This document shows positions 1 to 64,000 of a stretch of 64,000 nucleotides of DNA, piece after piece. How positions within the stretch are numbered: position 1 is the stretch's first letter; every line of letters begins with the position of its first letter. Location: the NCBI GenBank assembly GCA_963795215.1, contig CAWCGW010000007.1, positions 639,745 through 703,744 of the forward strand, read 5' to 3'. Made by a program: the position numbers and the translations under genes. The notes under the pieces are model-generated. The model was not told the origin of the DNA. It ran no database searches and was given only the letters and a program-made list of their open reading frames with translations. Source of the DNA: an uncultured Actinomycetota bacterium (GTDB taxonomy: Bacteria; Actinomycetota; Actinomycetes; Propionibacteriales; Nocardioidaceae).

Positions 1-1821
1 CACCTTCTCCAACGACACGACCGCGGTCGGGTGGGCCCACGCGAGGGCGTGGTCCAGGACGCCGCCGCGTCCGACCGCCGGGAGCTGGTGGCGGTCGCCG
101 ACGAGCGCGACCCGCGCCCGGGCCTCGTCGGCGACCGTCAGGAGCGCGCGGGTGGTGTCCTGGTCCAGCATCCCCGCCTCGTCGACCAGCAGCAGGTCTC
201 CTGGTCGCAGTCGGGCGGCCGGGTTGGGTGTGGCGTCGGGGCGGCGGGCCCAGTGCCCGTCGTCGTCCCAGCGCCAGCCGTGCTGGTGGATCAGCCAGGC
301 GGCCGAGTGCCCGTGGGCGCCGGTCTCCGCGGCGGCGATCTGGGCCGCCTTCAACGTCGGCGTCACCACCACCAACCGGTGTCCCTGCCGTGCCAGCACG
401 GTTTGCGCCGACTTCAGCGCGGTTGTCTTGCCGGCACCGGCCGCGCCCTCTACGACCACCAGCTGGCCGTCACCGGCCAGGGCGCCGACGACGGCGGCTT
501 GAGTGGGGTCGACCCGAGTCAGCCCTCGCCCGTGCAGCCGGGCCCGTCTGGCTGGCTGCTCGGCGCGGCGGGCGACGCGGTGGAGGAGCTCCGCCTCGAC
601 CTCCATCACCTGCTGGGAGGTCAGTGAGCGGATGTGTTCGGGCACGTCGGGTGAGGTGAACAGCCGGACACAGCGTGCGGCGGCGCGGGCCGTGACGTCC
701 TCGGCGAGCTCGATGCGCGCGGCGGGCTCCGCCACCAGGTTGGCCTGCGCCAGCAGGACCTCGACCTTCCCGCGGATGTCGGCGGCGTTCCACGCCGAGC
801 GCTTCGCTCCGAGCTGGGAGATGATCCAGTCGGCCGTTCCGTCTCGGTCGATCCAGGCGACCGGCGTTGCCTCCAGCACGGCGGGGGCGGCCGGGTCGCG
901 GTAGCCCAGGGCGCGTAGCTCGTCGTTCCACCGTGCGACCAAGTCAGCGCCGTCGGTGGGGACGACCTTGTCCGGCCGGGCGTCGGCCCACGCCCGCCGA
1001 TCCCACGCCTCGCGCAGCCGCGGCCCCGGTTCCTCACCGGGATGCTCGCGCCGCCACTCAGCTTCGTACCGGTCGATGTTGCGGTGGATCTGACCGGTTC
1101 GTGCGCTGAACGCCCCGACGTACGGCACGAGCTGCTCGATCTCCGCCGTCACGGGGTCCAGGGTGAAGCCGCGTGCGGCCAGGGTCGCCCGGAACTCCGG
1201 GTCGGTGACGACCGCGGCGTGCCCGATGCCGTTGATCGCCTCGATCATGTCGCGCACACCCACCGAGTGCAGCCCCCGCCACGCGCCCGCCGCCCACACG
1301 CGGGCGTTGACCTGCAGGTGCAGGTGCCGGTGCGGATCGCCGGCCCGCGACGTGTAGTGCCTGATCACGGCTGCCTCGATCTTCTCGACCGATACCTGCA
1401 CCTGTCTTCCTCGCGGACCGACCCGGGTCGTCGCGTGTTGTGCGACCCAGCTGACGATCTCGAAGGCTGCCGTGTCCTGGGCTTCGTCCAGCGCAGCCGA
1501 GATGTCTGGATGAAGCGCGGCGGCCAGTGACCAGGTCTTCGGGCCGTTGACGGTGACCTCGACGAACCGCAACGCGTTCGCGTCTTCGCGAACCCGACCC
1601 TTCTTGCGACCGGTGTCGACGTCGACCCCCGCGACCCACTGCTCGTAGGCGTCTCCGTCCATCGAGCCGGCATGCTCGACACCGCCCGGGGTCGCTGTGA
1701 GCCGGGCAGCCACTCCGCAGCCCTCGCCGAGGTAGTAGTCGTCCGCCCGGGAGCGATCCCTCTCGACGTAGGCGCGCGCGGCCTTCGCCGCGCCGCGGTA
1801 GAACTTCACCCCGCCATGCAC
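1..1821 (-). CDS. MobF (TrwC/TraI-like) relaxase with C-terminal SF1 helicase domain, partial (runs off the left edge)
   Basis: Hand translation of the minus strand from GTG at 1821 gives MHGGVKFYRG...DDYYLGEG (catalytic Tyr pair), RHYTSRAGDPHRHLHLQV (HUH His triad), Walker A GAAGAGKT and Walker B LLVDEAGM. It is open to position 1 and absent from the ORF track because no stop falls in the window. Confidence 0.9.
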   Translation of the reverse strand, partial: MHGGVKFYRGAAKAARAYVERDRSRADDYYLGEGCGVAARLTATPGGVEHAGSMDGDAYEQWVAGVDVDTGRKKGRVREDANALRFVEVTVNGPKTWSLAAALHPDISAALDEAQDTAAFEIVSWVAQHATTRVGPRGRQVQVSVEKIEAAVIRHYTSRAGDPHRHLHLQVNARVWAAGAWRGLHSVGVRDMIEAINGIGHAAVVTDPEFRATLAARGFTLDPVTAEIEQLVPYVGAFSARTGQIHRNIDRYEAEWRREHPGEEPGPRLREAWDRRAWADARPDKVVPTDGADLVARWNDELRALGYRDPAAPAVLEATPVAWIDRDGTADWIISQLGAKRSAWNAADIRGKVEVLLAQANLVAEPAARIELAEDVTARAAARCVRLFTSPDVPEHIRSLTSQQVMEVEAELLHRVARRAEQPARRARLHGRGLTRVDPTQAAVVGALAGDGQLVVVEGAAGAGKTTALKSAQTVLARQGHRLVVVTPTLKAAQIAAAETGAHGHSAAWLIHQHGWRWDDDGHWARRPDATPNPAARLRPGDLLLVDEAGMLDQDTTRALLTVADEARARVALVGDRHQLPAVGRGGVLDHALAWAHPTAVVSLEKV

Positions 1822-1880
1822 CCGGACCACCGCCTCCACGACGTCCGTCGACAACCAACGGACCCCTAGAAATGCCGCGT

Positions 1881-1922
1881 GGGCCGCCCGATCACGGGCG
1901 ACCCATCTACGAACCTTCGTAG
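1881..1922. other. Candidate oriT: two adjacent inverted repeats upstream of the relaxase
   Basis: CGCCCG-atca-CGGGCG (1885-1900, extendable with one mismatch to 1881-1903) and CTACGAA-cc-TTCGTAG (1907-1922), 60-100 bp upstream of the relaxase start. Confidence 0.35.
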
Positions 1923-2078
1923 CATGCGTGCCGCTTGAGGGGAGCTGTTGAGAAGGCGATGGGCGGTGGAACCTGGGGAGATTCTGGGGACCGATGAGAG
2001 TCGATGATTGTCAGTCAAGTGGAGAGCGGCGGGCCAGGTTGTCGGCAGGGGGGATGGGGTTCGTCAGATACTGAGTCC

Positions 2079-2417
2079 ATGGCCGTCCCGGAGACCGATC
2101 TCGCCCGGATCCGTCGGTTCTGCGAGAAGCAGGTCCCGCCCGAGATGCGGGACCAGGTGCGGGTGGAGCACCGCGTACGTGGTCGCACCGTGACGATCGT
2201 CGAGCATCGGCCGCCGTGGAATCCGGCGCCGGGCCCGGAGTGGACCGACACTCCGCAGGCCCGGATGAAGTACGACGAGCAGACCAAGGGCTGGACCTTG
2301 TACTGGTTCGACCGGAACTCCCGGGCCCATCGCTACGACTTGTTGGAGCCCGACCAGCCGATCGAGCGGCTGCTAGCGGAGTACGGCGAAGACCCGACCT
2401 GCATCTTCAAGGGCTGA
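2079..2417 (+). CDS. DUF3024-like protein
   Basis: MAVPETDLARIRRFCEKQVP...RPPW...ARMKY...WTLYWFDRN...YDLLEP...DPTCIFKG matches the DUF3024 pattern; ATG at 2079 lies within ORF 2004..2417. Confidence 0.75.
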   Translation: MAVPETDLARIRRFCEKQVPPEMRDQVRVEHRVRGRTVTIVEHRPPWNPAPGPEWTDTPQARMKYDEQTKGWTLYWFDRNSRAHRYDLLEPDQPIERLLAEYGEDPTCIFKG

Positions 2418-2777
2418 TCCGGACGCGTCGGCGACGATCTGGGTTCGGACGCGCTCTTCAAGGTGTGCCCTCGACGTCAACCAGATCGCTGACGACGTGG
2501 TCGCACGTATCCACTCTGACCCAGACTTTCGCGGCGCAGGTCGCACAGCAAACTCCGGGGGGGGTGCGGAGACGTTGCGGTGACGTCGACGGCTGCCTCT
2601 GTCAGTGCGCTGCTCCGAGGGCCCGTTCAAGAGCCGGAGTCCGTCGAGATCTCAGAAGAGAACAAGGCCGTGGTGCGGACCCCTCGATCGGTCTGACCTG
2701 GACGAACTGGACGCGCGGCTGGCTTCGCGCTGGGGCCAGCCCGTCTGGCCGAGAAGGCACGGGAGTGTTTCCCATTA

Positions 2778-2805
2778 TTGACTTAGTGGATTGAATGACT
2801 AAAAT
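2778..2805 (+). promoter_or_regulatory. Sigma70-type promoter of the XRE/AbiEii operon, probably giving a leaderless transcript
   Basis: TTGACT (2778-2783), 16 nt, TAAAAT (2800-2805); ATG at 2813 lies at the expected +1. A small inverted repeat TTAGT-N10-ACTAA overlaps the spacer. Confidence 0.6.
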
Positions 2806-2812
2806 GAGAAAC

Positions 2813-3274
2813 ATGCCAGCCCCTAGCCCGTACACGAGCCCCGAGCAACAGGCGGACCTCGAACGTCTAGGCGCCCGGCTGCGCGAACGCCGAAAGGCCC
2901 TCGGAGTCACGGTAGTCGCCTGTGCCGAAGCTGCTGGCGTTTCGCGTGTCACCCTGCACAGGATCGAGGCCGGCAACCCCTCGGTCACGATCGGCGCCTA
3001 CATCAACGTTGCAGCCGCACTCGGACTCCACCTCGTCGTCCCGATCCTCGATGCTCCAGCAGCAGAACCGGCGACGATCACGGTCGGCGACTACCCCGGC
3101 CTGCGCACGCTGGCCTGGCAGACCGACGCCGGCACCACCATCACCGAGACAGAGGCACTCAACCTCTACGAACGCGGCTGGCGACACCTCAACCAGGAAG
3201 CCCTCACCGACCACGAGAAGGCGTTCATCCAGCACCTCGCGGACACCTACAGCAACGGGAGGCTCCTTGTTTAG
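2813..3274 (+). CDS. XRE-family HTH protein with C-terminal YPGLRTLAW...LYERGWRH domain; putative antitoxin/regulator
   Basis: LGARLRERRKALGVTVVACAEAAGVSRVTLHRIEAG is an HTH_3/XRE motif; the stop overlaps the start of the downstream nucleotidyltransferase. Confidence 0.8.
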   Translation: MPAPSPYTSPEQQADLERLGARLRERRKALGVTVVACAEAAGVSRVTLHRIEAGNPSVTIGAYINVAAALGLHLVVPILDAPAAEPATITVGDYPGLRTLAWQTDAGTTITETEALNLYERGWRHLNQEALTDHEKAFIQHLADTYSNGRLLV

Positions 3275-3995
3275 GCGGCTGCACCACCAACAGGTGGCCG
3301 AGGTGCTGTCGATGCTCGACGCACCGCTCCTGGCAGAGCACAACTGCTGGTTCGGAGGCGGCACCGCGATAGTCCTCGCCAACGGTGAGTTCCGCGAATC
3401 GGTCGACATCGACTTCCTGGTCTCCGACCCGAAGTCCTACCGCGAGCTGCGCCAGATGGTCAGGGACCACGGGCTCGACGCTCTGGCTACACGCGAACTG
3501 GACCTGGGTCGAACACCCTCTGTCGACGGTTACGGGATCAGGACCTCGGTGCTCGTTGCGGGGATTGCGATCAAGTTCGAGATCATCCATGAAGGTCGCA
3601 TCGACCTCGACACTCCCTCCCCGGACGATGAGATCTGTGGCTTACGGATCCTGACGCGAACAGACCAGGTCGCAACCAAGCTGCTCGCCAATGACGACCG
3701 CTGGGCAGACACGTCGACGTTCAGCCGCGACCTCATCGACCTGGCCATGATGAAACCCGACACCGCCGCCCTGAAGGCCGGCGCGCGCAAGGCGGTCGAT
3801 GCATACGGCAACACGGTTGGCGAGAGCCTCAACAAAGCAGTCACCTACCTCCGAGATCGCCCGCAACGTCTCGACGAATACCTCCGAGCACTCAAGATCG
3901 ACGTGCCCCGAGCAGCTGTCTGGCAGAGCATCCGCGACTTGTCCGCAAGGTGCGCGAAGATCGAAGGTCTGGGTCGGGGGCTCGGACTAGCCTGA
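3267..3995 (+). CDS. AbiEii/AbiGii-family nucleotidyltransferase (type IV TA toxin-like)
   Basis: Motifs FGGGTAI, FRESVDIDF, KLLA, SRDLID. TTG start at 3267 follows GGAGG and overlaps the upstream stop by 8 nt. Confidence 0.85.
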   Translation: MFRRLHHQQVAEVLSMLDAPLLAEHNCWFGGGTAIVLANGEFRESVDIDFLVSDPKSYRELRQMVRDHGLDALATRELDLGRTPSVDGYGIRTSVLVAGIAIKFEIIHEGRIDLDTPSPDDEICGLRILTRTDQVATKLLANDDRWADTSTFSRDLIDLAMMKPDTAALKAGARKAVDAYGNTVGESLNKAVTYLRDRPQRLDEYLRALKIDVPRAAVWQSIRDLSARCAKIEGLGRGLGLA

Positions 3996-4005
3996 CCGTC
4001 CTGCG

Positions 4006-4093
4006 GTCCGCAAACAGTCCGCAAGAAGTCACGCGGAGCCCGTTTCTGACCAACGGCTGCCAACGACTCGCTGACGGCGTTTGCCCAGGTCAG
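4006..4093. repeat. Short repeats next to the element end (candidate integrase arm-type or accessory-factor sites)
   Basis: Direct repeat GTCCGCAA at 4006-4013 and 4017-4024; inverted pair CTGACC (4046-4051) / GGTCAG (4088-4093). Confidence 0.4.
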
Positions 4094-4151
4094 AGGCCCT
4101 TTTCCGGCTGTTTTCAACGATGATCGAAGGTAGCCGAAACACCCGGTTTTC

Positions 4152-4170
4152 GTTCCGCTTCAACGTCTGA
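4152..4170 (+). repeat. att core: 19-bp copy of the 3' end of ychF (GTTCCGCTTCAACGTCTGA = ...F-R-F-N-V-stop)
   Basis: Actinobacterial YchF ends in DGDVVEFRFNV*. The sequence reads TTC CGC TTC AAC GTC TGA in an intergenic position with no upstream ychF coding sequence. Confidence 0.75.
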
Positions 4171-4183
4171 GGGTCGCCGTGTC

Positions 4184-5212
4184 TCAGCCGACCAGGACGA
4201 TCTTCCCGAAGTGCTGGGAGCGGGCCAGGTGCTTCAGGCCGGTGGCGACCTCGGCGACGGGGAGGACGGTGTCGATCTGCGGCGTGATGCCGTGCTGGTC
4301 GATGAAGGCGACCAGCTCCTCGAGCATCTGGCGTGAGCCCGTCTCGATGCCGTGCAGCGTGATGTTCTTGGACATGAACTCGCCGACCGTGATCCGGGCG
4401 TCGAGCAGCCCCTCCATCACGCCGACGAAGCTGATCTGGCCGTTGACCTTGACCGCGTCCAGCGACACGTTGAGGTTGGCGGCGCCGACGGTCTCGAGCA
4501 CGAGGTCCGCTCCGCGGCCGCCGGTGATCTCGCGGGTTCGCCCCGCGACGTCTTCCTCGCGGTAGTTGATGGTGGCGGTGGCACCCAGTCTGGTGACGCG
4601 CGAGAGCTTCTCGTCGCTACTGGAGGTGATGATGGTCCGCAAGCCACGGGCGTGGGCGATCTGCAGGGCGAGCAACGCGACGCCGCCGGTGCCGTGGATC
4701 AGCACCCAGTCGGCGGGGGAGGAGCGTGGGCGCTGAAGAGCGTGCCACGCGGTGACCCCCGCGATCGGCAGGGTGGCGGCGGCCTCGTCGCTCAATGACT
4801 CCGGGGCCGATGCGGCGGACTGTTCGTCGATGATCACGAAGTCGGCCAGCATCCCGGCATTGACGGGGCCGCCGATCGGCAGCCGCTTGAACTCGGCGAC
4901 CAGCTCGCCCTCGCGCCAGAACGGCAGGAAGTTCGGCATGACCCGGTCGCCGACGTGGAACCGGGTGACTCCCGTCCCTGTCGCGACCACCCGGCCGACG
5001 GCATCGGAGATCGGCACGACGTCGGAGTCCGGCTTCCACCCGCCGACGCCATTGATGATCAGCAGGTCGCGATAGTTCAGTGAACGGGCCGTGATGCGGA
5101 CCAGGATCTCGGTGTCGCCGGGCGTCGGGGTCGCCACGGTGGATTCACGGAGGTTGTCGATGCCGTCGCCTCGGGTGGTCATCGTGCTCATCGTCGCGGG
5201 GTGGGAGGGCAT
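4184..5212 (-). CDS. NAD(P)-dependent MDR-family oxidoreductase (zinc-type alcohol dehydrogenase/quinone reductase-like)
   Basis: SLNYRDLLI, HGTGGVA nucleotide-binding region, HFGKIVL; RBS AGGAG before ATG 5212. Confidence 0.85.
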   Translation of the reverse strand: MPSHPATMSTMTTRGDGIDNLRESTVATPTPGDTEILVRITARSLNYRDLLIINGVGGWKPDSDVVPISDAVGRVVATGTGVTRFHVGDRVMPNFLPFWREGELVAEFKRLPIGGPVNAGMLADFVIIDEQSAASAPESLSDEAAATLPIAGVTAWHALQRPRSSPADWVLIHGTGGVALLALQIAHARGLRTIITSSSDEKLSRVTRLGATATINYREEDVAGRTREITGGRGADLVLETVGAANLNVSLDAVKVNGQISFVGVMEGLLDARITVGEFMSKNITLHGIETGSRQMLEELVAFIDQHGITPQIDTVLPVAEVATGLKHLARSQHFGKIVLVG

Positions 5213-5321
5213 GTCAGGCTCCTGTTCGGGAGAGCGTCGGCCGCGTACGACTTCGATGCTAGGCACGGAATCTCATCACGACTAGTTACCGTTGAGGGAC
5301 CGGACGCATTAGTGTTGATGA

Positions 5322-6221
5322 ATGATTGATCCCGTTGCTCTGCGCATCCTGGTGGCGGTGCATGACACCGGATCGGTCAGGGGCGCGGCTGACCTGCTGG
5401 GGTACACCTCGCCCAACGTCACCCAGCACCTGCGCAAGCTCGAGCGGCGACTGGGCGGGCCGATGGTGGAGCGCGCCGGACGCGGGCTCGTCATGACACC
5501 GAGGGGCGTGAGCCTCGTCGAACGCGCTCGACCGCTGATCGACGGCCTCGAGCAGCTGGACCTCACGTCCACCTCCGAAGTCCTCTCCGGGGTGGTGCGG
5601 ATCGCCGCGTTCCCGACGGCCTTGCGAGGTCTGCTGCTGCCCGCGATGGCCGCGATGGATGAGGTGCATCCCGAACTGTCCATCGTTCCGATCGAGTCCG
5701 ACCCCGCAGGTGCCCTCGACGCGCTCGGCGTCGGCCGCCTCGACGCCGTCATCTCCAAGAGCTGGGGAACCACCGAGCCGGCCACGGGCGCACGCCGACC
5801 GCTGACGAGGATCGAGCTCGGCCGGGACCGCCTCGATGCCGTGGTGCCCGCGGGGCACCCCCTCGCCGATCGCCACGAGGTCGGTCTCCGAGACCTGGCC
5901 ACCGAGCGGTGGGCCATCACGCCTCCGGACGACCCGTTCGGAACATGGATCTCGGCTCACGCCCCGGCCCTGCTCGACCCCATCATCAACGCCTTCCACG
6001 CCGTCGAGTTCCAGTCGTTGATCCGGTTCGCCGAGACGGGCCTTGCCGTCACGGTTGTTCCGCGGCTTGGTCGTGGTGCGCTGCCGGACACCGTGGTCGC
6101 CGTTCCGTTGAACGACGCGGACGCCTTTCGCGCCATCCACCTCTACGTCCGACCGATGGCCGCCCGCTCGCGGTTGACCGAGATGATCGTCGAGCGGTTC
6201 AGGAAGGATCTGGCGACCTGA
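5322..6221 (+). CDS. LysR-family transcriptional regulator
   Basis: N-terminal HTH GSVRGAADLLGYTSPNVTQHLRKLE plus substrate-binding domain; divergent from the MDR gene. Confidence 0.9.
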   Translation: MIDPVALRILVAVHDTGSVRGAADLLGYTSPNVTQHLRKLERRLGGPMVERAGRGLVMTPRGVSLVERARPLIDGLEQLDLTSTSEVLSGVVRIAAFPTALRGLLLPAMAAMDEVHPELSIVPIESDPAGALDALGVGRLDAVISKSWGTTEPATGARRPLTRIELGRDRLDAVVPAGHPLADRHEVGLRDLATERWAITPPDDPFGTWISAHAPALLDPIINAFHAVEFQSLIRFAETGLAVTVVPRLGRGALPDTVVAVPLNDADAFRAIHLYVRPMAARSRLTEMIVERFRKDLAT

Positions 6222-6224
6222 CCC

Positions 6225-6479
6225 TCACGGACCCGCTGCCCCCCGTGGCCGGCAAGGAAGGCGTGCACGCCGCGACGGACGACTCGATCCGTAGGACCCG
6301 CTGGGTGACCCAGTCCAGGTCCCCCTTGCTGTGGCCGTTGCGGTTCTCGCTGGTGCCGCGCTGGTCCAGAACGCCACCTGGCCGGTCCGCGGGTCGATCA
6401 GCCATCGGTGCTCCTCATCGGTCTGATCCGCGAGCGCGGTCGCGATCTCCTCGATGTCGAACACGTCCAGGTCGAGCAT
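6225..6479 (-). pseudogene. Truncated UPF0158-like gene: about 40 N-terminal codons joined to unrelated sequence
   Basis: MLDLDVFDIEEIATALADQTDEEHRWLIDPRTGQVAFWTS resembles UPF0158 N-termini; the similarity and codon pattern break near 6360. Confidence 0.45.
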
Positions 6480-6674
6480 TCACTCAGGGGAGAGCCGAGG
6501 CAGGCGTCCAGAAGCGCTGCTCGCCTGACGTCAGGGCTGGCGCCCTGCTAGCGGAAGGACGCGCTCAGCGGCGTAGCGACCGGGGGTGCTGGACCGGGGA
6601 GCCGGTCGCTGGGCGTGCGCCCGGCAGCACGGATTCTGGTAGAAACGAGACGCGTCGGCAGTGGAGGTGACGAG

Positions 6675-8123
6675 GTGACCAGCGGCCCTGGAGGGCACAC
6701 GGTCTTGGCGATGGCCGAGGGTGAGGCGTTCGGCTCGCTCCGGAAGCGACCGACGTCTCGGCTGGAACGATTCGCCCTTGGCCGAGCGCTGCGCAAGCAG
6801 GTGCCCCGCAAGGCCTTGGGGGGATGGGAGGCATCGGCTGGCCGGCGGGACCCAGTCCAGCTGATCCAGGCATCGCATCGGGGACGAGTGGACGAACTGA
6901 TCCCGATCCGAGTCAGCCGGATGGTCAGCTCGCCGTACGGCTTCCTTCGCGGGACCGCCATCGTGATGGCCGAGGACGTCGCCGGGTTGCCGGCGACGGG
7001 GATCACTCCGGTGATCTGCGGCGACGCGCACCTCGGGAACTTCGGTTTCTACGCATCGCCCGAGGGTGAGCTCGTGATCGATCTCAATGACTTCGACGAG
7101 GCACATCCGGGGTGCTGGGAGTGGGATCTTCGGCGACTCGTCGCCAGCATCTGGGTGGCCGGGCGTGAGAACTCCTCCAGCGAGCAGCAGTGCTCGGATG
7201 CTGTCACGTCGTGCGTGTCGGCCTATCGGGCGGAGGTGAACTTCTTGGCAGAACAGCCTCTGCTCATGCGTTCCTACAATCGGCTGGACGTGAAGCGCCT
7301 GCACGAGACCGCCACCGAGAAGACGCTCCGGGCCGAGATCGGACGGTCTGCCAAGCGGGCCCGAAACAGGACAAGCGATCGCGCGCTACCGCGCTTCACC
7401 CGCGAGCACGAGGGACGTCGGCACATCGTGGACGAGCCGCCTCTGATCACCCACGTCCCGGAGCAGGACGGTGAACTGATCGCGGCCGCGCTGGATGAGT
7501 ATCTGACCACCCTGGCTCCGCACTGGCGGCGGGTGCTGGGCGGCTACACCTTGGTGGACATGGCTCACAAGGTCGTCGGCGTCGGCAGCGTCGGCTTGCG
7601 TGCCTACGTGGCGCTGCTCGAGGGCAGCAGCCCTGAGGACGTCTTGTTCCTCCAGCTGAAACAGGCGCGTCGATCAGTGCTGGCCGAGCATGTGCACGGC
7701 GAGTCGGCCTGGCACGCTCACCAGGGCCAGCGAGTGGTGGAGTACCAGCAGGCCCTGCAGACAGTGAGTGATCCACTCCTGGGGTGGACCACCGTTGACG
7801 AGCGACAGTATTACGTTCGGCAGTTCCGGAACATGAAGGGCACCATCCCGCTCGACGCCATCGATCCCGCGGCGCTGGCTGACTACGCCGGCATCGTCGG
7901 ACACCTGTTGGCCAAGGGCCACGCCCGCACTAGCGGCGCTTCCATGATCGCGGGGTATGCCGGCCGCTCTGAGAAGCTGGACCGCGCGATGGCTCGATTC
8001 GCTCGGGCGTACGCGGACCAAACCGAAGCCGACCACGCCGAGCTGGTCCGGGCGGTCCGGAGGGGAGCGGTGCCGGTCACGGAGGGCGCTCTGGATCGCG
8101 CCGGCTCGGCCTTCCGCCCCTGA
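6675..8123 (+). CDS. DUF2252 family protein
   Basis: RMVSSPYGFLRG, CGDAHLGNFG, DLNDFDEA, KVVGVGSVG, LQLKQA, YYVRQ; GTG 6675 follows GGAGG. Confidence 0.9.
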   Translation: MTSGPGGHTVLAMAEGEAFGSLRKRPTSRLERFALGRALRKQVPRKALGGWEASAGRRDPVQLIQASHRGRVDELIPIRVSRMVSSPYGFLRGTAIVMAEDVAGLPATGITPVICGDAHLGNFGFYASPEGELVIDLNDFDEAHPGCWEWDLRRLVASIWVAGRENSSSEQQCSDAVTSCVSAYRAEVNFLAEQPLLMRSYNRLDVKRLHETATEKTLRAEIGRSAKRARNRTSDRALPRFTREHEGRRHIVDEPPLITHVPEQDGELIAAALDEYLTTLAPHWRRVLGGYTLVDMAHKVVGVGSVGLRAYVALLEGSSPEDVLFLQLKQARRSVLAEHVHGESAWHAHQGQRVVEYQQALQTVSDPLLGWTTVDERQYYVRQFRNMKGTIPLDAIDPAALADYAGIVGHLLAKGHARTSGASMIAGYAGRSEKLDRAMARFARAYADQTEADHAELVRAVRRGAVPVTEGALDRAGSAFRP

Positions 8124-8323
8124 ACTGTCGAAGCTTGCCTCCTCCACCGGCGTGCCAGGTTCGGATCGTGGAAGGTCTGCCCGATCGCGGCAACAGGACG
8201 CGGGCTCTGCGTCTGGCAGGGCAACCAACGCTGGGATGTCGAGGCGCCCGTGAAGCGGGCCCTCCTTGTCGCCGCGCTCCTCAAGACCGGGGAGGGCGGC
8301 CCTGCCCGTACGGCGTCGTGCGT

Positions 8324-8776
8324 CTAGTCGGGCTGCCCCGCCGCGGGTGGAGACGCAGACCCATCGAGTGTGAGGGCGGCCCCGTTGATGCACCATCGCT
8401 GGCCCGTGGGCGCCGGACCGTCGGCGAACACGTGTCCCAGGTGCCCTCCGCAGCGGGTGCATGTGGCCTCGCGCCGTGGCACCAGCATCTTGAAGTCGGT
8501 GCGGACGCCTACGGCGTCCGGGGTCGCCGAGGAGGTGAAGCTGGGCCACCCAGTCCCGGAGTCGAACTGGTCGTCGGCGCGGAACAGCCCGGCCCCGCAG
8601 CCCACGCACCGGTAGACCCCGGCTGGGTTCGCGGGCGGGTGCTCGTAGGGGCTGGTCCGGGGGGCCTCCGTGCCTGAGCGGCGAAGTACCCGGTAGGCCT
8701 CGGGTTCGAGGCTCGCGCGCCACTCGGCATCCGAGCGGACAACCTCGGGCTGTGGTCGGGAGCGGCGCCTGAACAT
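8324..8776 (-). CDS. msrB: Peptide-methionine (R)-S-oxide reductase
   Basis: GTE, YRCVGC, FDSGTGWPSF, CTRCGGHLGHVFADGP, RWCIN. Confidence 0.92.
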   Translation of the reverse strand: MFRRRSRPQPEVVRSDAEWRASLEPEAYRVLRRSGTEAPRTSPYEHPPANPAGVYRCVGCGAGLFRADDQFDSGTGWPSFTSSATPDAVGVRTDFKMLVPRREATCTRCGGHLGHVFADGPAPTGQRWCINGAALTLDGSASPPAAGQPD

Positions 8777-9000
8777 GTGACCAGACTAGGGAGGGGGTCC
8801 AGACGGCGAGCTGGCTCACGAAGACCATCTCGATACTGACCGGGGGCACTTGGCATCGGTTGATTCTCGGCGTTCGTGGTGGATGGCCCCGTTCGGCTCC
8901 CGACGAGATCGCCAGGGCTGACGTGGCAGCACGACCTGCCCACCTTCCCGGGGCGTGCGGCGATCTCGGGCGCAGGGCTTGACGGATGGATCGCCCACCG

Positions 9001-9018
9001 CATGTAATATATTGCATG
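9001..9018. promoter_or_regulatory. Palindromic operator overlapping the gntR start codon
   Basis: CATGTAATATATTGCATG is a near-perfect palindrome and strongly AT-rich against the local background; its last three bases are the ATG. Confidence 0.6.
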
Positions 9019-9699
9019 CCGCTGCCTGATGTTCCCGCCACCATCGATCGCAGGCTGCTCCGCGACGACGTGTACGCCAGGCTGCGGGACGCCATCGTCG
9101 ACGGCACCCTCGCGCCGGGAGAGCAGCTGCGCGACCTCGAGCTCGCCGAGTGGCTGGGCGTCAGCCGTACGCCGGTGCGCGAAGCGCTGCTCCGGCTGGC
9201 CGGTTCCGGGCTCGTCGAGTCGAGTCCGGGTCGCTCCACCGCCGTGACCGCGGTCGATCTGCGCGCCGTGCGCGAGGCCCGCGCGGTCGTGGCCGCGATG
9301 CACCAGCTCGCCGTGCGTGAGGCCGTGGCTCGCCTCACGCGCACCGACCTTGCCACCATGCGAGCGGCCAACGATCGGTTCCGAGCCGCGATGGCGGCCA
9401 ACGATCTCGATGCCGCCCTGCGCGCCGACGACGAGCTGCACGGTGTGGCTGTCACGGTGGCGGCCAACAGGGCGGTCGCCTCGGTCCTCGACCAGCTGAC
9501 CCCGGTGCTGCGCCGCGCTGAGCGCGTGTGGTTCGCCGCGTCCCGCGGAGAGGCCTCAGCCGTGCGCCACGACGACCTGATCCGGCTCTGCGCCGAGGGT
9601 GACGGCGACGGCGCCGCTGCTGTCGCGTTCGACACCTGGCACACCCTGCCGACGGCGGAAGATCTCACGCCGACCGATTCATCCACCACCCAGGAGTGA
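9016..9699 (+). CDS. GntR/FCD-family regulator (acdS-associated)
   Basis: [16 protein letters not shown]...[12 protein letters not shown]; the stop lies 2 nt before the acdS ATG. Confidence 0.9.
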
Positions 9700-9701
9700 C
9701 C

Positions 9702-10742
9702 ATGCACCTCGACGACTTCCCGCGCTACCCCCTGACCTTCGGGCCGAGTCCGGTGCACCCCCTCGAGCGGCTGTCGGCCCACCTCGGTGGGGCGACGGTG
9801 TGGGCCAAGCGTGAGGACTGCAACTCCGGTCTCGCCTACGGCGGCAACAAGACCCGCAAGCTCGAGTACTTGATCCCCGACGCGATCGCGTCGGGCGCCG
9901 ACACCTTGGTCTCGATCGGTGGCTACCAGTCCAACCACACGCGGCAGGTGGCCGCGGTGGCGGCGAAGGTGGGCATGAAGGCGGTCCTGGTGCAGGAGAA
10001 CTGGGTCGACTGGCCCGACTGCGTCAACGACCGGGTCGGCAACATCCAGCTCAGCCGCATCATGGGCGCCGAGGTGCGCCTGGACCCCGCCGGCTTCGGG
10101 ATCGGGGTCAAGGACTCCTGGCACCGCGCCATCGAGGACGTGAAGGCTCGCGGCGGTACGCCGTACGCCATCCCCGCCGGTGGCTCCGACCACCGGCTCG
10201 GGGGGCTTGGGTTCGCGAACTGGGCGCGTGAGGTGGAGAGGCAGGAGCAGGAGCTCGGCGTCTTCTTCGACACCATCGTGGTCTGCTCGGTGACCGGCTC
10301 GACCCACGCCGGCATGATCGCCGGCTTCGCGGCGCTCGAGGAGTCGGGCGGTCGCCCGCGCCGCGTGATCGGCATCGATGCCAGCGCGAAGATCGACGAG
10401 ACGCGCGACCAGGTGGCCCGCATCGCACGCAGCACGGCGTCCCTGATCGGCCTGGAGCGCGACCTGCGCGACGAGGAGATCACCGTCCTCGAGGGGTGGG
10501 CTGGTGACCTGTACGGCATCCCGGTCGAGTCGACGATGCACGCCATCCGGCTCACCGGCGAGCTCGAGGGCGTCATCATCGACCCGGTCTACGAGGGCAA
10601 GTCGATGGCGGGTTTGATGGACCTCGTGGCGAGCGCCGACATCCCGCGTGACTCCACCGTGCTCTACGCGCACCTGGGGGGTCAGCCTGCTCTGAACGCC
10701 TACAGCGGGCTGTTCACGCACAGCCAGCCGTTGGCCCGCTGA
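9702..10742 (+). CDS. acdS: 1-aminocyclopropane-1-carboxylate deaminase
   Basis: [22 protein letters not shown] (PLP Lys) and GGYQSNHTR. The diagnostic DPVYEGKSM (Glu) and YAHLGG (Leu) separate ACC deaminase from D-cysteine desulfhydrase. Confidence 0.93.
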
Positions 10743-10794
10743 GCGCCACCGGCACCACGACAGGCACTGCGGAAACGACGAGGGGAACCAAGCC

Positions 10795-13149
10795 ATGACA
10801 GCGATCAGCGAACCGCCGACGTCGGTCCTGCACGCACCTGCGTCGGTCGACGAGCAGGTGCTGCAGCAGATCGCGCGCCGGGTGCTCTGGCTCTCGGCCG
10901 CGATCGTCGACTCGGCCAATGCCGGTCGGCCGAACGACAGTGGCGTCAAGGTCGGCGGCCACCAGGCCTCGAGCGCCTCGATCGTCGACATCATGGTGGC
11001 GCTGTGGTTCGCCGAGCTGACCGAGCACGACCGGGTCTCGGTCAAGCCGCACGCCTCGCCGGTCCTGCACGCCATCAACTACCTGCTCGGCGACCTCGAC
11101 CAGGCCTACCTGCCCACACTGCGCGCCAAGGGCGGGCTGCAGTCCTACCCCTCGCGGCTCAAGGATCCCGACACCGTCGACTTCTCGACCGGCTCGGTCG
11201 GCATCGGTGCCACGGCCGCGCTGTGGGCAGCGATGGCCCACCGCTACGTGGCCTCCCAGTTCCCGAGCGCGCCGCCGGCCGGTCGGTTCGTCAGCCTCCT
11301 CGGTGATGCCGAGCTCGACGAGGGCGCGATCTGGGAGGCGGTCGCGGACCCGGCGGTGGCCCGTCTCGGGGAGCTGTTGTGGGTCGTCGACCTGAACCGG
11401 CAGTCCCTGGACCGGGTCGTGCCGGACATCCAGATCGAGAAGCTGCAAGGCATGTTCGCGGCCGCAGGCTGGCAGGTGCTGATCCTCAAGTGGGGGCGGC
11501 TGATCAGCGAGATCTTCGAGCGACCCGGGGGAGCGGAGCTGCGTGCTCGGCTCGAGGCGATGTCCAACGAGGAGTACCAGCGGATGCTGCGGGTCGACCC
11601 TGCCGAACTGGTCGATCGTGTCGTCGGCGATGCCGGGAGCGCCCAGCTGCGCACGCTGCTCGACTCGATGACGCCCTCCGAGCTGTCCGCTGCCGTGCGG
11701 GACCTGGGCGGGCACGACCTCGGGCTGCTCGTCGACACGTTCCGGGGCGTCGACGACACCCGCCCCACGGTCGTCTTCGCCTACACCGTCAAGGGTCGCG
11801 GGCTGCCGACCGAGGGTCACCCCAACAACCACTCCGCGCTGCTGACCGGCACCCAGATGGAGGCGTTGGCGGCCCACTCCGGCGTGGACAGGTCCGCGCC
11901 GTGGCAACGCTTCGAGGCCGACACTCCGGCCGCGCGGCTCTGCGAGGAGCGCTCCGCCGCCCTGCGGCGCGAGGCGGTCGGAGCCCCGGCGGACGTGGCG
12001 ATGCCGACGTCGCTGGGGCATCCGCACCGCAAGCCGGCCTCGACGCAGGCGACCCTGGGCCGGTTCCTGGCCGACCTGAAGCGTGACGCCCCCCAAGCGG
12101 CCGCGCGGGTCGTCACCTGCAGCCCCGACGTGGCCTCCTCGACCAACCTGGGGGGCTGGATCAACAAGACCGGGGTCTGGTCGGTGGAGGATCGGCGTGA
12201 CTGGTTCGCCGACGACACCGAGCGCGTCCTGCGCTGGCACGAGGTCCGCAACGGCCAGCACATCGAGCTGGGCATCGCCGAGGTCAACCTGGTCTCGCTG
12301 CTCGGTGAGCTGGGCGCGACCTGGTCACGCTGGGGCGAACGGCTGATCCCGATCGCCACGATCTACGACCCGTTCGTCTCTCGTGCGCTCGAGCCCTGGT
12401 CCTACGGCATCTATGCCGGTGGCCAGTCGATCCTCGTCGGCACCCCGTCCGGGGTGACGTTGGCGCCCGAAGGCGGCGCGCACCAGTCGATCACCACCCC
12501 GTCGATCGGGCTGGAGCAGCCCGGTTGCGTGGCCTGGGAGCCCGCCTTCGCCCAGGACCTCGAGTGGTGCTTCCTGCACGCCATGGACCGGGTCGGCGTC
12601 GAGGGCGGGACCTCGGCGTACTTCCGGCTCTCGACGCGGCCGATCGACCCGGCCCTCGCCCGGGTGCCCGAGGACCCGGCCCTCGCCGAGCGCCGACGCC
12701 AGCAGGCCGTCGCCGGCGGCTACCGGCTGCCGGCCGACTTCGCGCCCGGCGAGGAGGACGTCACCCTGGTCGGGGTGGGCGCGATCATGCCCGAGGTCCT
12801 CTCCGCTGCGCAGGCGCTGGCGGCTGAGGGTGTCAACGCCGGCGTCGTGTGCCTGACCAGCCCGGACCTGGTCTTCCGCTCCTTCCAGCAGCGCGGGCGT
12901 CGTACGCCGGGCGTGGGCGGGAGCATCATCGACGAGCTGTTCCCGGCCGACCGCCAGGCGCCGCTGGTCACCGTGCTCGACGGCCACCCGCACACCCTGG
13001 CGTTCCTGGCTGCGGCTCGCGGCGACCGGATCCGTTGCCTGGGGGTCACCGACTTCGGCCAGTCCTCCAGCCTCGAGGACGCCTACCGGCTCCACCGGCT
13101 CGACGCAGGCTCCGTCACCGATGCGGCGTTGAGCCTCCTTCGCCGCTAG
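10795..13149 (+). CDS. AceE-like thiamine-diphosphate 2-oxoacid dehydrogenase E1 / transketolase-family protein
   Basis: KVGGHQASSAS, ThDP motif GDAELDEG...NRQSLD, HIELGIAEVNL, EGGAHQS. Confidence 0.8.
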   Translation: MTAISEPPTSVLHAPASVDEQVLQQIARRVLWLSAAIVDSANAGRPNDSGVKVGGHQASSASIVDIMVALWFAELTEHDRVSVKPHASPVLHAINYLLGDLDQAYLPTLRAKGGLQSYPSRLKDPDTVDFSTGSVGIGATAALWAAMAHRYVASQFPSAPPAGRFVSLLGDAELDEGAIWEAVADPAVARLGELLWVVDLNRQSLDRVVPDIQIEKLQGMFAAAGWQVLILKWGRLISEIFERPGGAELRARLEAMSNEEYQRMLRVDPAELVDRVVGDAGSAQLRTLLDSMTPSELSAAVRDLGGHDLGLLVDTFRGVDDTRPTVVFAYTVKGRGLPTEGHPNNHSALLTGTQMEALAAHSGVDRSAPWQRFEADTPAARLCEERSAALRREAVGAPADVAMPTSLGHPHRKPASTQATLGRFLADLKRDAPQAAARVVTCSPDVASSTNLGGWINKTGVWSVEDRRDWFADDTERVLRWHEVRNGQHIELGIAEVNLVSLLGELGATWSRWGERLIPIATIYDPFVSRALEPWSYGIYAGGQSILVGTPSGVTLAPEGGAHQSITTPSIGLEQPGCVAWEPAFAQDLEWCFLHAMDRVGVEGGTSAYFRLSTRPIDPALARVPEDPALAERRRQQAVAGGYRLPADFAPGEEDVTLVGVGAIMPEVLSAAQALAAEGVNAGVVCLTSPDLVFRSFQQRGRRTPGVGGSIIDELFPADRQAPLVTVLDGHPHTLAFLAAARGDRIRCLGVTDFGQSSSLEDAYRLHRLDAGSVTDAALSLLRR

Positions 13150-13237
13150 GAGCAGACGCCTCGGGGGCACCACGCAGGGTGGATCGACGGTGTGCTCATG
13201 ATGTGGTCGAGGAGCGGCACGCCTGGCCTTGGCGCTC

Positions 13238-14035
13238 TCACGCCCGAGCGACCACGATGTGTGCCGAGGTGTCGAAGACCATCGCTCCGTCCGGGGACCT
13301 GTAGGCCCTGAGCTCATCCTCGGCCTCGTCGAGGATGGAGTCCACGAGATCATCAGCAAGGTGAACCCCCATCACGGGAAGCCAGCCTCTGAGGTCGGCC
13401 TCGACCATGGAGCGCACGCTCGGGAACGTTGCCGTGCCGTGCTGAGTGTCCATCGACACCACCACCGCTCCGGCATCCTCGAACAGCCCTCGGAGATCAC
13501 CGGTGTCACCCAGCACGAACGGAGCGCGAAGCGCGTCAGCAGCGGCCGAGCCGGCCCTCCTCTCCAGCAGGTCGACGGAGATCGGGTAGGCCTCCGAGTG
13601 CTCCAGGCCGTCCCACACTGCCACCGCGACCAGTCCGCTGGGCCTCAGGCAGCGGAGCATCTCGCGGATCGCCCGCTGCTTGTCAGGGAAGAACATCAGG
13701 CCGAACTGGCTGACCACGACGTCGAACGTGTCGTCATCGAACGGCAGCGCGCAGGCATCGCCCTCGATCCAGGTCACGCCCGACTCGATGTCTGCAGCGA
13801 CAGCGAGCATCCCGGGGGCGACGTCCAGGCCGGTCACCGCACCTGTCGAACCCACGCGCGCACAAGCGGCTCGCGCCAGAACACCAGTGCCGCAGGCCAC
13901 GTCAAGCAGGCGATGCCCGGCCACCACCTTCGCGGCGTCCAGCACAGGTTCAGCCCACTGGCCGAAGAGTGCCTTGACATGCAGACGCTCGTAGTCGCGC
14001 GCTGCATCGATGGCTCGACCCAACGAATCCGACAT
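13238..14035 (-). CDS. Class I SAM-dependent methyltransferase (UbiE-like)
   Basis: LLDVACGTG, GLDVAPGML, FDVVVSQFGLMFF. Confidence 0.88.
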   Translation of the reverse strand: MSDSLGRAIDAARDYERLHVKALFGQWAEPVLDAAKVVAGHRLLDVACGTGVLARAACARVGSTGAVTGLDVAPGMLAVAADIESGVTWIEGDACALPFDDDTFDVVVSQFGLMFFPDKQRAIREMLRCLRPSGLVAVAVWDGLEHSEAYPISVDLLERRAGSAAADALRAPFVLGDTGDLRGLFEDAGAVVVSMDTQHGTATFPSVRSMVEADLRGWLPVMGVHLADDLVDSILDEAEDELRAYRSPDGAMVFDTSAHIVVARA

Positions 14036-14115
14036 CACAGCCTCCACGGACCACGGGTGGTTTGCACTTTACCCGTGGGAGCGGGGTCTAGGCGCCCCAC
14101 GCTGTGGCACGACTG

Positions 14116-14574
14116 CTAGTCGATACGGTGAGCAGTCCGGTCGCACAGGGGGAGCCATTCCTCGCCGGGTTTCCACTCCCAGGAGATCTCTTGGGTACGC
14201 CCGTCCTCGCTGAATCGGTGGGCTGCGCGCTCATGCTCGCCCCACAGTGTCCAAGAAAGGCCGTCTGCGATCATCGTGTAGTCGCGGGCGAAGCCGTGGT
14301 TCTCGATCGTGCGCGCGAAGTAGCGTCCGGCCTCCGCGTCCCAGCCCATCAGGCTCAAGGTGTCGAACGGCCCGTTCGCTCGCTCGTCCTGCACGATGAA
14401 GTACTTGCCGGAGTGCCACCGAGCCGAGTGGATGCTGCTCCACGGTGTCGGGTCGGCGTGTGGATTGTCCGGCGATTGCTCGTCGCCGCCGTAGGACGTT
14501 CCTTCGGCGTGCCAGTCACCAAGAAAGGCCGCCAGCATCTCGTGGGGCTTGGGTTCGACATCGATCGGGTCCAT
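14116..14574 (-). CDS. DUF1579-like protein
   Basis: LAAFLGDWHAEG...WHSGKYFIVQ...MGWDAEAGRYFAR...ENHGF; RBS GAGGAG before ATG 14574. Confidence 0.7.
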   Translation of the reverse strand: MDPIDVEPKPHEMLAAFLGDWHAEGTSYGGDEQSPDNPHADPTPWSSIHSARWHSGKYFIVQDERANGPFDTLSLMGWDAEAGRYFARTIENHGFARDYTMIADGLSWTLWGEHERAAHRFSEDGRTQEISWEWKPGEEWLPLCDRTAHRID

Positions 14575-14645
14575 CGTCGCTCCTCTTCTGTGGGATGCCT
14601 CGCTGTGTAGACGGGTGCACAGCGCAGCACTCATCGGAGCTTGGT

Positions 14646-14860
14646 CTATCCGCGACGTGTCGCCGACTCGGAGGGCACCCTCAGATCACCGAGCTGATCG
14701 CCGAAGTCCCGATCACCGATGGTCACGCGGAGCGTGCCCGGGCGGGACGGGTGACCGGGACGGCGAAGCCCCGTCATCGCCGGGGTGCGGTAGAGCGTCT
14801 GTCTGATCGCCAGAGGCCCGAAGATGAACTCGACGCACCCCGTGGCGATCTTCTCGGGTG
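14646..14860 (-). pseudogene. Orphan 3' gene fragment, possibly a metallophosphoesterase C-terminus
   Basis: The minus strand reads SPEKIATGCVEFIFGPLAIRQTLYRTPAMTGLRRPGHPSRPGTLRVTIGDRDFGDQLGDLRVP...TAG with no start or RBS. The family assignment is from memory only. Confidence 0.3.
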
Positions 14861-15081
14861 ACCGCTGTCGATCGCGTTCGGCTCGCGCCGTGACTCGGAC
14901 GGCGCGGCACGCCGTCCGACCGGGCCCAGCCTTGGAGGTGCGCCGTGACCGCGCTGCTTGTCGGATACGCCTGAGACTCCGGGCACCACATCCACCGGGA
15001 CAGCCCGAACGCAGTTCTGACCGCCTTGGCCCCAGTGCTGCGCCGGGACGCGTGATCGCACGGATAGCGCCGTCGCCGGGC

Positions 15082-15570
15082 TCACGCGCCGTGCTGGGCG
15101 CGAACGGTCCCGCGGTCCGGGCTGGTCGCCGGGGTCGCCGAGACTGTGGTGCGGGGCCAGGTCCAGGCGTACCGCAGGATGAGGGCGAGGAGGGCCACCT
15201 CCAGGACGACGCCCAGGCCGTAGAAGTACGTCCAGGACTCGCCCACCACGTTGAATGCCGCGTAGGGGATCTGGACCGAGGCCACGATCAGGTTCGTGAG
15301 GCGGTTCGCCCGGGCGGGCAGCGTCATCGACAGCACGATCATGAAGATCGGGATCGCCATGAGCGCGAGGAACGTGGTCAACAGCGACTGGCTGACGTCG
15401 AACTCCCAGACCTTGCCGACGAGGATGTCGTCGACGACCCCGGGCTTGAAGAAGGCGATGATGTCCACGTAGGCGTACAGGAACATGACGCCTGTCCACG
15501 CTGCGGCGAGCTTGGCTCCCACCGGGATCGGCTGGTCTTCCAGTACGGCGGTGGGCTGAGGTGTGGTCAT
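15082..15570 (-). CDS. DUF6326-like membrane protein
   Basis: KLAAAWTGVMFLYAYVDIIAFFKPG...; about 4 hydrophobic segments; 3' part of ORF 15082..16626. Confidence 0.75.
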   Translation of the reverse strand: MTTPQPTAVLEDQPIPVGAKLAAAWTGVMFLYAYVDIIAFFKPGVVDDILVGKVWEFDVSQSLLTTFLALMAIPIFMIVLSMTLPARANRLTNLIVASVQIPYAAFNVVGESWTYFYGLGVVLEVALLALILRYAWTWPRTTVSATPATSPDRGTVRAQHGA

Positions 15571-15918
15571 CGGGGGCTCCGTTGCTGTGGTGAGGATCGG
15601 TAGGTCCACCATCGCTGAGCCCGGCGGCGAGGTCACCGGCCAGGAGGCCGGACTCTCCTGGCCGAAGGGATGATCTCTCCCGGGGCGCACGGACATTGCC
15701 CTCCGGGTACGTGGGTCGGTCGGGGTCGAGCCAGCCTCTGGGGCGACGCCCACGTCGCGGACCCGGCTCTTGGCCGTGCCCTGGGGGAGCCCCGGTAGGC
15801 GCGAGGCTCCACGAGTGGTCAGGCCGTCGACGGTGCTCAACCGTGGGCGGGGAGGGTGGCGACGAGGACAGCGAGCCAGCCCGCGACCGCACCCCCGTCC
15901 CGCGACTACGGTGGGGTG

Positions 15919-16806
15919 ATGGGATCCAAGGCCGCCGACCTGCTCGACTCCCTGGCCGGGGCACTCCCTCGGGTGCTGCTCGCGGTCGCCATCGTCGTGG
16001 TCGGCTACCTGCTCTCCCGAGCGGTCCGCTGGGCCTTGCGGCACCTCCTGGCTGGCCGCCAGACGCCGAGCTTCGCGACGGTGATGAGCAAGCTGGCCGG
16101 CTGGGTGCTGCTGTCGCTGTCGGTGATCGTCGCGGTCGTGGTGGTCTTCCCCTCGGTCAAGCCGGTGAACATGCTCGCCGGTCTCGGCTTCTTCTCGGTG
16201 GCGGCCGGATTCGCGTTCCAGGACATCTTGGAGAACCTGCTGTCGGGGCTGCTGCTGATCCTGCGCCAGCCGTTCCGCTCCGGGGACCAGATCACCGTCG
16301 GTGAGGTCTCCGGGACGGTGGAGGCGATCACCATCCGTGAGACCCGGCTCAAGACGTTCGACGGGCAGCTGGTGCTGATCCCCAACCGTGACGTCTACAA
16401 GTCCGTCATCACCGTGCGCACCCACTTCCCCAGTCGGCGGATGAGCTTCGTCGTCGGCATCGCCTACGAGAACGACGCCAACGAGGCGCGCCAGGTGATC
16501 CAGGCCGCCCTCACGGAGGGGCTGCCGCGCCTCGACGACACGCCCGAGCCGGAAGCCGTCGTCACGCAGCTGGGGGTCTCCACCGTCGACATCGAGGCTC
16601 GCTTCTGGTGCGGCCCCGCGCAGCACGACGTCGTCCTGGCCATGGACGCGGCCATCCGGGCAGTCAAACGTGCGCTGGACGAGGCCGGCATCGAGATGCC
16701 CGCCGACATCATCGCCCTGCAGGCGACACCGAGCCTGCGAGCCGCCATCTCGGGCGAGGCGGAGGTGACGCCGGGCGGAGGCGTCGTCCCGTCGACTCTC
16801 GACTAG
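15919..16806 (+). CDS. Small-conductance mechanosensitive channel (MscS family)
   Basis: TM helices then GFAFQDILENLLSG...RQPFRSGDQI...GTVEAITIRET...LIPN. Confidence 0.9.
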   Translation: MGSKAADLLDSLAGALPRVLLAVAIVVVGYLLSRAVRWALRHLLAGRQTPSFATVMSKLAGWVLLSLSVIVAVVVVFPSVKPVNMLAGLGFFSVAAGFAFQDILENLLSGLLLILRQPFRSGDQITVGEVSGTVEAITIRETRLKTFDGQLVLIPNRDVYKSVITVRTHFPSRRMSFVVGIAYENDANEARQVIQAALTEGLPRLDDTPEPEAVVTQLGVSTVDIEARFWCGPAQHDVVLAMDAAIRAVKRALDEAGIEMPADIIALQATPSLRAAISGEAEVTPGGGVVPSTLD

Positions 16807-16938
16807 GCCATGAAGTGAGCGCTGGGGCCGCTCGGGGTGGTAGGCCGGGGCCCGGTCACCAAAGGTCGTGGGTCACCGAGTGGCTCTGGCCTGCTCGTGG
16901 CGGACAGCGGCGGGGGAAGGTGTGAGCCGGGTCCAGGC

Positions 16939-17932
16939 TCAGGGCTGCCACGTGCCGTGGGTCGCTATCCCGTCCGAGGTGATGTCGACGGCGTCACCCC
17001 CGTCGGCTGGGATGGCGGCGAGGGTGCGCTCGCTCGCGGTGACCGAGGTGAACACGATCCACGCTCCGTCGGGGGTGTAGTGCGGCTGGGTGGCGCGCTG
17101 ATCGGCGCCGTACGTGGTGAGCTGCTCCAGCCCGGTCCCGTCGGCGTGGATCCGGTAGAGGTTCGACACCCCGTCCTCGAACTCCAGCAGGGGGCGGGTG
17201 GCGAAGACGATCCAGTCCCCGTCGGGGGACCAGTCCGCCTCGCCTGCCTCCAGGGCCAGCTTGGTCAGGCGACGCTCGTCGCTGCCGTCGGCGGCGACCG
17301 TGTAGACCGCAGTGCTGCTGGTCCTGCCGTCGGCAGACGGCGCGCGCCAGTAGGTCAGGCGCTCGCCGTCCGGCGACCACCGCGGGTTGTACTCGCGATC
17401 GCAGCCCGAGCCGTTGTCGGTGAGCCGCCGGACCTTGCCGCTGTCCCGGTCGCCGACCCACAGCGAGCAGTCGGCGGGCGCGTCGTCGACGATCGGTCCG
17501 AGGTAGCGGATGAACGCGACGGTGGATCCGTCCGGGGAGTAGGCGGGCTCGTCGTCCCCGAGGCAGGGCGCCGAGCAGTCGAACAGCTGTCGGCTGGCGT
17601 CGCCCTCGAGGTCGTACTCGACGAGGGGCTCGGTCTTCCCGCCGCGCGTGTACGGCAAGGTCATGGCCACCCGGGAACCAGTCCGGCAGCAACGCGTTGG
17701 GGAGCTCGGTGAGGACCTGGTGGTCCTCGCTCCCGTCCGGGTGGACGAGCCACACGCTCTCATCGCCGGTGCGGTCGGTCTGGTAGGCCACCCACGCGGA
17801 GTCGCCCGCGAACGGGTGCTCCGGCGCGGTCGTCGAGGAGGACGGCGTGACGGCGGGGGCGCTGCTGTCGCCGCAGCCGGCGAGCAGCAGCAGCCCCACC
17901 ACAACGGCGGAAGCTCGTGGGAATCTGGGCAT
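16939..17932 (-). pseudogene. TolB-like (PD40-repeat) beta-propeller lipoprotein interrupted by a frameshift near 17650
   Basis: The N-terminus with lipobox LLLAGC is in ORF 16994..17932. The repeats AYSPDG, RWSPDG, DWSPDG and YTPDG are in ORF 16939..18069. The frames swap at ...GCC GTA C ACG CGC GGC. Confidence 0.75.
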
Positions 17933-17986
17933 CTCGGGTACTCCTTCGGCTTCGTGCTGAGGCAGGGATGGTGGTGCAGGTGAGGA

Positions 17987-18595
17987 TCAGCGAGGGTGGG
18001 CTGGGGCTTCCGTGAGCACCAGCAGCAGGCCCAGCCCGGCGGCCAGGGCCAGCGCGGTCCACCACCCACGACTCTCGGCCCAGGGCCCGAGGGCGGTGTA
18101 GGGGAACAGTGGGACCCGCTCGTGGAACGGACGGGCCAGGGTCAGGTACGTCGTGGCCGCGACGATGCCGGAGCTGAGGCTGCGGGCGGGCGTCGCGACG
18201 CCTCGACCCCGCAAGGCGGTCGCCACTGCCGTGCTGGCGAGTACGGCGCTCACCCCCTGCCAGGCGACGTCCGGTGCGTGGCCGAAGTAGCCGCTGCGGG
18301 TCCAGTGCACGCTGGCCAGCCACCACGCCAGCAGTCCCGCCACCCCGAGGCAACGGGCCGCCGTACGCCAGGCGAGCCCGCGCGGCAGGGTGTCGACCAC
18401 GTCCGCCGCCGGCTCGTCGAAGGCCCACGTCGCGGCGCCGGCCAGCAGCCCCACCGCGAGACCGGCCAGGGGCCACATCGTGTACGGCCACTGCTCGACG
18501 ATGCGCACGAGCACCGTCACCAGGGCTGCAGCGCCGGCGAGGATCCACCACGGGATCGCGCGCAGGGCATGGCGAGTCATGGCGGCGCTGCTCAT
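17987..18595 (-). CDS. Membrane protein, ABC permease-like
   Basis: MSSAAMTRHALRAIPWW...; multiple TM segments, DEPAADVVDTLPR motif, ATGA overlap with the upstream gene. Confidence 0.7.
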   Translation of the reverse strand: MSSAAMTRHALRAIPWWILAGAAALVTVLVRIVEQWPYTMWPLAGLAVGLLAGAATWAFDEPAADVVDTLPRGLAWRTAARCLGVAGLLAWWLASVHWTRSGYFGHAPDVAWQGVSAVLASTAVATALRGRGVATPARSLSSGIVAATTYLTLARPFHERVPLFPYTALGPWAESRGWWTALALAAGLGLLLVLTEAPAHPR

Positions 18596-19473
18596 CCGTC
18601 GGAGGAGCTCGGCAGGGGGTTGGCGATGTCCTCCTGCGGGCCCGTGACCATGGAGAGGGTGCCGAGAGCGAGTGCGACGACAGCGACTCCGGCGACGAGC
18701 CCGCGGAGTCCCTGGCGCGGCTGCTCGCGGTCGTGGAGCAGGGCGACGAGCACGCCGAGACCGCACAGCGCGACCAGGTAGAGGCAGTAGACCTGCGGCG
18801 ATCCCGTCAGCATCAGCCAGCGCCCGGGATCGCCCTCGACGCCGAGGGGGCCACCGAAGTAGGTCCACGGCACGAACACCCTCACGTAGCGCAGCGGCTC
18901 GATGAGCCCCTGCATCACGACAGTCACCATCACCAGGACGACGGCTGCCAGCGCGGCGGCGCCCCGGAAGTGTGCCCATCGGCCGATCACCAGGCCCAGG
19001 ATCGGACCGCCTGCGGTCGAGAGCGTGCCCAGCGCGAACATGATGGCGTAGGCCCACCCGTCGCCGGCCTCGCCACCGAACGGGATGGCGCTGGGGGCGG
19101 GCGGGCTGTCGTTCCACGCCCACACGGCCCAGGCGAAGAACGCCAACCCGGCGCTGAACGGCACCACCACGGCGCTGGCGAGTGCCAAGGTCCGGACCCG
19201 TTCGGTGACGACCACGGTGCCGGCGGCCTCGTGGGCCTCGTCGGAGCGCCGGACCATGCCGGTCATGATGACCAGCCCGAACACGCCGAGGGCTGCCCCG
19301 GGGATGATCACGTGGTAGAGCGACGACGAGGTGGGGTCGGCGCCCATCGCACAGCCGACGACGGTGAGTCCCAGACCGACCAGGAACAGAGGATGCCGCA
19401 GGTAGTGGACGATCTCCTGGCGGGCGAGGGCACCGAGCACGCCAGCGTTCGCGGGGGTCGTGACCTGACTCAT
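18592..19473 (-). CDS. ABC-2-type permease-like membrane protein
   Basis: MSQVTTPANAGVLGALARQEIVHYLRHPLF...; about 6 TM; coupled to the ATPase. Confidence 0.75.
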   Translation of the reverse strand: MSQVTTPANAGVLGALARQEIVHYLRHPLFLVGLGLTVVGCAMGADPTSSSLYHVIIPGAALGVFGLVIMTGMVRRSDEAHEAAGTVVVTERVRTLALASAVVVPFSAGLAFFAWAVWAWNDSPPAPSAIPFGGEAGDGWAYAIMFALGTLSTAGGPILGLVIGRWAHFRGAAALAAVVLVMVTVVMQGLIEPLRYVRVFVPWTYFGGPLGVEGDPGRWLMLTGSPQVYCLYLVALCGLGVLVALLHDREQPRQGLRGLVAGVAVVALALGTLSMVTGPQEDIANPLPSSSDG

Positions 19474-20342
19474 GGGATGACTCCCTCTCGGGACGGGGTG
19501 GTGGCGCGCATGAGGAGATACGCGTCCTCCACCGCCGGCTCGACCGGTCGTGCGTCGGGCCCCGGCGTGCCGCCGATGGAGCGGGTCGCGCCCGTACCGG
19601 TGCGCCAGGATGTCAGGGCTCCGGGGTTCGGCTCGGGTCCGATCCAGACCTGTCCGGCGGCGGTCGCGACCAGCTCGGCGACGGTCCCGTCGAAGCAGAT
19701 GGTGCCGGCGTCGAGCACGATCACGCGATCGCACAGCGCCGAGACATCCTCGGTCTGGTGGGTCGAGAGGAGCACGGCGCTGCCGCGGGCCTGGTGCGAG
19801 AGCAAGGCGCGCAGCGAGGCGCGCTGCTCAGGGTCCAGACCGGTGGTCGGCTCGTCGAGGATGACCAGGGCCGGGTCGCCCATCAGCGCCTGGGCGATGG
19901 CGAGCCGGCGTCGCTGCCCTCCGGAGAGGGCCGAGATCCGCTTCGGGCCGAGCGCGCCGAGGTCGACCAGGTCCAGCACTCGGCGCACCTCGGAGTGACG
20001 CGCCGTCGTGTCCGACCACTCCTTGAGCACGGCGATGTAGTCGAGGAAGTCGAAGGCGGTGCTCCGCCGCGGGAGCCCGACCTCCTGGGGCAGGTAGCCC
20101 AGCAGTCGGCGGGCGCGGGTGCGCTCCGCCAGGGTTCCGGTCACGTCATGTCCGGCGACGGTGATGACGCCGGTGGACGGCGGCTGGGCGGTGGCGAGCA
20201 GCCGCAGCAGGGTGGACTTGCCCGCGCCGTTGGGTCCGAGCAGCCCGACCACACCGGCGCTGAGGTCGAGATCGGTGGCCCCCAGGGCGAGCGTGCGACC
20301 GTAGCTCTTGCTCACGCCGCGAAGCCGGGCGATCGCGCTCAT
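19470..20342 (-). CDS. ABC transporter ATP-binding protein
   Basis: GPNGAGKST, LSGGQRRR, ILDEPTTGLD, STH. Confidence 0.92.
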   Translation of the reverse strand: MSAIARLRGVSKSYGRTLALGATDLDLSAGVVGLLGPNGAGKSTLLRLLATAQPPSTGVITVAGHDVTGTLAERTRARRLLGYLPQEVGLPRRSTAFDFLDYIAVLKEWSDTTARHSEVRRVLDLVDLGALGPKRISALSGGQRRRLAIAQALMGDPALVILDEPTTGLDPEQRASLRALLSHQARGSAVLLSTHQTEDVSALCDRVIVLDAGTICFDGTVAELVATAAGQVWIGPEPNPGALTSWRTGTGATRSIGGTPGPDARPVEPAVEDAYLLMRATTPSREGVIP

Positions 20343-21160
20343 GGCCGGGCCTTCTGGACGGGGACCACCTCGAGCCGGAGGGCGAGCAGCGCCCCGGCGG
20401 CGAGGAGCACGGTCAGGCTGGTCAGCTGGCCGGCGAGCCCGTTGATCGCGGCGAGCTCGCCCTGGGTCCGGACGGTGACCACGACGGCGATCCACACCAG
20501 CGAGACGGCACTCCCGGCCAGCTGCGCACGCCACCACGTCATGACGGTGACGGTGAGCACGGCGAGCATCAGCGAGGGAAGCAGCCAGGTGGCCAGCAGC
20601 AGGTCGATGGTGGGGACGACGCTCATCGCCAGCACCAGCGGCAGCGCGCCCAGGACGGCCACGATCGTGCGCAACAGGGCGACGCGCAGCTTGCTGAACG
20701 GTGTGGTCTCCGCGAGATCGCGCAACGGGTCCGTGGTGTCGTAGGCGGCGGCCACGAGCACGGTCGGCAGCAGCGGCGCGAGAGCCAGGTAGAAGAGCTC
20801 CTGCTGCGGGGTGCTCAGCTGTCCGGCCACGAGGGCGAACCCGACGGCCGCGATGGTGGCCGCGACCAGAGCGAGAACCAGGTTGGACGAGGACCGCAGC
20901 ACCATCACGTCGGTGTCGCGCACCCCGAGGCGGACCAGGAGTCTGGCCGACCGGGGAGGCGTGGGCCGGCTCACGGACACCGCCACCCGGTCCCATATCT
21001 GCTCGAGGTCGTCGTGGCGGGCGACGGCCACCGCGTCGCGGCGGCACTCCGGGCAGGCGCTGACGTGGGTCTCGACGGCGGCCTGACCGACCTGGTCGAG
21101 GAATCCACCGGCGTAGCGACGGAGGAGCTCGGGGCCGGCGTGCCACGGGGTCTCGGTCAT
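20339..21160 (-). CDS. zf-HC2 anti-sigma factor with multi-TM C-terminus
   Basis: VETHVSACPEC (HxxxCxxC) followed by about 6 TM segments; 4-nt overlaps on both sides. Confidence 0.85.
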   Translation of the reverse strand: MTETPWHAGPELLRRYAGGFLDQVGQAAVETHVSACPECRRDAVAVARHDDLEQIWDRVAVSVSRPTPPRSARLLVRLGVRDTDVMVLRSSSNLVLALVAATIAAVGFALVAGQLSTPQQELFYLALAPLLPTVLVAAAYDTTDPLRDLAETTPFSKLRVALLRTIVAVLGALPLVLAMSVVPTIDLLLATWLLPSLMLAVLTVTVMTWWRAQLAGSAVSLVWIAVVVTVRTQGELAAINGLAGQLTSLTVLLAAGALLALRLEVVPVQKARP

Positions 21161-21720
21161 GACGACCTTCCGGTCTCGGCCAGCAGGTGGCCTCGTAGTT
21201 GGGACTTCGCGGCGCGGACCCGGCTCTTGACCGTGCCCTGGGGGAGCCCCAGCAGGCGCGACGCCTCACGCGTGGTCAGGCCGTCGATGACGGTGGCCTG
21301 GACGACGGTGCGCAGCTCGGGCGGCAGCGATCGCATCGCAGCCCCGACGTCGCCGTACTCGACGGCGACGAGCAGCTGGTCCTCGGCGCTCTGCACGGCG
21401 GGCGAGGCGCGCACGATGACACCTTCCTCCACGGGCTCGGGACCACGGCGGGCTCGGAGGCGGGACAGGAGACGACGGATGGCGATGCCCCAGATCCAGC
21501 CGCCCACATCGCCGTCGCCGCGGTAGGTCGCAGCCGACGTCCAGACGGCGACGAACGTGTCCTGCAGCGCGTCGGCCACGAGGTCCCGGTCGGAGGTGCG
21601 GCGTTGCAGCCGCAGCTGCAGCCACGCTGCGTGGCGGTCGAAGAGCGCCCGCAACGCCGCCTCGTCGCCGGCCGTGACCCGCTGCAGCAGGTCTCGGTCG
21701 GTGACGTCGTCTCTCCTCAC
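21157..21720 (-). CDS. ECF RNA polymerase sigma factor
   Basis: DALQDTFVAVW (region 2), WIWGIAIR, LLGLPQGTVKSRVRAA (region 4). Confidence 0.9.
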   Translation of the reverse strand: MRRDDVTDRDLLQRVTAGDEAALRALFDRHAAWLQLRLQRRTSDRDLVADALQDTFVAVWTSAATYRGDGDVGGWIWGIAIRRLLSRLRARRGPEPVEEGVIVRASPAVQSAEDQLLVAVEYGDVGAAMRSLPPELRTVVQATVIDGLTTREASRLLGLPQGTVKSRVRAAKSQLRGHLLAETGRSS

Positions 21721-21863
21721 ACCTTGACTGTCGCAGCGCCACCCGCCAACGGATCGTCCGGAGGCAGACTTTTTCCACGAGTTGGAAGTCGGCCGAGGAA
21801 GAGCCTGAGGGTTCGTTCCACGTCAAGGAGCCGAGCCACCGGTCATCGCACGGGGGTCCCAGC

Positions 21864-22553
21864 TCACGGCGCCCGCAGCAGCTCGCGGGCCACGAAGCCC
21901 ATCCCGACGGCGGTCATGGTCCAGGCGACGAAGTCCAGCTGCGGGCTGCCGAGGACCACGGTGGCGACGAAGTGCAGGGGTTGGGACACCGTGATCGCCC
22001 ACGCAGCCCACGCCGGGATCCGGCCCGAGCGCAGCATCGCCAGTCCGAGCAGCACTGTGCCGACCACGTGGCCCACGACGAACACGGCGACCGCGACGTC
22101 CAACGACGGGTGGCCGGCGTCGACCACGGCCACGGCCTCCCCGGTGGGCACCCCGGCGCGCCAGGTGCTCCAGAGCAGGTGGTCGGCCCCCGCGAACATG
22201 CCGAGCGAGAGGTAGCCGGGCACCCCGAGCCCCAGCGCCCACGTCGTCAGCCGGGGGGCCGCGTCCGCGCAGACCCGCGCCGCGGCGAGGAGGCCGGGCA
22301 CGAGGGTGAGGACCGCGACGTAGGTCAGCCAGAGCACCACGCCCTGCCGCCCCGGGTCCGCCTGGACCGCGGCGACCATCCCGGACGGCTCGGTCTCGGT
22401 GTAGTAGGGGAGGAGCAGCCGGAGCACGGCGACCGCGGCCGGCCCGACGGGCAGCAGCAGAGCCACGGCCCAGCCCGCCACCGGGATCCCCGCGCTCCTG
22501 CGTCCAGCGGTGCGGAGCAGCGTGCTCCGCGTGGTGTCTGCGGTGTTCGTCAT
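21864..22553 (-). CDS. Membrane protein (DUF4386-like), probable target of the divergent two-component system
   Basis: About 6 hydrophobic segments; GC-biased codon pattern; divergent from the kinase. Confidence 0.6.
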   Translation of the reverse strand: MTNTADTTRSTLLRTAGRRSAGIPVAGWAVALLLPVGPAAVAVLRLLLPYYTETEPSGMVAAVQADPGRQGVVLWLTYVAVLTLVPGLLAAARVCADAAPRLTTWALGLGVPGYLSLGMFAGADHLLWSTWRAGVPTGEAVAVVDAGHPSLDVAVAVFVVGHVVGTVLLGLAMLRSGRIPAWAAWAITVSQPLHFVATVVLGSPQLDFVAWTMTAVGMGFVARELLRAP

Positions 22554-22726
22554 GGTGTCGATCCCTTCGAGGACGTCGGGTGACCGTCATCGTCCGGGCT
22601 GTCTCGCTCCGAGGAGCAGAGAAGGGTGCCCGGACGGTCCAGGAGGTCCCCGGGTCGATCGGGAAGATTTCCTGGTCGCCCCCGCCCGGCGCGGCGGTAT
22701 CTTCAGGCGAGACCGAAGGGGGCCCG

Positions 22727-24646
22727 ATGCGGAGCCGATCGCTCGCTGCTGCACTCGGCCTCGTCGCCGCGCTCGCCGCCCTGGGCTCCCTCGCGTGCGT
22801 GCGGGCGGTGGGCTGGACCTTCGCCGACACGCTCGAGACCTTCGTCGTCAGCAACCTCGTGATCGGCGTCAGCTTCGGTCTGTGCGGGGTCCTGATCGCC
22901 TGGCACCGTCCTTCCTCGGCGCTCGGGTGGCTGTACGCCGTCGGCGGGGCGTTGCAGGCGATCTCCGCGCTGGCCGCGCCCCTGGCCCAACTGCTCGACG
23001 ACCGCGGCGCCGCCGAGGAGCTCGTCCGGGTCGCCGCGACCGGAGTCCAGTGGGGGTGGCCGGTCAACATCACGCTGATCCCGATCTCGCTGCTGCTGCT
23101 GCCCGAGGGCCGCTTCCCGACGGGACCGTGGCGGCCGGTGGCACTCGCTGCGGTGGGCACCGCTCCGCTGTTCGTCCTCGAGATCGGGCTGGCGCCGGAG
23201 CACCTGCCCGGTCTCCCCGGCGGGTACCTCGCGCTCGGCGCGGGCGCCTACGAATCCCTGACCTGGCTCTGGACGGTCAGCGAGGTGCGGTGGGCGCTCT
23301 CGGTGGTGATCGGGGTGGTGTACCTGGGCGTCCGCTACCGGTCCGGCAGCGAGGTGGTGCGCCGTCAGCTGCTGTGGTTGGTCGCCGCGGCCACCGCCGT
23401 CGCCCTGACGGTCATCCCCTGGGCCCTGGTCGCCGGCACCCCGCTGGTCGTGCTGTTCACGATCCCGCTGCTGCCCGCAGCCGTCGCGGCCGGGGTGCTG
23501 CGCCACCAGCTGCTCGACATCCGGTTGGTCGTGGCCCGCGGGCTCACGTACGCGTTGCTCTCCGGGCTGGTCCTCGCGGCCTACACCGTGCTGGTGGTCC
23601 TGCTGTCCGGTGTCGCCTCCGCCCTGGTGGTGGCACTGCTCGCCCTCCCGCTGCGCTCGCGGCTCCAGCGGGCGGTCGACCACCTGCTCTACGGCGAGCG
23701 CGGCAACCCGCTGGGGGTCGCCTCGCGCGTCGGCCGCTCGCTGGGGGCCGGCCTGCCCGAGACGCTGGAGGAGATCAGGACGGCGCTGCGTCTGCCGTAC
23801 GTCGCGGTGCTGGTGGACGGGGAGCCGCTCGCAGCCGGCGGCGCACCCGAGGGGCCCTCGGTCGACCACCCCCTCCCGGGAGGCACGCTCGTGGTCGGTC
23901 TGCGTCGGGGGGAGTCCCGGCTCGACCCCGCGGACGAGCACGTCCTCGCCCTGCTCGCCGGACCCCTGTCCACGGCCGTGCGGGCGACGGTGCTGCTCGA
24001 GGAGCTCCAGGGCTCGCGTGAACGGATCGTGGTCGCCCGCGAGGAGGAGCGCCGACGGCTGCGACGCGAGCTGCACGACGGGCTCGGGCCGCTGCTGACC
24101 GGGGTGGCGCTGTCCGCGGACACTGCCGCCAACCTCGCCGGGGGAGCGCCGGACGCACCCCTCCAGGAGCGGCTCGCGGCGGTGCGGTCCGACACGCGGT
24201 CCGCGATCCGGGAGGTGCGTCGGATCGTCGACGACCTCGGCTCACCCGCCCTGGACTCCTTCGGGCTCGTGGAGGCGCTGCGCCTGCGTGCGGACCAGGT
24301 CACCAGGCGTGCCGACGGGGCAGCCCTGCGGACCGTGGTGGAGGCGGACCCGCTGCCGAGCCTCCCCCCGGCCGTCGAGCAGGCGGCCTACCGGATCGCC
24401 ACCGAGGCGCTCAACAACGTCGTCCGACACTCCCGCGCTGCCGGGGTGGCGATCCGGCTCGCCGCTGACGAGGCCGGGCTGCACTGCGAGGTGCTCGACG
24501 ACGGTGGCCCCACGAGCGCGTGGCGCCCCGGGGTCGGGATCGCCGGGATGCGCGAACGGGTCTCGCAGCTGGGCGGCAGCTGCGAGGTGGGCCCGGGTGC
24601 CCGGGGTGGGGAGGTGAGGGTGTGTCTGCCGACCACGCTGGCGTGA
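22727..24646 (+). CDS. Membrane sensor histidine kinase (HisKA_3/NarL-type)
   Basis: Many TM helices, ERRRLRRELHDGLGP (H-box), EALNNVVRHS, DDGG, GIAGMRER. Confidence 0.9.
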   Translation: MRSRSLAAALGLVAALAALGSLACVRAVGWTFADTLETFVVSNLVIGVSFGLCGVLIAWHRPSSALGWLYAVGGALQAISALAAPLAQLLDDRGAAEELVRVAATGVQWGWPVNITLIPISLLLLPEGRFPTGPWRPVALAAVGTAPLFVLEIGLAPEHLPGLPGGYLALGAGAYESLTWLWTVSEVRWALSVVIGVVYLGVRYRSGSEVVRRQLLWLVAAATAVALTVIPWALVAGTPLVVLFTIPLLPAAVAAGVLRHQLLDIRLVVARGLTYALLSGLVLAAYTVLVVLLSGVASALVVALLALPLRSRLQRAVDHLLYGERGNPLGVASRVGRSLGAGLPETLEEIRTALRLPYVAVLVDGEPLAAGGAPEGPSVDHPLPGGTLVVGLRRGESRLDPADEHVLALLAGPLSTAVRATVLLEELQGSRERIVVAREEERRRLRRELHDGLGPLLTGVALSADTAANLAGGAPDAPLQERLAAVRSDTRSAIREVRRIVDDLGSPALDSFGLVEALRLRADQVTRRADGAALRTVVEADPLPSLPPAVEQAAYRIATEALNNVVRHSRAAGVAIRLAADEAGLHCEVLDDGGPTSAWRPGVGIAGMRERVSQLGGSCEVGPGARGGEVRVCLPTTLA

Positions 24647-25305
24647 TCCGGGTGCTCGTCGTCGACGACCACCCGGTGGTCCGGTCGGGTCTGGTCGGGC
24701 TGCTGTCCTCGCTCGAGGGGTTCGAGGTCGTCGCCGTCGCCGGCGACGGCCGGGAGGCCGTCCGCGAGGCGGTGCTGGCGCGACCGGACGTCGCGCTGAT
24801 GGACCTGCACATGCCCCGCGCGGACGGCTTCACCGCCATCCGCGAGCTGGCACGGGTGGCGCCGGCGGTGCGGGTCTGCGTGCTCACGATGTACGACGAC
24901 GACGACTCGCTCTTCGCCGCGATGCGGGCCGGGGCGCACGGCTACCTGCTCAAGGGCGCCGAGCAGGAGGAGATCGCGCGCGCGGTCCGGGCGATCGCGG
25001 CCGGCGAGGCGATCTTCGGCCCCGGCATCGCCGTACGGGTGCTGCACCAGCTGACCGCCCCTCCCGCGGAGCAGAGCCCCCTCGCCTTCCCGGACCTCAC
25101 GGCTCGAGAGCGCCAGGTCCTCGACCTGCTGGCCTCGGCGACGCCCACCGTCGCGATCGCCCGGCGGCTCGACGTCACCCCCAAGACCGTCAGCAACCAC
25201 GTGTCCACCATCCTCACCAAGCTCCACGTCGCCGATCGGACCCAGGCCGCGATGGTGGCGCGCGAGGCGGGGTTGGGCCAGGACGGCCCCGGCGGCTCGC
25301 GGTGA
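24643..25305 (+). CDS. NarL/LuxR-family response regulator
   Basis: VVDDHPVVR, LMDLHMP, LLKGA, LTARERQVL HTH; GTGA overlap with the kinase. Confidence 0.92.
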   Translation: MIRVLVVDDHPVVRSGLVGLLSSLEGFEVVAVAGDGREAVREAVLARPDVALMDLHMPRADGFTAIRELARVAPAVRVCVLTMYDDDDSLFAAMRAGAHGYLLKGAEQEEIARAVRAIAAGEAIFGPGIAVRVLHQLTAPPAEQSPLAFPDLTARERQVLDLLASATPTVAIARRLDVTPKTVSNHVSTILTKLHVADRTQAAMVAREAGLGQDGPGGSR

Positions 25306-25326
25306 TCGGCCGACGCCGAGGTCTGA

Positions 25327-25671
25327 TCAGTCCTGCGAGGCCAGCGACCTCAGCACCTCGGCCTGCGTGACGAGGAACGCCCGCTCGTCCAGCTTCCTGC
25401 GGCGCATCCAGGCGGTGACCTCGGTGTTGCACTTGCTGGCGTTGCAGGACCCGCAGGCGGGTACCACGTTGGCCAGGCAGTAGCGGCCCCCCACGGAGAT
25501 CGGCAGCAGGCAGTCCTTCTGCAGTGGGACGTCCTGCGCGTGGCAGTAGGCGCAGCCGCCCCAGGCCGCCTGCAGGGCGAGCCACTCGGCGGCGGTCAGG
25601 TCGTGCACGACCCTGGCCATCCGGCGCCTGCGGCGACGCGCACGGGTCGCTGCTCGGCTGCGGGAGACCAC
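25327..25671 (-). CDS. HNH-fold Zn-finger protein with Cys at the usual catalytic His position
   Basis: CAYC...QKDCLLPISVGG...NVVPACGSCNASK. Confidence 0.75.
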   Translation of the reverse strand: MVSRSRAATRARRRRRRMARVVHDLTAAEWLALQAAWGGCAYCHAQDVPLQKDCLLPISVGGRYCLANVVPACGSCNASKCNTEVTAWMRRRKLDERAFLVTQAEVLRSLASQD

Positions 25672-25915
25672 GCGCCGAGCGTAGGGCGCCGGCCGCTCGG
25701 GACCCGGGAGCCGCGCGGAGGAGCGGGTCAGGGGCCCCTCGTCCGGCACTCGCCTGGGGTCGTCACCACCCTCCTGACCAGCGGGGGTGGTCGGGTAGGA
25801 CTACTCGCGGGCGACGCTCGCAGCGACTTCGGATCGCGGCGTCACGAGGTGACGCGAAACCACTCCGGCGCCCGTCCCGGGCCACTACCTTGAGGCCCTC
25901 TGAAAGGTGGGCTTC

Positions 25916-27619
25916 ATGAGTGAGATCCGGATCAGCCGCGGTCGGCGGGGGCAGCAGTGGCGCGCGGGCCTGATGCTCGGACCCCTGGTGCTCGCGGCGG
26001 CTGCGTGCGGCACCGTCGACGGCACCGGCTCGGCGACGCCCGGAGCGACGCGCCCCACCGTGGAGCACACCACCGCCTTCCTGGACGAGGGCTGGGGCGA
26101 CGACTCGACCCGAGAGGACGAGCAGGCGTCGGAGGAGACCGGGACCTGGGAGCCCAAGGACGACCTGGGGTCGCTCTACACGTCCCAGAAGTGGTACGGC
26201 GCCCACAAGGCCTGGGCCAAGTCGGACGCCAGGAAGCAGAAGGTCACCGGACGCGGCGTCGACGTGGCGCTCATCGACACCGGCGTGGCCCCCGTGGCCG
26301 GGCTCACCGGAACCAACAAGGTGGTCAACGGACCCGACCTCTCCTTCGAGAGCCAGCACGACGGCACCCGCTACCTCGACGGCTACGGGCACGGCACCCA
26401 CATGGCCGGCGTCATCGCCGGCCGCGACCCCGACGTCGAGAGCGGCGACGAGGACGACGACGAGGTCTTCGTCGGCATGGCTCCGGACGCCCGGATCGTC
26501 AACCTCAAGGTGGGGACCGCAGACGGTGGTGCCGACGTCAGCCAGGTGATCGCGGCGATCGACTGGGCCGTGCAGCACCGGCGCCAGGACGGCCTGAACA
26601 TCCGCGTCATCAACCTGTCCTACGGCACCCACTCGACCCAGCCCTACACCGTCGACCCGCTTGCCTACGCCGTGGAGAACGCGTGGAGCAAGGGGATCGT
26701 GGTCGTGGCTGCCGCCGGCAACGACGGGTCCGGGCAGCAGCTCACCATGCCCGCGGCGGACCCGCACGTCCTGGCCGTCGGCGCCGTCGACCACCTCGGC
26801 ACCTCCTCGCGGAAGGACGACGTCACCGGCGACTTCACCAACTCCGGCACCTCGGAGCGCCGCCCCGACCTGCTGGCGCCCGGGAAGTCGGTGGTCTCGC
26901 TGCGGACGCCCGGCTCCTACTCCGACCGCGCCCATCCCGAGGGCCGGGTGACGGGCGACGACGCCGGTCGGTTCTTCCGTGGCAGCGGGACCTCGCAGGC
27001 GACCGCGATGGTCAGCGGCGCGGCGGCCCTGCTGCTGCAGCAGCGTCCCGAGCTCACCCCCGACCAGGTCAAGTACCTGCTCACCTCGACGGCCGAGCCG
27101 CTCAAGACCGGAGGCTTTGCGCAGGGTGCCGGCGTGCTCGACGTCAATGACATGCTCAAGGAGGACACGCCGTCCGCGGCCGTCGCCGCGCAGCCCTGGG
27201 CCCGTTCGACGGGCACCGGGAGCCTCGAGGCGTCGCGAGGGGACAGCCACGTCGTGGACCCCCTGGACGGGACCGCGTTGACCGGCGAGGTCGATGCGAT
27301 GGGCGCGCCGTGGGTCGCCCGGTCCTGGCGGGACCTGACGGCGACCGACCAAGCCTGGAGCGGAGGCGCCTGGAACGGCCGCACCTGGACCGGCGCCGGC
27401 TGGAGCGGTGGCTCGTGGACCGCCCGGTCCTGGCGGGAGGCCACGTGGAGCGGAGCCTCGTGGACCGGTGGTGACTGGTCCGCGCGCAGCTGGCGCGGCG
27501 ACCAGTGGACCGCGAACGGGTGGTCGAGCATCAACCTCTCCGGACGCAGCTGGTCGCAGGACGCGTGGAGCTCGCGGTCCTGGCGCGACTACTGGGGCAC
27601 GGCCAGCTCCGTCTGGTGA
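25916..27619 (+). CDS. Secreted/lipoprotein S8 (subtilisin-like) serine peptidase with C-terminal Trp pentapeptide repeats
   Basis: Lipobox LAAAAC; catalytic VALIDTG (D), GHGTHMAG (H), AAAGNDG (N), GSGTSQAT (S); W-x4 repeat tail. Confidence 0.92.
   Translation: MSEIRISRGRRGQQWRAGLMLGPLVLAAAACGTVDGTGSATPGATRPTVEHTTAFLDEGWGDDSTREDEQASEETGTWEPKDDLGSLYTSQKWYGAHKAWAKSDARKQKVTGRGVDVALIDTGVAPVAGLTGTNKVVNGPDLSFESQHDGTRYLDGYGHGTHMAGVIAGRDPDVESGDEDDDEVFVGMAPDARIVNLKVGTADGGADVSQVIAAIDWAVQHRRQDGLNIRVINLSYGTHSTQPYTVDPLAYAVENAWSKGIVVVAAAGNDGSGQQLTMPAADPHVLAVGAVDHLGTSSRKDDVTGDFTNSGTSERRPDLLAPGKSVVSLRTPGSYSDRAHPEGRVTGDDAGRFFRGSGTSQATAMVSGAAALLLQQRPELTPDQVKYLLTSTAEPLKTGGFAQGAGVLDVNDMLKEDTPSAAVAAQPWARSTGTGSLEASRGDSHVVDPLDGTALTGEVDAMGAPWVARSWRDLTATDQAWSGGAWNGRTWTGAGWSGGSWTARSWREATWSGASWTGGDWSARSWRGDQWTANGWSSINLSGRSWSQDAWSSRSWRDYWGTASSVW
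27356..27580 (+). repeat. 15 contiguous coding pentapeptide repeats, consensus W-[ST]-[GA]-x-x
   Basis: WSGGA WNGRT WTGAG WSGGS WTARS WREAT WSGAS WTGGD WSARS WRGDQ WTANG WSSIN LSGRS WSQDA WSSRS, then WRDYWGTASSVW-stop; TGG recurs every 15 nt. Confidence 0.95.
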
Positions 27620-27772
27620 CCTGCACCCGGCGGATGTGGGCGATCCGGCCACGCGAGCGGACCCGCGGTCCTATGCTCGACGGACGGACCCGGCCGTGCC
27701 CGTCCGAGTCTCTAGAAGGAATGGGAATCGTGGACGTCATGCACCCCTCCCGGTCCTGGACCCACCGGTGAG

Positions 27773-29803
27773 ATGACGATGGACATCGCAGCGGCAGACC
27801 CGACGGAGCAGTCAGGACGCCGTCCGCAGACGCTGATCTGGCTGCTGACGCTGGGCATGGCGGCCCTCGCCGCCCTCATCGCCGCCCCGGGGCTCTCCTC
27901 CGACCCCGAGGCCGCCATGCCGGGCGTGACCTGGTTCGTGCTGCTGCCGGTGTTCGCGCTCGCCGAGGTCGCGGTCATCCACCTGCCCACCGTCCGCAAC
28001 GCCCACGGTCACACGCTCCGCGAGATCCCCGCCGTGCTCGGGCTCACGCTGCTGTCCTCCCAGCAGTACGTGACGTGCTACGTCGTGGGTGCCATCCTGG
28101 CGCTGCTCGTGGCCGCCCGGATGCGTGGCGTCAAGCTCGCGTTCAACGCGGCGATGTTCGCCCTCGAGGCCGCCCTCGGTGCTCTCGTCTACCACGCGAT
28201 CCTGCAGGGGGGCGACCCGCTCTCGCCGGCGGCGTGGGTCGCCGTCCTGGTGGCCGTCCTGGTCACCGACCTCCTCTCGGCCGGTGCCGTGACCCTGGCG
28301 ATCAGCCTCACCGAGGGCGCCTTCGACGGGGAGGTGCTGGACGAGGCCCTCCGCTCGGGCTCGGTCGCGGCCTTCATCAACACCTGTGTCGCCCTGCTCG
28401 TCGCCACCCTGGTCCTCGTGCAGCCGTCCGCGCTCCCACTGCTCGCGGTCCTGGTCGTCCTGCTCGTGTTCGGCTACCGCGCCTACATGGCGCTGGCGCG
28501 AGGGCACGCGCGCACCCACCTGCTCTACCGGTTCGTGGACCGCACGTCCCAGGCCCGGTCGTTGGAGGAGGTCACCCAGGCCGTTCTGAAGGAGGCCACG
28601 GACCTGATGCACGTGGAGCGGGCCTACCTGGTGGAGGCCGTGGGCGACCGCCAGGCCCGGTGCCAGAGCCTGGAGTCGGGCGCGGTCCGCACCGAACTGC
28701 TCACGGTCGGGGAGACGACGCCCTGGTGGTGGGCCGCGTTCGGGTCGGGCATCGTGCGGCACCAGTCCGCGCCTCGCGCGAGCCACGCCGGGGACGCGAC
28801 GCCGGTCGAGGGACCGCCGTTGCTGCTCGACCCCCGTGACGGCCTCGCCGCGTCGCTGCGCGGTGCCGGAGCCGCGACGTACGCCCTCGTCGTGCTGGAC
28901 CGGTCCTTCGAGAAGGAGACCTTCGACGACGAGGACGAGCACGTCTTCGAGGTGCTGGCAGCCCATGCCGGCGTCGCGGTCGAGCGAGCCCGGACGGTGA
29001 GCGACCTGGAGTCCCTCGCCGGGGAGCTGCAGGCCGCTCGGGACGCGGCGCTCGCGGCGTCGGAGGCCAAGTCGATGTTCCTGACGAACTTCGGGCACGA
29101 GGTCAGGACGCCGCTGAGCACGGTGCTCGCTGCCGCGGAGCTCCTGGACGACTCGCCCCTGGACGCCGGTCAGACCGGGCTGCTCTCCAGGATCAGGCGG
29201 TCCGGGGGGCTGCTGCTGGCCCTGGTCAACGACGTCCTGGACTTCTCACGCAACGAGTTCGACAGCCCGGCCGCACGACCGGCGAGCTTCGACCTGCACG
29301 CCGTCGTGACGGGGGCCGTCTCGGCCCACCAGGCGACGGCGCACGACCGGGGGGTCAGCCTCGAGTGCCACTGGGACGACTGCGTCCCGCGCGTCGTCGA
29401 GGGGGACGTGGTCGGCGTGGCCAAGGTCCTGGACCACCTCCTCGACAACGCGGTGAAGTTCACCAAGGACGGCCGCATCGACGTCGCCGTCCGTGCCGCC
29501 CAGGACGACCGAGGGGTGTGCCTCTCCGTCTCCGACACCGGCATCGGCATCCACGAGCGCGACCGCGAGGCCATCTTCGAGGTCTTCACCCAGGTCGACG
29601 GATCCACCACGCGGAGCTATGAGGGCACCGGTCTGGGCCTGGCCATCTGCAAGCAGCGCACCGAGCTCATGGGCGGGACGATCTCCGTCGACGGCGAGCT
29701 CGGGGTCGGCAGCACCTTCACCGTCTGGCTGCCGCTCCGCCCGGCGAGCGAGTCATCGGAGACCGGGGCCTTCACCCCCGTCAGTGGGCGCCGGCGAGGT
29801 TGA
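27773..29803 (+). CDS. Orphan sensor histidine kinase: multi-TM input, GAF-like domain, HisKA and HATPase_c
   Basis: About 6-7 TM segments, GAF-like DEDEHVFEVLAAHAGVAVER, H-box FLTNFGHEVRTPL, LLDNAVKFT, DTGIG, GTGLGL. No receiver domain and no adjacent response regulator. Confidence 0.88.
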   Translation: MTMDIAAADPTEQSGRRPQTLIWLLTLGMAALAALIAAPGLSSDPEAAMPGVTWFVLLPVFALAEVAVIHLPTVRNAHGHTLREIPAVLGLTLLSSQQYVTCYVVGAILALLVAARMRGVKLAFNAAMFALEAALGALVYHAILQGGDPLSPAAWVAVLVAVLVTDLLSAGAVTLAISLTEGAFDGEVLDEALRSGSVAAFINTCVALLVATLVLVQPSALPLLAVLVVLLVFGYRAYMALARGHARTHLLYRFVDRTSQARSLEEVTQAVLKEATDLMHVERAYLVEAVGDRQARCQSLESGAVRTELLTVGETTPWWWAAFGSGIVRHQSAPRASHAGDATPVEGPPLLLDPRDGLAASLRGAGAATYALVVLDRSFEKETFDDEDEHVFEVLAAHAGVAVERARTVSDLESLAGELQAARDAALAASEAKSMFLTNFGHEVRTPLSTVLAAAELLDDSPLDAGQTGLLSRIRRSGGLLLALVNDVLDFSRNEFDSPAARPASFDLHAVVTGAVSAHQATAHDRGVSLECHWDDCVPRVVEGDVVGVAKVLDHLLDNAVKFTKDGRIDVAVRAAQDDRGVCLSVSDTGIGIHERDREAIFEVFTQVDGSTTRSYEGTGLGLAICKQRTELMGGTISVDGELGVGSTFTVWLPLRPASESSETGAFTPVSGRRRG

Positions 29804-30107
29804 GGCCGACGACGCCGAGGACGATCATGCCGAGCGAGGCGGCCTTGAACAGCGACATCTGCTCGCCGAGCCACAGGTAGCCGACGACGGCCACGATGGC
29901 GGTGCCGAGGCCGGACCACACGGCGTACGCCGTCGAGACCGACATGGTGCGGACCACGATCGCGAGCAGCCAGATCGAGGCGGCGTACCCCCCGAGCACG
30001 AACACCGACCACCACAGGTCGGTGAAACCGACGGTGCGGGGGAGCAGGGCGGTGGCGGCCACCTCGATGCCGATGGCGGCCAGGAGCAGCAGGACTGCGG
30101 CGAACAT
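29781..30107 (-). CDS. SMR (EmrE/QacE-like) small multidrug transporter
   Basis: GIEVAAT (membrane Glu), STAYAVWSGLG, four TM. Confidence 0.9.
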   Translation of the reverse strand: MFAAVLLLLAAIGIEVAATALLPRTVGFTDLWWSVFVLGGYAASIWLLAIVVRTMSVSTAYAVWSGLGTAIVAVVGYLWLGEQMSLFKAASLGMIVLGVVGLNLAGAH

Positions 30108-30122
30108 CTCTTCCTCTCACGC

Positions 30123-30165
30123 GTAGCGGTCGCTACATGCGCGCTACTGTAGCACTCGCTACAGT
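30123..30165. promoter_or_regulatory. Two TetR-type palindromic operators between the divergent smr and tetR genes
   Basis: GTAGCG-gt-CGCTAC (30123-30136) and ACTGTAGC-actc-GCTACAGT (30146-30165) share the GTAGC/GCTAC half-site. Confidence 0.7.
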
Positions 30166-30171
30166 GGAGTC

Positions 30172-30720
30172 GTGAGTCGTCGTGAGGAGCTGCTGGAGCA
30201 GGTGACCGACCACGTGCTCGGGCACGGGTTGATCGGGCTGACGCTGCGCCCGCTCGCCGCCGCCATCGGGACCAGCGACCGGATGCTGATCTACCACTTC
30301 GGGAGCCGCGACTCGCTGGTCTCCGACGTCGTCTCGGCGGCGACGGCGCGCGCGATCGCGGAGGTCGAGGCGCTGCCCGCCGCGCCCACCGTGCGGTCGG
30401 CGGTCAACCGGCTCTGGGAGGCCTACTGCCGCGCACCGCTCGGCCCGTTGCTCACGCTCTACTGCCAGGCCGCCGCGACGGGGCTGATCGGGGAGGAGCC
30501 CTACCTCTCGGCCGCCCGGGCGACCAACGAGCTGTGGGCGGCGGCGCTGCGCGACTACCTGCTGCGCTCGGGCGCCCCGGTACGCCGGGTCGGGCGGATC
30601 GTCACCCTGGTGGACTCCGCGCTCTACGGCTTCCACCTCGACCTGACGACCGACCGGCCCGAGGAGCTGGCGCGCGGGGTCGACGACCTCGCCGCCGCCG
30701 CCCAGGCGCTGGCCCGGTAG
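30172..30720 (+). CDS. TetR-family regulator
   Basis: GLTLRPLAAAIGTSDRMLIYHFG HTH. Confidence 0.9.
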   Translation: MSRREELLEQVTDHVLGHGLIGLTLRPLAAAIGTSDRMLIYHFGSRDSLVSDVVSAATARAIAEVEALPAAPTVRSAVNRLWEAYCRAPLGPLLTLYCQAAATGLIGEEPYLSAARATNELWAAALRDYLLRSGAPVRRVGRIVTLVDSALYGFHLDLTTDRPEELARGVDDLAAAAQALAR

Positions 30721-30731
30721 TTGCGGGGTGC

Positions 30732-33236
30732 TCAGGTCCGGGCGCCGGCCAGCCAGTGGTCGAGGACCGTGGAGAGGGCCTCCAGCGAGAGCGGCCGGCT
30801 GACGTGGTCGTCGATCCCGGCCGCGCGCAGCTCCTCGGTCGGGTCGGTGGGGTCCTCGGGGTCCTGGGCGGTCATCGCGACGACCGGCACGTGGGCCTCG
30901 CCGCCGTGGAAACGGCGGATCTCCGCGACGGTGCGGACCTCCTCGCTCAACGGCAGCCGGCAGTCGATCAGCACCACGTCGTACCTCGTGCGCGCCAGCG
31001 CGATCAGCGCCTCGACCTCGTCGCCGGCGGTCGAGGACTGGTGGCCGAGGTACTCGACCATGCCCGCGGTGATCAGCTGGTTGGTCGGGTTGCCGTCGAC
31101 GACCAGCACCCGCGCGGTCCTGGGCTCGACCTCGGCCGTGGCCTCGGCCACGGTGGCCAGCACCTCGCGGAGCTGGCCGGAGTGGACCGGCTTGGTCAGC
31201 GTGGCCGCGAAGCCCGACCGTGAAGCCCTCGCCTGGCCGACCGACGGGTCGGAGGTGAGCAGCACGAGCTGGGGGGCGCCGGAGGTGGACAGCTGGATGC
31301 GCGCGGCGAGGTCGAGACCGGTCATCACCGGCATCATCAGGTCGAGGACGGCGACGTCGTAGTGCCCGTTGGTGGCGAGCAGCTCCAGCGCCGCGATCCC
31401 ACCGTCGACCGTGTCGACCTCGGCGCCCCAGCCGCGCAGCAGGTCGCCGACGACCAGCCGGTTCGTGGCGTTGTCGTCGACCGCGAGGATCCGCAGGCCG
31501 TCGAGCCGGGGGAGGGCCGCGGGGTCCTGCCGGCCCAGGACCTCGAGCCGCAGCTCGACCCAGAACCTGCTGCCGGCGTCCGGGGCCGAGTCGACCCCGA
31601 TGTCGCCGTCCATCAGCCGCACGAGCTGACGTGCGGTCGCCAGCCCGAGGCCGGTGCCGTCGTACTGGCGCGTGTGCGAGGAGTCGCCCTGCGAGAAGGC
31701 GTCGAAGAGCTGGCCCCGGAGCCGCTCGTCGATGCCGATCCCGGTGTCGCGGACCTCCAGCCGGATCGTCGCCCAGCCCTCGGACTCCTCGACCACCCGG
31801 GCACGCAGCGCGACCTCGCCGGCGGAGGTGAACTTCACCGCGTTGCTGGCCAGGTTGAGCAGGATCTGGCGGATCCGCGCACCGTCACCGCGGACCAGGT
31901 CGGGCAGCCGTCCGTCGGTCTGCGTCACGACCTCGAGCCGCTTGGCGTGCGCCGCGGGCGCGACCAGGTCGGCGGTCTCCTCGACGACGTCGACGAGCAC
32001 CACCTCGCCCAGCTCCAGCTCGACCTGGTCACCCTCCACGCGGGCGAAGTCGAGGATGTCGTCGATCAGGTTGAGCAGCATGCCGCCGGCACCGTGGACG
32101 CCCTCGGCGTACTGCCGCTGCCGTTCGTCGAGCGGGGTCTGCATCAGCAGCTGCGAGAGGCCGATGACGCCGTTCATGGGGGTCCGGATCTCGTGGCTGA
32201 TGGTGGCCAGGAACTCCGACTTGGCCCGCGAGGCCTGCAGGGCGGCGTCCCGGGCGGTCGCCAGGTCGACCTGTGCCTGCTCCTGCGCGCGCAGCAGCCG
32301 CGCGGTCCGCACGACCGAGAGCAGCAGCAGCATGCTGGAGCCGAGGATCAGCGGGGCGGCACTGACCGGCCGGTCGAACACCACGTCGTAGAGCAGCAGC
32401 ACCGGGACGGCGAACAGCGGTCCGATCGCGATCGCCAGCCGGGCGACCGTGTGGTCGGCGGCCTCGCTCGCGCGGGACCGGACCGAGCCGCCGCGGTGGA
32501 ACCGGGCCATCAGGATCGCGCCCAGCATCCAGCCGGCGTTCTCCCAGTTCTCGTGGGCGTCGGTGAGGGGCAGGGTCAGGAACCCGAGGTCGGCGACCAG
32601 CCACGCCACGACGCCGACACCGAACCACGGGTCCACCCACTGCCGGGCCAGCCGGTCGGTGGCGATCCGCAGCACGAGCGCCAGCAGCACCGCGTCGGCG
32701 ATCGGGTAGCTCGACCAGACCAGCTTGATGAACGGGGTCAGCGACGGGTCGCCGGCGATCTCCGCGAGCGAGATCGTCCAGAGCACCATCACGCTGACGG
32801 TGACGATCGTGGTCGCGTCGATCAGCGAGTCGACGTCGCGGGCGTGACCGATCCGCGAGCGGTGCAACGAGACGACCAGCGCCGCGATCAGGAAGACGTA
32901 GGCGACCAGCCAGCCGACGTCCGCGAAGGAGGCGTCGGTCGTCTCCGACCCCTGCACCCACAGGTAGTAGGACAGCTCGCCGAAGGCGTTGCTCGCCAGG
33001 CCGGCGGCGACCAGCCGCGCCGGGAGCCGCCGCTCGGGGGCGGAGGTCAGGCTGCCGAGCCAGGCGAAGAAGGCGGACCCTGCCTGCACGCCGACGAACG
33101 ACACGCCGACCCAGGTGTCGGAGGGGCGCACCACGTGGATCAGCACCGCGACGACCCACACGAGCGTCACGGTGGCAGCCCACAGCACCCGGCGGGTCGA
33201 GAACGCCGGTGCCTCCGCGCGGTGCGGGCCGGTCAT
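30732..33236 (-). CDS. Hybrid sensor histidine kinase with multi-TM input and two receiver domains (second degenerate)
   Basis: FLATISHEIRTPMNG, NLASNAVKFT, DTGIG, GTGLGL; REC1 AVDD...LDLMMP...TKP; REC2 VVDG...IDCRLP...SRP. Confidence 0.88.
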   Translation of the reverse strand: MTGPHRAEAPAFSTRRVLWAATVTLVWVVAVLIHVVRPSDTWVGVSFVGVQAGSAFFAWLGSLTSAPERRLPARLVAAGLASNAFGELSYYLWVQGSETTDASFADVGWLVAYVFLIAALVVSLHRSRIGHARDVDSLIDATTIVTVSVMVLWTISLAEIAGDPSLTPFIKLVWSSYPIADAVLLALVLRIATDRLARQWVDPWFGVGVVAWLVADLGFLTLPLTDAHENWENAGWMLGAILMARFHRGGSVRSRASEAADHTVARLAIAIGPLFAVPVLLLYDVVFDRPVSAAPLILGSSMLLLLSVVRTARLLRAQEQAQVDLATARDAALQASRAKSEFLATISHEIRTPMNGVIGLSQLLMQTPLDERQRQYAEGVHGAGGMLLNLIDDILDFARVEGDQVELELGEVVLVDVVEETADLVAPAAHAKRLEVVTQTDGRLPDLVRGDGARIRQILLNLASNAVKFTSAGEVALRARVVEESEGWATIRLEVRDTGIGIDERLRGQLFDAFSQGDSSHTRQYDGTGLGLATARQLVRLMDGDIGVDSAPDAGSRFWVELRLEVLGRQDPAALPRLDGLRILAVDDNATNRLVVGDLLRGWGAEVDTVDGGIAALELLATNGHYDVAVLDLMMPVMTGLDLAARIQLSTSGAPQLVLLTSDPSVGQARASRSGFAATLTKPVHSGQLREVLATVAEATAEVEPRTARVLVVDGNPTNQLITAGMVEYLGHQSSTAGDEVEALIALARTRYDVVLIDCRLPLSEEVRTVAEIRRFHGGEAHVPVVAMTAQDPEDPTDPTEELRAAGIDDHVSRPLSLEALSTVLDHWLAGART

Positions 33237-33350
33237 GGGAGGTCCCCCTGTCTGTCCCGAGTGCACTGATCATGGGGCTCCGGGGGCCTCCGGGGCGCCG
33301 GAACCGAGGTATTTGTTACCCAGCTGTGGTGGCGGGTGCGGGCGCTGGGG

Positions 33351-34418
33351 TCAGTCGACCCGGGACCGCGGCACCGAGAACACCCACCGTCGCCGGGGAT
33401 GCTCGGAGACCGACCAGAGCCGGTCGGTGGAGGGCCAGTAGCTGAGGTCCTCCGGCCCCATCGGTACGGCGAACCGGTGGGCACGGAAGTCGCCCGGCCC
33501 GCCGGCGTACACGGTGCCGGGGACCCAGGGCCCGCGGGAGACGGTGACGTGGAGCTGTCCCCGGGCGCGCACCGCGCCCTGCATCTGGACCACCCCGCGG
33601 TCGTCGAGCTCCACCGGTCGGGCGGCGCCGTCGTCGTCCGCGCGCAGCAGGGCGGAGCCGGGATCGATGTCGAACCGGGCCAGCCTGCGGCTCGCCCCAC
33701 CCCGGCCGTACTCGCCGGCCACCAGCGTCGACGGCTGGTCGGAGCCCGCGCCCCGGTCGAGGGAGAGGAACGAGTAGCGCAGCTTCTCGCACCCGTGCTC
33801 GGTGTGGGCGCGGTAGGAGAAGCGCACCGGGAGCAGCAGGTCGTGCCCGAAGGACTCCACGCCGGGGCCCGCGCGCACGACGTCCTCCAGCCGGCAGGTC
33901 ACGAAGCCCCGCGAGGTCGCGGCGACGTGCACGTGCGGACCGCACCAGACGATCCCCCCGGCATGGACCTCGAGCGGCTCGACCCCCGCTCGGCCCTCGT
34001 CGTCGAGGCCCGGCACCACCAGCAGCACGTGCCGGTAGCGCAGCGTGTCGAGGTCGAGGAAGGTCAGCCGGGAGCCGTGCCCGGCGCCGGCGAGGTGCTT
34101 GGAGTACCAGCTGACGACGAGCAGCCGGCGGCCGAGGACGGTCTCGGTGTCGGAGGCGTCGGCCGAGCTGGAGATGCCCTGCGGCCACCAGCGGGGGTCG
34201 CGCCCGTCGCGTCGCTCCCAGGCGTACGCCGCATCCACGGCCCGGCCGGCCAGCCGACCCGTCCAGGAGCGCCGTGCCTGCCGGTCCAGGCCGTCGAGCA
34301 CGCCGGCCAACCCGGTCCGCCCGCCCAGCAGGTCGGCGAGCGCGTCGATCTCCGCGACGCTCTCCGCGGTGCGTGTGAGGTGGACCCCGTGCGGCCCCCC
34401 GGGCCCGTCTCCCGCCAT
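33351..34418 (-). CDS. Conserved hypothetical protein (possible beta-propeller)
   Basis: MAGDGPGG...WWPQGISSS...VVSWY...HAGGIVW...YSFLSL...QGAV...GPEDLSY...LWSVSE; the coding frame is the 3' part of ORF 33351..35264. Confidence 0.65.
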   Translation of the reverse strand: MAGDGPGGPHGVHLTRTAESVAEIDALADLLGGRTGLAGVLDGLDRQARRSWTGRLAGRAVDAAYAWERRDGRDPRWWPQGISSSADASDTETVLGRRLLVVSWYSKHLAGAGHGSRLTFLDLDTLRYRHVLLVVPGLDDEGRAGVEPLEVHAGGIVWCGPHVHVAATSRGFVTCRLEDVVRAGPGVESFGHDLLLPVRFSYRAHTEHGCEKLRYSFLSLDRGAGSDQPSTLVAGEYGRGGASRRLARFDIDPGSALLRADDDGAARPVELDDRGVVQMQGAVRARGQLHVTVSRGPWVPGTVYAGGPGDFRAHRFAVPMGPEDLSYWPSTDRLWSVSEHPRRRWVFSVPRSRVD

Positions 34419-34460
34419 GCCACCGGACGCTACCCGCTGCGCGCCCGTACCCTCCACGTC

Positions 34461-34853
34461 GTGGAGCGTGTGCTGGTGGTGGGGGCGGCGGTGCTGCGGG
34501 ACGGGAGCGTCCTCGCCGCCCGACGTACGGCCCCGCCGGAGGCGGCGGGGCGCTGGGAGCTCCCGGGCGGCAAGGTCGAGCCCGGCGAGGAGCCGGCCGC
34601 CGCGGTCGTGCGGGAGGTTCGCGAGGAGCTCGGCTGCGAGGTCGCCGTGACCGGGTGGCTCGACGGGGAGGTCGCGATCGGGGACCGGCACCGGCTGCGG
34701 GTCGCGGTCGTGCGGCTCGTCGACGGCGAGCCGGAGCCGACCGAGCACGACCGGGTGCGGTGGCTGGGGGCCGCCCAGCTCGGCGAGGTCGACTGGCTCG
34801 AGCCCGACCGCCCCTTCCTCGCCCAGCTGGCGGAGGGGAGGATGGAGCCGTGA
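34461..34853 (+). CDS. NUDIX hydrolase (MutT-like)
   Basis: WELPGGKVEPGE...REVREELG Nudix box. Confidence 0.9.
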   Translation: MERVLVVGAAVLRDGSVLAARRTAPPEAAGRWELPGGKVEPGEEPAAAVVREVREELGCEVAVTGWLDGEVAIGDRHRLRVAVVRLVDGEPEPTEHDRVRWLGAAQLGEVDWLEPDRPFLAQLAEGRMEP

Positions 34854-35143
34854 GAGGCATCTTCTTCGACGAGGACCACGCGTGGGCCGCGGCGGCGCGG
34901 CTGCGGGCCGACGGCTACGACGCGCAGGTCGCGCGGGAGCCCCTGGCCGGCGAGGACGACGACGAGGACCATCCCTGGGCGGTGACCACCGACGCGCCCG
35001 AGATGGCGCTGGACCTGCTGGTCGACCGCTACGACGGCTGGCTCGAGGTCGAGCCGGACCCGGCGCCCCGGCCGCCCCTCGACCTGCCCGCCGCGCCGAA
35101 GCGCCACCACCGTCCCCCGACGTCGGCCGGACCCCCGGTCTGA
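34850..35143 (+). CDS. Small acidic hypothetical protein
   Basis: MRGIFFDEDHA...; GTGA overlap with the NUDIX stop. Confidence 0.65.
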   Translation: MRGIFFDEDHAWAAAARLRADGYDAQVAREPLAGEDDDEDHPWAVTTDAPEMALDLLVDRYDGWLEVEPDPAPRPPLDLPAAPKRHHRPPTSAGPPV

Positions 35144-35178
35144 GTGCGGTGTCAGGCCCGATCGCTAGGTTGGAGGGC

Positions 35179-36096
35179 GTGCCCGACATGCCTGACACGC
35201 CCGACCATCGGATGCTCCTGGTCCACGCCCACCCCGACGACGAGACGATCAACAACGGCGCCACGATGGCCCGCTACGCCGCTGAGGGTCGCGGCGTCAC
35301 GCTCGTGACCTGCACCGCCGGCGAGATGGGGGAGGTCCTGGTCCCCGAGCTCGAGCACCTCGCCCACGCGGCCGAGGGCGGTCTCGGCGAGCAGCGCCGG
35401 AGCGAGCTCGACGCCGCGATGCGGGTGCTGGGGGTCAGCGACCACCGCTTCCTGGGCGGCTTCGGCGCCTTCCACGACTCCGGCATGGCCTGGCACGAGG
35501 ACGGCCACGCCGTCGCCGGCGAGCACGTCCCCGACAGCGCGTTCTGGCACGCCGACCTGACCGAGGCGGCCGACCACCTGGTCCGCGTGATCCGCGAGGT
35601 CCGGCCCCAGGTGCTCGTCACCTACGACCAGTTCGGCGGCTACGGCCACCCCGACCACATCCAGGCCCACCGGGTCGCCACGTACGCCGCGGACCTCGCG
35701 GGCGTCGCGTCGTACCGGCTCGACCTCGGCGAGCCGTGGGAGATCGCCAAGATCTACTGGGCGGCGATGTCCGAGGGCAGGATGCGCGAGAGTCTCCGCG
35801 CGCTGCGGGAGAGCGGCGACACCGAGACCTTCGAGGGCATGGACCCCGACGGCGACCTGCCCCCGTTCGTCACCCCGGACGAGCTGATCTCCGCCGAGGT
35901 CGACGGCGGCGAGTTCGTCGAGCGCAAGATGGCCGCGCTCTTCGAGCACCGCACCCAGGTGCGCGGCGACGACGCGTTCTTCGGCGGTGGCGAGAGCGGT
36001 CACGCCCTCTGGGGCACCGAGTCCTACCGCCTCGCCCGCGGCACCGCGGCACCCGGTCCCGACGGTCGCGAGACCGACCTGTTCGCGGGCCTGTGA
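35179..36096 (+). CDS. mshB: GlcNAc-Ins deacetylase (mycothiol biosynthesis)
   Basis: LLVHAHPDDE, TCTAGEMGE, YGHPDHIQAH. Confidence 0.9.
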   Translation: MPDMPDTPDHRMLLVHAHPDDETINNGATMARYAAEGRGVTLVTCTAGEMGEVLVPELEHLAHAAEGGLGEQRRSELDAAMRVLGVSDHRFLGGFGAFHDSGMAWHEDGHAVAGEHVPDSAFWHADLTEAADHLVRVIREVRPQVLVTYDQFGGYGHPDHIQAHRVATYAADLAGVASYRLDLGEPWEIAKIYWAAMSEGRMRESLRALRESGDTETFEGMDPDGDLPPFVTPDELISAEVDGGEFVERKMAALFEHRTQVRGDDAFFGGGESGHALWGTESYRLARGTAAPGPDGRETDLFAGL

Positions 36097-36106
36097 GGGG
36101 CCGAGC

Positions 36107-36448
36107 GTGCTGCGTGTGCTCGCGGCCGTGGGACTGCTGCTGGTCGGTGCGTTGACCGGGGCGGCGGCCGCGGTCTCCCACGAGCTGTGGTGGAGCCTCC
36201 CGCTGGCGACCGCCGGCCTCGGCGCCGCCTACCTCGCCGTCGGACCGGGCTGGCTGACCCGGCTCCCGCTGGCGGTCGGCTTCGGCGGGATCGTGCTGCT
36301 GGCGCTGCGCACCCGGCCCGAGGGGGACTACCTGGTCTCCACCAGCACCCGCGGGCTGCTGCTGCTCGGGGTGGTGCTGCTCGCGTTCGTGACCGCCGTG
36401 GCCACGTTGCCGCGCCCGGGCAGTCACGACCTACGATGGCGCCCGTGA
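36107..36448 (+). CDS. Small membrane protein (DUF6113-like)
   Basis: Hydrophobic, RPEGDYLV motif, usual position after mshB. Confidence 0.65.
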   Translation: MLRVLAAVGLLLVGALTGAAAAVSHELWWSLPLATAGLGAAYLAVGPGWLTRLPLAVGFGGIVLLALRTRPEGDYLVSTSTRGLLLLGVVLLAFVTAVATLPRPGSHDLRWRP

Positions 36449-38175
36449 CTGACAAGGGGCGGGAGACGGCCGGCGGACGCGTCGTCCTCCTGATGCTGCT
36501 CGGGCTCGTGCTGCTGGCCGGCGGTGCCTACGCCGCCGCGTACCTCGCGGCCAGCGACCGGGTCCCGCGCGGCACGACCGTGGCCGGGATCGAGATCGGC
36601 GGCCAGACCGAGGACGAGGCGGTCGCCAGCCTCGAGGAGGGTCTGGCCGACCGCACGTCGGGACCCGTCGAGGTGGCCGTGGCCGGCCGCACCGAGCGGC
36701 TGCGGCCCGAGGCGCTCGGCCTCGAGGTCGATCTCGACGCGACGGTGGAGGCCGCCGGTGGCGGCCGGTCCTGGGACCCCGCCCGGCTCTGGGACTACTA
36801 CACCGGGGGCGACGAGCTCGACCCCGTGCTCGCCGTCGACGACGAGGCGATGACCACCGCGCTCGAGGAGCTCTCCGAGCAGGTCGGCACCCCGGCCCGC
36901 GACGGCGCCGTCGGCTTCACCGGCGGCCGGGTCGACGTCCGGGAGCCGCGGCCGGGCCAGCGGCTCGACACCGACGCTGCGCGGGCGGCGATCGAGGAGC
37001 AGTGGCTGGCCGCGGAGGACGGCGACCCGGTCGCCCTGTCGCTCACGATCGCCGAGCCCGCCATCGACGCCGCCGACGTCGCCGCAGCGGTCGAGGAGTT
37101 CGCCAACCCCGCCGCCGCCGCCCCGGTCACGCTGCTCTTCGGCGGCTCCGAGATCCGGCTCTCCCAGCGCGAGTACCTCCCCGCCCTCGAGCTGCGCGCC
37201 GAGGACGGCGAGCTGGTGCCCGCCCTGAAGCGGAAGCGGCTCACCAGGATCCTGGACTCCCGGATCAGCTCCGGGGAGCCGGTCGACGCGACCGTGCGCC
37301 TGGTCGACGGCAAGCCGCGGGTGATCCGGGCCAAGCCGGGCGTCACCTACCGCCCGGCCGACGTGGAGGACCAGTTCCTCAAGCTGGTCACCCGCCCGCC
37401 CGGGAAGCGCAAGACCCGGATCGACTCCGTCACCGCCAAGCCCGAGGTGTCCACCCGCGAGGCCCGCCGGTGGGGGATCCGCGAGCGGGTCTCCACCTTC
37501 ACGACGTACTACCCGCACGCCGACTACCGCAACACCAACCTCGGGCGCGCGGCCGAGCTGGTCGACGGCACCGTCCTGGAGCCCGGCGAGGTCTTCTCCC
37601 TCAACGAGACCGTCGGGGAGCGCACCCGGGCCAACGGCTTCACCGAGGGCTTCATCATCTCCGACGGCATCCTGGTCGAGGACCTCGGCGGCGGGGTCTC
37701 GCAGATGGCGACGACGTCGTTCAACGCGGCGTTCTTCGCGGGGCTCAAGGACGTCGAGCACAAGCCCCACTCCTTCTACATCGACCGCTACCCGATCGGG
37801 CGCGAGGCCACCGTGGCCTGGGGCGCGGTCGACCTGCGGTTCCAGAACGACACCGACCACGGCGTGCTGATCTCCGCCAAGGTCACGCCCAGCACCCCCA
37901 GCAGCTCCGGGGTGGTGACCGTGAGCATGTGGTCGACCAAGACCTGGGACATCACCACCCGCACCTCCGGCCGCTACAACCTCACCCAGCCCGAGACCCG
38001 CCGCATCGACACGCCCGACTGCCACGCCAACGAGGGCTACGGCGGCTTCGACATCGACGTGTGGCGCTACTTCCGCAGGCCCGGGTCCGACGAGCTGGTG
38101 CGGTCGCAGAAGTTCCACACCACCTACACGCCGAGCGACACCGTCATCTGCACCAACCCGCGCGCGGACGGCTGA
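36436..38175 (+). CDS. VanW-family protein with N-terminal anchor and PG-binding-like repeats
   Basis: RNTNLGRAAELVDG, FSLNETVG, GGGVSQMATT, HKPHSFYIDRYP. Confidence 0.85.
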   Translation: MAPVTDKGRETAGGRVVLLMLLGLVLLAGGAYAAAYLAASDRVPRGTTVAGIEIGGQTEDEAVASLEEGLADRTSGPVEVAVAGRTERLRPEALGLEVDLDATVEAAGGGRSWDPARLWDYYTGGDELDPVLAVDDEAMTTALEELSEQVGTPARDGAVGFTGGRVDVREPRPGQRLDTDAARAAIEEQWLAAEDGDPVALSLTIAEPAIDAADVAAAVEEFANPAAAAPVTLLFGGSEIRLSQREYLPALELRAEDGELVPALKRKRLTRILDSRISSGEPVDATVRLVDGKPRVIRAKPGVTYRPADVEDQFLKLVTRPPGKRKTRIDSVTAKPEVSTREARRWGIRERVSTFTTYYPHADYRNTNLGRAAELVDGTVLEPGEVFSLNETVGERTRANGFTEGFIISDGILVEDLGGGVSQMATTSFNAAFFAGLKDVEHKPHSFYIDRYPIGREATVAWGAVDLRFQNDTDHGVLISAKVTPSTPSSSGVVTVSMWSTKTWDITTRTSGRYNLTQPETRRIDTPDCHANEGYGGFDIDVWRYFRRPGSDELVRSQKFHTTYTPSDTVICTNPRADG

Positions 38176-38187
38176 GCCGGCGACGCC

Positions 38188-39072
38188 TCAGCCGCCCGGC
38201 GTGAGGTAGCGGTAGGAGTGGTGGGCCGCGAAGCCCATCGGCTCGTAGAGCCGCCGCGCGGCCACGTTGTCGCCCAGCACCTGGAGGAACGCCGTGGTGG
38301 CGCCCTGAGCGGCGCCCCACTCCACGAGCGCGGCCATCACCGCCAGCGCCAGGCCGCTGCCCCGGTGGTCGGGGTCCGCCTGCACGCTGCGGAAGCCGAC
38401 CCAGTCCTCGGCGTACGCCGCGACCCCGCTCGCCACACCGTCCAGCTCGGCGCGCACCAGCCCCGGTCCCTCGGGCGTGAGGGTGGCCGGCGGCAGGTCC
38501 GGGGGCAGCGCGCGGACGACCCGGGCCACGGAGGCGAGCATGAAGACGGTGTCGGCCTCGTGCCCCTCGGTGACCCAGCCGCGGGAGCGGAACAGTGCGT
38601 CCTCCTCGGAGTCGGGCAGCACGTTGGCGACGGGGCGCTCGTAGTGGGCGACCACCCGCTCGTAGGCGTCGGGCACCCCGGCCGGGCCGAAGGCCATCAC
38701 GGAGTTCGCCCGGCGGGCGGTCGAGGTCGCGGAGTCGCGCAGCAGCCACTCGCCGAGCGGCTCGGTGACGGTGTCGGGCCACAGCGCGAGCGCGCGGCGC
38801 TGGCACTCCCGCGGCGTCACCCGGAACCGCACGGACGCGCGCGGCGGCACCGGCTTGCCCGAGACCACCAGCGCGAGCGGGATGGTGACCGCCGCCCCGG
38901 AGGCGGGCTGCACGACGCACTCCCCGTCGGACCAGCGCAGGCACACACCGAGCACGTCGGTCATCGCCGGCCCGCCGCTCGGGCCGGTCTCGCCGGGCAG
39001 CAGCCGGCGGACGACGACCCGCTGGCCGACCACGTGGGGACCCAGTCGGTGGGCCTCGGACGACTCGGGCAC
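38188..39072 (-). CDS. GNAT-family acetyltransferase
   Basis: C-terminal HRGSGLA...LQVLGDNVAARRLYEPMGF. Confidence 0.8.
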   Translation of the reverse strand: MPESSEAHRLGPHVVGQRVVVRRLLPGETGPSGGPAMTDVLGVCLRWSDGECVVQPASGAAVTIPLALVVSGKPVPPRASVRFRVTPRECQRRALALWPDTVTEPLGEWLLRDSATSTARRANSVMAFGPAGVPDAYERVVAHYERPVANVLPDSEEDALFRSRGWVTEGHEADTVFMLASVARVVRALPPDLPPATLTPEGPGLVRAELDGVASGVAAYAEDWVGFRSVQADPDHRGSGLALAVMAALVEWGAAQGATTAFLQVLGDNVAARRLYEPMGFAAHHSYRYLTPGG

Positions 39073-39130
39073 AGCGAGAGACTAGGCTGGATCCCGCAGT
39101 GGATTCCGCACCGTCTCAGAGGAGGATCTG

Positions 39131-39457
39131 GTGACCTACGTCATCGCCCAGCCGTGCGTCGACCTCAAGGACCGGGCCTGTGTCGACGAGTGTCCGGTGG
39201 ACTGCATCTACGAGGGCAAGCGGATGCTCTACATCCACCCCGACGAGTGCGTCGACTGCGGCGCCTGCGAGCCGGTCTGCCCGGTCGAGGCGATCTTCTA
39301 CGAGGACGACACCCCGGAGGAGTGGAAGGGCTACTACGACGCCAACGTCCACTTCTTCGACGACCTGGGCTCGCCCGGCGGTGCGGCCAAGATGGGCGAG
39401 ATCGACCACGACCACTCCCTCGTCGCGGCGCTGCCGCCGCAGGAGCACGACGAGTGA
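39131..39457 (+). CDS. fdxA: 7Fe ferredoxin
   Basis: CVDECPVDC, ECVDCGACEPVCP. Confidence 0.95.
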   Translation: MTYVIAQPCVDLKDRACVDECPVDCIYEGKRMLYIHPDECVDCGACEPVCPVEAIFYEDDTPEEWKGYYDANVHFFDDLGSPGGAAKMGEIDHDHSLVAALPPQEHDE

Positions 39458-39469
39458 CCTCTCGCACCG

Positions 39470-40603
39470 GTGCATGAGGTGCGAGCGCAGCGGGCCCTGA
39501 CCCCGGTCTCCCGGCGGCTCCCCGACTTCCCGTGGGACCAGCTGGCGCCGTACGCCGTCACGGCGCGCGCCCATCCCGACGGCGTGGTCGACCTGTCGGT
39601 CGGGACCCCGGTCGACCCGACGCCCGAGGTCGTCCGGTCGGCGCTGCGCGACGCCGCGGACGCGCCGGGCTACCCCACGACGCTGGGCCTGCTGGAGACC
39701 CGGCAGGCCGCGGTCGACTGGCTGGCCCGGCGCCACGGGGTCACCGGGCTGGGCCCGGCCGGCGTGCTGCCCGTCGTCGGCTCCAAGGAGCTGATCGGCT
39801 CGCTGCCGTTCCACCTCGGGATCGGGGCCGGTGACCTGATCGGGTATCCCGAGCTCGCCTACCCGACCTACGAGGTGGGGGCGGCGCTGTGCGGGGCGCG
39901 CGCGGTGGCGGCCGACTCGCTCACCTCCTTCGGGCCCGAGACGCCGGCGCTGCTGTGGCTCAACAGCCCCTCCAACCCCTCCGGCCGCGTGCTGCCACCC
40001 GACCACCTGCGCAAGGTGGTCGACTGGTGCCGCGAGCGGGGGACGCTGCTGGTCTCCGACGAGTGCTACCTCGAGTGCTCCTGGGAGGGCACCCGGCCGG
40101 TGTCGGTGCTGCACCCCGACATCAGCGGCGGCAGCCACGACGGGATCCTCGCGGTCCACTCGCTGTCGAAGCGCTCCAACCTCGCGGGCTACCGCTGTGC
40201 CTTCGTGGCCGGTGACGAGGCGGTGCTGGCCGAGCTGCTCGCCGTCCGCAAGAACCTCGGGCTGATGATGCCCACCCCGCAGCAGCACGCGATGGCCGCG
40301 GCGCTCGCCGACGACGAGCACGCCACCGCCCAGCACGCGACCTACGCCGCCCGCCGGGCGGTGCTGCGCGAGGCGCTCGAGCAGGCCGGCTTCCGGGTCG
40401 ACCACTCCGAGGCCTCGCTCTACCTCTGGACGACGCGCGGCCCCGACACCGGGTGCTGGGACCTCGTGCAGTGGTTCGCCGAGCGCGGCCTGCTGGTCGC
40501 CCCCGGCGCGTTCTACGGCGCCGCCGGCCGCCACCACGTCCGGATCGCCTTCACCGCCACCGACGAGCGCGTCGCCGCCGCCGCCACCCGCCTCACCCAG
40601 TGA
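39470..40603 (+). CDS. dapC: Succinyldiaminopimelate transaminase
   Basis: RLPDFPWD, NSPSNP, SDECY, SLSKRSNLAGYR; follows fdxA. Start codon uncertain. Confidence 0.88.
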   Translation: MHEVRAQRALTPVSRRLPDFPWDQLAPYAVTARAHPDGVVDLSVGTPVDPTPEVVRSALRDAADAPGYPTTLGLLETRQAAVDWLARRHGVTGLGPAGVLPVVGSKELIGSLPFHLGIGAGDLIGYPELAYPTYEVGAALCGARAVAADSLTSFGPETPALLWLNSPSNPSGRVLPPDHLRKVVDWCRERGTLLVSDECYLECSWEGTRPVSVLHPDISGGSHDGILAVHSLSKRSNLAGYRCAFVAGDEAVLAELLAVRKNLGLMMPTPQQHAMAAALADDEHATAQHATYAARRAVLREALEQAGFRVDHSEASLYLWTTRGPDTGCWDLVQWFAERGLLVAPGAFYGAAGRHHVRIAFTATDERVAAAATRLTQ

Positions 40604-40657
40604 GTCGAGTTGCCACGCGCGCGGGTCGAGTCGCCACGTGCGCGGGTCGAGTCGCCA
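40604..40657 (+). repeat. 21-bp intergenic tandem repeat, about 2.6 copies
   Basis: GTCGAGTTGCCACGCGCGCGG / GTCGAGTCGCCACGTGCGCGG / GTCGAGTCGCCA between convergent genes. Confidence 0.8.
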
Positions 40658-40663
40658 GCTGGG

Positions 40664-40942
40664 TCAGTGCGGGCCGTCGATCGGGGTCCGGGGCTCGGCG
40701 CCGGTCCAGGGATCCGGGTCGGTCTCCGTCAGCGGCTCCTCCGCGTGCACGCGCACCGCGGCGACGTCCTGGATCCGTACGACGTGGTGGTCAGAACCCT
40801 CTCCGGTGAGCACGACGCCGTGCCCGTCCACGTCCGAGACCAGGCCCTCGATCCAGTGTCCGGCGACCAGGACCTGTACGACCACGCCGTGCTCGCGGGC
40901 GCGGCCCAGCGCGGTGCCGATGGTGTACAGCGTCGACTGCAT
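40664..40942 (-). CDS. Small hypothetical protein, possible Sm/Hfq-like fold
   Basis: MQSTLYTIGTALGRAREHGVVVQVLVAGHWIEGLVSDVDGHGVVL...VVRIQDVAAVRV; RBS GGAGGG. Confidence 0.7.
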   Translation of the reverse strand: MQSTLYTIGTALGRAREHGVVVQVLVAGHWIEGLVSDVDGHGVVLTGEGSDHHVVRIQDVAAVRVHAEEPLTETDPDPWTGAEPRTPIDGPH

Positions 40943-41072
40943 GCGGTTCCCTCCGTGTCCCGGTACGTCCCCACGACCCCGAGCTTCCCCCTGACGGTAG
41001 GGCAGCGGAACACGTAGGTCACCCGCTCCGGGCAAAGTCTGGCCGGACGCCGGGCGACATGGCCCGAACGGG

Positions 41073-42041
41073 TCAGGAGAAGACGTCGACGTGGACGTGG
41101 TCGCGGTGCTCGAGGACCGCCGCGGTCGCCGCGTCGCGACCCGAGGTGTCGGGCCGGTAGGGCCGCCAGCCGTCGTCGGAGCGCCAGCCGGCGGTCCAGA
41201 TCCGCCCGTCGAAGATGACGGTGCGGATCTCGAGCCGCGCGGCGTGCGCCACGAGGTACTGGGCGAGCGCCCAGCCGCGGTCCTTGCTCGCCTCGTTGAC
41301 CGGGCGGAAGAAGACGTCGACGGCGCGGCCCTCGTAGTGCGCCGAACCGGACATGTGGCCGTCCCGGACGCCGCCCGGCGCGAAGCCGCCGAGCGACTGG
41401 GGGCCGAAGACCGCCTCGACGTCACGACGTACGCGGGCCGCCCGATCGGTCAGCCCCGCGTCGTCGAGCCGGGTGGAGGCCGCCTCGGGCTCGTCGGACT
41501 GGACGCAGGACAGCGCGGCCCACGACTCCCCGGTCAGCGCGCTGGCCAGCACCCGGGCGTCGGCCTCGTGGTCGGCGTAGGCGTCGGGGTAGGCCGAGCG
41601 CTGCACGGTCTGCGCCGCGACGGTGACCTCCATCCCCTCGTAGCCGTCGACACCGACCAGCGCGTCGTAGAAGGCGTTGGTCGCGTAGACCGGGTCGGTC
41701 AGCTGCTTGGGCGTGCCCCAGCCCTGGGACGGACGCTGCTGGAACAGCCCGAGCGAGTCGCGGTCACCGAAGTCGATGTTGCGGAGCTTGGACTCCTGGT
41801 AGGCGGTCGCCAGCGCGATCGTCGCCGCCCGCGCGGGCAGGCCGCGCCGGACCGAGATCGCCGTGATCAGGGCGGCGTTCTCCGCCTGCTCGGGGGCCAG
41901 CACGACGGTGCGGCCCTGGACGGTGGCGCGGCAGTCGTCGGCTCGGAGCCGCTGGGTGACGTCGTCGCCGACGAGCTGCCAGGTGAGGACGCCGGCAGCG
42001 ACGACACCGATCGCCGTGGCAGCGGCCCAGACCCGCCTCAT
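41073..42041 (-). CDS. Secreted putative cell-wall hydrolase: lysozyme-like domain plus M15-type Zn peptidase domain
   Basis: Signal anchor; ALATAYQESKLRN...DSLGLFQQRPSQGWG; SAHYEGRAVD ... HRDHVHV. Confidence 0.65.
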   Translation of the reverse strand: MRRVWAAATAIGVVAAGVLTWQLVGDDVTQRLRADDCRATVQGRTVVLAPEQAENAALITAISVRRGLPARAATIALATAYQESKLRNIDFGDRDSLGLFQQRPSQGWGTPKQLTDPVYATNAFYDALVGVDGYEGMEVTVAAQTVQRSAYPDAYADHEADARVLASALTGESWAALSCVQSDEPEAASTRLDDAGLTDRAARVRRDVEAVFGPQSLGGFAPGGVRDGHMSGSAHYEGRAVDVFFRPVNEASKDRGWALAQYLVAHAARLEIRTVIFDGRIWTAGWRSDDGWRPYRPDTSGRDAATAAVLEHRDHVHVDVFS

Positions 42042-42051
42042 GGTCGGTCCA

Positions 42052-43020
42052 TCAGTTCGCGTGCAGGGCCGCGTTGAGGGCGATGCCCTCGCCCTGCCAC
42101 GGGACGGCCTCGACGGCGCCGCTGACCGAGTTGCGGCGGAACAGGACGTTGCTCGCGCCCGAGAGGCTCGCGGCCTTGATGACCTTCGGCTTGCTGTCGA
42201 TGTCGGAGATGGTCACCTTGGTGCCGGCCGTGACGTAGCAACCTGCCTCGACCACGCAGTCGTCGCCGAGCGAGATGCCGATGCCGGAGTTCGCCCCCAG
42301 CAGGCAGCGCTCACCGAGGGAGATGACCTGCGTGCCGCCACCGGAGAGGGTGCCCATGATGGAGGCGCCGCCGCCCACGTCGGTGCCGTCACCGACGACC
42401 ACGCCGGCCGAGATCCGCCCCTCGACCATGGAGGAGCCCAGGGTGCCGGCGTTGTAGTTGACGAAGCCCTCGTGCATCACCGTCGTGCCCTCGGCGAGGT
42501 GGGCGCCCAGCCGCACCCGGTCGGCGTCGGCGATCCGTACGCCGGTCGGGACGACGTAGTCGACCATCCGCGGGAACTTGTCGATGCCGAGGACCTGGAC
42601 CGGCCCTGACGAACGCAGCCGCAGCCGGGTCGCCTCGAAGTCGTCGACCGGACACGGGCCGTGGTTGGTCCAGGCGACGTTGCTGAGCACCCCGAAGATC
42701 CCCTCGAGGTTCTGGCCGTGGGGCGCGACGAGCCGGTGGGAGAGCAGCTGCAGCCGCAGGTAGGCGTCGACGGCGTCCTTCGGCGGGTCGGCGAGGGCGA
42801 TCTCGACGGTCACCACCTCGGTGCGCACCCGCCGCTCGGGGAAGTCGCCGGCCTGCTCGGCGAGCTCGGCGGGCGGCTGGTCGTCCGCGGGTCGGCTGCC
42901 CAGCACGGGGGCGGGGAACCAGGCCTCGAGGACGGTGCCCTCGGAGGCGCCGCTCGTCACGATCGTGGCCAGGCCGTGGCCCCAGGCGGAGGAGGGTGCA
43001 GCAGTCGCAGTCTCGGTCAC
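42052..43020 (-). CDS. dapD: Tetrahydrodipicolinate N-succinyltransferase (actinobacterial type)
   Basis: [35 protein letters not shown] hexapeptide region. Confidence 0.92.
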
Positions 43021-43029
43021 GGACCAAGC

Positions 43030-43854
43030 CTACGGAGTGGGCCGTGGCGTCCCGAGGGTGGTGGCGAGCCAGCCGAGCATGTCCAGGGTGTGGTCGTTCC
43101 AGTAGACCCGGGTGTGCCCTCCGGGGCCCTCCACGAACGTCTCGGGCTCCGGGGCGGCCGCGACCAGGGCGCGGGCGCCGTCGTGGAACGGGTCCCGGTC
43201 ACCGCACCACAGCCCCCACGGCACCCGCTCCAGCGCCGAGAGGTCCGCCAGCGCGGGGTCCGCCGCGTGCAGGGCCGGGCTGAACAGCGCCAGCCCCCGC
43301 GCCCACCCCGGGTGGGCCTGGACGAACCGGAGTGCGCCGTACCCACCCCGGGACCAGCCCCACAGCGCCCGCGCGTCGCCGAACCCGCGCTCCTCGAGCC
43401 ACAGCGGCAGCTCGTCGCGGAGCATCGCCTGGGGGTCCACCCCGCCGCCGGGGACCCACCCGGCCGGGCCGTCGTCGGTACCGGCGAGGACGAACGGCGG
43501 CGCCCCCGCCGCCACCGCCGCCGTGACGAACCGGGGGAGCCCGAGCCCGGGGAGCGCGGCTGCGGTCGCGGAGGACCCGTGCAGCACGACCACCACCGGG
43601 AGCCCGGCGCCGTCCCCGTGCCCGGCCGGCACCGCCGTGAACAGGTCGAGGTCGCCGAGGTGCCGTGAGGTGCGGGACTCGACCCGGACCTCGCCCTCCG
43701 CGACGTCCGGTACGAAGGGGGCGGGAGTCAGGCCGACCGCGTCCCGGATCCGCCAGGTGACCGCCGGGGGTGCCAGCTGCCAGCCCGCGACGGTGGCGGT
43801 GCCGAGCACGCCGGCCGCGGCGGCGCCACCGAGCAGGCGGCGGCGGGTGATCAC
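43030..43854 (-). CDS. Tat-exported alpha/beta-hydrolase (esterase)
   Basis: TRRRLLGG Tat motif; LWGWSRGGYG nucleophile elbow; GGHT. Confidence 0.8.
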   Translation of the reverse strand: MITRRRLLGGAAAAGVLGTATVAGWQLAPPAVTWRIRDAVGLTPAPFVPDVAEGEVRVESRTSRHLGDLDLFTAVPAGHGDGAGLPVVVVLHGSSATAAALPGLGLPRFVTAAVAAGAPPFVLAGTDDGPAGWVPGGGVDPQAMLRDELPLWLEERGFGDARALWGWSRGGYGALRFVQAHPGWARGLALFSPALHAADPALADLSALERVPWGLWCGDRDPFHDGARALVAAAPEPETFVEGPGGHTRVYWNDHTLDMLGWLATTLGTPRPTP

Positions 43855-44771
43855 CCGCCGAGGATAGGCGCCCTCGGCGTACGACGGGAGCGTCCACGGC
43901 GGGTGACGGCGAGCGCGACGCCGAGGACGGCGACCAGCAGGCCGGCGAGCTCGCGCAGGCCGAGGGTCTCGCCGAGCACGAGCCACGCCATCACGGCCGT
44001 GACGGGGGGTGCGAGGAAGAAGACGCTGGAGGCGGCACCGGCGCCGCCGCCGCGAACCACGGCGCCGAGCAGGATCAGGCCGACGATCGAGTTCACGACC
44101 GCGAGGAACACCACGACGATCGCGCCGCGCACCGGGTCGTGGACCGTGGAGGTGCCCTCGAGGGTGAGCCCCAGGACCAGGCAGAACGGCGTGGACACCG
44201 CGAACTGCAGGCTGGCCGACCACCAGGGATCGACCGTGGCCGGGATCCACCGCTGTCCCATGGTGCCGAGGCTGAGGGCGAGCATCCCGAGCAGCCCGAA
44301 GCCGAGCCCGACGACGCCGCCGGCCTCCTCGATGTCGGGGCCGAGCACCACGAGGACGCCGGCCACGCCGATCGCGAGGCCCGCGACCTGGGCCGGGCGG
44401 ACCTGCTCGCCGAGCAGCAGCCCGGCGAGCACCACGGTCAGCACGGGGGAGAGGGAGTGGAGCAGCGCGCCGAGGGTCGCGCCCAGGCCGGCCGCGAAGG
44501 CGACGTACATGAACCCGAACTGGACGCCGTTCATCACCAACCCGACCAGCAGCACCCGGGTGAGGGCGCGCCGGCCGATCCGCAGCGGCCCCCGCAGCCA
44601 CCGGGTCAGCGGGACGAGCAAGGCCGTGGCGAGGGCGAACCGCATCGCCAGCAGGCTGAACGGCTCGACCACCTGCACCCCGGCGGGGCCGGCGATGTAG
44701 CCCGAGGACCACACCAGGACGAACGCTCCGGCCGGCAGCCACGGGAACGTGGAGTCCGCCCGGGCCGTCAC
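43851..44771 (-). CDS. DMT/EamA-family transporter
   Basis: VWSSGYI, two EamA repeats, about 10 TM. Confidence 0.88.
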   Translation of the reverse strand: MTARADSTFPWLPAGAFVLVWSSGYIAGPAGVQVVEPFSLLAMRFALATALLVPLTRWLRGPLRIGRRALTRVLLVGLVMNGVQFGFMYVAFAAGLGATLGALLHSLSPVLTVVLAGLLLGEQVRPAQVAGLAIGVAGVLVVLGPDIEEAGGVVGLGFGLLGMLALSLGTMGQRWIPATVDPWWSASLQFAVSTPFCLVLGLTLEGTSTVHDPVRGAIVVVFLAVVNSIVGLILLGAVVRGGGAGAASSVFFLAPPVTAVMAWLVLGETLGLRELAGLLVAVLGVALAVTRRGRSRRTPRAPILGG

Positions 44772-44790
44772 CCGGGCAGCCTCGCACGGG

Positions 44791-45615
44791 TCACTTGCTG
44801 GTCGAGCGGCGGTACTGGCGGACCGAGAGCGGCGCGAAGACCGCCACGATGGCCGCCGACCAGATCAGGGTGTAGACGACGGGATGCTGCAGCGCCCACG
44901 AGTCGGGCACCGGGACGCCGGGCGCGGTGTTGCCGAAGAGCTCGCGACAGGCCTGGGTGACGGTGGAGACGGGGTTCCACTCGACGAAGGTGCGCAGCAC
45001 GCCCGAGAACGACTCCAGCGGCACGAACGCGTTGGACACGAAGGTCAGCGGGAAGATCACGACGAAGGAGGCGTTGTTGACGACCTCGACGCTGGGGACC
45101 AGCAACCCGACGTAGGCCATGATCCAGCTGATGGCGTAGGCGAAGACCAGCAGCACGAGGAACCCGAGCGCCGCGTCGACGACGCCCTCCCGGATCCGCC
45201 AGCCGACCAGCAGCCCGGTCAGCGCCATGATCACCAGCGAGATCACGTTGTAGGCGACGTCGGAGGTGGTCCGCCCCACGAGCACGGCCGAGGGCGACAT
45301 GGGCAGCGACCGGAACCGGTCGATGATGCCCTTCTGCATGTCGTCGGCCAGGCCGTAGCCGGTGAACGTCGCCCCGAAGACGACGGTCTGCGCGAAGATC
45401 CCCGCGATCAGGAACTCCTTGTAGTCGACGTCGCCCGGGACCTCGATCGCGCCGCCGAACACGTAGGCGAACAGCAGCACGAACATGATCGGCGAGATCA
45501 GGACGAACACCAGGATGTCGGGCACCCGCTTGATCTTGATCAGGTTGCGCTTGGCGACGACCCAGCCGTCGATCAGGGCGCGGACGGGACCGTGGGTGAT
45601 CTCGGTGGTGCTCAT
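44791..45615 (-). CDS. ABC-2 permease (DrrB-like)
   Basis: KRNLIKIKR, GIIDRFRSLPMS, WNPVS. Confidence 0.9.
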   Translation of the reverse strand: MSTTEITHGPVRALIDGWVVAKRNLIKIKRVPDILVFVLISPIMFVLLFAYVFGGAIEVPGDVDYKEFLIAGIFAQTVVFGATFTGYGLADDMQKGIIDRFRSLPMSPSAVLVGRTTSDVAYNVISLVIMALTGLLVGWRIREGVVDAALGFLVLLVFAYAISWIMAYVGLLVPSVEVVNNASFVVIFPLTFVSNAFVPLESFSGVLRTFVEWNPVSTVTQACRELFGNTAPGVPVPDSWALQHPVVYTLIWSAAIVAVFAPLSVRQYRRSTSK

Positions 45616-46601
45616 GCGCTGGCCTCCTCGATCTGGTCGCTGGTCGTCCCGGCGTCCTCGGCGACGTGACCGGTCAGGGAGAGGAAGACGTCGTCGAGCG
45701 TCGGCCGGCGCAGCCCGATGTCGAGCACCTCGATCCGCTCGTCGGCGAACTGCTGCAGCACCTGGATCAGGGCCTGCTGGCCGCCGTCGACGGGAGCCAC
45801 CAGGGTGCGCCCGCCCGGGTCGCCGTCGTCGGTCACCTCGCGGCCGGAGATCGTCGACAGCACCCGGACCGCGGCCTCGCGCTGGCTCGCGTGGGTCAGG
45901 ACCACCTCGACCCGCTCACCGCCGGTCTGCGACTTCAGGTCGTCGGCGCTGCCACGGGCGATCTCGCGGCCGTGGTCGATCACGACGATGTCGTCGGCCA
46001 GCCGGTCGGCCTCCTCGAGGTACTGGGTGGTGAGCAGCAGCGTGGCGCCGGAGGCGACCAGCTCGCGGATCACCTCCCACATCTGCTGCCGGCTGCGCAC
46101 GTCGAGGCCCGTGGTCGGCTCGTCGAGGATCAGCACCGGAGGCTCCGCCACCAGGGCGCCGGCGAGGTCGAGCCGCCGCCGCATGCCGCCGGAGTAGGTC
46201 TTGGAGGGCCGGTCGGCGGCGTCGACGAGGTCGAAGCGCTCGAGCAGCTCGCGGGCACGCTGCCGGGCCCGCGCCTTCGGGAAGCCGTAGAGGCGACCGA
46301 CCATCTCGAGGTTCTCGTGGCCGGTGAGGTGCTCGTCGACCGCGGCGTACTGGCCGGAGAGACCGATCCGCGCCCGGACCCCCGCGGGATCGGCCAGCAC
46401 GTCGACGCCGGCGACCTCCGCACTTCCTGCGTCGGGCTCGATCAGGGTCGCCAGCACCCGCACCGCCGTCGTCTTGCCCGCCCCGTTGGGGCCCAGCAGC
46501 GCCAGCACCTTCCCCTCGGGCACCGACAGGTCGAGCCCGCTGAGCGCCTCGACCTCCTTGTAGGTCTTCACCAGCCCGCTGGCCCGGATCATGTCCGCCA
46601 T
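45612..46601 (-). CDS. ABC ATP-binding protein (DrrA-like)
   Basis: GPNGAGKTT, YSGGMRRRLD, LDEPTTGLD, TTQYLEEAD. Confidence 0.92.
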   Translation of the reverse strand: MADMIRASGLVKTYKEVEALSGLDLSVPEGKVLALLGPNGAGKTTAVRVLATLIEPDAGSAEVAGVDVLADPAGVRARIGLSGQYAAVDEHLTGHENLEMVGRLYGFPKARARQRARELLERFDLVDAADRPSKTYSGGMRRRLDLAGALVAEPPVLILDEPTTGLDVRSRQQMWEVIRELVASGATLLLTTQYLEEADRLADDIVVIDHGREIARGSADDLKSQTGGERVEVVLTHASQREAAVRVLSTISGREVTDDGDPGGRTLVAPVDGGQQALIQVLQQFADERIEVLDIGLRRPTLDDVFLSLTGHVAEDAGTTSDQIEEASA

Positions 46602-46778
46602 CTCGCCCTCCTGTGGTCGGTCCCACCCTAGGGACCACCACCGACCAGCCAACTCATCGCCGACTGTGGGGGCAAGAGGTTTCTGAGGGCGGGGGGAGGA
46701 CGCGGGACTACCCACCACCACCCCTCCACCAGGCAAACCGATTGGCGGCGCCGCCGGAGGGCGCCGTAGGCTGGCCGG

Positions 46779-47000
46779 ACAGGCGTCCGAGCCGTCATCA
46801 GCGGCGAGCCTCCGGAAGAACAGCGGCCCCGAGCAGGCGGGGGCCGCCCACTAGACCCGGACGGGTAGGCCCGTCACAGCCGTGAACGAGCGGTCGGTGC
46901 GTGCGCCGGCAAGCGAGGTGGTACCGCGGCGGATCCAGAGCCTGGAGCGTCGTCCTCGTGGGGAGACCGAGACGACCCGCAGGACCGAGCCGCAGGAGAA
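46779..47000 (+). ncRNA. Actinobacterial ileS translational T-box riboswitch (short stem I)
   Basis: Ile specifier ATC at 46797-46799 in GCCGTCATCAGCGGCGAGCC; stem II/IIA-B region GACGGG...CCCGTCACAGCC; T-box AAGCGAGGTGGTACCGCG at 46911-46928; -10 TAGGCT at 46767-46772. Confidence 0.88.
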
Positions 47001-47006
47001 CCACCC

Positions 47007-50000
47007 ATGACCTACCCGAAGGTCGCCACCGGACAGTCCGGGGAGCACGCCCACGTCCCGAGCCAGCCCAACTTCCCGGCCATCGAGGAGCGGGTGCTGG
47101 CCTACTGGAAGGACGACGCGACCTTCGAGGCCAGCGTCGAGCAGCGGGCGACCGGCGACGACGGCGACAACGAGTTCGTCTTCTACGACGGCCCGCCCTT
47201 CGCCAACGGGCTCCCGCACTACGGCCACCTGCTGACCGGCTACGTCAAGGACCTGATCCCGCGCTACCAGACGATGCGCGGGCGCCGGGTCGAGCGCCGC
47301 TTCGGCTGGGACACCCACGGCCTGCCCGCCGAGCTCGAGGCGATGCGGGTCAAGGGCATCAAGACGACCGAGGAGATCGTCGAGATGGGCATCGACGTCT
47401 TCAACGACGCCTGCCGCACCTCGGTCCTCACCTACACCGACGAGTGGCGCGACTACGTCACCCGCCAGGCCCGCTGGGTCGACTTCGACCACGACTACAA
47501 GACGCTCGACCTCGACTACATGGAGTCGGTCCTGTGGGCGTTCAAGAACCTCCACGACAAGGGCCTGGTCTACGAGGACTTCCGGGTCCTGCCCTACTGC
47601 TGGAACGACGAGACCCCGCTGTCCAACCACGAGCTGCGGATGGACGAGGACGTCTACCAGAACCGCCAGGACCCCGCGGTCACCGTCGGCATGCGGCTGG
47701 AGGACACCGGCGCCGGCGGCGCCCTCGACGGTGCCGTCGCCCTGGTCTGGACGACGACGCCGTGGACGATGCCCTCCAACCTGCTGGTCATGGTCGGCGA
47801 GGACATCGAGTACGCCGTGGTGGAGTCCGACCTGCCGACCGGCACCACCGAGCGCTACCTGCTCGGCGCCGAGCGGCTGGCGGCGTACGCCCGCGAGCTG
47901 TCGCCGACCGGGTCGGTCGAGGACCTCGTGGTCGTGGCGCGGGTGCGCGGCAAGGACCTGGTCGGCCGCTCCTACACCCCGCCCTTCTCCTACTTCCAGG
48001 GCACCGCGCACGCGCACCGCGTCGTCGAGGCCGACTTCGTCACCACCGCCGACGGCACCGGGCTGGTCCACAGCGCCGGCGCCTACGGCGAGGAGGACAA
48101 GGTCATCACCGACCGGGAGGGCATCGAGCTCGTCGTCGCCGTCGCCAAGGACGGGACGTTCACCTACCCCGTCACCGACTACGCCGGGATGCACGTCTTC
48201 GACGCCAACGGCCCGATCGTCGAGCACCTCAAGAACGCCACGCGGGGCGAGGGGGAGACCGGGGCGGTCGTGCCCGGCACCGTGCTGCTGCGCCGGGAGA
48301 CCTACGAGCACTCCTACCCGCACTGCTGGCGCTGCCGGCAGCCGCTGATCTACATGGCCGTGTCGTCCTGGTTCGTCGACACCCGCAAGATCCGGGACCG
48401 GATGCTCGAGCTCAACCAGGAGATCCGCTGGGTCCCCGACCACGTGCGCGACGGCCAGTTCGGCCGGTGGCTGGAGAACACCCGGCCCTGGTCGATCTCC
48501 CGCAACCGGTTCTGGGGCAGCCCGATCCCGGTGTGGCGCTCCGACGACCCCGCCTACCCCCGGATCGACGTCTACGGGTCGCTCGACGAGCTCGAGCGCG
48601 ACTTCGGCGTACGTCCGGACGACCTGCACCGGCCGTTCATCGACGAGCTGACGCGCCCCAACCCCGACGACCCCCGCTCGCCGGAGGAGGGCCGCTCGAC
48701 GATGCGTCGCGTCACCGATGTCTTCGACTGCTGGTTCGAGTCGGGCTCGATGCCGTTCGCGCAGGTGCACTACCCGTTCGAGAACGCCGAGTGGTTCGAG
48801 GACCACTACCCCGGCGACTTCATCGTCGAGTACATCGGCCAGACCCGCGGCTGGTTCTACACGATGCACGTGCTCGCGACCGCGCTGTTCGACAAGCCGG
48901 CCTTCGACACCTGCGTCAGCCACGGCATCGTGCTCGGCTCCGACGGCAACAAGATGTCGAAGAGCCTGCGCAACTACCCCAACGTCTACGAGGTCTTCGA
49001 CCGCGACGGCGCCGACGCGATGCGCTGGTTCCTGATGTCGAGCCCGATCCTGCGCGGCGGCAACCTGGTCGTCACCGAGCGCGGCATCCGCGAGTCGGTC
49101 CGGCAGGTGCTGATCCCGCTGTGGAACACCTGGTACTTCTTCGCGCTCTACGCCAACGCCGCCTCCGGCGGCGAGGGGTACGCCGCCGCCGGTGGCACCG
49201 CCTCGAGCCACGTGATGGACCGCTACGTGCTGGCCAAGCTGCGCCGGTACGTCGAGGACATGACCCGCCAGCTCGACGACTACGAGGTGGCGAACGCGTG
49301 CGACTCGACGCGGGCGTTCCTCGAGGTGCTGACCAACTGGTACGTCCGGCGCTCCCGCGAGCGGTTCTGGGACGAGAGCCCGGAGGCCTTCGACACGCTG
49401 TGGACCGTGCTGGAGACGGTGTGCCGGGTGGCGGCGCCGCTGCTGCCGCTGACCACCGAGGAGGTCTGGCGCGGGCTGACCGGCGAACGCTCCGTGCACC
49501 TGGCGGACTGGCCGGAGGCCGACGCGCTGCCGGCGGACGAGGCGCTCGTCGCGGCGATGGACGAGGTGCGCGACGTCGCCTCGGCCGGCCTGGCGCTGCG
49601 CAAGGCCCACGGGCTGCGCACCCGGCTCCCGCTCGCCTCGCTGACCGTGGTCGTCGACGACGCGGACGCGCTGGCGGGCTTCGAGCCGCTGCTGGCCGAC
49701 GAGCTGAACGTCAAGCAGGTCCGGCTCGTGCGGGCCGGGTCCGCGGAGGCCGCGGCGTACGCCGTGGAGCAGCGGCTCACCGTCAACGCCCGGGCCGCCG
49801 GACCGCGGCTGGGCCGCGACGTGCAGACGGTCATCAAGGGCTCGAAGTCCGGGAACTGGTCGGTCGGTGCCGACGGCACCGTCACCTGCGCCGGGGTGGT
49901 GCTCGAGGAGGGCGAGTTCACGCTCGAGACGGTCGCGGGCGAGGGCGGTGGGGACGCCGCCACGGCGGTGCTGCCCCGGGGTGGCTTCGTGGTGCTCGAC

Positions 50001-50243
50001 ACCGCCACCACCCCCGAGCTCGAGGCCGAGGGTGTCGCCCGCGACCTGGTGCGTGCGGTGCAGCAGGCCCGCCGCGACGCCGGCCTGGACGTCTCCGACC
50101 GGATCGCGCTGGTCGTGGCCGGTACGGCCGAGGTGCTCGCGGCTGCGCGCAGCCACGAGGCGCTGCTCGCGGGGGAGACCCTCGCCGACGCCGTGTCCTT
50201 CGAGGAGGCGCCCGAGACCGCGGTACGGGTCGTCCGCGCCTGA
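47007..50243 (+). CDS. ileS: Isoleucine--tRNA ligase (IleRS2 type)
   Basis: [36 protein letters not shown]. Confidence 0.96.
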
Positions 50244-50289
50244 CCGGCGGCCAGGGGGTCCGGTGGGGACGGCGTGGCAGGCTGGCCGG

Positions 50290-51231
50290 ATGAGCCAGGA
50301 CTCCACCCGCGAATCGCGCGGCACCGCTCCCGTCGTCGTCGTCACCGGGGCCAACGGCCTGGTCGGCGCCCGCACCTGTGCCGCCCTGGTCGGCCTCGGC
50401 GCCACCGTGCGCGCCGTCGTACGCCGGCCGGGGACCGCGCCGCAGCGGCTCGGTGGTGCGGGCGGGGAGCACGTCGGCGACTTCGGTGATCCCGCGTTCG
50501 CCGCCCACGTCGTCGCGGGTGCCGACGCCGTGGTCACGACCGTGCACCCGATGGGCAGCGACCGGGACACCCAGCACCGGGTCGGGGTCGAGGGGACCAC
50601 GGTCCTGGCGCGAGCCGCCCGGGACGCCGGGGTGCGGCGGCTCGTCCACGTCTCGACCGCTGCCGTCTACGACCGCTCCCCGGGCACCGGTGACGTCGAC
50701 GAGGCCTCCCCGCTGGTGGGTGACGACGCGGACGACTACGCCGTCACCAAGCGCGACGCGGACCGGGCGCTCGACGAGATCGCCGGAGGCGGCCTCACCG
50801 TCGTGCTGCTGCGCCCGCCGGCGGTCCTCGGCCCCGGCGAGACCTCGGTGTGGAACACCCGGCGACCGGCGGCGATGCGCGAGCACCCCGGTGCCCGCCG
50901 GGCCAACCCGGAGCAGGCCTTCGCCTGGGTGCACGTCGACGACCTCGCGCGGCTGGCGGCCACGGTGGCCGCCGGGCAGGTCCCCGCGGCCGACGATCCT
51001 GCCCGTGGCCCGGTCGCGGATGCGTGCACCCCCCTCAACGTCGCGGCCGCGCCCGCCGCCGGCCGTGACTACGTCGGGACCGTGACCGGGGCGCTGGGGG
51101 TCGAGCCGAGCTGGACCGAGGACCCGGTGTGGACCGGCCGGCTGCTCGCGGACCGTGCCCACGGCTGGGGCTGGTCGCCCGAGGTCGGGCTCGACGCGGC
51201 GCTGGCCGAGCTCCGGCAGGGGTTGGCCTAG
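50290..51231 (+). CDS. NAD-dependent epimerase/dehydratase (extended SDR)
   Basis: VTGANGLVG, STAAVY, YAVTK. Confidence 0.85.
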   Translation: MSQDSTRESRGTAPVVVVTGANGLVGARTCAALVGLGATVRAVVRRPGTAPQRLGGAGGEHVGDFGDPAFAAHVVAGADAVVTTVHPMGSDRDTQHRVGVEGTTVLARAARDAGVRRLVHVSTAAVYDRSPGTGDVDEASPLVGDDADDYAVTKRDADRALDEIAGGGLTVVLLRPPAVLGPGETSVWNTRRPAAMREHPGARRANPEQAFAWVHVDDLARLAATVAAGQVPAADDPARGPVADACTPLNVAAAPAAGRDYVGTVTGALGVEPSWTEDPVWTGRLLADRAHGWGWSPEVGLDAALAELRQGLA

Positions 51232-51283
51232 CAGCACCGCGGGTCAGCCCGGTCGGCGTCGCCGCGGCTGGTTGGATGGGGGC

Positions 51284-52342
51284 ATGCTCGACCTCACCGC
51301 CGACCCCGTGACCCTCACCCGCCAGCTCGTCGACATCGAGTCGGTCAGCCGCAACGAGCAGGCCATCGCCGACGCCATCGAGCAGGCGCTGCGTGCCCTC
51401 GGCCACCTCGAGGTGACCCGCCGCGGCCACACGGTGGTGGCGCGCACCCACCTGGGCCGGGCCGAGCGGGTGCTCATCGCCGGCCACATCGACACCGTCC
51501 CCCTCAACGACAACCTGCCCGCGCGGCTCGAGGACGGCATCCTCCACGGCCTCGGCAGCTGTGACATGAAGAGCGGCGACGCGGTCCTGCTGCACCTGGC
51601 GGCCACGCTGCGCGAGCCCGACCGCGACGTCACGTTCATCCTCTACGAGGCCGAGGAGATCGAGGAGGAGTTCAACGGGCTGCGGCTGCTCAGCGAGAGC
51701 GACCCCGAGCTGATGGCCGCCGACTTCGCGATCCTGATGGAACCCTCGGGCGCCATCGTCGAGGCGGGCTGCCAGGGCACGATGCGCGTCGACGTGCGGA
51801 CGACGGGGGAGCGGGCCCACGCCGCGCGGAGCTGGAAGGGCGTGAACGCCATCCACGGCGCCGCGGAGGTGCTGGCCCGGCTCAACGACTTCGAGCCCCG
51901 CAGGCCGGTCATCGACGGGCTGGAGTACCACGAGGGCCTCAACGCGGTCGCCATCACCGGCGGCGTCGCCGGCAACGTGCTGCCCGACGAGTGCGTCGTG
52001 TCGGTCAACCACCGCTTCGCGCCCGACCGCTCCGAGGCGGAGGCGGAGGCCTTCGTGCGGGAGTTCTTCGCCGGCTTCGAGGTCACGCTGCGTGACAGCG
52101 CCCCGGCGGCGCTGCCGGGGCTCGGGCTGCCGGCGGCGAAGCAGTTCATCGACGCGGTCGGCGGCGAGGTGCGGCCGAAGTTCGGCTGGACCGACGTCGC
52201 CCGGTTCAGCGCCCTCGGCGTCCCGGCGGTCAACTTCGGTCCCGGCGACCCGATGCTCGCCCACAAGCAGGAGGAGCACGTGCCCGTCGAGCACATCGAA
52301 CGCTGCGAGCGGCAGCTGCGCGCGTGGCTGGGGGGTGCGTGA
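51284..52342 (+). CDS. dapE: Succinyl-diaminopimelate desuccinylase
   Basis: AGHIDTVP, GLGSCDMKSGDA, YEAEE, GWTDVA, AHKQEE. Confidence 0.93.
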   Translation: MLDLTADPVTLTRQLVDIESVSRNEQAIADAIEQALRALGHLEVTRRGHTVVARTHLGRAERVLIAGHIDTVPLNDNLPARLEDGILHGLGSCDMKSGDAVLLHLAATLREPDRDVTFILYEAEEIEEEFNGLRLLSESDPELMAADFAILMEPSGAIVEAGCQGTMRVDVRTTGERAHAARSWKGVNAIHGAAEVLARLNDFEPRRPVIDGLEYHEGLNAVAITGGVAGNVLPDECVVSVNHRFAPDRSEAEAEAFVREFFAGFEVTLRDSAPAALPGLGLPAAKQFIDAVGGEVRPKFGWTDVARFSALGVPAVNFGPGDPMLAHKQEEHVPVEHIERCERQLRAWLGGA

Positions 52343-53082
52343 TGGTGCAGCAGCCCGGACCGGCCGACGGTGGACGCCGCGGCACCACCGCCGACCAGCG
52401 GCTGCTCGACCGCGGCACCCGGCTCGACACCCACCACGACTACTGGCGGGTGCTGCGCATCCAGGCCGAGTTCGTCGAGGGCTTCGGTGCCCTCGCGGAG
52501 CTGGGACCGGCGATCGCCGTCTTCGGCTCGGCCCGCACCAAGCCGGAGTCCCCCTACTTCGACATGGGCGTGCAGGTCGGGCGGGGTCTGGCCGAGGCCG
52601 GCTTCGCCGTCATCACCGGGGGCGGTCCCGGCGCGATGGAGGCGGCCAACCGCGGCGCCCGCGAGGCCGGCGGCACCTCCGTCGGGCTCGGCATCGAGCT
52701 GCCCTTCGAGGCCGGGCTCAACCCCCATGTCGACCTCGGCATCAACTTCCGCTACTTCTTCGCCCGCAAGACGATGTTCGTGAAGTACTCCCAGGGCTTC
52801 GTGGTCCTGCCCGGCGGTCTCGGGACCTTCGACGAGCTGTTCGAGGCGCTCACCCTGGTGCAGACCCAGAAGGTGACGTCGTTCCCGGTCGTGCTGCTGG
52901 GCACGTCGTACTGGCAGGGGCTGCTCGACTGGTTGCGCGACACGGTGCTGGAGGTGGGCAACATCGCCGCCGGCGACCTCGACATGCTGACCGTGACCGA
53001 CAGCGTCGACGAGGCCGTGGCCGCCATGGTGGCGGCGCGCAACGACGGCCGGCCGACGCCACCGGCACACCGGGCGGAGTGA
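52342..53082 (+). CDS. LOG-family (TIGR00730) nucleotide phosphoribohydrolase
   Basis: VFGSART, TGGGPGAMEAAN, RKTMFVKYS, PGGLGTFDE. Confidence 0.9.
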   Translation: MVQQPGPADGGRRGTTADQRLLDRGTRLDTHHDYWRVLRIQAEFVEGFGALAELGPAIAVFGSARTKPESPYFDMGVQVGRGLAEAGFAVITGGGPGAMEAANRGAREAGGTSVGLGIELPFEAGLNPHVDLGINFRYFFARKTMFVKYSQGFVVLPGGLGTFDELFEALTLVQTQKVTSFPVVLLGTSYWQGLLDWLRDTVLEVGNIAAGDLDMLTVTDSVDEAVAAMVAARNDGRPTPPAHRAE

Positions 53083-53088
53083 ACCGCG

Positions 53089-53457
53089 GTGACCTGGGTG
53101 TTCGCGATCCTCGCCGTCCTCGCGCTCGGCGGGATCGCGGTCGTCGCCGCCGGGCGCGGCACCCCGCTCGCCGAGGCCTACGACGACCGCCCCGACGCCG
53201 TCGTGCCCGCGCACGGTCGGCTCGCCGGTGAGGACCTGCGCCGGGTCCGGTTCTCCCTGGCCCTCCGCGGCTACCGGATGTCGGAGGTGGACGCCCTGCT
53301 CGACCGCGTCGCGCGCGAGCTCGAGGACGCCGAGCCACCGACCGGGCCCCCGCCCGAGCAGCCGGTCGAGCAGCCGGACGAGGAGCCCCCGGCGGTTCAC
53401 CCCGACGACAGCCGGTCGCCACGCCCCGACGGTCGTGGCGACACCGACGCGCACTAG
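53089..53457 (+). CDS. DivIVA-domain-containing protein
   Basis: N-terminal TM then FSLALRGYRMSEVDALLD. Confidence 0.85.
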   Translation: MTWVFAILAVLALGGIAVVAAGRGTPLAEAYDDRPDAVVPAHGRLAGEDLRRVRFSLALRGYRMSEVDALLDRVARELEDAEPPTGPPPEQPVEQPDEEPPAVHPDDSRSPRPDGRGDTDAH

Positions 53458-53471
53458 GGCACACTGCACGC

Positions 53472-53897
53472 GTGTCCACCGAGGTGATCGTCTACGTCCT
53501 CACCGGCCTGGCAGCCGTCGTCGTCGTGCTCACCCGGGTCCGCCTCGGCAAGGACAGCGGCGGCGCCGGCCGGGTCAACGTCGGCTCCACGCTGCTGAAC
53601 GTGCACACCGCCGCGGGTGCCGTGGCACTGGTGACCTGGGTGGTCTACCTCGTCGCCCCTGAGGACTCGACCCTCGGCGGCGAGCTGTTCGGGGTGGTCG
53701 CCCTCGCCTTCTGGTGGATCGTCACCCTCGCCGGCCTGCTGGTCCTGGTCCGCTGGCTGCCCAGCCACGGCAAGCACGCGACCGTCGCGCAGGAGGACAG
53801 CTGGTCCGACGGCCCGGGGCTCTCGGTCCTCGCCCACGTCGGCATGCTGGTCGGGGTGCTCGTCTTCACCTACGCCTACGCCACCTCGCTGGTGTGA
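53472..53897 (+). CDS. Hypothetical membrane protein
   Basis: Four hydrophobic segments; typical codon bias. Confidence 0.75.
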   Translation: MSTEVIVYVLTGLAAVVVVLTRVRLGKDSGGAGRVNVGSTLLNVHTAAGAVALVTWVVYLVAPEDSTLGGELFGVVALAFWWIVTLAGLLVLVRWLPSHGKHATVAQEDSWSDGPGLSVLAHVGMLVGVLVFTYAYATSLV

Positions 53898-53899
53898 GC

Positions 53900-54721
53900 G
53901 TGCGAGCGACCGCGACCGGCCTCGCGCTGCTGCTCGCCGCCGCGGGCCCGGCCCTCGTCCCGGGGGCACCCGCGTCCGGGTCCGTCCCGGCGTCGACCGC
54001 CTCCGCGGCGTACGGCCCGGCGTCGGGGGAGGACGCGGTGGTGCGCAAGCGCAAGCTCGGGGAGTCCGTCGAGGGCCGGGCGATCATGGCCTACCGGCTC
54101 GGCGACCGCACCGGGAAGCCGGTGGTGCTGATCTCGACGATGCACGGCGACGAGCCCCACACCCGCCAGATCCTGACCTCGCTGCGGGACGGGCGCAGGA
54201 TCGTGGGGATCGACCTGTGGGTGGTCCCGACCTACAACCCCGACGGGCTCGCCGCCGGCACCCGCAAGAACGCGCACGGCGTCGACCTCAACCGCAACTA
54301 CCCCTACCAGTGGGCCGAGCTCGACGGTGAGACCGAGTCGGGTCCGAAGCCGAAGTCGGAGCCGGAGACACGCGCGATGATCCGGTTCCTCAAGGACGTC
54401 CGGCCGCGCCGGATCCTCAGCTTCCACCAGCCGTTGTACGGCGTGGACCAGGACACGAAGAACCGCAGGTTCGCCCGCCGCGTGGCGCGGGTCCTGCACC
54501 TGCCGCGCAAGACCTTCGACTGCGGTGGGACCTGCCACGGGACGATGACGTCCTGGTACAACCACACCTTCTCCGGCGCCGCGCTGACGGTCGAGTACGG
54601 CGCCTCCCCGCGCCGCCGGACGATGCGCCGGACCGCGCCGAAGCGGGTGCTGGAGATCTTCGACGCCCGCCGGACGGTGCTGGTGAGCGACATCGTCGAC
54701 GACGCGGACCAGCGGGCCTAG
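53900..54721 (+). CDS. Secreted M14 Zn carboxypeptidase (MpaA-like)
   Basis: MHGDE, RKNAHGVDLNRN, SFHQ, VEYG; signal peptide. Confidence 0.82.
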   Translation: MRATATGLALLLAAAGPALVPGAPASGSVPASTASAAYGPASGEDAVVRKRKLGESVEGRAIMAYRLGDRTGKPVVLISTMHGDEPHTRQILTSLRDGRRIVGIDLWVVPTYNPDGLAAGTRKNAHGVDLNRNYPYQWAELDGETESGPKPKSEPETRAMIRFLKDVRPRRILSFHQPLYGVDQDTKNRRFARRVARVLHLPRKTFDCGGTCHGTMTSWYNHTFSGAALTVEYGASPRRRTMRRTAPKRVLEIFDARRTVLVSDIVDDADQRA

Positions 54722-55509
54722 CGGCCCTCGAAGACCGGCTTCTCCTTGGCCAGGAACGCCGCAACGGCGGCGGCATGGTCGGCCGTGCCGCCGGTGAGGG
54801 TCATCATCTCGCTCTCGAAGCCGAGGGCCTGTTCGAAGGAGTGGCCCGCGGCGAACGCGACGGCGCGGCGCATCGCGCCCAGCGCGACCGTGGGCCCGGC
54901 GGCCAGCCGGGCGGCCACCTCGCCGACCCGGCCGGCCAGCTCGTCGTCCGGGACGACCTCGGTGGCCAGCCCCAGCTCGAGCGCCTCGAGCGCGGGGACC
55001 GTGCGCGGGAAGTAGAGCAGCTCGATCGCCTTCGCCCGGCCGACGAGCCGCTGCAGGTGGTAGCTCGCGCCGGTGTCGCAGGAGAGCGCGACGCCGGCGA
55101 AGGCGAGGTTGAAGCCGGCACCCGCCGCGACGTAGCGCAGGTCGCTGGCGAAGGCCAGGCTCGCGCCCGCGCCCGCGGCGACCCCGTTCACGGCAGCGAT
55201 CACCGGCTTCGCCATCGTGGCCAGGGCGGTCACGGTCGGGTTGTAGTGCTCGTCGACGGTCGCGAACAGCTGGTCGCTGCCGCCGTTGTGGAGCAGCTCG
55301 ACGTGCTCCTTGAGGTCCTGCCCGACGCAGAAGGCACGGCCCGAGCCGGTGAGCACCACGCACCGGGCGGCGGGGTCCTCGGCGACGGCGCGGACGGTCT
55401 CGAGCAGCGACTCCTTGGTGGCCACGTCCAGGCTGTTCATGGCGTCGGGACGGTGGAGCGTGATCGTCGCGACGCCCTCGGTCAGGTCGAGCAGCACGGG
55501 TGAGGTCAT
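54718..55509 (-). CDS. Enoyl-CoA hydratase/isomerase (PaaG-like)
   Basis: FCVGQDL, VNGVAAGAGASL. Confidence 0.9.
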   Translation of the reverse strand: MTSPVLLDLTEGVATITLHRPDAMNSLDVATKESLLETVRAVAEDPAARCVVLTGSGRAFCVGQDLKEHVELLHNGGSDQLFATVDEHYNPTVTALATMAKPVIAAVNGVAAGAGASLAFASDLRYVAAGAGFNLAFAGVALSCDTGASYHLQRLVGRAKAIELLYFPRTVPALEALELGLATEVVPDDELAGRVGEVAARLAAGPTVALGAMRRAVAFAAGHSFEQALGFESEMMTLTGGTADHAAAVAAFLAKEKPVFEGR

Positions 55510-55529
55510 GGCCGCAGTCTGCCGCACGC

Positions 55530-56294
55530 TCACTCGTCCAGGCACCGCGCGACGAAGCGGTCGGCGGCGGGCTTGAGCCGACGCGCCTCGCTCGTGAACA
55601 GCTCCGCGGCGGCCAGGCCGGGCCAGTCCTGCGGGAGCAGGTCGCGCGGGAGCCCGGGGTCGGTGAAGAGGAACTTGCGCCACTCGTGGACCAGCCGGAA
55701 CCGGGCCGCGAAGGCCGCCTCGTCGTCGGTCCCGGCCTCCGCGAGCAGCGCGTCGGCCTCCGCCAGGAACGAGCGGTACGACGCGGCGAGGTCCGGCAGG
55801 TCCCAGGCCTCGATGGGCGTCGGCTCGACGAGGTCGGCGCGCACCCGTCGGGCCGAGGCGCCGGCCCGGTCGAGCACCTCCGCGAGGCCGGTGCGCGAGT
55901 AGGGGCTGATCCAGGTGTGGGGGGTCAGCTCGGCGTACCCGACGAACTCGAGGTCGGCCCGCAGCCGCTGCCGTTCCGGGCGCTCGCCGGGCTGGTCGAC
56001 GAGGACCAGGTGCCAGTGGCCGTCCCACGGCTGCTCGTCGCCGCGGTAGACGCGGGCCGCGACGTCGTCGAGCCAGCGGATGGTGCGCGACGTCGCGCGG
56101 TAGCCGCGCCCGGCAGGGAGGCCGACCGGCTCCAGCCAGCCCTCGGAGACCATCCGGGAGATGGCGGTCCGGACCGCGGGGCCCTGGATGCCGACGGGTT
56201 CGAGCAGCCGCACGAGACCGGCCACGGGGGCCTGGCTGCCGCGGCTGCGCAGGTGGTCGCCATAGACGTCGAACAGCGCGGACCGGGCGTGCAT
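55530..56294 (-). CDS. PaaX-family transcriptional regulator
   Basis: MHARSALFDVYGDHL, AVRTAISRM, DPGLPRDLLP. Confidence 0.88.
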   Translation of the reverse strand: MHARSALFDVYGDHLRSRGSQAPVAGLVRLLEPVGIQGPAVRTAISRMVSEGWLEPVGLPAGRGYRATSRTIRWLDDVAARVYRGDEQPWDGHWHLVLVDQPGERPERQRLRADLEFVGYAELTPHTWISPYSRTGLAEVLDRAGASARRVRADLVEPTPIEAWDLPDLAASYRSFLAEADALLAEAGTDDEAAFAARFRLVHEWRKFLFTDPGLPRDLLPQDWPGLAAAELFTSEARRLKPAADRFVARCLDE

Positions 56295-56453
56295 GGGGCG
56301 AGTGTGCCACCCGGTGGCGGAGCGACACCTGAGGGACACCGGGGACCTGTGGTCGGCATCACGCCGGCCATGGGGGATAATGGACCGGCATAGACCGACC
56401 GTCGCCACTGCGACGGGAAGGTCCCGGGGACAGAACAAGGAAGAGGTGCGCGG

Positions 56454-56621
56454 ATGGCGGCGATGAAGCCCCGGACGGGCGACGGTCCGCTGGAGGTCAC
56501 CAAGGAGGGGCGCGGTCTGGTGATGCGCGTCCCGCTCGAGGGTGGTGGCCGGTTGGTCGTGGAGCTCAACGTCGACGAGGCGACAGAGCTGCGACAGGCG
56601 CTCGAGGGCGTCACCAGCTGA
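56454..56621 (+). CDS. DUF3117 family protein
   Basis: MAAMKPRTGDGPLEVTKEGRGLVMRVPLEGGGRLVVEL; 55 aa, below the ORF-track cutoff. Confidence 0.92.
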   Translation: MAAMKPRTGDGPLEVTKEGRGLVMRVPLEGGGRLVVELNVDEATELRQALEGVTS

Positions 56622-56637
56622 TCCGCGAGTCGTCCCT

Positions 56638-58197
56638 GTGAGCCACGCCGTCGACCAGATACCCGCCCAGGTCACCCCACCCCAGTTCGCGCTGAGTCCC
56701 GACCGACCCCACGCCGTGCCCGGGGTGGAGGTCGTCGCGGTCGCCCTCGCTCCGGGGGGCGGCGAGGGGGAGCACACCGACGGCGTCGTGCTCGGTCCCG
56801 GCGCGGAGGAGCTGGCCGCGGCCGTCGGGACCGACCTGCTCGAGGCAGCCGTGATCCAGGGCGCCACCGGCCGTACCGGCGAGGTCACGGCCCTCCCGGT
56901 GCCGCTCGGGACCGCGGACAACCCGGCGTTGCGGCTGGTGCTGCTCGTCGGGGTCGGTGCCCAGACCGAGCGGGACCTGCGGCGCGCCGGCGCGGCGCTG
57001 GCTCGGGCGGTCCACGACCGCGACGGCCTCGCCACGTCGGTGGCCGCCGGCAGTGACCTCGAGGGGCTGACCACGTTCGTGGTCGGCATGACGCTGGGGT
57101 CCTTCGGGTTCCACCTGCGCTCCACGGGCCCCGAGCGGCGTCCGGTCGGGAGGGTCGTGCTCGCCGGCACCGGTGACGACGACGCCGCCACGGCCGCCGT
57201 GCGCCGCGGGGTCGCGCTCGGCGGTGCCGGCTGGCAGGCACGGATGCTGGCGACGGTCCCCTCGAACATCAAGAACCCGCCGTGGCTGGCCGAGCAGGCG
57301 GAGCGGCTCGCCGCCGACTCCGGCCTCGAGGTGACGGTCTGGGACGAGCAGCGACTGGCGAAGGACGGCTTCGGCGGCATCCTCGGCGTGGGCCAGGCCT
57401 CGGCGACGCCGCCGCGGCTGATCCGGCTCGACTACGTCCCGCCGAAGGGTCGTCGAGCCCCGCGCGTGGTGCTGGTCGGCAAGGGCATCACCTTCGACAC
57501 CGGTGGCCTCTCGATCAAGCCGGCCGAGGCGATGACCACCATGAAGCGCGACATGACCGGCGGCGCCGTCGTGATGGCCGTGATGGGGGCCCTGCGCGAG
57601 CTCGGCTGCCCGGTGCGGGTGACCGGTCTCGTGGCGGCCGCCGAGAACGCCGTGAGTGGCAACGCGCTGCGCCCCGGCGACGTGCTGCGCCACTACGGCG
57701 GCCGCACCACCGAGGTCACCAACACCGACGCCGAGGGCCGGCTGGTCCTCGCCGACGCCCTGGCCTACGCCGTGGCGGAGCTCGACCCCGTGGTCGTCGT
57801 CGACATCGCGACCCTGACCGGTGCGATGAAGGTCGCGCTGGGCCAGCACACGGGCGGTTACTTCGCCAACCACGACGCGCTCGCCTCGGCGCTGCGCGAG
57901 GCCGGTGCCGCCGCCGACGAGCCGTTGTGGCGGATGCCGCTGGTGTCCGACTACGAGCACTACCTCGACTCCTCCGTCGCCGACGCCGACAACGCCCCGC
58001 GTCACGCGGGCGCCATCTCGGCCGCCCTGTTCCTGCAGCACTTCGTCGGGTCCACGCCGTGGGCCCACCTCGACATCGCCTCCGTCGGCGACGCCCCCGA
58101 GGACCGGCACGAGTGGACGAAGGGGCCGACCGGCTTCGGCGTCCGGCTGCTGCTGCGCTGGCTCACCGGGCCGCAGCCCGTGGACGGGATCGCCTGA
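56638..58197 (+). CDS. Leucyl aminopeptidase (M17)
   Basis: VGKGITFDTGG, MKRDMTG, NTDAEGRL. Confidence 0.93.
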   Translation: MSHAVDQIPAQVTPPQFALSPDRPHAVPGVEVVAVALAPGGGEGEHTDGVVLGPGAEELAAAVGTDLLEAAVIQGATGRTGEVTALPVPLGTADNPALRLVLLVGVGAQTERDLRRAGAALARAVHDRDGLATSVAAGSDLEGLTTFVVGMTLGSFGFHLRSTGPERRPVGRVVLAGTGDDDAATAAVRRGVALGGAGWQARMLATVPSNIKNPPWLAEQAERLAADSGLEVTVWDEQRLAKDGFGGILGVGQASATPPRLIRLDYVPPKGRRAPRVVLVGKGITFDTGGLSIKPAEAMTTMKRDMTGGAVVMAVMGALRELGCPVRVTGLVAAAENAVSGNALRPGDVLRHYGGRTTEVTNTDAEGRLVLADALAYAVAELDPVVVVDIATLTGAMKVALGQHTGGYFANHDALASALREAGAAADEPLWRMPLVSDYEHYLDSSVADADNAPRHAGAISAALFLQHFVGSTPWAHLDIASVGDAPEDRHEWTKGPTGFGVRLLLRWLTGPQPVDGIA

Positions 58198-58535
58198 TGC
58201 GTGGCCTGACCGTGCGCTGGTCGCTGGAGGAGGCCCCCGAGGGGGTCGAGGAGCAGCTCGCCCAGTACGTCGAGCAGAGCTCGCACGGCCGTTTCAACGA
58301 CATGGACGGGCTGCGGTTCAAGACCTGGCGGATCCGCCCGGGCCAGTGGTTCGAGGGCTGCTACGTCTTCGCGAGCGAGGCGGACCGCGAGGAGTTCCAG
58401 CGGACGTTCAGCCAGGGTGCCGCGGAGTCCGCGGGCTCGCAGATCATCGGCAGCGCACCGATCCTCATCGAGGAGTGCGAGATCGTCGCGATCGCCGAGG
58501 GCCGCGACGGGTTCCAGTCCGCCGCGCGCTACTGA
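58197..58535 (+). CDS. Dimeric alpha-beta barrel protein (YdhR/monooxygenase-like)
   Basis: DGLRFKTW...FEGCYVF; TGATG coupling to the aminopeptidase. Confidence 0.6.
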   Translation: MRGLTVRWSLEEAPEGVEEQLAQYVEQSSHGRFNDMDGLRFKTWRIRPGQWFEGCYVFASEADREEFQRTFSQGAAESAGSQIIGSAPILIEECEIVAIAEGRDGFQSAARY

Positions 58536-58557
58536 CCCGGCTGCCCGGCGTCGGGCC

Positions 58558-59214
58558 TCAGTCGCCCGCTTCGGGGGACCAGACCTTCTTCGCGCACAGC
58601 AGGCCGTCGCCGACGGGCAGCAGCACCGAGACCAGGTCCTCGTCCGCGGCGACGCGCTTGCCGAGGTCGCGGACGGCGACGGTCTCCTCGTCGCGCTGGG
58701 CGGGGTCGGCGACCCGGTCGTGCCACAGCGCGTTGTCGAAGACCACGACACCGCCGGGGCGCAGCAGTCGCAGCGCCTCGGTGAGGTAGGCGTCGTACTC
58801 GCGCTTGTCACCGTCGCAGAAGACCAGGTCGTAGTGACCGTCGGTGAGCCGCGGCAGCACGTCGAGCGCGGCGCCGGAGATGGTGCGCGCTCGCTGCGAG
58901 GCGATGCCGGCCTCGACGAAGGACTGCTTGGCCAGCCGCTGGTGCTCGGCCTCGATGTCGACCGTGGTGAGGATGCCGTCGGCGCGCATGCCGCGCAGCA
59001 GCCACAGTCCGGAGACCCCGGTGCCGGTGCCGATCTCGACGACCGCGCGGGCCTCCAGCACGGAGGCGAGGAGCTGCAGGGCGGCGCCACCGCCCTGGCC
59101 GATCGGCGCCACACCGACCTCCTCGGCGCGGGCACGCGCGGCGGCGAGCACCTCGTCCTCGGCCACGAACGACTCGGCGTAGGACCAGCTGGCGGGCGTG
59201 ATCGAGCTGCTGAT
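58558..59214 (-). CDS. O-methyltransferase (Rv1220c-like); start uncertain, possibly ATC at 59214
   Basis: [25 protein letters not shown]; AGGAGG lies 6 nt before ATC 59214. Confidence 0.85.
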
Positions 59215-59292
59215 GGTGGGCCTCCTGGGTCCGGCCGCCGGCGCGGCACTGACAAGCGTGCCGACCCTATCGCGTGGCACCGGCCCGGCACG

Positions 59293-59319
59293 GGAACACC
59301 GGCGCCGGGCGGCTCGTTG
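59293..59319 (+). promoter_or_regulatory. ECF (SigE/SigH-type) promoter upstream of sigE
   Basis: GGAAC (59293-59297), 17 nt, CGTTG (59315-59319). Confidence 0.75.
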
Positions 59320-59428
59320 GGGAGATCGAGGGGCTGCTCACAGGTTCCTCTCAGCCCCGACGCCTAGCGTGTCACTCATCGGAGGAAGGTCCCCGCTGTT
59401 CTCCAAGCGCACCCGTCAGGAGCCCGCG

Positions 59429-60010
59429 ATGAGCGACGTGCAGTCCCCGCAGGCGGTTCCGTCGTGGGAGGAGATCGTGGAGCGGCACTCCGACCGCGTC
59501 TACCGACTGGCCTACCGCCTCACCGGTGACCGCCACGACGCCGAGGACCTCACCCAGGAGGTCTTCGTCCGGGTCTTCCGCCGCCTCGACACCTACACCC
59601 CCGGCACCTTCGAGGGCTGGCTCCACCGGATCACGACCAACCTGTTCCTCGACCAGGCCCGCCGCAAGCAGCGGATCCGCTTCGACGCCCTCTCCGACGA
59701 GCGCGCCGGCACCCTGCGCAGCAACGGTCCCGCGCCCGACGTGGCGCTGGACGACCGGCTCTTCGACGACGACGTCGAGGCCGCCCTCGCCTCGCTGCCC
59801 CCGGACTTCCGCGCCGCCGTCGTGCTCTGCGACGTGGAGGGCCTCTCCTACGACGAGATCGCCGACATCCTCGGCGCCAAGCTCGGCACCGTCCGCTCGC
59901 GGATCCACCGCGGCCGCGCCATGCTGCGCCGGGCGCTGGCCCACCGAGCCCCGGTCGAGGGCCGGGTCCGCTACTCCGGGCCGGTGATGGTCCCCGAGGG
60001 CGTGTCGTGA
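59429..60010 (+). CDS. sigE: ECF sigma factor SigE
   Basis: [59 protein letters not shown]. Confidence 0.92.
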
Positions 60011-60474
60011 TGGGACACCTCGGCACCCGCGTCAGCGCCCTGCTCGACGGCCAGCTGCCCCCGGCGGAGGCCGACCGCGCCTGGGCCCACGTCCACGGCT
60101 GCCACGTGTGCCGCGACCTCGTGGAACGCGAGGGCTGGGTCAAGACCCGGCTCTCCGGCCTGGCCGTCACCCCGAGCGCCCCGACCGGTGCCCCGGACCA
60201 CCTCAAGGGTTCGCTGCGGTGCGGCGCCCCGCTCGCGGCCGAGCCCGCCGAGGAGGAGCGTCTGCGTCGCACCGCGGTCGTGCTGCTCGGCGGCTCGGCC
60301 GCCGGCGTTGCCGTCGTGGGGGTGCTGGCCCTCGGGCTCGGCCAGCCGGGCTCGCCGGCCCCCGAGCGCCGCGCCCCGGTGACCGAGATCGGCGGCTCCG
60401 GCACGGAGCGACCCGTCCCCGTGCTGGTCCCCGGGCGGCTGCTGCGGCAGTCGGGCCCCAGCCCGCTCCGGTAG
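60007..60474 (+). CDS. RseA-like zf-HC2 anti-sigma factor
   Basis: AHVHGCHVC motif and one TM segment; overlaps sigE. Confidence 0.85.
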
Positions 60475-60516
60475 CACCCGCTAGGTCTGTCACCACCCTC
60501 GGGTCACAATGGGCCG

Positions 60517-61851
60517 GTGACGCACCACGAGGACGAGGGCACCGAGCCGACGCAGCCGATCCGTCCGGCGAGCCCTCCGGCTGCCCCGCCGACCCCCGGG
60601 TCCGGTCCGGGTGCGTCGTGGCTGCCGCCGGTCAACCAGCAGCCCCCGGGGCAGTGGGTCGCCCCCGAGACCCGGCCGCTGCCGCCGTACTCGGGGAGCT
60701 ATGCGCAGCCCGCGCCCCAGCCCGACCGGTCGCCACGGGCGGGACGCTCCGCCCCGGGATGGTTCTGGCCCGGTGTCGCGGCGCTGGCGCTCGTGCTCGG
60801 CGTCGTCGGCGGCGCCGTGGGCGGCGCCCTCGTCGAGTCCGTCGAGCAGGGCTCGCGTCCCGGCGCCGTCTCCAACGGGCTCGAGGGCGTCGACACCGAG
60901 AACACCGCCCCGCTGACCGCGACCAACCGCTCGGTCGTGCGGGTGGCCGACCAGCTGCTGCCGAGCACCGTCCAGATCGTGGCGGAGTTCGGCGGCCAGG
61001 CCGGTGGCGCCACCGGTTCCGGCTTCGTGCTGGACCGGCAGGGCCACATCGTGACCAACAACCACGTCGTCGCCTCGGCGGCGCAGGCCGACGGCCAGAT
61101 CGAGATCGTCGACCAGGAGGGTGAGCGCTACGCCGCCACCGTGGTCGGCCGGAGCCCGGTCTACGACCTCGCGGTCCTCTACTCCAAGGACGCCGCGGGG
61201 CTGCGGCCTGCCGCGCTCGGAGCCTCGCGGCGCCTCAGCGTCGGGGAGCCCGTGGTCGCCTTCGGCTCGCCGCTCGGGCTGAGCTCCACGGTGACCTCCG
61301 GGATCGTCAGTGCGCTCAACCGTCCGGTGACCACCGGCGACTCGGCCAACGACTCCTCCTACATCAACGCCGTGCAGACCGACGCCGCGATCAACCCCGG
61401 CAACTCCGGCGGACCGCTGGTCAACCTCAAGGGCCAGGTGGTCGGGGTCAACAGCGCGATCGCCACCACCGGCGGCAGCCTCGGCGGCGAGAGCGGCAAC
61501 ATCGGGGTCGGCTTCGCCATCCCGATCGAGCAGGTCCGGATCACCGCCGACCAGATCCTGCGCACCGGCGAGGCCCGCTACCCCGTCATCGGCGCGAAGG
61601 TGCAGACCGGTGGCGACGAGGACGGCACCGGGGCCCGGATCGACGAGGTCATGCCCGACACCCCGGCCGAGGCCAGCGGCCTGGTCACGGGCGACGTGGT
61701 CACCGCGGTCAACGGCCAGCGGGTCACCGACGGCATCGCCCTGATCGTCGCCATCCGCACCTACCAGCCCGGCGAGACCATCGAGTTCACCGTCCGTCGG
61801 GACGGCGACGTGCAGACCGTCGACGTCACGCTGGACTCCGAGATCGGCTGA
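60517..61851 (+). CDS. htrA: HtrA-family serine protease with PDZ domain
   Basis: TNNHV, DLAVL, INPGNSGGPL, C-terminal PDZ, Pro-rich N-terminus plus TM. Confidence 0.92.
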   Translation: MTHHEDEGTEPTQPIRPASPPAAPPTPGSGPGASWLPPVNQQPPGQWVAPETRPLPPYSGSYAQPAPQPDRSPRAGRSAPGWFWPGVAALALVLGVVGGAVGGALVESVEQGSRPGAVSNGLEGVDTENTAPLTATNRSVVRVADQLLPSTVQIVAEFGGQAGGATGSGFVLDRQGHIVTNNHVVASAAQADGQIEIVDQEGERYAATVVGRSPVYDLAVLYSKDAAGLRPAALGASRRLSVGEPVVAFGSPLGLSSTVTSGIVSALNRPVTTGDSANDSSYINAVQTDAAINPGNSGGPLVNLKGQVVGVNSAIATTGGSLGGESGNIGVGFAIPIEQVRITADQILRTGEARYPVIGAKVQTGGDEDGTGARIDEVMPDTPAEASGLVTGDVVTAVNGQRVTDGIALIVAIRTYQPGETIEFTVRRDGDVQTVDVTLDSEIG

Positions 61852-61863
61852 GAGCCCGCGCGC

Positions 61864-62112
61864 TCAGGCCTGCTGGTCGGAGTCGGCCTCGGAGTCGAGG
61901 AAGGGGTGGGCGTCGACGAAGGTGCGGGTCTCGGCGTACATCCGCTGGATGTAGTCCTCGAGCTGGGCGGACTCCACGCGCCACTGGCCGCGGCCGCCGA
62001 TCTTGATCGCCGGGAGGTCGCCCCGGCGGACCAGGGCGTAGACCTGCGCGCTGGAGGTGTTGAGCACCTCCGCCACGTCGGCGAGCGTGAGGAAGCGGGG
62101 CGTTCCGGCCAT
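61864..62112 (-). CDS. Excisionase/BldC-like (HTH_17) DNA-binding protein
   Basis: FLTLADVAEVLN...VRRGDLPAIKIGGRGQWRV. Confidence 0.88.
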   Translation of the reverse strand: MAGTPRFLTLADVAEVLNTSSAQVYALVRRGDLPAIKIGGRGQWRVESAQLEDYIQRMYAETRTFVDAHPFLDSEADSDQQA

Positions 62113-62213
62113 GGGGCCATCGTCGCACCCGGGCCCGACCGGTGCTCACGGCGACCCGCGGAGCTGTGGAGGAGGGGCTGGCCGGGAGCGTCGGCTCGGT
62201 CCATGATGTCGGC

Positions 62214-62861
62214 GTGAGCAGCCTCGGGGGTCTCCAGGAAACGTCAGCGCCGCCACCCGCCACCCGTGTCACCCGGCCGGGGTGGCGCGACCCGCGGCTG
62301 TGGATCGGGGTGGCCATCGTCGCGGTGTCGGTGGTCGCCGGCGCGCGGCTGCTGGCCTCCGCCGACGACTCGGTCGCCGTGTGGACCGCCGGCACCGACC
62401 TCGCCGCGGGTGCCGAGCTGTCGGGGGCGGACATCGAGGCCCGCCGCGTGCGGTTCGTCGAGGAGGCGGACCTCGACCGCTACCTCCCTGCCGACGAGGC
62501 GCTTCCGGGCGACGCCCTGCTGCTGCGGGGCGTGGGGGCGGGCGAGCTGCTCCCGCGCGCCGCCCTCGGTGACCGGGGCGACGCCGAGGTGCTCCACCTG
62601 CCGCTCGCCGTGGAGCCCACGCTGGTGCCCGACAGCGTCTCGACCGGCTCCGTGGTCAGCGTCTACGTCCGCGACACCGGCCGGTGCGCCCGGTGCGAGG
62701 GGGCGGCGCTGTCGTCGGTGACCGTGGTGGACGCGCCCTCCGTCGACGACCTGACCGGGGCCCGGCAGCTCGTGGTCGCGGTCGACCAGGCCCAGGCCGA
62801 CGCCTGGTTCGCCCTGCTCGCCGGGCTCGAGGCCCCCGTCGTCACCGTCACCGGGAGCTGA
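62214..62861 (+). CDS. SAF-domain protein (CpaB-like)
   Basis: WRDPRLWIGVAIV TM; DLAAGAELSGADI SAF region; GELLPRAAL. Confidence 0.75.
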   Translation: MSSLGGLQETSAPPPATRVTRPGWRDPRLWIGVAIVAVSVVAGARLLASADDSVAVWTAGTDLAAGAELSGADIEARRVRFVEEADLDRYLPADEALPGDALLLRGVGAGELLPRAALGDRGDAEVLHLPLAVEPTLVPDSVSTGSVVSVYVRDTGRCARCEGAALSSVTVVDAPSVDDLTGARQLVVAVDQAQADAWFALLAGLEAPVVTVTGS

Positions 62862-62863
62862 GC

Positions 62864-64000
62864 GTGGTCGTCACCCTGGTGCTCGCCGCCGGCGCGGCGT
62901 GGGAGTCGCCGGCCCTGACCCTGCTGGCCGACCGGGGCGACGTGGTCGTCCTGAAGCGCTGCGTCGACGTGCCCGACCTGCTCGCCTCCGCCGCGGCCGG
63001 ACAGGCCGAGGTCGCCGTCGTCGCGATCGACGCGCCCGGCCTGGACCGGGCCGCCGTCGACCACCTGCGCGGTCACGGCGTCCGTCCGGTCGCCGTGGTG
63101 CCCGGCGGCCCCGAGCTCGACGCCGCGGCGCTCCGCGCGACCCGGATCGGCGTCCGCGCGCTGGTGGGCGACCACGAGCTGTCCGAGCTCGGCGACCTGG
63201 TCGCCGCCGGTGAGGAGCCCGAGGACACCGAGGCGCGGCCCCCGGCCGAGGACGCCGTGCCGCCGCCGGCGGGCGGGCCGAGCCCGGTGGTGGTGGTGTG
63301 GGGTCCCGCCGGGGCCCCGGGCCGTACGACGCTCGCGGTCGGACTGGCCGCCGAGGTGGCCCGGCACCGGCGGGCCGTGCTGGTCGACGCGGACCCGTGG
63401 GGCGGCACCGTCGCCCAGCAGCTCGGCATCGTCGACGAGGTCAGCGGGGTGCTGGCCGCGACCCGGCTGGTCGCTGCGGGCCAGCTGCCCGAGCGGTTCG
63501 GCTCGGTGCAGCGCTCGCTGGACCACCGGCTCACGGTGGTGACCGGCCTGCCGCGCGCCGACCGCTGGGTGGAGGTCCGGTCCGGCGTGGTCGACCACCT
63601 GCTCGACGTCGCGCGCGGTCACGGGGTCACGGTCGTGGACACGGGGGCGAGCCTCGAGCGTGACCCGGCGCTCGACGCCGGGCGTGCCGGTCGCAACTCG
63701 ATGACCCTGGAGGCACTGGAGGCGGCCGACGAGGTCGTGGTCGTCGGCGCCGCCGACCCGGTCGGGCTCTCCCGACTGGCCCGGGGTCTGGTCGAGCTGC
63801 GCGAGACCCTCGCCGGCGTCCCGCACCGGGTGGTGGTCAACCGGATGCGTCCCACCCTGGGCTGGACCGAGCAGCAGATCGCGACCATGCTCGGCGCCCT
63901 CGCGCCGCCGGGCCGGCTGCACTTCCTGCCCGAGGACCGGGCGGCGGCCGACCGTGCCCTGGTGGCCGGTCGTTCCCTCGCGGAGGTCGGCGACTCCGCG
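62864..64000 (+). CDS. CpaE/MinD-like ATPase with N-terminal receiver-like domain, partial (runs off the right edge)
   Basis: Hand translation from GTG 62864: VWGPAGAPGRTT (deviant Walker A), LVDADPWGG, VVDTG, VVVNR; open to 64000. Confidence 0.8.
   Translation, partial: MVVTLVLAAGAAWESPALTLLADRGDVVVLKRCVDVPDLLASAAAGQAEVAVVAIDAPGLDRAAVDHLRGHGVRPVAVVPGGPELDAAALRATRIGVRALVGDHELSELGDLVAAGEEPEDTEARPPAEDAVPPPAGGPSPVVVVWGPAGAPGRTTLAVGLAAEVARHRRAVLVDADPWGGTVAQQLGIVDEVSGVLAATRLVAAGQLPERFGSVQRSLDHRLTVVTGLPRADRWVEVRSGVVDHLLDVARGHGVTVVDTGASLERDPALDAGRAGRNSMTLEALEAADEVVVVGAADPVGLSRLARGLVELRETLAGVPHRVVVNRMRPTLGWTEQQIATMLGALAPPGRLHFLPEDRAAADRALVAGRSLAEVGDSA

Follow-up and report, generated by a model that had tools for sequence, protein, structure and literature searches.

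A duplicate of the ychF 3' end as the probable right attachment site of a 16.6-kb integrative mobilizable element in an uncultured member of the Nocardioidaceae

Why should an intergenic segment of an actinobacterial chromosome spell out the last codons of ychF? The segment lies in a stretch of 64 kb (henceforth the window; C7:639745-703744 of a genome of 3.69 Mb in 8 contigs), and a preliminary description, made from the letters alone, proposed that its final 19 bp duplicate the 3' end of ychF and mark the far boundary of a mobile element integrated in that gene. Integrative mobilizable elements (IMEs) with a tyrosine integrase reportedly insert at the 3' end of housekeeping protein genes, and a boundary of this kind would carry with it a definite set of expectations regarding a second copy of the repeat, the integrase and the structure of the attachment sites. 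Here we follow these expectations through the genome and through related genomes.

The core duplicate and its partner at ychF

The 19-mer GTTCCGCTTCAACGTCTGA at the right edge of the segment (Table 1) is single in the window at up to 3 mismatches. A genome-wide fuzzy search (up to 1 mismatch) returned one other copy only, the near-identical GTTCCGCTTCAACGTGTGA at C7:627338-627356, which corresponds to window positions -12407 to -12389. The two copies are on the same strand, agree at 18 of 19 positions and are 16,558 bp apart, and the left one consists of the last five codons and the stop of ychF. Walking the frame back from this core gave an intact ORF of 371 aa, whose product matched the Pfam domains MMR_HSR1 and YchF-GTPase_C (the latter over its full length, 1-84/84) and terminates in DGDVVEFRFNV, in agreement with the VEFRFNV ending that had been predicted. 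The sole mismatch (GTG versus GTC) falls in the last Val codon of ychF and is synonymous, and exact identity between the cores extends over 15 bp (GTTCCGCTTCAACGT, window 4152-4166). The claimed duplicate is thus borne out by a second copy that is the end of an intact ychF, located to the left on the plus strand as had been anticipated.

Beyond its shortness, nothing suggests that the repeat arose by chance or by slippage from a conserved coding tail, with no recombination at all. Shuffles predict 0.01 matches per window, the repeat brackets the integrase, xis-like and relaxase genes, and dozens of genomes show the same arrangement; the shuffle expectation, the outcome of the genome-wide search and the pattern of an 80-locus family (see below) led us to reject this explanation, to which we attach a negligible probability.

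The same-genus genomes that are free of the element (G016, G012, G001, G008, G013, G011) have no such intergenic sequence after ychF: past the stop their sequence is unrelated and without arms, and their ychF ends mostly in GTCTGA or GTCTAG. Elsewhere, the sequence of 4006-4170 turns up only in other genera, where it marks the distal end of related elements that carry an integrase. On this evidence we read 4152-4170 as the attR core of one integrated ychF-targeting IME and 3996-4170 as its attR junction (P arm plus core), the element of 16.56 kb having been placed by a tyrosine integrase in the 3' end of ychF; we give each of these statements a probability of about 0.9.

To the right of the core the host DNA begins with a gene for a Zn-dependent alcohol dehydrogenase, whose stop is 13 bp past the ychF-type stop and which is convergent with ychF in the reconstructed empty site. 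The next 4 kb contain LysR and DUF2252 genes and no mobility genes. Since no orthologue of the dehydrogenase was found in 30 relatives at E <= 1e-60, an empty site could not be defined by synteny; the closest ychF among the relatives is 88% identical to the present one (18 same-genus genomes, all at or below this value), and the empty site is our inferred reconstruction from sequence. The GC content of the right flank is also lowered (0.66-0.69 at 4171-8000). The region adjoining ychF may be generally variable.

Table 1. Features of the element and of its right flank. Positions refer to the window unless preceded by L001 or C7; window position = L001 position - 15745.
Feature	Position	Strand	Basis or remark
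shikimate-dehydrogenase-like	L001 3914-4948	-	Pfam scan
RpiB	L001 4973-5569	+	Pfam scan
solute-binding protein and two sugar ABC permeases	L001 6016-9232	+	Pfam scan
LacI regulator	L001 9272-10339	+	Pfam scan
GH32	L001 10362-11369	+	Pfam scan
beta-helix protein with inulin-fructotransferase repeat	L001 11384-12724	+	Pfam scan (PF18835)
tyrosine integrase, int	L001 13014-14135 = C7:637013-638134	-	Phage_integrase PF00589, 3e-22
76-aa HTH_17 excisionase-type (Xis-like) protein	L001 14194-14424	-	HTH_17, 2e-11
MobF/TrwC relaxase-helicase, 900 aa	L001 14897-17599	-	Pfam TrwC 1e-52, AAA_30 4e-44
DUF3024, element accessory gene	2004..2417 = L001 17749-18162	+	PF11225, 1e-30
XRE-type HTH, presumed AbiEii antitoxin partner	2795..3274 = L001 18540-19019	+	HTH_31, 4e-12
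AbiEii nucleotidyltransferase toxin, longest ORF	2922..3995 (L001 to 19740)	+	PF08843, 8e-19, residues 139-312 of the long ORF
third GTCCGCAA copy	3941..3948	+	within the 3' end of the AbiEii ORF; possible distal arm site
rest of non-coding P arm	3996..4151	+	conserved blocks CCAACGAC, CAACGATGA; A3 alignment
GTCCGCAA pair, P arm	4006..4024	+	putative arm-type integrase sites; position, conservation, covariation
conserved 17-18-nt box GCGTTTGCCCAGGTCAGA, consensus GCGTTTnCnCAGGTCAg	4077..4094	+	contains GGTCAG
attR core	4152..4170	+	duplicate of last 5 ychF codons and stop; partner attL core C7:627338-627356
Zn-dependent alcohol dehydrogenase, host flank	4184..5266	-	Pfam ADH_zinc_N, ADH_N

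Gene content and class of the element

From left to right, the element consists of ychF with the attL core, a P' arm of about 110 bp, a cargo slot of 9.5 kb, int, the xis-like HTH_17 gene, the MobF relaxase gene, the DUF3024 gene, the XRE-AbiEii pair, the P arm and the attR core, after which host DNA resumes. The integrase, the Xis-like gene and the relaxase therefore all lie between the cores, as had been expected of a MobF element reaching leftwards from 4170. The integrase had further been expected to follow ychF directly; it is indeed left of the window, but 9.66 kb of cargo separate it from attL. The relaxase gene straddles the window edge, with its 5' two-thirds at window 1-1854 (minus strand) and the remainder reaching window -848.

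Direct repeats at an intact target gene are thus accompanied by a protein of the R..HxxR..H/W..Y type encoded between them: aligned to the Tn1549 integrase (PDB 6emy), R193, H298-x-x-R301, H324 and Y334 of the present protein are in place. The int, xis and relaxase ORFs are uninterrupted. AbiEii is the final gene of the element before the P arm, and its true start is probably near 3267. Its presumed partner here is an XRE-type HTH gene and not the canonical AbiEi, and the equivalent position in Oryzobacter is occupied by an HTH-nucleotidyltransferase gene. The cargo to the left of the window (C7:627913-636723, L001 3914-12724) resembles a fructan/difructose-anhydride utilisation unit. The interval has a GC content of about 0.65-0.67, with most values in the range 0.60-0.69, whereas the contig and the genome are at 0.727. 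The lowest island value (0.60) is that of the beta-helix gene; the relaxase gene is the exception, at 0.70-0.76.

A Pfam scan of the island ORFs over about 100 aa detected no VirB4, T4CP or FtsK-like protein. Given that a relaxase is present and transfer machinery is absent, we classify the element as an IME. Genome-wide, no coupling protein of the TraG-D_C type (PF12696) was found, so that no mobilisation helper is evident in the host, and the TrwC gene of the element is the only one in the genome.

Three other classes were considered and rejected. A prophage is contradicted by the lack of capsid, terminase and tail genes among the island ORFs in the Pfam scan and by a best phage integrase match of 31% identity (the nearest plasmid MobF relaxases are at 43%). 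An actinomycete integrative and conjugative element (AICE) of the pSAM2/SLP1 type would have an FtsK/SpoIIIE-like Tra translocase and a Rep protein; the island ORFs contain neither domain and leave no unassigned stretch long enough for one. A self-transmissible ICE of the T4SS type was discarded because the Pfam scan of the island ORFs showed neither a VirB4 ATPase nor a type IV coupling protein.

Attachment-site arms and strand exchange

A short-word BLAST comparison of the left junction with the island returned three motifs common to both junctions, namely the core, a 22-nt pair GTCCGCA-n-ACAGTCCGCAAGAA (21/22 identical) and CAGGTCAGAGG. Their order is core-box-repeats on the left and repeats-box-core on the right, a permutation explained by attL being B-O-P' and attR being P-O-B', with the same protein-binding words in both arms of attP. 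In the P arm, GTCCGCAA forms a tandem pair (4006-4013 and 4017-4024) with a period of 11 bp, a spacing equal to one helical turn; in the P' arm the pair lies 44 bp past the ychF stop, and it is invariant in the attR and attL alignments of 6-12 elements.

These direct repeats had been pointed out beforehand together with a CTGACC/GGTCAG inverted pair, and only the repeats hold up as described. Both hexamers are present (4047-4052 and 4088-4093), but the attR alignment shows no conservation of the CTGACC half among related elements, and given this we treat the inverted pair as one that probably arose by chance.

The strongest evidence at hand for the repeats as arm-type integrase sites is the covariation of the arm word with the integrase clade. 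Three clades have three words (GTCCGCAA, TGCCCTCA and GTTCGTCA), and each clade has its own word as a pair with 11-bp spacing in the P as well as the P' arm. TGCCCTCA pairs are found in both arms in G005 and G009, and GTTCGTCA pairs in Pseudonocardia (integrases 56-58% identical to the present one), with both arms so equipped in Pseudonocardia sp. RS010 (58%). We consider the GTCCGCAA pairs probable arm-type Int binding sites.

The box that includes GGTCAG occurs in five same-strand copies in the element: the P arm and the P' arm have one each, and the other three lie in the interval from the relaxase stop to the xis start. Relatives have the box at these three locations as well. The trio (GCGTTTnCnCAGGTCA, 17 nt; L001 14589-14899, window -1156 to -846) is spaced by 160 and 137 bp and is found at the equivalent place in the close relatives L022, L023, L024, L026, L039 and L041. 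Copies were located with the pattern GTTYNNNCAGGTCA, as GYNCAGGTCA proved too strict and missed sites; a generic repeat finder applied to the island gave mostly noise in this GC-rich DNA, its one meaningful result being D7 (two box copies). From this distribution we infer that the box binds the Xis-like protein or another architectural factor, and the trio may be the operator of the int-xis operon or a part of oriT.

Outside these motifs, an alignment of attR regions from Oryzobacter, Georgenia, Agrococcus and a MAG (A3) revealed a P arm conserved across genera as GGTCCGCAAACAGTCCGCAAGAAGTC ... CCAACGAC ... GCGTTTGCGCAGGTCAGA ... TCGTTCCGCTTCAACGT, and the P' arm is likewise conserved in the attL regions of different genera (A4). 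Beyond TGA in attR, or before GTTCC in attL, the sequence becomes host-specific. In A4 the elements differ in the stretch between TGAATCG and CGCAGGTCAG: some have GCGTTTG, others its rough complement CGTAAAAC / GCAAAAC. The difference may reflect the inversion of a short segment or the existence of two box alleles.

The junctions also indicate on which side of the mismatch the strands were exchanged. The copy of the core that belongs to the element is preceded by TCG (GGA in ychF) and followed by TGAATCG, the latter being kept on the element side in many hosts in the attR and attL alignments. The attR ends in GTCTGA, the commonest native ychF ending in the genus, and attL has GTGTGAATCG, which agrees with the element side in other hosts. 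Since the attR ending is native-like and that of attL element-like, strand exchange took place to the left of the mismatch, and judging from these endings the crossover must fall inside the 15 bp of exact identity (4152-4166). By the same comparison, the resident ychF now owes its final Val codon and its stop to the element. That a tyrosine integrase regenerates its target gene is a textbook principle; here the element brings its own ychF tail, so that integration restores ychF and leaves the protein unchanged.

A mechanism can be proposed on these grounds. The N-terminal domain of Int would be arm-binding and would bridge the GTCCGCAA pairs of both arms to core sites whose overlap would lie inside GTTCCGCTTCAACGT. 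The Xis-like HTH_17 protein would act as directionality factor, perhaps via the GCGTTTnCnCAGGTCAg box, so as to excise the element as a circle, and could also occupy the box copies upstream of its own gene. The MobF relaxase would nick an oriT, and the strand would exit via a transfer apparatus borrowed from another element, as this one encodes none. Excision would be expected to produce an attP junction of the form ...CCCGGTTTTCGTTCCGCTTCAACGT(G/C)TGAATCGACG... and an attB junction of the form ...GTGGAGTTCCGCTTCAACGT(G/C)TGAGGGTCGCCG...

Related elements and their significance

A scan for related integrases, with one genome per species, gave 80 loci (58-97% identity) in genera that include Janibacter, Nocardioides, Georgenia, Ornithinimicrobium, Oryzobacter, Nostocoides, Terrabacter, Aeromicrobium, Rathayibacter, Micromonospora, Pseudonocardia and Saccharopolyspora. 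The ychF 15-mer GTTCCGNTTCAACGT was present at 58 of the 80, every time on the strand opposite to int (convergent); in 56 of these 58 a copy was located 3' of int at a distance of 25 bp to 8 kb, and 13 loci had a second copy on the other side of int. To judge from these loci, the 3' end of ychF is a recurrent integration hot spot in Actinomycetota, used by a coherent integrase family.

Int and the core are 25-270 bp apart for most integrases of 58-69% identity and 0.5-8 kb apart for most of those at 76-97%, and the space between the P' arm and int is filled in relatives by unrelated cargo. In Janibacter melonis (L024 14133-17821, integrase 94% identical) it holds an OLD-family ATPase/TOPRIM gene with a UvrD helicase gene (a Gabija-like defence pair) and an IrrE-HTH gene, and in Oryzobacter terrae an aminotransferase gene. 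The element is homologous to a minimal relative (L027) over about 110 bp from the core towards the interior, after which the homology ends.

Several loci bear traces of repeated insertion or decay. The same P' arm is found downstream of ychF in G006 and G014, and at the latter locus a matching P arm 11.7 kb off, with a degenerate attR core and no integrase, marks a remnant. In G005 a 56% identical integrase ends about 40 bp past ychF, with a second core 5.4 kb further on. The ychF locus of G009 (L017 560-2500, C3) is, as its sequence reads, a case of tandem accretion: a first insertion of 1.7 kb turns the ychF tail into VEFRFSN-stop, a longer duplicate of the tail (GDVVEFRFNV-stop) then precedes a second element with its own integrase, of the type seen in G005, and a further integrase fragment lies 6 kb on. 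In Aeromicrobium sp. Leaf350 (L058 16270-16440) the core is preceded by element-type sequence instead of ychF and followed by a P' arm, an attP-like hybrid junction that suggests two tandem elements. The integrase of G021 has an in-frame stop.

Two successive insertions in G009, the hybrid junction in L058 and the integrase-less remnant in G014 would all suit a composite origin, in which a backbone of about 7 kb (int to attR) adjoins the remains of a second ychF-targeting element or of an unrelated island (the 9.5-kb sugar cluster) whose internal att site was lost, 4152-4170 still being the attR; so would the distinct GC of the beta-helix gene and the unusual remoteness of int from attL. We nevertheless think this quite unlikely. 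No third copy of the core was found on the contig at up to 3 mismatches (genome-wide fuzzy search and short-word BLAST of the island), the GTCCGCA pair was not found between the cargo and int, and the relatives with integrases of 76-97% identity also carry 0.5-8 kb of cargo in this slot. As the cargo of these relatives is unrelated and sits at the same place, the slot looks like the regular cargo position of the family, and a single IME with its cargo remains the reading that we prefer.

This IME might also be a fixed relic that no longer excises or transfers in its host even though its sites and genes look intact, a situation that the genome without a TraG-D_C-type coupling protein or another relaxase, the remnant in G014 and the interrupted integrase gene of G021 would fit. 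We hold it to be unlikely though conceivable, given the uninterrupted int, xis and relaxase ORFs, the intact catalytic residues of Int, cores that still agree at 18/19 positions with 15 exact, and integrases 88-97% identical in many genera, which argue for recent mobility of the family.

A sister clade appears to have changed its target. In G003 (L019 12425-12545) and on contig C6 of G014 (L020 14249-14369), integrases 61-62% identical to the present one and associated with the same arm words adjoin a gene that ends in EKREPDWSPYPWYY and a stop, which we take to be MenB-like. The same P' layout follows that gene (TGAGTCG..GCGTTTnCGCAGGTCAG..GTCCGCAAAAAGTCCGCAAGAA), and its tail GTACCCCTGGTACTACTGA shares 12 of 19 positions with the ychF core, so that the clade looks as if it had been retargeted through a look-alike core. 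A second menB-like tail, as attR, was not found within about 10 kb upstream of int in G003 or on C6 of G014.

Streptococcal IMEs and ICEs of the ICESt3 type target fda, rpsI, rpmG and guaA. Like the streptococcal IMEs, the present element duplicates the 3' end of its target gene in direct repeats so that the gene stays intact, and it has an int-xis module and a relaxase without mating apparatus; its family likewise has variable cargo and shows tandem accretion. Unlike the streptococcal IMEs, the present element resides in Actinomycetota, targets ychF, has a MobF/TrwC relaxase with a fused helicase, and carries int far from attL with the cargo slot between the P' arm and int. Attachment sites of the lambda type, with arm-type, core-type and Xis sites, are those of phage lambda, mycobacteriophage L5 and the Streptomyces AICE pSAM2. 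The element has several traits in common with these systems: its integrase carries a predicted arm-binding domain at the N terminus, short words recur in both arms at some distance from the core, the core is short and identical to the host target, and a small HTH protein, the predicted directionality factor, is encoded beside int. Here, however, the target is the end of a protein gene and not a tRNA gene, the putative arm words and the 17-18-nt box are specific to the family, and in contrast to AICEs there are no FtsK-like Tra or Rep genes. The nearest solved structure is that of the Tn1549/Tn916-family integrase, in which the catalytic domain aligns with R, HxxR, H and Y conserved; the match is partial (E 4e-11), and target choice is relaxed in Tn1549 but strictly site-specific in the present family.

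As an integration landmark, ychF is also known from pneumococcal prophages and satellites integrated upstream of it (PMC10383233, PMC6375853) and from pipolins with large serine recombinases (PMC11551731). These belong to another phylum and use another recombinase class (serine, or other tyrosine integrases), and the pneumococcal satellite lies upstream of ychF whereas the present element lies at its 3' end. In the searchable literature we found ychF as a landmark only for these elements and came across no account of an actinobacterial tyrosine integrase directed to the ychF tail.

The boundary call is thus sound, the biology ordinary and the family-level picture moderately interesting. With the exact limits of the 16.6-kb acquired segment fixed, it becomes clear which genes are foreign, namely the fructan/difructose-anhydride-type utilisation cluster, the AbiE-type toxin-antitoxin pair and the relaxase. 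The attP grammar (core, arm words, box) is readable, which helps to annotate islands in Nocardioides, Janibacter, Georgenia and related genomes, and the integrase, if active, is a possible site-specific integration tool for high-GC actinobacteria.

At somewhat less than even odds, we tentatively propose that the loci represent a large actinobacterial IME family for which we found no literature description. It would comprise an integrase clade targeting the last 15-19 bp of ychF, a sister clade retargeted to a menB-like gene with the same arm words, and a compact relaxase-xis-int backbone of the MobF type. Two cargo slots, one flanked by the P' arm and int and the other by the relaxase gene and the P arm (here with the toxin-antitoxin pair), would move metabolic operons and defence systems between genera. 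If this is true, integrases 88-97% identical across genera of different actinobacterial families would mean a very recent, broad-host-range spread, and the box common to both att arms and to the xis promoter region would couple excision to autoregulation.

What the first reader, a model, noticed from the sequence alone, without database searches (positions are those of the whole stretch)
25916..29803. Lipoprotein subtilase with a Trp-repeat tail paired with an orphan multi-TM GAF kinase: candidate protease-coupled extracellular signalling system
Seen: a surface-anchored S8 protease with an intact D/H/N/S catalytic set and a W-x4 tail is followed 153 bp later, on the same strand, by a kinase. 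The kinase has about 6-7 TM input helices, a GAF-like domain, an intact H-box and ATPase boxes, and no cognate regulator. Knowledge: subtilases autoprocess, and peptide-sensing systems pair a processing protease with a multi-TM kinase (AgrB/AgrC-like logic). From memory and unverified, similar Trp-repeat subtilases occur next to membrane signalling proteins with GGDEF/EAL or HD-GYP outputs, which would mean a conserved input module with exchangeable outputs. Inference: the protease or its released repeat is the ligand or activator of the adjacent TM sensor. I know of no characterised system of this type.
Basis: partly seen in the sequence, partly recalled or inferred. Interest (0 to 1): 0.85.

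Follow-up and report, generated by a model that had tools for sequence, protein, structure and literature searches.

The report
Trp-tailed protease paired with membrane sensor kinase
A secreted subtilisin-type protease ending in tryptophan-every-fifth-residue repeats is encoded next to one particular membrane sensor module here and in almost every genome checked, whatever that sensor signals through, so the two look like one uncharacterised signalling unit whose mechanism has not been tested.

Summary
25916-27619 encodes an exported S8 subtilase with an invariant Asp/His/Ser triad and a 17-unit Trp-x4 tail. After 153 nt, 27773-29803 encodes an orphan kinase: an 8-helix membrane domain, GAF, HisKA (His442) and an ATPase domain.

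The pairing is not chance.
- In 80 loci from other genomes, 49 of 55 tail-bearing S8 genes have this membrane domain beside them, against 7 of 20 tail-less ones.
- In 19 whole genomes, 42 of 46 family S8 genes have it directly downstream.
- Sixteen relatives that lack the sensor also lack the tail-type protease.
- Paralogous pairs co-diverge as units.
- Adjacency survives a change of gene orientation in other Nocardioides.
- Relatives 61-70% identical over the membrane+GAF part carry GGDEF-EAL instead of the kinase.

The membrane domain is related to MASE9 but is not recognised by the Pfam model, and no family covers the tail.

The mechanism is inferred. Most likely the tail docks the protease at the sensor's almost loop-less membrane domain, and the protease acts as its external co-sensor. 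Released Trp peptides, mere co-expression, and cleavage of the sensor remain rivals. The literature I searched does not describe the pair. Earlier agents of this scan met it in other genomes.

The parts
25916..27619 (+). Gene for an exported S8 subtilase with a Trp-pentad tail (alternative GTG start at 25907)
   Evidence: Pfam Peptidase_S8 E 5e-47. More than 7,900 homologues, all listed ones with the tail. AlphaFold pLDDT 85.8; the catalytic core matches subtilisins and Tk-SP.
25916..26008 (+). Signal peptide ending in a lipobox-like LAAAAC (Cys codon at 26006-26008)
   Evidence: Read directly from the sequence. The lipobox occurs in only 7 of 121 homologues; 107 have a plain signal peptide.
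26249..27124 (+). S8 catalytic domain with D124 (26276), H165, N272 and S363
   Evidence: The triad is invariant in 116 aligned homologues.
27311..27616 (+). Tail with Trp at every fifth residue (ARSW[RS]/SG.SW class, 17 in-register Trp, C-terminal Trp)
   Evidence: Conserved unit by unit among orthologues. Confident in the model up to about residue 550. No Pfam, NCBIfam or PDB family.
27620..27772 (+). 153-nt intergenic spacer
   Evidence: No consensus terminator, promoter or Rfam family.
27773..29803 (+). Gene for an orphan membrane GAF histidine kinase
   Evidence: AlphaFold pLDDT 88.5.
27806..28552 (+). MASE9-related membrane input domain (helices 12-43, 52-66, 84-93/96-113, 120-144, 152-181, 186-216, 218-260; KLAFN motif at 28133)
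   Evidence: Profile A3, with N125 invariant. It is the only copy in this genome. It lies beside tail-type S8 genes in other genomes. The Pfam MASE9 model does not hit it. Loop charges of +4.1 inside and -1.1 outside fit an N-in, C-in topology.
28553..28984 (+). Cytoplasmic GAF domain
   Evidence: GAF_2 E 1.5e-8, 35.4 bits against a cut-off of 28.6.
29066..29740 (+). Kinase core: HisKA (H442 at 29096) and HATPase_c with N, G1, F and G2 boxes
   Evidence: The closest curated kinase cores are of the hybrid type: TorS, BarA, RcsC and LuxQ.

Best explanation
Shown. The two genes are one copy of a widespread two-gene module.
- The first gene encodes an exported, catalytically intact S8 protease that ends in a Trp-every-fifth-residue tail.
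- The second encodes a polytopic sensor whose conserved part is a MASE9-related membrane domain plus a cytoplasmic GAF domain.
- The sensor's enzymatic output is interchangeable: here a HisKA kinase, elsewhere mostly GGDEF-EAL.

Inferred. The sensor's outer loops are only about 4-13 residues long, so it cannot bind a ligand with an ectodomain of its own. I propose that the folded, Arg/Trp-rich tail docks the protease at the membrane interface on the sensor's transmembrane domain. The protease would then be the sensor's extracytoplasmic co-sensor. Substrate engagement, proteolysis or loss of the tail contact would change the helix packing. That change would pass through helix 218-260 and the GAF domain to the long signalling helix (386-460) and set autophosphorylation at His442. 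The phosphoryl group would go to a regulator or receiver encoded elsewhere. This resembles intramembrane-sensing kinases that depend on an accessory protein.
For: Adjacency.
- 49 of 55 tail-bearing S8 loci have the domain, usually 9-210 nt downstream on the same strand. Only 7 of 20 tail-less loci do (Fisher p 8e-6).
- In 19 genomes, 42 of 46 family S8 genes have it directly downstream.
- All 16 sensor-less relatives lack a tail-type S8.
- No third gene is conserved in the neighbourhood.

Linkage that does not depend on operon structure. The genes are co-directional here and in N. houyundeii, but divergent in N. scoriae and N. coralli.

Pairs behave as units. The correlation of S8 and sensor distances (Mantel r) is 0.716. 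With partners shuffled within genomes the mean is 0.513, and 0 of 2000 shuffles reach the observed value.

Tail motifs.
- Paralogues in one genome carry different pentads.
- The same pentad is kept across genera: GATWA in 7 genomes and GKSWS-type in 5.
- Both S8 lineages that partner this kinase clade carry ARSWR-type units.

Other points.
- The catalytic residues are invariant.
- The tail is modelled with high confidence and is conserved position by position.
- The outer loops are short and the positive-inside rule holds in 90 homologues.
- The output is swapped on a 61-70% identical input part.
- Galperin and Chou (bioRxiv 10.1101/2021.11.05.467447) proposed that MASE9, whose ligand is unknown, binds it within the membrane.
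Against: - There is no direct evidence of contact.
- Tail charge does not complement outer-loop charge (rho -0.16, p 0.12, the same as the inner-loop control).
- About 30% of close sensor homologues have no S8 beside them (15 of 49).
- Some tail-type S8 genes have no sensor, including this genome's own paralogue.
- Co-divergence and adjacency also follow from co-inheritance alone.
- The 153-nt gap leaves co-transcription open in this window.
Confidence: 0.42

Rival explanations
1. Self-made peptide signal. The subtilase cuts its own tail after each Trp, a good subtilisin P1 residue, into Trp-ending pentapeptides. These partition into the membrane and are the specific ligand of the neighbouring sensor, giving a quorum-type or autocrine signal.
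For: - Many tails are near-identical tandem units, for example 13x GDQWS, 17x GSSWR and 23x GAGWR.
- Paralogues within one genome differ in motif, like pherotypes.
- 70 of 119 homologues end exactly in Trp, against 15% expected (p 3e-27).
- The sensor has almost no external loops, which suits a membrane-partitioning ligand.
- Earlier agents of this scan raised the same idea.
Against: - In this window and its Nocardioides relatives the units differ from one another, and each position is conserved across orthologues, as in a folded domain.
- AlphaFold models the tail with pLDDT 82-97 up to about residue 550.
- The terminal Trp is mostly out of register with the array (9 of 70 in register).
- No evidence of processing is available.
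Confidence: 0.2
2. No direct contact. The tail is a generic envelope or membrane retention device. The genes stay together because the sensor's pathway and the protease serve one process, such as surface, adhesion or Tad-pilus remodelling, and must be co-expressed.
For: - Some tail-type S8 genes lack a sensor, and about 30% of close sensors lack an S8.
- This genome's type-B S8 sits beside a Tad pilus operon. In N. coralli the order is S8, kinase, Tad operon.
- No charge complementarity was found.
- Arg/Trp-rich sequences generally favour membrane interfaces (general knowledge).
Against: - Neither gene is a transcription factor, so adjacency brings no obvious regulatory benefit.
- 42 of 46 pairing across phyla (Actinomycetota, Chloroflexota, Dormibacterota), with no other conserved neighbour, is unusually strict for mere co-expression.
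- Lineage-specific pentads conserved across genera imply recognition beyond generic anchoring.
Confidence: 0.2
3. Control by proteolysis or from the inside out. Either the S8 cleaves an outer loop of the sensor to switch it, or the sensor's cytoplasmic state controls retention or activity of the protease outside the cell, as in LapD/LapG.
For: - The catalytic triad is invariant, so proteolysis matters.
- Systems in which a protease and a c-di-GMP-linked membrane protein control each other are known (LapD/LapG; general knowledge, and named as the closest system by an earlier agent).
Against: - The outer loops are 4-13 residues long and poorly conserved.
- A conserved input part with swapped enzymatic outputs, including a kinase, points to outside-in signal flow.
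- LapG is a cysteine protease, and LapD has a sizeable periplasmic domain.
Confidence: 0.1

Closest known systems
MASE9 membrane-associated sensor domain (Pfam PF20972; Galperin and Chou, bioRxiv 10.1101/2021.11.05.467447)
   Same: A polytopic input domain with two short helices forming a probable intramembrane hairpin and very short outer loops. It is found in front of GGDEF-EAL, HD-GYP or kinase outputs, and its ligand is unknown. My profile of the S8-paired domain also finds true MASE9 proteins at E 1e-10 to 1e-24.
   Different: The Pfam model hits none of the S8-paired copies examined and nothing in this genome. True MASE9 genes in the same genomes are not next to an S8. The paper's MASE9 passages, the only part I read, mention no protease partner.
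Intramembrane-sensing histidine kinases with accessory sensors (BceS-BceAB, LiaS-LiaF; general knowledge)
   Same: A kinase with minimal external loops that is thought to depend on a co-encoded envelope protein to perceive the stimulus.
   Different: In those systems the accessory protein is a transporter or a membrane protein. Here it is a secreted protease with a Trp-repeat tail. Their kinases have two TM helices and an adjacent regulator. Here there are eight helices, a GAF domain, no adjacent regulator, and outputs that are not limited to kinases.
Mycosins (MycP, T7SS-associated S8 proteases; NCBIfam TIGR03921)
   Same: This is the best curated family match of the S8 (E 3.5e-49). Mycosins are exported actinobacterial subtilases held at a membrane complex through their C-terminus.
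   Different: The score of 167.8 is below the 278.75 cut-off. The Trp tail replaces the C-terminal TM anchor. No ESX genes lie nearby. Foldseek's top hits are subtilisins and Tk-SP, not MycP.
Pentapeptide-repeat proteins (Qnr, MfpA, Rfr; Pfam PF00805)
   Same: Strict five-residue periodicity. The only PDB sequence hits of the tail are QnrB1 chains, and they are not significant (E 0.087). The model is mostly turns and isolated bridges, which in my reading, untested here, would suit such a beta-helix.
   Different: No Pfam pentapeptide model matches at E up to 10. The periodic residue is Trp rather than Leu or Phe. Known members are cytoplasmic or lumenal DNA mimics or of unknown role, not protease tails.
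Agr quorum sensing (AgrB/AgrD/AgrC/AgrA) and LapD/LapG
   Same: In both, a protease is functionally coupled to a polytopic signalling protein encoded beside it.
   Different: Compared with Agr: no separate precursor gene, no AgrB-type membrane peptidase and no LytTR regulator. Compared with Lap: LapG is a cysteine protease and LapD senses c-di-GMP from the inside.

Membership tests
Subtilase, peptidase family S8 (PF00082) | Profile match above the cut-off, with Asp/His/Ser triad and oxyanion Asn | tested here: met
   161 bits against a cut-off of 21.8. D124, H165 and S363 are invariant, and N272 is kept in at least 90% of 116 homologues. The fold matches subtilisins.
Mycosin (TIGR03921) | Score above the equivalog cut-off, a C-terminal TM anchor, and an ESX/T7SS locus | tested here: not met
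   167.8 bits against 278.75. The C-terminus is the Trp tail. No T7SS genes among the neighbours.
Bacterial lipoprotein | Signal peptide ending in a lipobox Cys | tested here: inconclusive
   LVLAAAAC fits the classical pattern (sequence), but -3 is Ala and only 7 of 121 homologues have any lipobox. Lipidation itself cannot be tested with these tools.
HisKA-type sensor histidine kinase | H box with phospho-acceptor His, and N, G1, F and G2 boxes | tested here: met
   HisKA 55.7 bits and HATPase_c 103.1 bits. H442, DNAVKF, DTGIGI, FEVFTQ and GTGLGL are present.
GAF domain | Profile match above the cut-off | tested here: met
   GAF_2 35.4 bits against 28.6. The alpha/beta fold at 264-385 is modelled with high confidence.
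MASE9 (PF20972) | Match to the Pfam model above 24.3 bits | tested here: not met
   No match in this genome at E up to 0.01. One relative gave 16.3 bits. A relationship at superfamily level is suggested because profile A3 finds true MASE9 proteins.
Pentapeptide-repeat family (PF00805 and relatives) | Profile match; A(D/N)LXX-like pentads with Leu or Phe at the centre | tested here: not met
   No Pfam hit for the tail at E up to 10. QnrB1 at E 0.087 is not significant. The fold could not be inspected because no coordinates were available.
Agr-type peptide quorum sensing | AgrD-like precursor gene, AgrB-type peptidase, and an adjacent LytTR regulator | tested here: not met
   None of these is among the neighbours or in orthologous loci.
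Trp-tailed S8 plus MASE9-like sensor module (unnamed; seen repeatedly in this scan) | A tail-bearing S8 immediately beside a sensor with the A3-type membrane domain and GAF | tested here: met
   A 153-nt gap on the same strand. A3 profile E 3.7e-76. The pattern is shared by 49 of 55 and 42 of 46 loci elsewhere.

The most novel reading that the evidence does not exclude
The Trp-pentad tail is the cognate, lineage-specific ligand of the neighbouring MASE9-like membrane domain. It acts either tethered, as a folded Trp-repeat domain at the membrane interface, or after self-cleavage. This would make the pair a previously unrecognised class of protease-coupled transmembrane signalling unit in Actinomycetota, Chloroflexota and Dormibacterota. 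It would also be the first ligand assigned to a MASE-type domain. The pentad motif would insulate up to seven parallel pairs in one cell.
Probability: 0.35. Interest if true: 0.9.

Novelty: new variant of a known kind. Interest (0 to 1): 0.72.

Why it matters
Membrane-embedded MASE-type input domains head many c-di-GMP enzymes and kinases, and for MASE9 the one source I read reports no known ligand. A protease partner that is almost always present, co-diverges with the sensor and is lost together with it gives a concrete, testable candidate for what one such domain perceives.

The pair would also link extracellular proteolysis to c-di-GMP or phosphorelay signalling in abundant soil phyla. It shows natural output swapping on a fixed input part, which is useful for sensor engineering. 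The Trp-every-fifth-residue tail is an undescribed protein module present in thousands of proteins.

Tried and rejected
- **Apparent S8-sensor fusion in L006 (1449 aa).** Rejected. The tail and the EAL region are out of frame, so these are assembly frameshifts in a MAG.
- **A third conserved gene.** None found. The next-largest cluster of neighbours occurs in 11 of 81 loci.
- **Charge complementarity between tail and outer loops.** Not found (rho -0.16, p 0.12, equal to the inner-loop control).
- **Riboswitch, terminator or promoter around the genes.** Nothing found.
- **Pfam and NCBIfam on the isolated tail and membrane domain.** No family. One relative gave weak MASE9 and DUF7541 hits below the cut-off.
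- **PDB sequence search.** The membrane profile gave nothing. The tail gave only a non-significant QnrB1 hit.
- **Foldseek on the S8 model.** It returned only subtilisin cores. The tail could not be searched alone, and model coordinates are not exposed.
- **The hybrid kinase with two receivers at 30732-33266 as a conserved phosphorelay partner.** Not conserved in orthologous loci.
- **Literature.** Six full-text searches found no description of the pair.
- **Failed call.** One search failed on a term that was too short.


Full report
**What is in the window.**
The region has 72% G+C. Third-position G+C marks two same-strand genes.

The first gene runs from 25907 (GTG) or 25916 (ATG) to 27619 and encodes an S8 subtilase (Pfam E 5e-47).
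- Residues below are numbered from the GTG. D124, H165 and S363 are invariant, and N272 is nearly so, in 116 homologues.
- The N-terminus is a signal peptide ending in LAAAAC, which fits the lipobox pattern. Only 7 of 121 homologues have a lipobox, and 107 have a plain signal peptide. The family is therefore secreted, and lipidation is at most a local trait.
- The last 100 or so residues carry Trp at every fifth position, 17 in register. The DNA behind them has diverged.

After a 153-nt spacer with no consensus terminator, promoter or Rfam match, 27773-29803 encodes a 676-aa kinase.
- It has a hydrophobic N-terminal 260 residues with no Pfam or NCBIfam family.
- It then has GAF (261-404), HisKA with H442, and a complete ATPase domain.
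- The AlphaFold model (pLDDT 88.5) shows helices at 12-43 and 52-66, a beta-hairpin at 68-81, two short helices (84-93 and 96-113), and helices at 120-144, 152-181 and 186-216.
- Helix 218-260 runs into the GAF domain. One long helix (386-460) then carries His442.

**Neighbours.**
Upstream lie a HisKA_3 kinase with its LuxR-type regulator and an HNH endonuclease ORF. Downstream lie an SMR transporter, a TetR regulator and a hybrid kinase with two receiver domains. No unpaired regulator is adjacent, either here or beside the orthologous kinases of N. houyundeii, N. scoriae and N. coralli.

**Is the pairing more than chance?**
The S8 family is very large, with more than 7,900 hits. Sources label members only as 'S8 family serine peptidase' or 'AprX', and every listed full-length member has the tail.

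I fetched 80 loci from other species and built a profile of the kinase's membrane domain.
- Among loci with enough flank, 49 of 55 tail-bearing S8 genes have this domain beside them, mostly 9-210 nt downstream on the same strand.
- Only 7 of 20 tail-less S8 genes do. One of those seven (L006) is a frameshifted tail-type gene, and four more have borderline tails of 5-7 in-register Trp. Fisher p is 8e-6.
- The loci come from Actinomycetota, Chloroflexota (including Limnocylindria) and Dormibacterales.
- No third gene is conserved.

In 19 whole genomes searched with both profiles, 42 of 46 S8 family genes have the domain directly downstream, with up to seven pairs in one genome.

The reverse link is weaker. 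34 of 49 strong matches to the membrane profile have an S8 beside them, but only 8 of 64 weak matches do. The weak matches are the ones that the Pfam MASE9 model recognises. The S8-paired domain is therefore a distinct clade related to MASE9.

Sixteen genomes of the same genus, family or class that lack the domain also lack any tail-type S8.

**Exchangeable outputs.**
Of 36 partner proteins, 31 carry GGDEF, 29 carry EAL and 5 carry HisKA+HATPase. Among proteins 61-70% identical to residues 1-420 of this kinase, most are kinases, but six (P0163, P0170, P0178, P0183, P0195 and P0196) are GGDEF-EAL enzymes. That indicates a recent output swap on a fixed membrane+GAF input.

**Linkage beyond the operon.**
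- N. houyundeii has the S8 followed by the kinase, as here, with a 75-nt gap.
- In N. scoriae and N. coralli the S8 is divergent from the orthologous kinase, about 360-400 bp away.
- Those divergent S8 genes belong to a second lineage, type B, and are 63-79% identical to this genome's second tail-type S8 at G000:C7:742110-743588. That gene is 55% identical to the window's S8 and has no sensor beside it.
- Both lineages carry ARSWR-type units.
- This genome has one sensor of this kind and two such proteases.

**Do the pairs evolve as units?**
Across 90 pairs, distances between S8 catalytic domains and between membrane domains correlate at r = 0.716. After shuffling partners among paralogues within each genome, the mean is 0.513 and the maximum 0.645, and 0 of 2000 shuffles reach the observed value. 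Pairs were therefore duplicated and kept together.

Tails of paralogues in one genome use different pentads.
- G070 has GNTWS, GSSWS, GSTWS, GTTWT, GTNWS, ANSWS and SATWA.
- G110 has RARWS, ANRWS, GKSWA and GATWA.

The same pentad persists across genera: GATWA in seven genomes and GKSWS-type in five. So the positions other than Trp are under lineage-specific constraint.

**Clues to mechanism.**
- Predicted inner loops carry a mean charge of +4.1 and outer loops -1.1 in 90 homologues. This supports an N-in, C-in topology with outer loops of only about 13, 3-5, 9-11 and 4-5 residues. Perception must therefore occur at or within the membrane, as Galperin and Chou argued for MASE9.
- The S8 model is confident through the tail to about residue 550, with pLDDT 82-97 in most blocks. 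The tail is mostly turns with isolated bridges.
- Structure search matches only the subtilisin core.
- The tail's only PDB sequence hits are QnrB1 chains at a non-significant E of 0.087, and no Pfam pentapeptide model matches. A Trp-centred pentapeptide-type solenoid is possible but not shown.
- In the Nocardioides clade the tail is conserved unit by unit, including one unit where Leu replaces Trp. This fits a folded domain better than a string of identical signal peptides.
- 70 of 119 homologues end exactly in Trp (p 3e-27), mostly out of register with the array. I cannot explain this.
- Tail charge and outer-loop charge do not co-vary.

**Best reading and rivals.**
Shown: this is a conserved, co-inherited two-gene module with a fixed input part and a variable output, and this window holds the kinase-output variant.

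Inferred, with confidence about 0.4: the tail docks the active protease on the sensor's membrane domain, so that the protease serves as its external co-sensor, in the manner of intramembrane-sensing kinases that need an accessory protein.

Three rivals remain.
- Self-cleaved Trp peptides act as ligands (0.2).
- The tail is a generic retention device and the genes are simply co-expressed for one surface process, possibly linked to Tad pili (0.2).
- The S8 cleaves the sensor, or the sensor controls the protease from the inside as in Lap (0.1).

**Novelty.**
Six full-text searches and the MASE9 preprint gave no description of the pair or of the tail. Earlier agents of this scan reported the same module in at least nine other genomes and also found no literature. 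My tests were run independently and agree with theirs.

- the kinase variant and its close GGDEF-EAL siblings;
- the orientation flip;
- two S8 lineages for one sensor clade;
- the partner-shuffle test;
- the co-absence test;
- the negative charge test.

**Limits.**
- Many comparison genomes are MAGs.
- I chose the 19 whole genomes because they hold copies of the membrane domain, many of them in several copies.

Noticed in passing
G000:C7:742110-743588 (about 39 kb beyond the window end; locus L081:8099-9838, minus strand): This is a second Trp-tailed S8, 55% identical to the window's, with no sensor beside it. It lies convergent with a Tad/Flp-pilus-like operon. In N. coralli its 79% orthologue sits divergent from the orthologous kinase, which is followed directly by T2SSE, T2SSF x2, TadE and Tad genes (L084). 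This may link the module to pilus or adhesion control.
   Followed up: partly
window 30732-34860 (minus strand): A hybrid histidine kinase with two receiver domains (30732-33266) is preceded on the same strand by a 514-aa ORF (33316-34860) with no Pfam family. The kinase could be a phosphorelay partner of the orphan kinase, but it is not conserved beside the orthologues.
   Followed up: partly
window 25327-25749 (minus strand): A small HNH-endonuclease ORF (weak Pfam HNH_5/HNH hits) lies between the LuxR-type two-component pair and the S8 gene. N. scoriae has the same HisKA_3-LuxR pair upstream of its S8 but no HNH gene.
   Followed up: no
S8 family tails (proteins P0003-P0122): 59% of homologues (70 of 119) end exactly in a C-terminal Trp, usually out of register with the pentad array. 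Another 19 end four residues after the last Trp. This is unexplained.
   Followed up: partly
L012 and L023: In both loci two tail-type S8 reading frames were paired with the same single sensor gene, which lies about 1.7-1.9 kb downstream of the best S8 match. L012 carries GSTWT and GARWA tails; L023 carries GSTWS and GATWS.
   Followed up: no
L006:7944-12290: An apparent 1449-aa S8-sensor fusion in a long-read MAG is an artefact. The tail and the EAL domain read out of frame.
   Followed up: yes
same-genus genomes: Only 2 of 11 genomes of the window's genus carry the sensor and tail-type S8 pair. The module is therefore accessory and patchy within the genus, although it is widespread in the class (205 of 301 genomes have the membrane domain).
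   Followed up: partly
window 29781-30720: A divergent SMR efflux gene (29781-30107, minus) and a TetR regulator (30172-30720, plus) lie directly after the kinase. The SMR gene overlaps the kinase's 3' end by 23 nt.
   Followed up: no

Follow-up and report, generated by a model that had tools for sequence, protein, structure and literature searches.

A tryptophan-centred pentapeptide tail on a predicted exported S8 protease of Actinomycetota and its pairing with membrane sensor genes

The window analysed here, a 64,000-nt stretch of DNA from an uncultured actinobacterium of the Nocardioidaceae, encodes an S8 (subtilase) protease that ends in a long array of pentapeptides, nearly all of them centred on tryptophan. 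What does such a tail do for a protease? No Pfam or NCBIfam model covers it, and we found no published description in the literature of either the Trp-repeat tail or the pair that this S8 protease forms with an adjacent sensor. An initial annotation, made from the letters of the DNA alone, had proposed either a beta-solenoid with stacked Trp or a multi-core precursor cut by the enzyme's own S8 domain into short Trp peptides. We re-examined the tail in the light of its homologues, its predicted structure and the genes that accompany it.

The protease and its pentapeptide array

The protease gene lies on the + strand (25907..27619) and, from the open reading frame list and Pfam, encodes 570 residues, the Trp-repeat tail among them. 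Starting at 25916 instead (+ strand) gives a 567-residue form, and an identical 567-residue protein with its start three codons later is present in the database. The beginning of the protein reads as a signal peptide (25907..26008, + strand): basic residues (RGRRGQQWR) make up its n-region, a hydrophobic core follows, and a lipobox-like AAAAC closes with Cys34. It is probably of the lipoprotein type. Such a lipobox-like motif was seen in no more than 5 of the 119 homologues; a lipoprotein signal is not general in the family of tail-bearing S8 proteases. Residues 1-60 have an AlphaFold (AF2) pLDDT below 50 in the full-length model.

The catalytic domain (26249..27124, + strand) matches Pfam PF00082 (Peptidase_S8) over residues 115-406 with 161 bits, against a gathering cut-off of 21.8 (E 5e-47). 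The catalytic Asp, His and Ser residues are found in order at D124 (DTG), H162 (HGTH) and S363 (GTSQA), together with the oxyanion Asn at N272 (GNDG), and all four are invariant in 96 aligned homologues. Foldseek, queried with the full-length model, retrieved subtilases only (top E 1e-23). Among curated families, the mycosins (TIGR03921), which are associated with type VII secretion, score best for the catalytic part with 167.8 bits, far below the equivalog cut-off of 278.75. Mycosins and this protease have in common that they are actinobacterial S8 enzymes of the exported kind that have, in place of a classical I9 propeptide, an N-terminal extension; no Pfam I9 match was found in this protease. 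Judging from these features, the enzyme is likely a catalytically intact, mycosin-like protease acting outside the cytoplasm. Mycosins, however, end in a C-terminal TM helix, whereas the Trp tail stands here in its place and no C-terminal TM anchor is present, the maximum Kyte-Doolittle mean over residues 431-570 being 0.5 (19-residue window). Mycosin genes also have ESX genes as neighbours, rather than a gene for a sensor kinase or GGDEF-EAL protein.

A conserved linker (residues 432-483; 27200..27355, + strand) joins the catalytic domain to the array. It has the form STGxGSLEASRGxxHVVDPxxGxxLxGEVDAxGxPW followed by a helix at 471-479, its residues G436, G438, R444, L458, E461 and D463 are invariant in the 96 aligned homologues, and its pLDDT in the full-length model is 87-96. 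Two tryptophans of the linker, Trp469 and Trp474, are in register upstream of the array; they are split off from it by Ala479, and AlphaFold places them in the linker and the helix, outside the repeat.

The array proper covers residues 484-560 (27356..27586, + strand) and consists of 16 units with the consensus [G/A]-[R/x]-[S/T/A]-W-[S/T/R]. Trp recurs every five residues from 484 and 489 through 539, forming 12 consecutive units, gives way to Leu at 544 and returns at 549, 554 and 559. Elsewhere in the protein Trp accounts for 1.7% of the residues; at that frequency, 15 or more in-register Trp among 16 positions would arise by chance with a probability of about 5e-26. The 15 in-register Trp with a single Leu substitution described in the initial annotation were confirmed, as was the start of the array at 27356, where the codon of Trp484 begins. 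The C-terminal Trp that had been taken as the end of the array does not belong to it: Trp570, like Trp563, is out of register, and a final Trp is found in just 38 of 119 homologues and is thus no trait of the family. What follows the array is a non-periodic segment, DYWGTASSVW plus the stop codon (27587..27619, + strand), which is poorly conserved, the closest homologues having 32% identity here, and for which disorder is predicted, with AF2 pLDDT below 50 for residues 553-570.

Trp makes up 94% of the central column, the remainder being mostly F, L, V, I or Y. Position i-2 is most often Arg (R 33%, S 12%, D 12%, A 10%) and position i-1 Ser (44%), and the RS or RT dipeptides reported just before Trp are indeed found in ARSW (three times), GRTW, GRSW and SRSW. 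Self-similarity of the non-Trp positions is greater at lags of 10 and 20 residues than at 5, 15 and 25. The units also have divergent codons, as had been stated: ARSWR units differ in codon usage, including a TCC/AGC serine switch, and Tandem Repeats Finder gives weak arrays of 15/30 nt with 60-76% matches at 27353-27468.

Conservation and structure of the tail

The tail is carried by 313 actinobacterial homologues, every one of them an S8 protease, and among prokaryotes the Trp repeat is almost confined to S8 proteins. Many further phmmer matches to the tail only (GMEWN, GLVWS and GLDWT arrays) were disregarded because they resemble simple DNA repeats in translation. All 96 aligned homologues preserve the five-residue register, their indels are exclusively multiples of five, and homologues have anywhere from 8 to 26 units, again in five-residue steps. 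Where Trp is replaced in its columns in the 96 aligned homologues, the substitute is mostly F, L, I, V, M or Y; the column of Leu544 itself contains W in 58 of these homologues, L in 12, F in 8, I in 7, V in 4 and T in 4. The most conserved part of the tail is its very beginning, W484-G496 (WSGGAWNGRTWTG; 27356..27394, + strand), with the motif WxGGxWNGxxWxG. W484, G487 and W494 are invariant in the same alignment, in which W489, N490 and G496 reach 90% conservation or more, and the motif is common even to distant relatives with other units, that is, with GSSWS-, GNTWS- and GASWD-type tails.

Among the 25 closest homologues, position-specific identity reaches 73% in the repeat (67% when Trp is left out), compared with 80% in the catalytic domain and 28% in the N-terminus. 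The dN/dS values are 0.10, 0.21 and 0.37 for the repeat versus 0.11, 0.24 and 0.23 for the catalytic domain, at dS of 0.5-0.9. These figures uphold the earlier suggestion that the repeat is maintained at the protein level; the tail is an old, selected protein module under purifying selection.

Structure prediction gave different pictures of the tail within the protein and on its own. In the full-length AF2 model (pTM 0.86), the tail is ordered with short strands (pLDDT 77-96), with values dropping from 93 to 68 along the array. When the tail was modelled alone with a 32-sequence alignment, pLDDT was 34 and no beta-helix was built. Order in the full-length model may reflect context or alignment depth, and AF2 is known to over-predict repeat folds (PMC11795689). 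The initial annotation had named loss of the five-residue register in homologues as a result that would count against the solenoid; with the register conserved and the indels in steps of five, the structural proposal withstands this check. The solenoid itself is not demonstrated, and the predicted order of the tail is confined to the full-length model.

The low pLDDT of the isolated tail would also fit a sticky, largely disordered Trp repeat that gathers the protease into oligomers or clusters at the surface by self-association or heterotypic aromatic contacts. A similar pattern is known from mammals: in the tryptophan repeat of NANOG, about 10 pentapeptides rich in S/T/N/Q place a Trp at each fifth position, and protein-protein association, including dimerisation and Sox2 binding, depends in its strength on how many Trp there are (PMC5446312). 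NANOG is, however, a eukaryotic nuclear transcription factor without homology to the tail, and its repeat lies in a largely disordered, prion-like region, whereas the protease is predicted to be exported and the non-Trp positions of its repeat are conserved. This position-specific conservation with its low dN/dS, the conserved Gly and Asn of the first units and the high pLDDT in the full-length context together indicate a defined structure, and a sticky repeat appears improbable to us.

Period five is best known from the pentapeptide repeat proteins (PF00805/PF13576/PF13599; MfpA, QnrB1, AhQnr and the repeat region of DotG), which form a right-handed quadrilateral beta-helix. They share with the 16 units of the tail both the period and a hydrophobic central residue, and the tail also resembles their consensus [STAV][DN][LF][STR][G] in having S/T/R after the centre and G/A next. 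The greater self-similarity of the non-Trp positions at lags of 10 and 20 is a further point of likeness. Yet the centre is Trp in the tail and Leu/Phe in these proteins; position i-2, which points inward and is small in the known structures, is Arg in a third of the tail units; and position i-1 is mostly Ser and not D/N, in departure from the A(D/N)LXX consensus. Moreover, known pentapeptide repeat proteins are cytoplasmic DNA mimics or lumenal proteins and not protease tails. The initial annotation had set the tail apart from the A-[DN]-[LF]-x-x family. In line with this, no Pfam Pentapeptide model matched the tail at E<=10, a six-frame scan of the genome with PF00805 hit 8 other places and missed the Trp tail, and hhalign of the tail against an MfpA-like profile built from the source genome and its relatives returned a probability of 0.2%. 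The separation is nevertheless less sharp than had been claimed: the tail's sole PDB matches, weak as they are (E 0.07-1.6), are Qnr/DotG pentapeptide-repeat proteins aligned in register with Trp on the central L/F column, and the (GTRWS)n tail of one relative passes PF00805 with 20.8 bits against a cut-off of 20.2.

In many subtilases a C-terminal extension is processed. The tail could likewise be a propeptide or autoinhibitory extension that aids folding or secretion, or blocks the active site, and is removed on maturation; its confident placement relative to the catalytic domain, at the full-length pTM given above, would agree with such a role. On the other hand, a length of anything between 8 and 26 units is a poor match to a fixed catalytic domain, the disordered final 18 residues do not lie in the active-site cleft, and the pairing of S8 and sensor genes described below is left unexplained. 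Of all the readings weighed here, we hold this one to be the least probable.

Pairing with a membrane sensor

The most informative fact on the tail lies next to the protease gene and was missed by the initial annotation: S8 and sensor genes form a conserved pair, and this pairing is the key context of the tail. The neighbours of the protease in the window are a two-component system, an HNH-like ORF, a sensor kinase and an SMR-like ORF. Beyond an intergenic gap of 153 nt (27620..27772, + strand), the sensor gene (27773..29803, + strand) encodes a membrane histidine kinase of 676 residues, as recognized by Pfam and hydropathy. It has about 7-8 hydrophobic segments with short outer loops in residues 1-245, followed by GAF (261-404), HisKA (432-495) and HATPase_c (544-656) domains assigned by Pfam. 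The N-terminal 260-330 residues are 43-79% identical to the N-termini encoded after tail-bearing S8 genes elsewhere, and the N-terminal 260 residues, which constitute the input domain of these partners, have no match among Pfam or NCBIfam models.

Two further candidate genes at the locus were rejected. A small ORF in the gap (27721-27771, MGIVDVMHPSRSWTHR followed by a stop codon) contains one tail-like SRSWT and ends 1 nt before the ATG of the sensor. It is not a conserved gene: it is absent in the closest relative of the same architecture (L064), and eight other pairs show no consistent frame, start or position for it. A conserved third gene upstream of the protease was also considered; the upstream ORFs of two related loci, of no recognized kind, are homologous neither to one another nor to any part of the window.

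A class-wide scan of the pairing, in which the best 20 candidates per genome were scored, found the N-terminal domain of the sensor directly downstream of the tail and on the same strand in 66 of 98 tail matches (45 genomes), with a median distance of 171 nt between the matched tail and sensor parts. The spacing of the two genes in 14 extracted pairs of relatives ranges from -38 (overlap) to +149 nt. In the cases examined, every S8 gene directly upstream of a sensor has the tail, and ten sensors without an upstream tail match have no S8 gene upstream at all. Co-inheritance was analysed at genus level with all candidates scored in 41 genomes. Three of them contain a tail-bearing S8 gene, and the sensor is found in the same three plus one more, in which the contig begins 17 nt before the sensor match; the remaining 37 genomes have neither. 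Tail-bearing S8 and sensor genes are thus gained or lost together within the genus.

The partners share a TM and GAF input and vary in their output. All 15 partners examined outside the window are TM-GAF-GGDEF-EAL proteins with GGDEF and EAL motifs intact in the alignment, and the histidine kinase output occurs in this window. Loops of the input domain are short and poorly conserved, and conserved polar residues lie within the TM segments. Compared by description, this arrangement is reminiscent of MASE-type domains (e.g., MASE9, bioRxiv 10.1101/2021.11.05.467447), which likewise combine a membrane domain of about eight segments, short variable loops, conserved in-membrane polar residues and different outputs.

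The pairing has its exceptions. No sensor neighbour was found for 32 of the 98 tail-bearing S8 genes, and about 43% of the sensor matches have no S8 neighbour, both figures coming from the best 20 candidates per genome, where absences are unreliable. The sensor neighbour is likewise absent at the paralogue in the source genome and at the closest relative with DNA examined. With a third of the tail-bearing S8 proteases lacking a sensor, the tail must have some sensor-independent role.

One such role would be that of a general envelope anchor, by which the tail binds wall polymers or the membrane interface, replaces the TM helix of mycosins and makes no direct contact with the sensor, the pairing then reflecting a shared regulon or another non-physical link. 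The frequent tail-bearing S8 genes without a sensor, including the paralogue, favour this explanation, and so does the fact that the nearest curated family is that of the membrane-anchored mycosins, with the tail occupying the place of their anchor. Aromatic-rich repeats often bind carbohydrates, and Trp prefers membrane interfaces. A generic binder would, however, be expected on many kinds of exoenzyme, which is at odds with a repeat nearly confined to S8 proteins in prokaryotes. Since a general anchor leaves unexplained both the tail on every sensor-upstream S8 protease examined and the co-inheritance within the genus, we consider it unlikely.

The sensor also bears on the multi-core precursor of the initial annotation, in which the S8 domain or another protease would cut the tail into membrane-partitioning Trp peptides serving as ligands of the adjacent sensor. 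The signalling Phr pentapeptides of Bacillus are released by secreted subtilisin-type proteases, the short outer loops and polar TM residues of the sensor make a membrane-partitioning ligand plausible, and in some lineages the units of a single protein are nearly identical yet differ from lineage to lineage (GSSWS, GNTWS, GASWD). In the protein studied here, by contrast, the 16 units all differ, orthologues preserve every one of them in its particular place, and cleavage would yield a mixture of peptides rather than a single signal. Nor is there any conserved flanking cleavage motif or recurring flank around the units, or a peptide-modifying gene or dedicated exporter nearby or at related loci. 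Furthermore, the repeat is internal in one relative with the order S8 - repeat - NHL, and full-length AF2 modelling gives an ordered tail. The precursor proposal fares badly against this record, and we regard it as very improbable.

A candidate protease-sensor signalling unit

In the reading that we favour, and to which we give about an even chance of being correct, the tail stays on the protease permanently as a module for docking or retention within a signalling unit made of protease and sensor. The Trp side chains found every five residues would form the packed core or the contact surface of an ordered repeat. This structure would begin at the WxGGxWNGxxWxG nucleus beside the catalytic domain and grow or shrink by five residues at a time. 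The tail would hold the protease at the cell envelope and, in most members of the family, would sit at or beside the presumably co-transcribed sensor with its approximately 8 TM segments. The gene pair would then behave as one unit joining extracellular proteolysis to intracellular signalling. The very short outer loops of the sensor leave little obvious surface on which a folded domain could dock.

Concerning the direction of the signal, outside-in signalling seems the likelier, given that the partners combine a conserved input with varied outputs whose GGDEF/EAL or kinase motifs are intact. A more specific version of the docking module can be envisaged, although we deem it rather doubtful. 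Here the tail would be a physical coupler seating the protease on the membrane input of the sensor, the intact tail in the membrane interface, or fragments of it, would be the sensor ligand, and proteolysis would set c-di-GMP or kinase activity.

A protease associated with c-di-GMP signalling has a precedent. The periplasmic protease LapG of Pseudomonas fluorescens is under the control of LapD, a membrane c-di-GMP receptor. Both systems place the gene for an extracytoplasmic protease directly upstream of a membrane GGDEF-EAL gene, and they have in common the idea that c-di-GMP signalling and proteolysis at the surface are coupled through the membrane. The components are nevertheless distinct. 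LapG is a cysteine protease, while the enzyme described here is of the S8 type; LapD has a sizeable periplasmic domain, a HAMP domain and degenerate, c-di-GMP-binding GGDEF/EAL domains, unlike the present sensor family with its very short outer loops, GAF domain and intact GGDEF/EAL motifs or kinase. Seen against LapG and LapD, outside-in signalling is therefore no less likely than inside-out.

If the tail is indeed such a docking module, exported proteases of a large actinobacterial family, which is present in about half the sampled genera of the class and has at least 8 copies in one genome (among the best 20 candidates per genome), have a conserved module that is absent from domain libraries. 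The Trp-centred repeat structure would represent either a new design of repeat core or else the pentapeptide helix in an extreme version. The linkage to the sensor would provide a testable lead to the signal of orphan polytopic input domains. It would also suggest that Gram-positive bacteria have a counterpart of protease-coupled c-di-GMP signalling.

A conserved tryptophan pentapeptide tail on an S8 protease

The 570-codon ORF at 25907-27619 (+ strand) encodes an S8 protease with a basic and hydrophobic N-terminus closing in a lipobox-like AAAAC (Cys34). The fold of the protease is ordinary. Pfam places a Peptidase_S8 domain at residues 115-406 (161 bits), and the active site is intact, with Asp124, His162, Asn272 and Ser363 invariant across 96 homologues. 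The nearest curated family is that of the mycosins of type VII secretion, but the score lies far under the cut-off (167.8 vs 278.75 bits) and the enzyme is therefore mycosin-like, not a mycosin. Hydropathy analysis found no hydrophobic segment in the C-terminal 140 residues.

The 3' end of the gene, beyond a linker (residues 432-483), encodes a tail (residues 484-560) with 16 in-register positions. Fifteen of them are Trp (every fifth residue from 484 and 489 through 539, then 549, 554 and 559) and only residue 544 is Leu, as the initial annotation described, and the array begins exactly at nucleotide 27356. Given the Trp content of the remaining protein, the chance probability of this pattern is about 5e-26. 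Trp469 and Trp474 are also in register but placed in the linker. The C-terminal Trp was previously taken as the end of the array; Trp570, like Trp563, is out of register, and it is incidental, since a terminal Trp occurs in no more than 38 of 119 homologues. Recent slippage was correctly dismissed, because the DNA holds just weak 15/30-nt arrays (60-76% matches) and identical peptide units are encoded by different codons.

A search restricted to the tail retrieved 313 proteins, all of them S8 proteases (313/313), from Nocardioides, Marmoricola, Vallicoccus, Motilibacter and many metagenomes. A class-wide profile scan, in which the best 20 candidates per genome were scored, found the tail in at least 80 of 201 genomes and at least 61 of 123 genera, a single genome carrying as many as 8 copies. 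Unit types vary among homologues (ARSWR/ARSWS ten-residue units, GSSWS, GRSWS, GATWT and others) and Trp recurs every fifth residue throughout, with 8-26 in-register Trp per homologue (median 17). Alignments contain indels in multiples of five only, the sole residues replacing Trp in its columns are F, L, I, V, M and Y, and 58 of 96 sequences have Trp in the Leu544 column. The best conserved part of the tail, WxGGxWNGxxWxG in the first units, is common even to relatives with quite different units. Sequence identity across the 25 closest homologues is 73% in the repeat (67% when Trp is excluded), compared with 80% in the catalytic domain, 63% in the linker and 28% at the N-terminus. For three relatives compared at the DNA level (dS 0.5-0.9), dN/dS was 0.10, 0.21 and 0.37 in the repeat and 0.11, 0.24 and 0.23 in the catalytic domain. 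The preserved register, the five-residue indels and the low dN/dS of the repeat bear out the earlier proposal that it is maintained at the protein level; the tail is a family feature under selection.

The initial annotation had read the array either as a beta-solenoid or as a multi-core precursor cut by the enzyme's own S8 domain. A precursor would agree with the very short outer loops of the sensor encoded downstream, which would suit a membrane-partitioning ligand, but all 16 units of the tail differ, each being conserved at its own position, and neither cleavage motifs nor modifying genes are present. Moreover, the repeat is internal in one relative, P0223, a metagenomic protein of 1413 aa in which Peptidase_S8 (81-377) precedes the Trp pentapeptide repeat (~470-546) and NHL beta-propeller domains. 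We consequently regard the precursor as very improbable, and give slightly less credence still to a removable propeptide. The arrangement of P0223 indicates that the repeat can serve as a connecting module.

Predicted order of the tail and its likeness to known repeats

AlphaFold2 modelled the full-length protease with a pTM of 0.86 (96-sequence alignment). In this model the tail forms short two-residue strands, its pLDDT declining along residues 481-550 from 93 to 68, and the final 18 residues are disordered; modelled by itself (32 sequences), the tail reached a pLDDT of only 34. Structure prediction thus upholds an ordered tail within the full-length protein but not in isolation, and over-prediction of solenoids from repeats is a known weakness of AlphaFold2 (PMC11795689). 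We conclude that the tail very probably forms an ordered repeat whose nucleation lies beside the catalytic domain.

Neither Pfam nor NCBIfam models matched the tail. In the PDB, sequence searches and profile searches alike gave very weak matches only (E 0.07-1.6), all to pentapeptide-repeat proteins (QnrB1, AhQnr, DotG), with Trp aligned to the central hydrophobic column. The (GTRWS)n tail of an S8 protease from another genome of the class (locus L014) reaches 20.8 bits on PF00805 (cut-off 20.2) and falls just under the cut-off of PF13576 (26.4 vs 27); the tail studied here scores nothing. Self-similarity of the non-Trp positions is higher at lags of 10 and 20 than at 5, 15 and 25. By sequence, the tail thus resembles a pentapeptide repeat, a known kind, centred on Trp. 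However, position i-2 is small and buried in known pentapeptide repeat helices, whereas it is Arg in one third of the units. This difference, the failure of a whole-genome PF00805 scan to detect the tail and an hhalign probability of 0.2% against an MfpA-like profile argue against membership of the pentapeptide-repeat family.

The closest described sequence pattern is the NANOG tryptophan repeat, an analogy only and not a homology, which also has Trp every fifth residue and in which Trp number sets dimerisation and Sox2 binding (PMC5446312). That the tail is a comparably sticky repeat seems unlikely to us. Another, independent example of a long array with Trp every fifth residue is P0121 (1154 aa): the extracellular region of this eukaryotic adhesion-type GPCR (GPS motif and 7tm_2) contains 93 in-register (NGQVW) pentapeptides, just ahead of the autoproteolysis site.

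The adjoining sensor gene and its pairing with the protease

A sensor kinase gene (676 aa, 27773-29803) starts 153 nt downstream of the protease gene. Residues 1-245 of its product contain about 7-8 hydrophobic segments, linked on the outside by short loops, and are followed by GAF, HisKA and HATPase_c domains. The gene after the tail-bearing S8 encodes the same membrane and GAF N-terminus with a GGDEF-EAL output in Nocardioides panacis (53% identity) and Motilibacter aurantiacus (43% identity). Such a conserved input with varying output typically marks a sensor that receives a signal linked to the neighbouring gene.

The sensor domain lies directly downstream on the same strand in 66 of 98 tail matches (45 genomes), the matched parts lying a median of 171 nt apart; chance expectation for this adjacency is well under 1%, and several unpaired tail matches sit at contig ends. 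Gene spacing in 14 extracted pairs ranges from an overlap of 38 nt to a gap of 149 nt, and each partner is a TM-GAF-GGDEF-EAL protein whose GGDEF and EAL motifs are intact. None of 10 sensors lacking an upstream tail match has any S8 gene upstream. When all candidates were scored in 41 genomes of the window's genus, only three carried the tail-bearing S8, and the same three carried the sensor (adjacent in two, ~1.9 kb off in the third), while 37 had neither. The two genes thus behave as a single accessory unit. The sensor was also found in one fragmented genus genome, G213, where contigs 42 and 43 both begin 17 nt ahead of the sensor-domain match. This suggests that assembly breaks tend to fall within or close to the gene upstream, in which case the pair would be undercounted in draft genomes.

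Pairing is not obligatory. A second tail-bearing S8 (565 aa; contig 7, 742104-742478, - strand; loci L002/L005), ~75 kb away in the same genome, has no adjoining sensor gene; it bears a Sec-type signal and a tail whose K/R-rich first half is followed by three WxARSWR units. Pairing is lost in the closest relative compared at the DNA level, and a PAS kinase gene separates the two genes in another.

The protease-sensor gap holds a small ORF, MGIVDVMHPSRSWTHR (27721-27771, +), with one tail-like SRSWT motif, a preceding GAAGGA and a stop 1 nt ahead of the sensor ATG. It is probably a chance ORF since it is conserved neither in the closest relative of the same architecture nor in eight other pairs. 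Just upstream of the protease region, genes for a membrane HisKA_3 histidine kinase and a LuxR-type response regulator (22580-25305, +) overlap by ~125 nt as listed, so one start is probably wrong. Between the regulator and protease genes, on the opposite strand, sits a small HNH-endonuclease-like ORF (25327-25749, -; weak HNH_5/HNH matches). A small hydrophobic, SMR-type-transporter-like ORF (108 aa, 29781-30107, -) runs towards the gene for the sensor kinase, and the two overlap by ~20 nt at the 3' end of the latter.

Possible coupling of extracellular proteolysis to signalling

No description of the tail or of the protease-sensor pair was found in the domain libraries or literature searched; the pair can be likened to the protease-coupled second-messenger signalling of LapG/LapD. 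An envelope anchor making no contact with the sensor is a possible but rather doubtful role for the tail. We favour, with moderate confidence, a lasting, ordered module that would dock or retain the presumably exported protease and, in most family members, would act jointly with the polytopic, putatively co-transcribed sensor, perhaps through physical contact. Whichever way the signal may run, the gene pair would tie proteolysis outside the cell to c-di-GMP signalling or, in the window, to kinase signalling.
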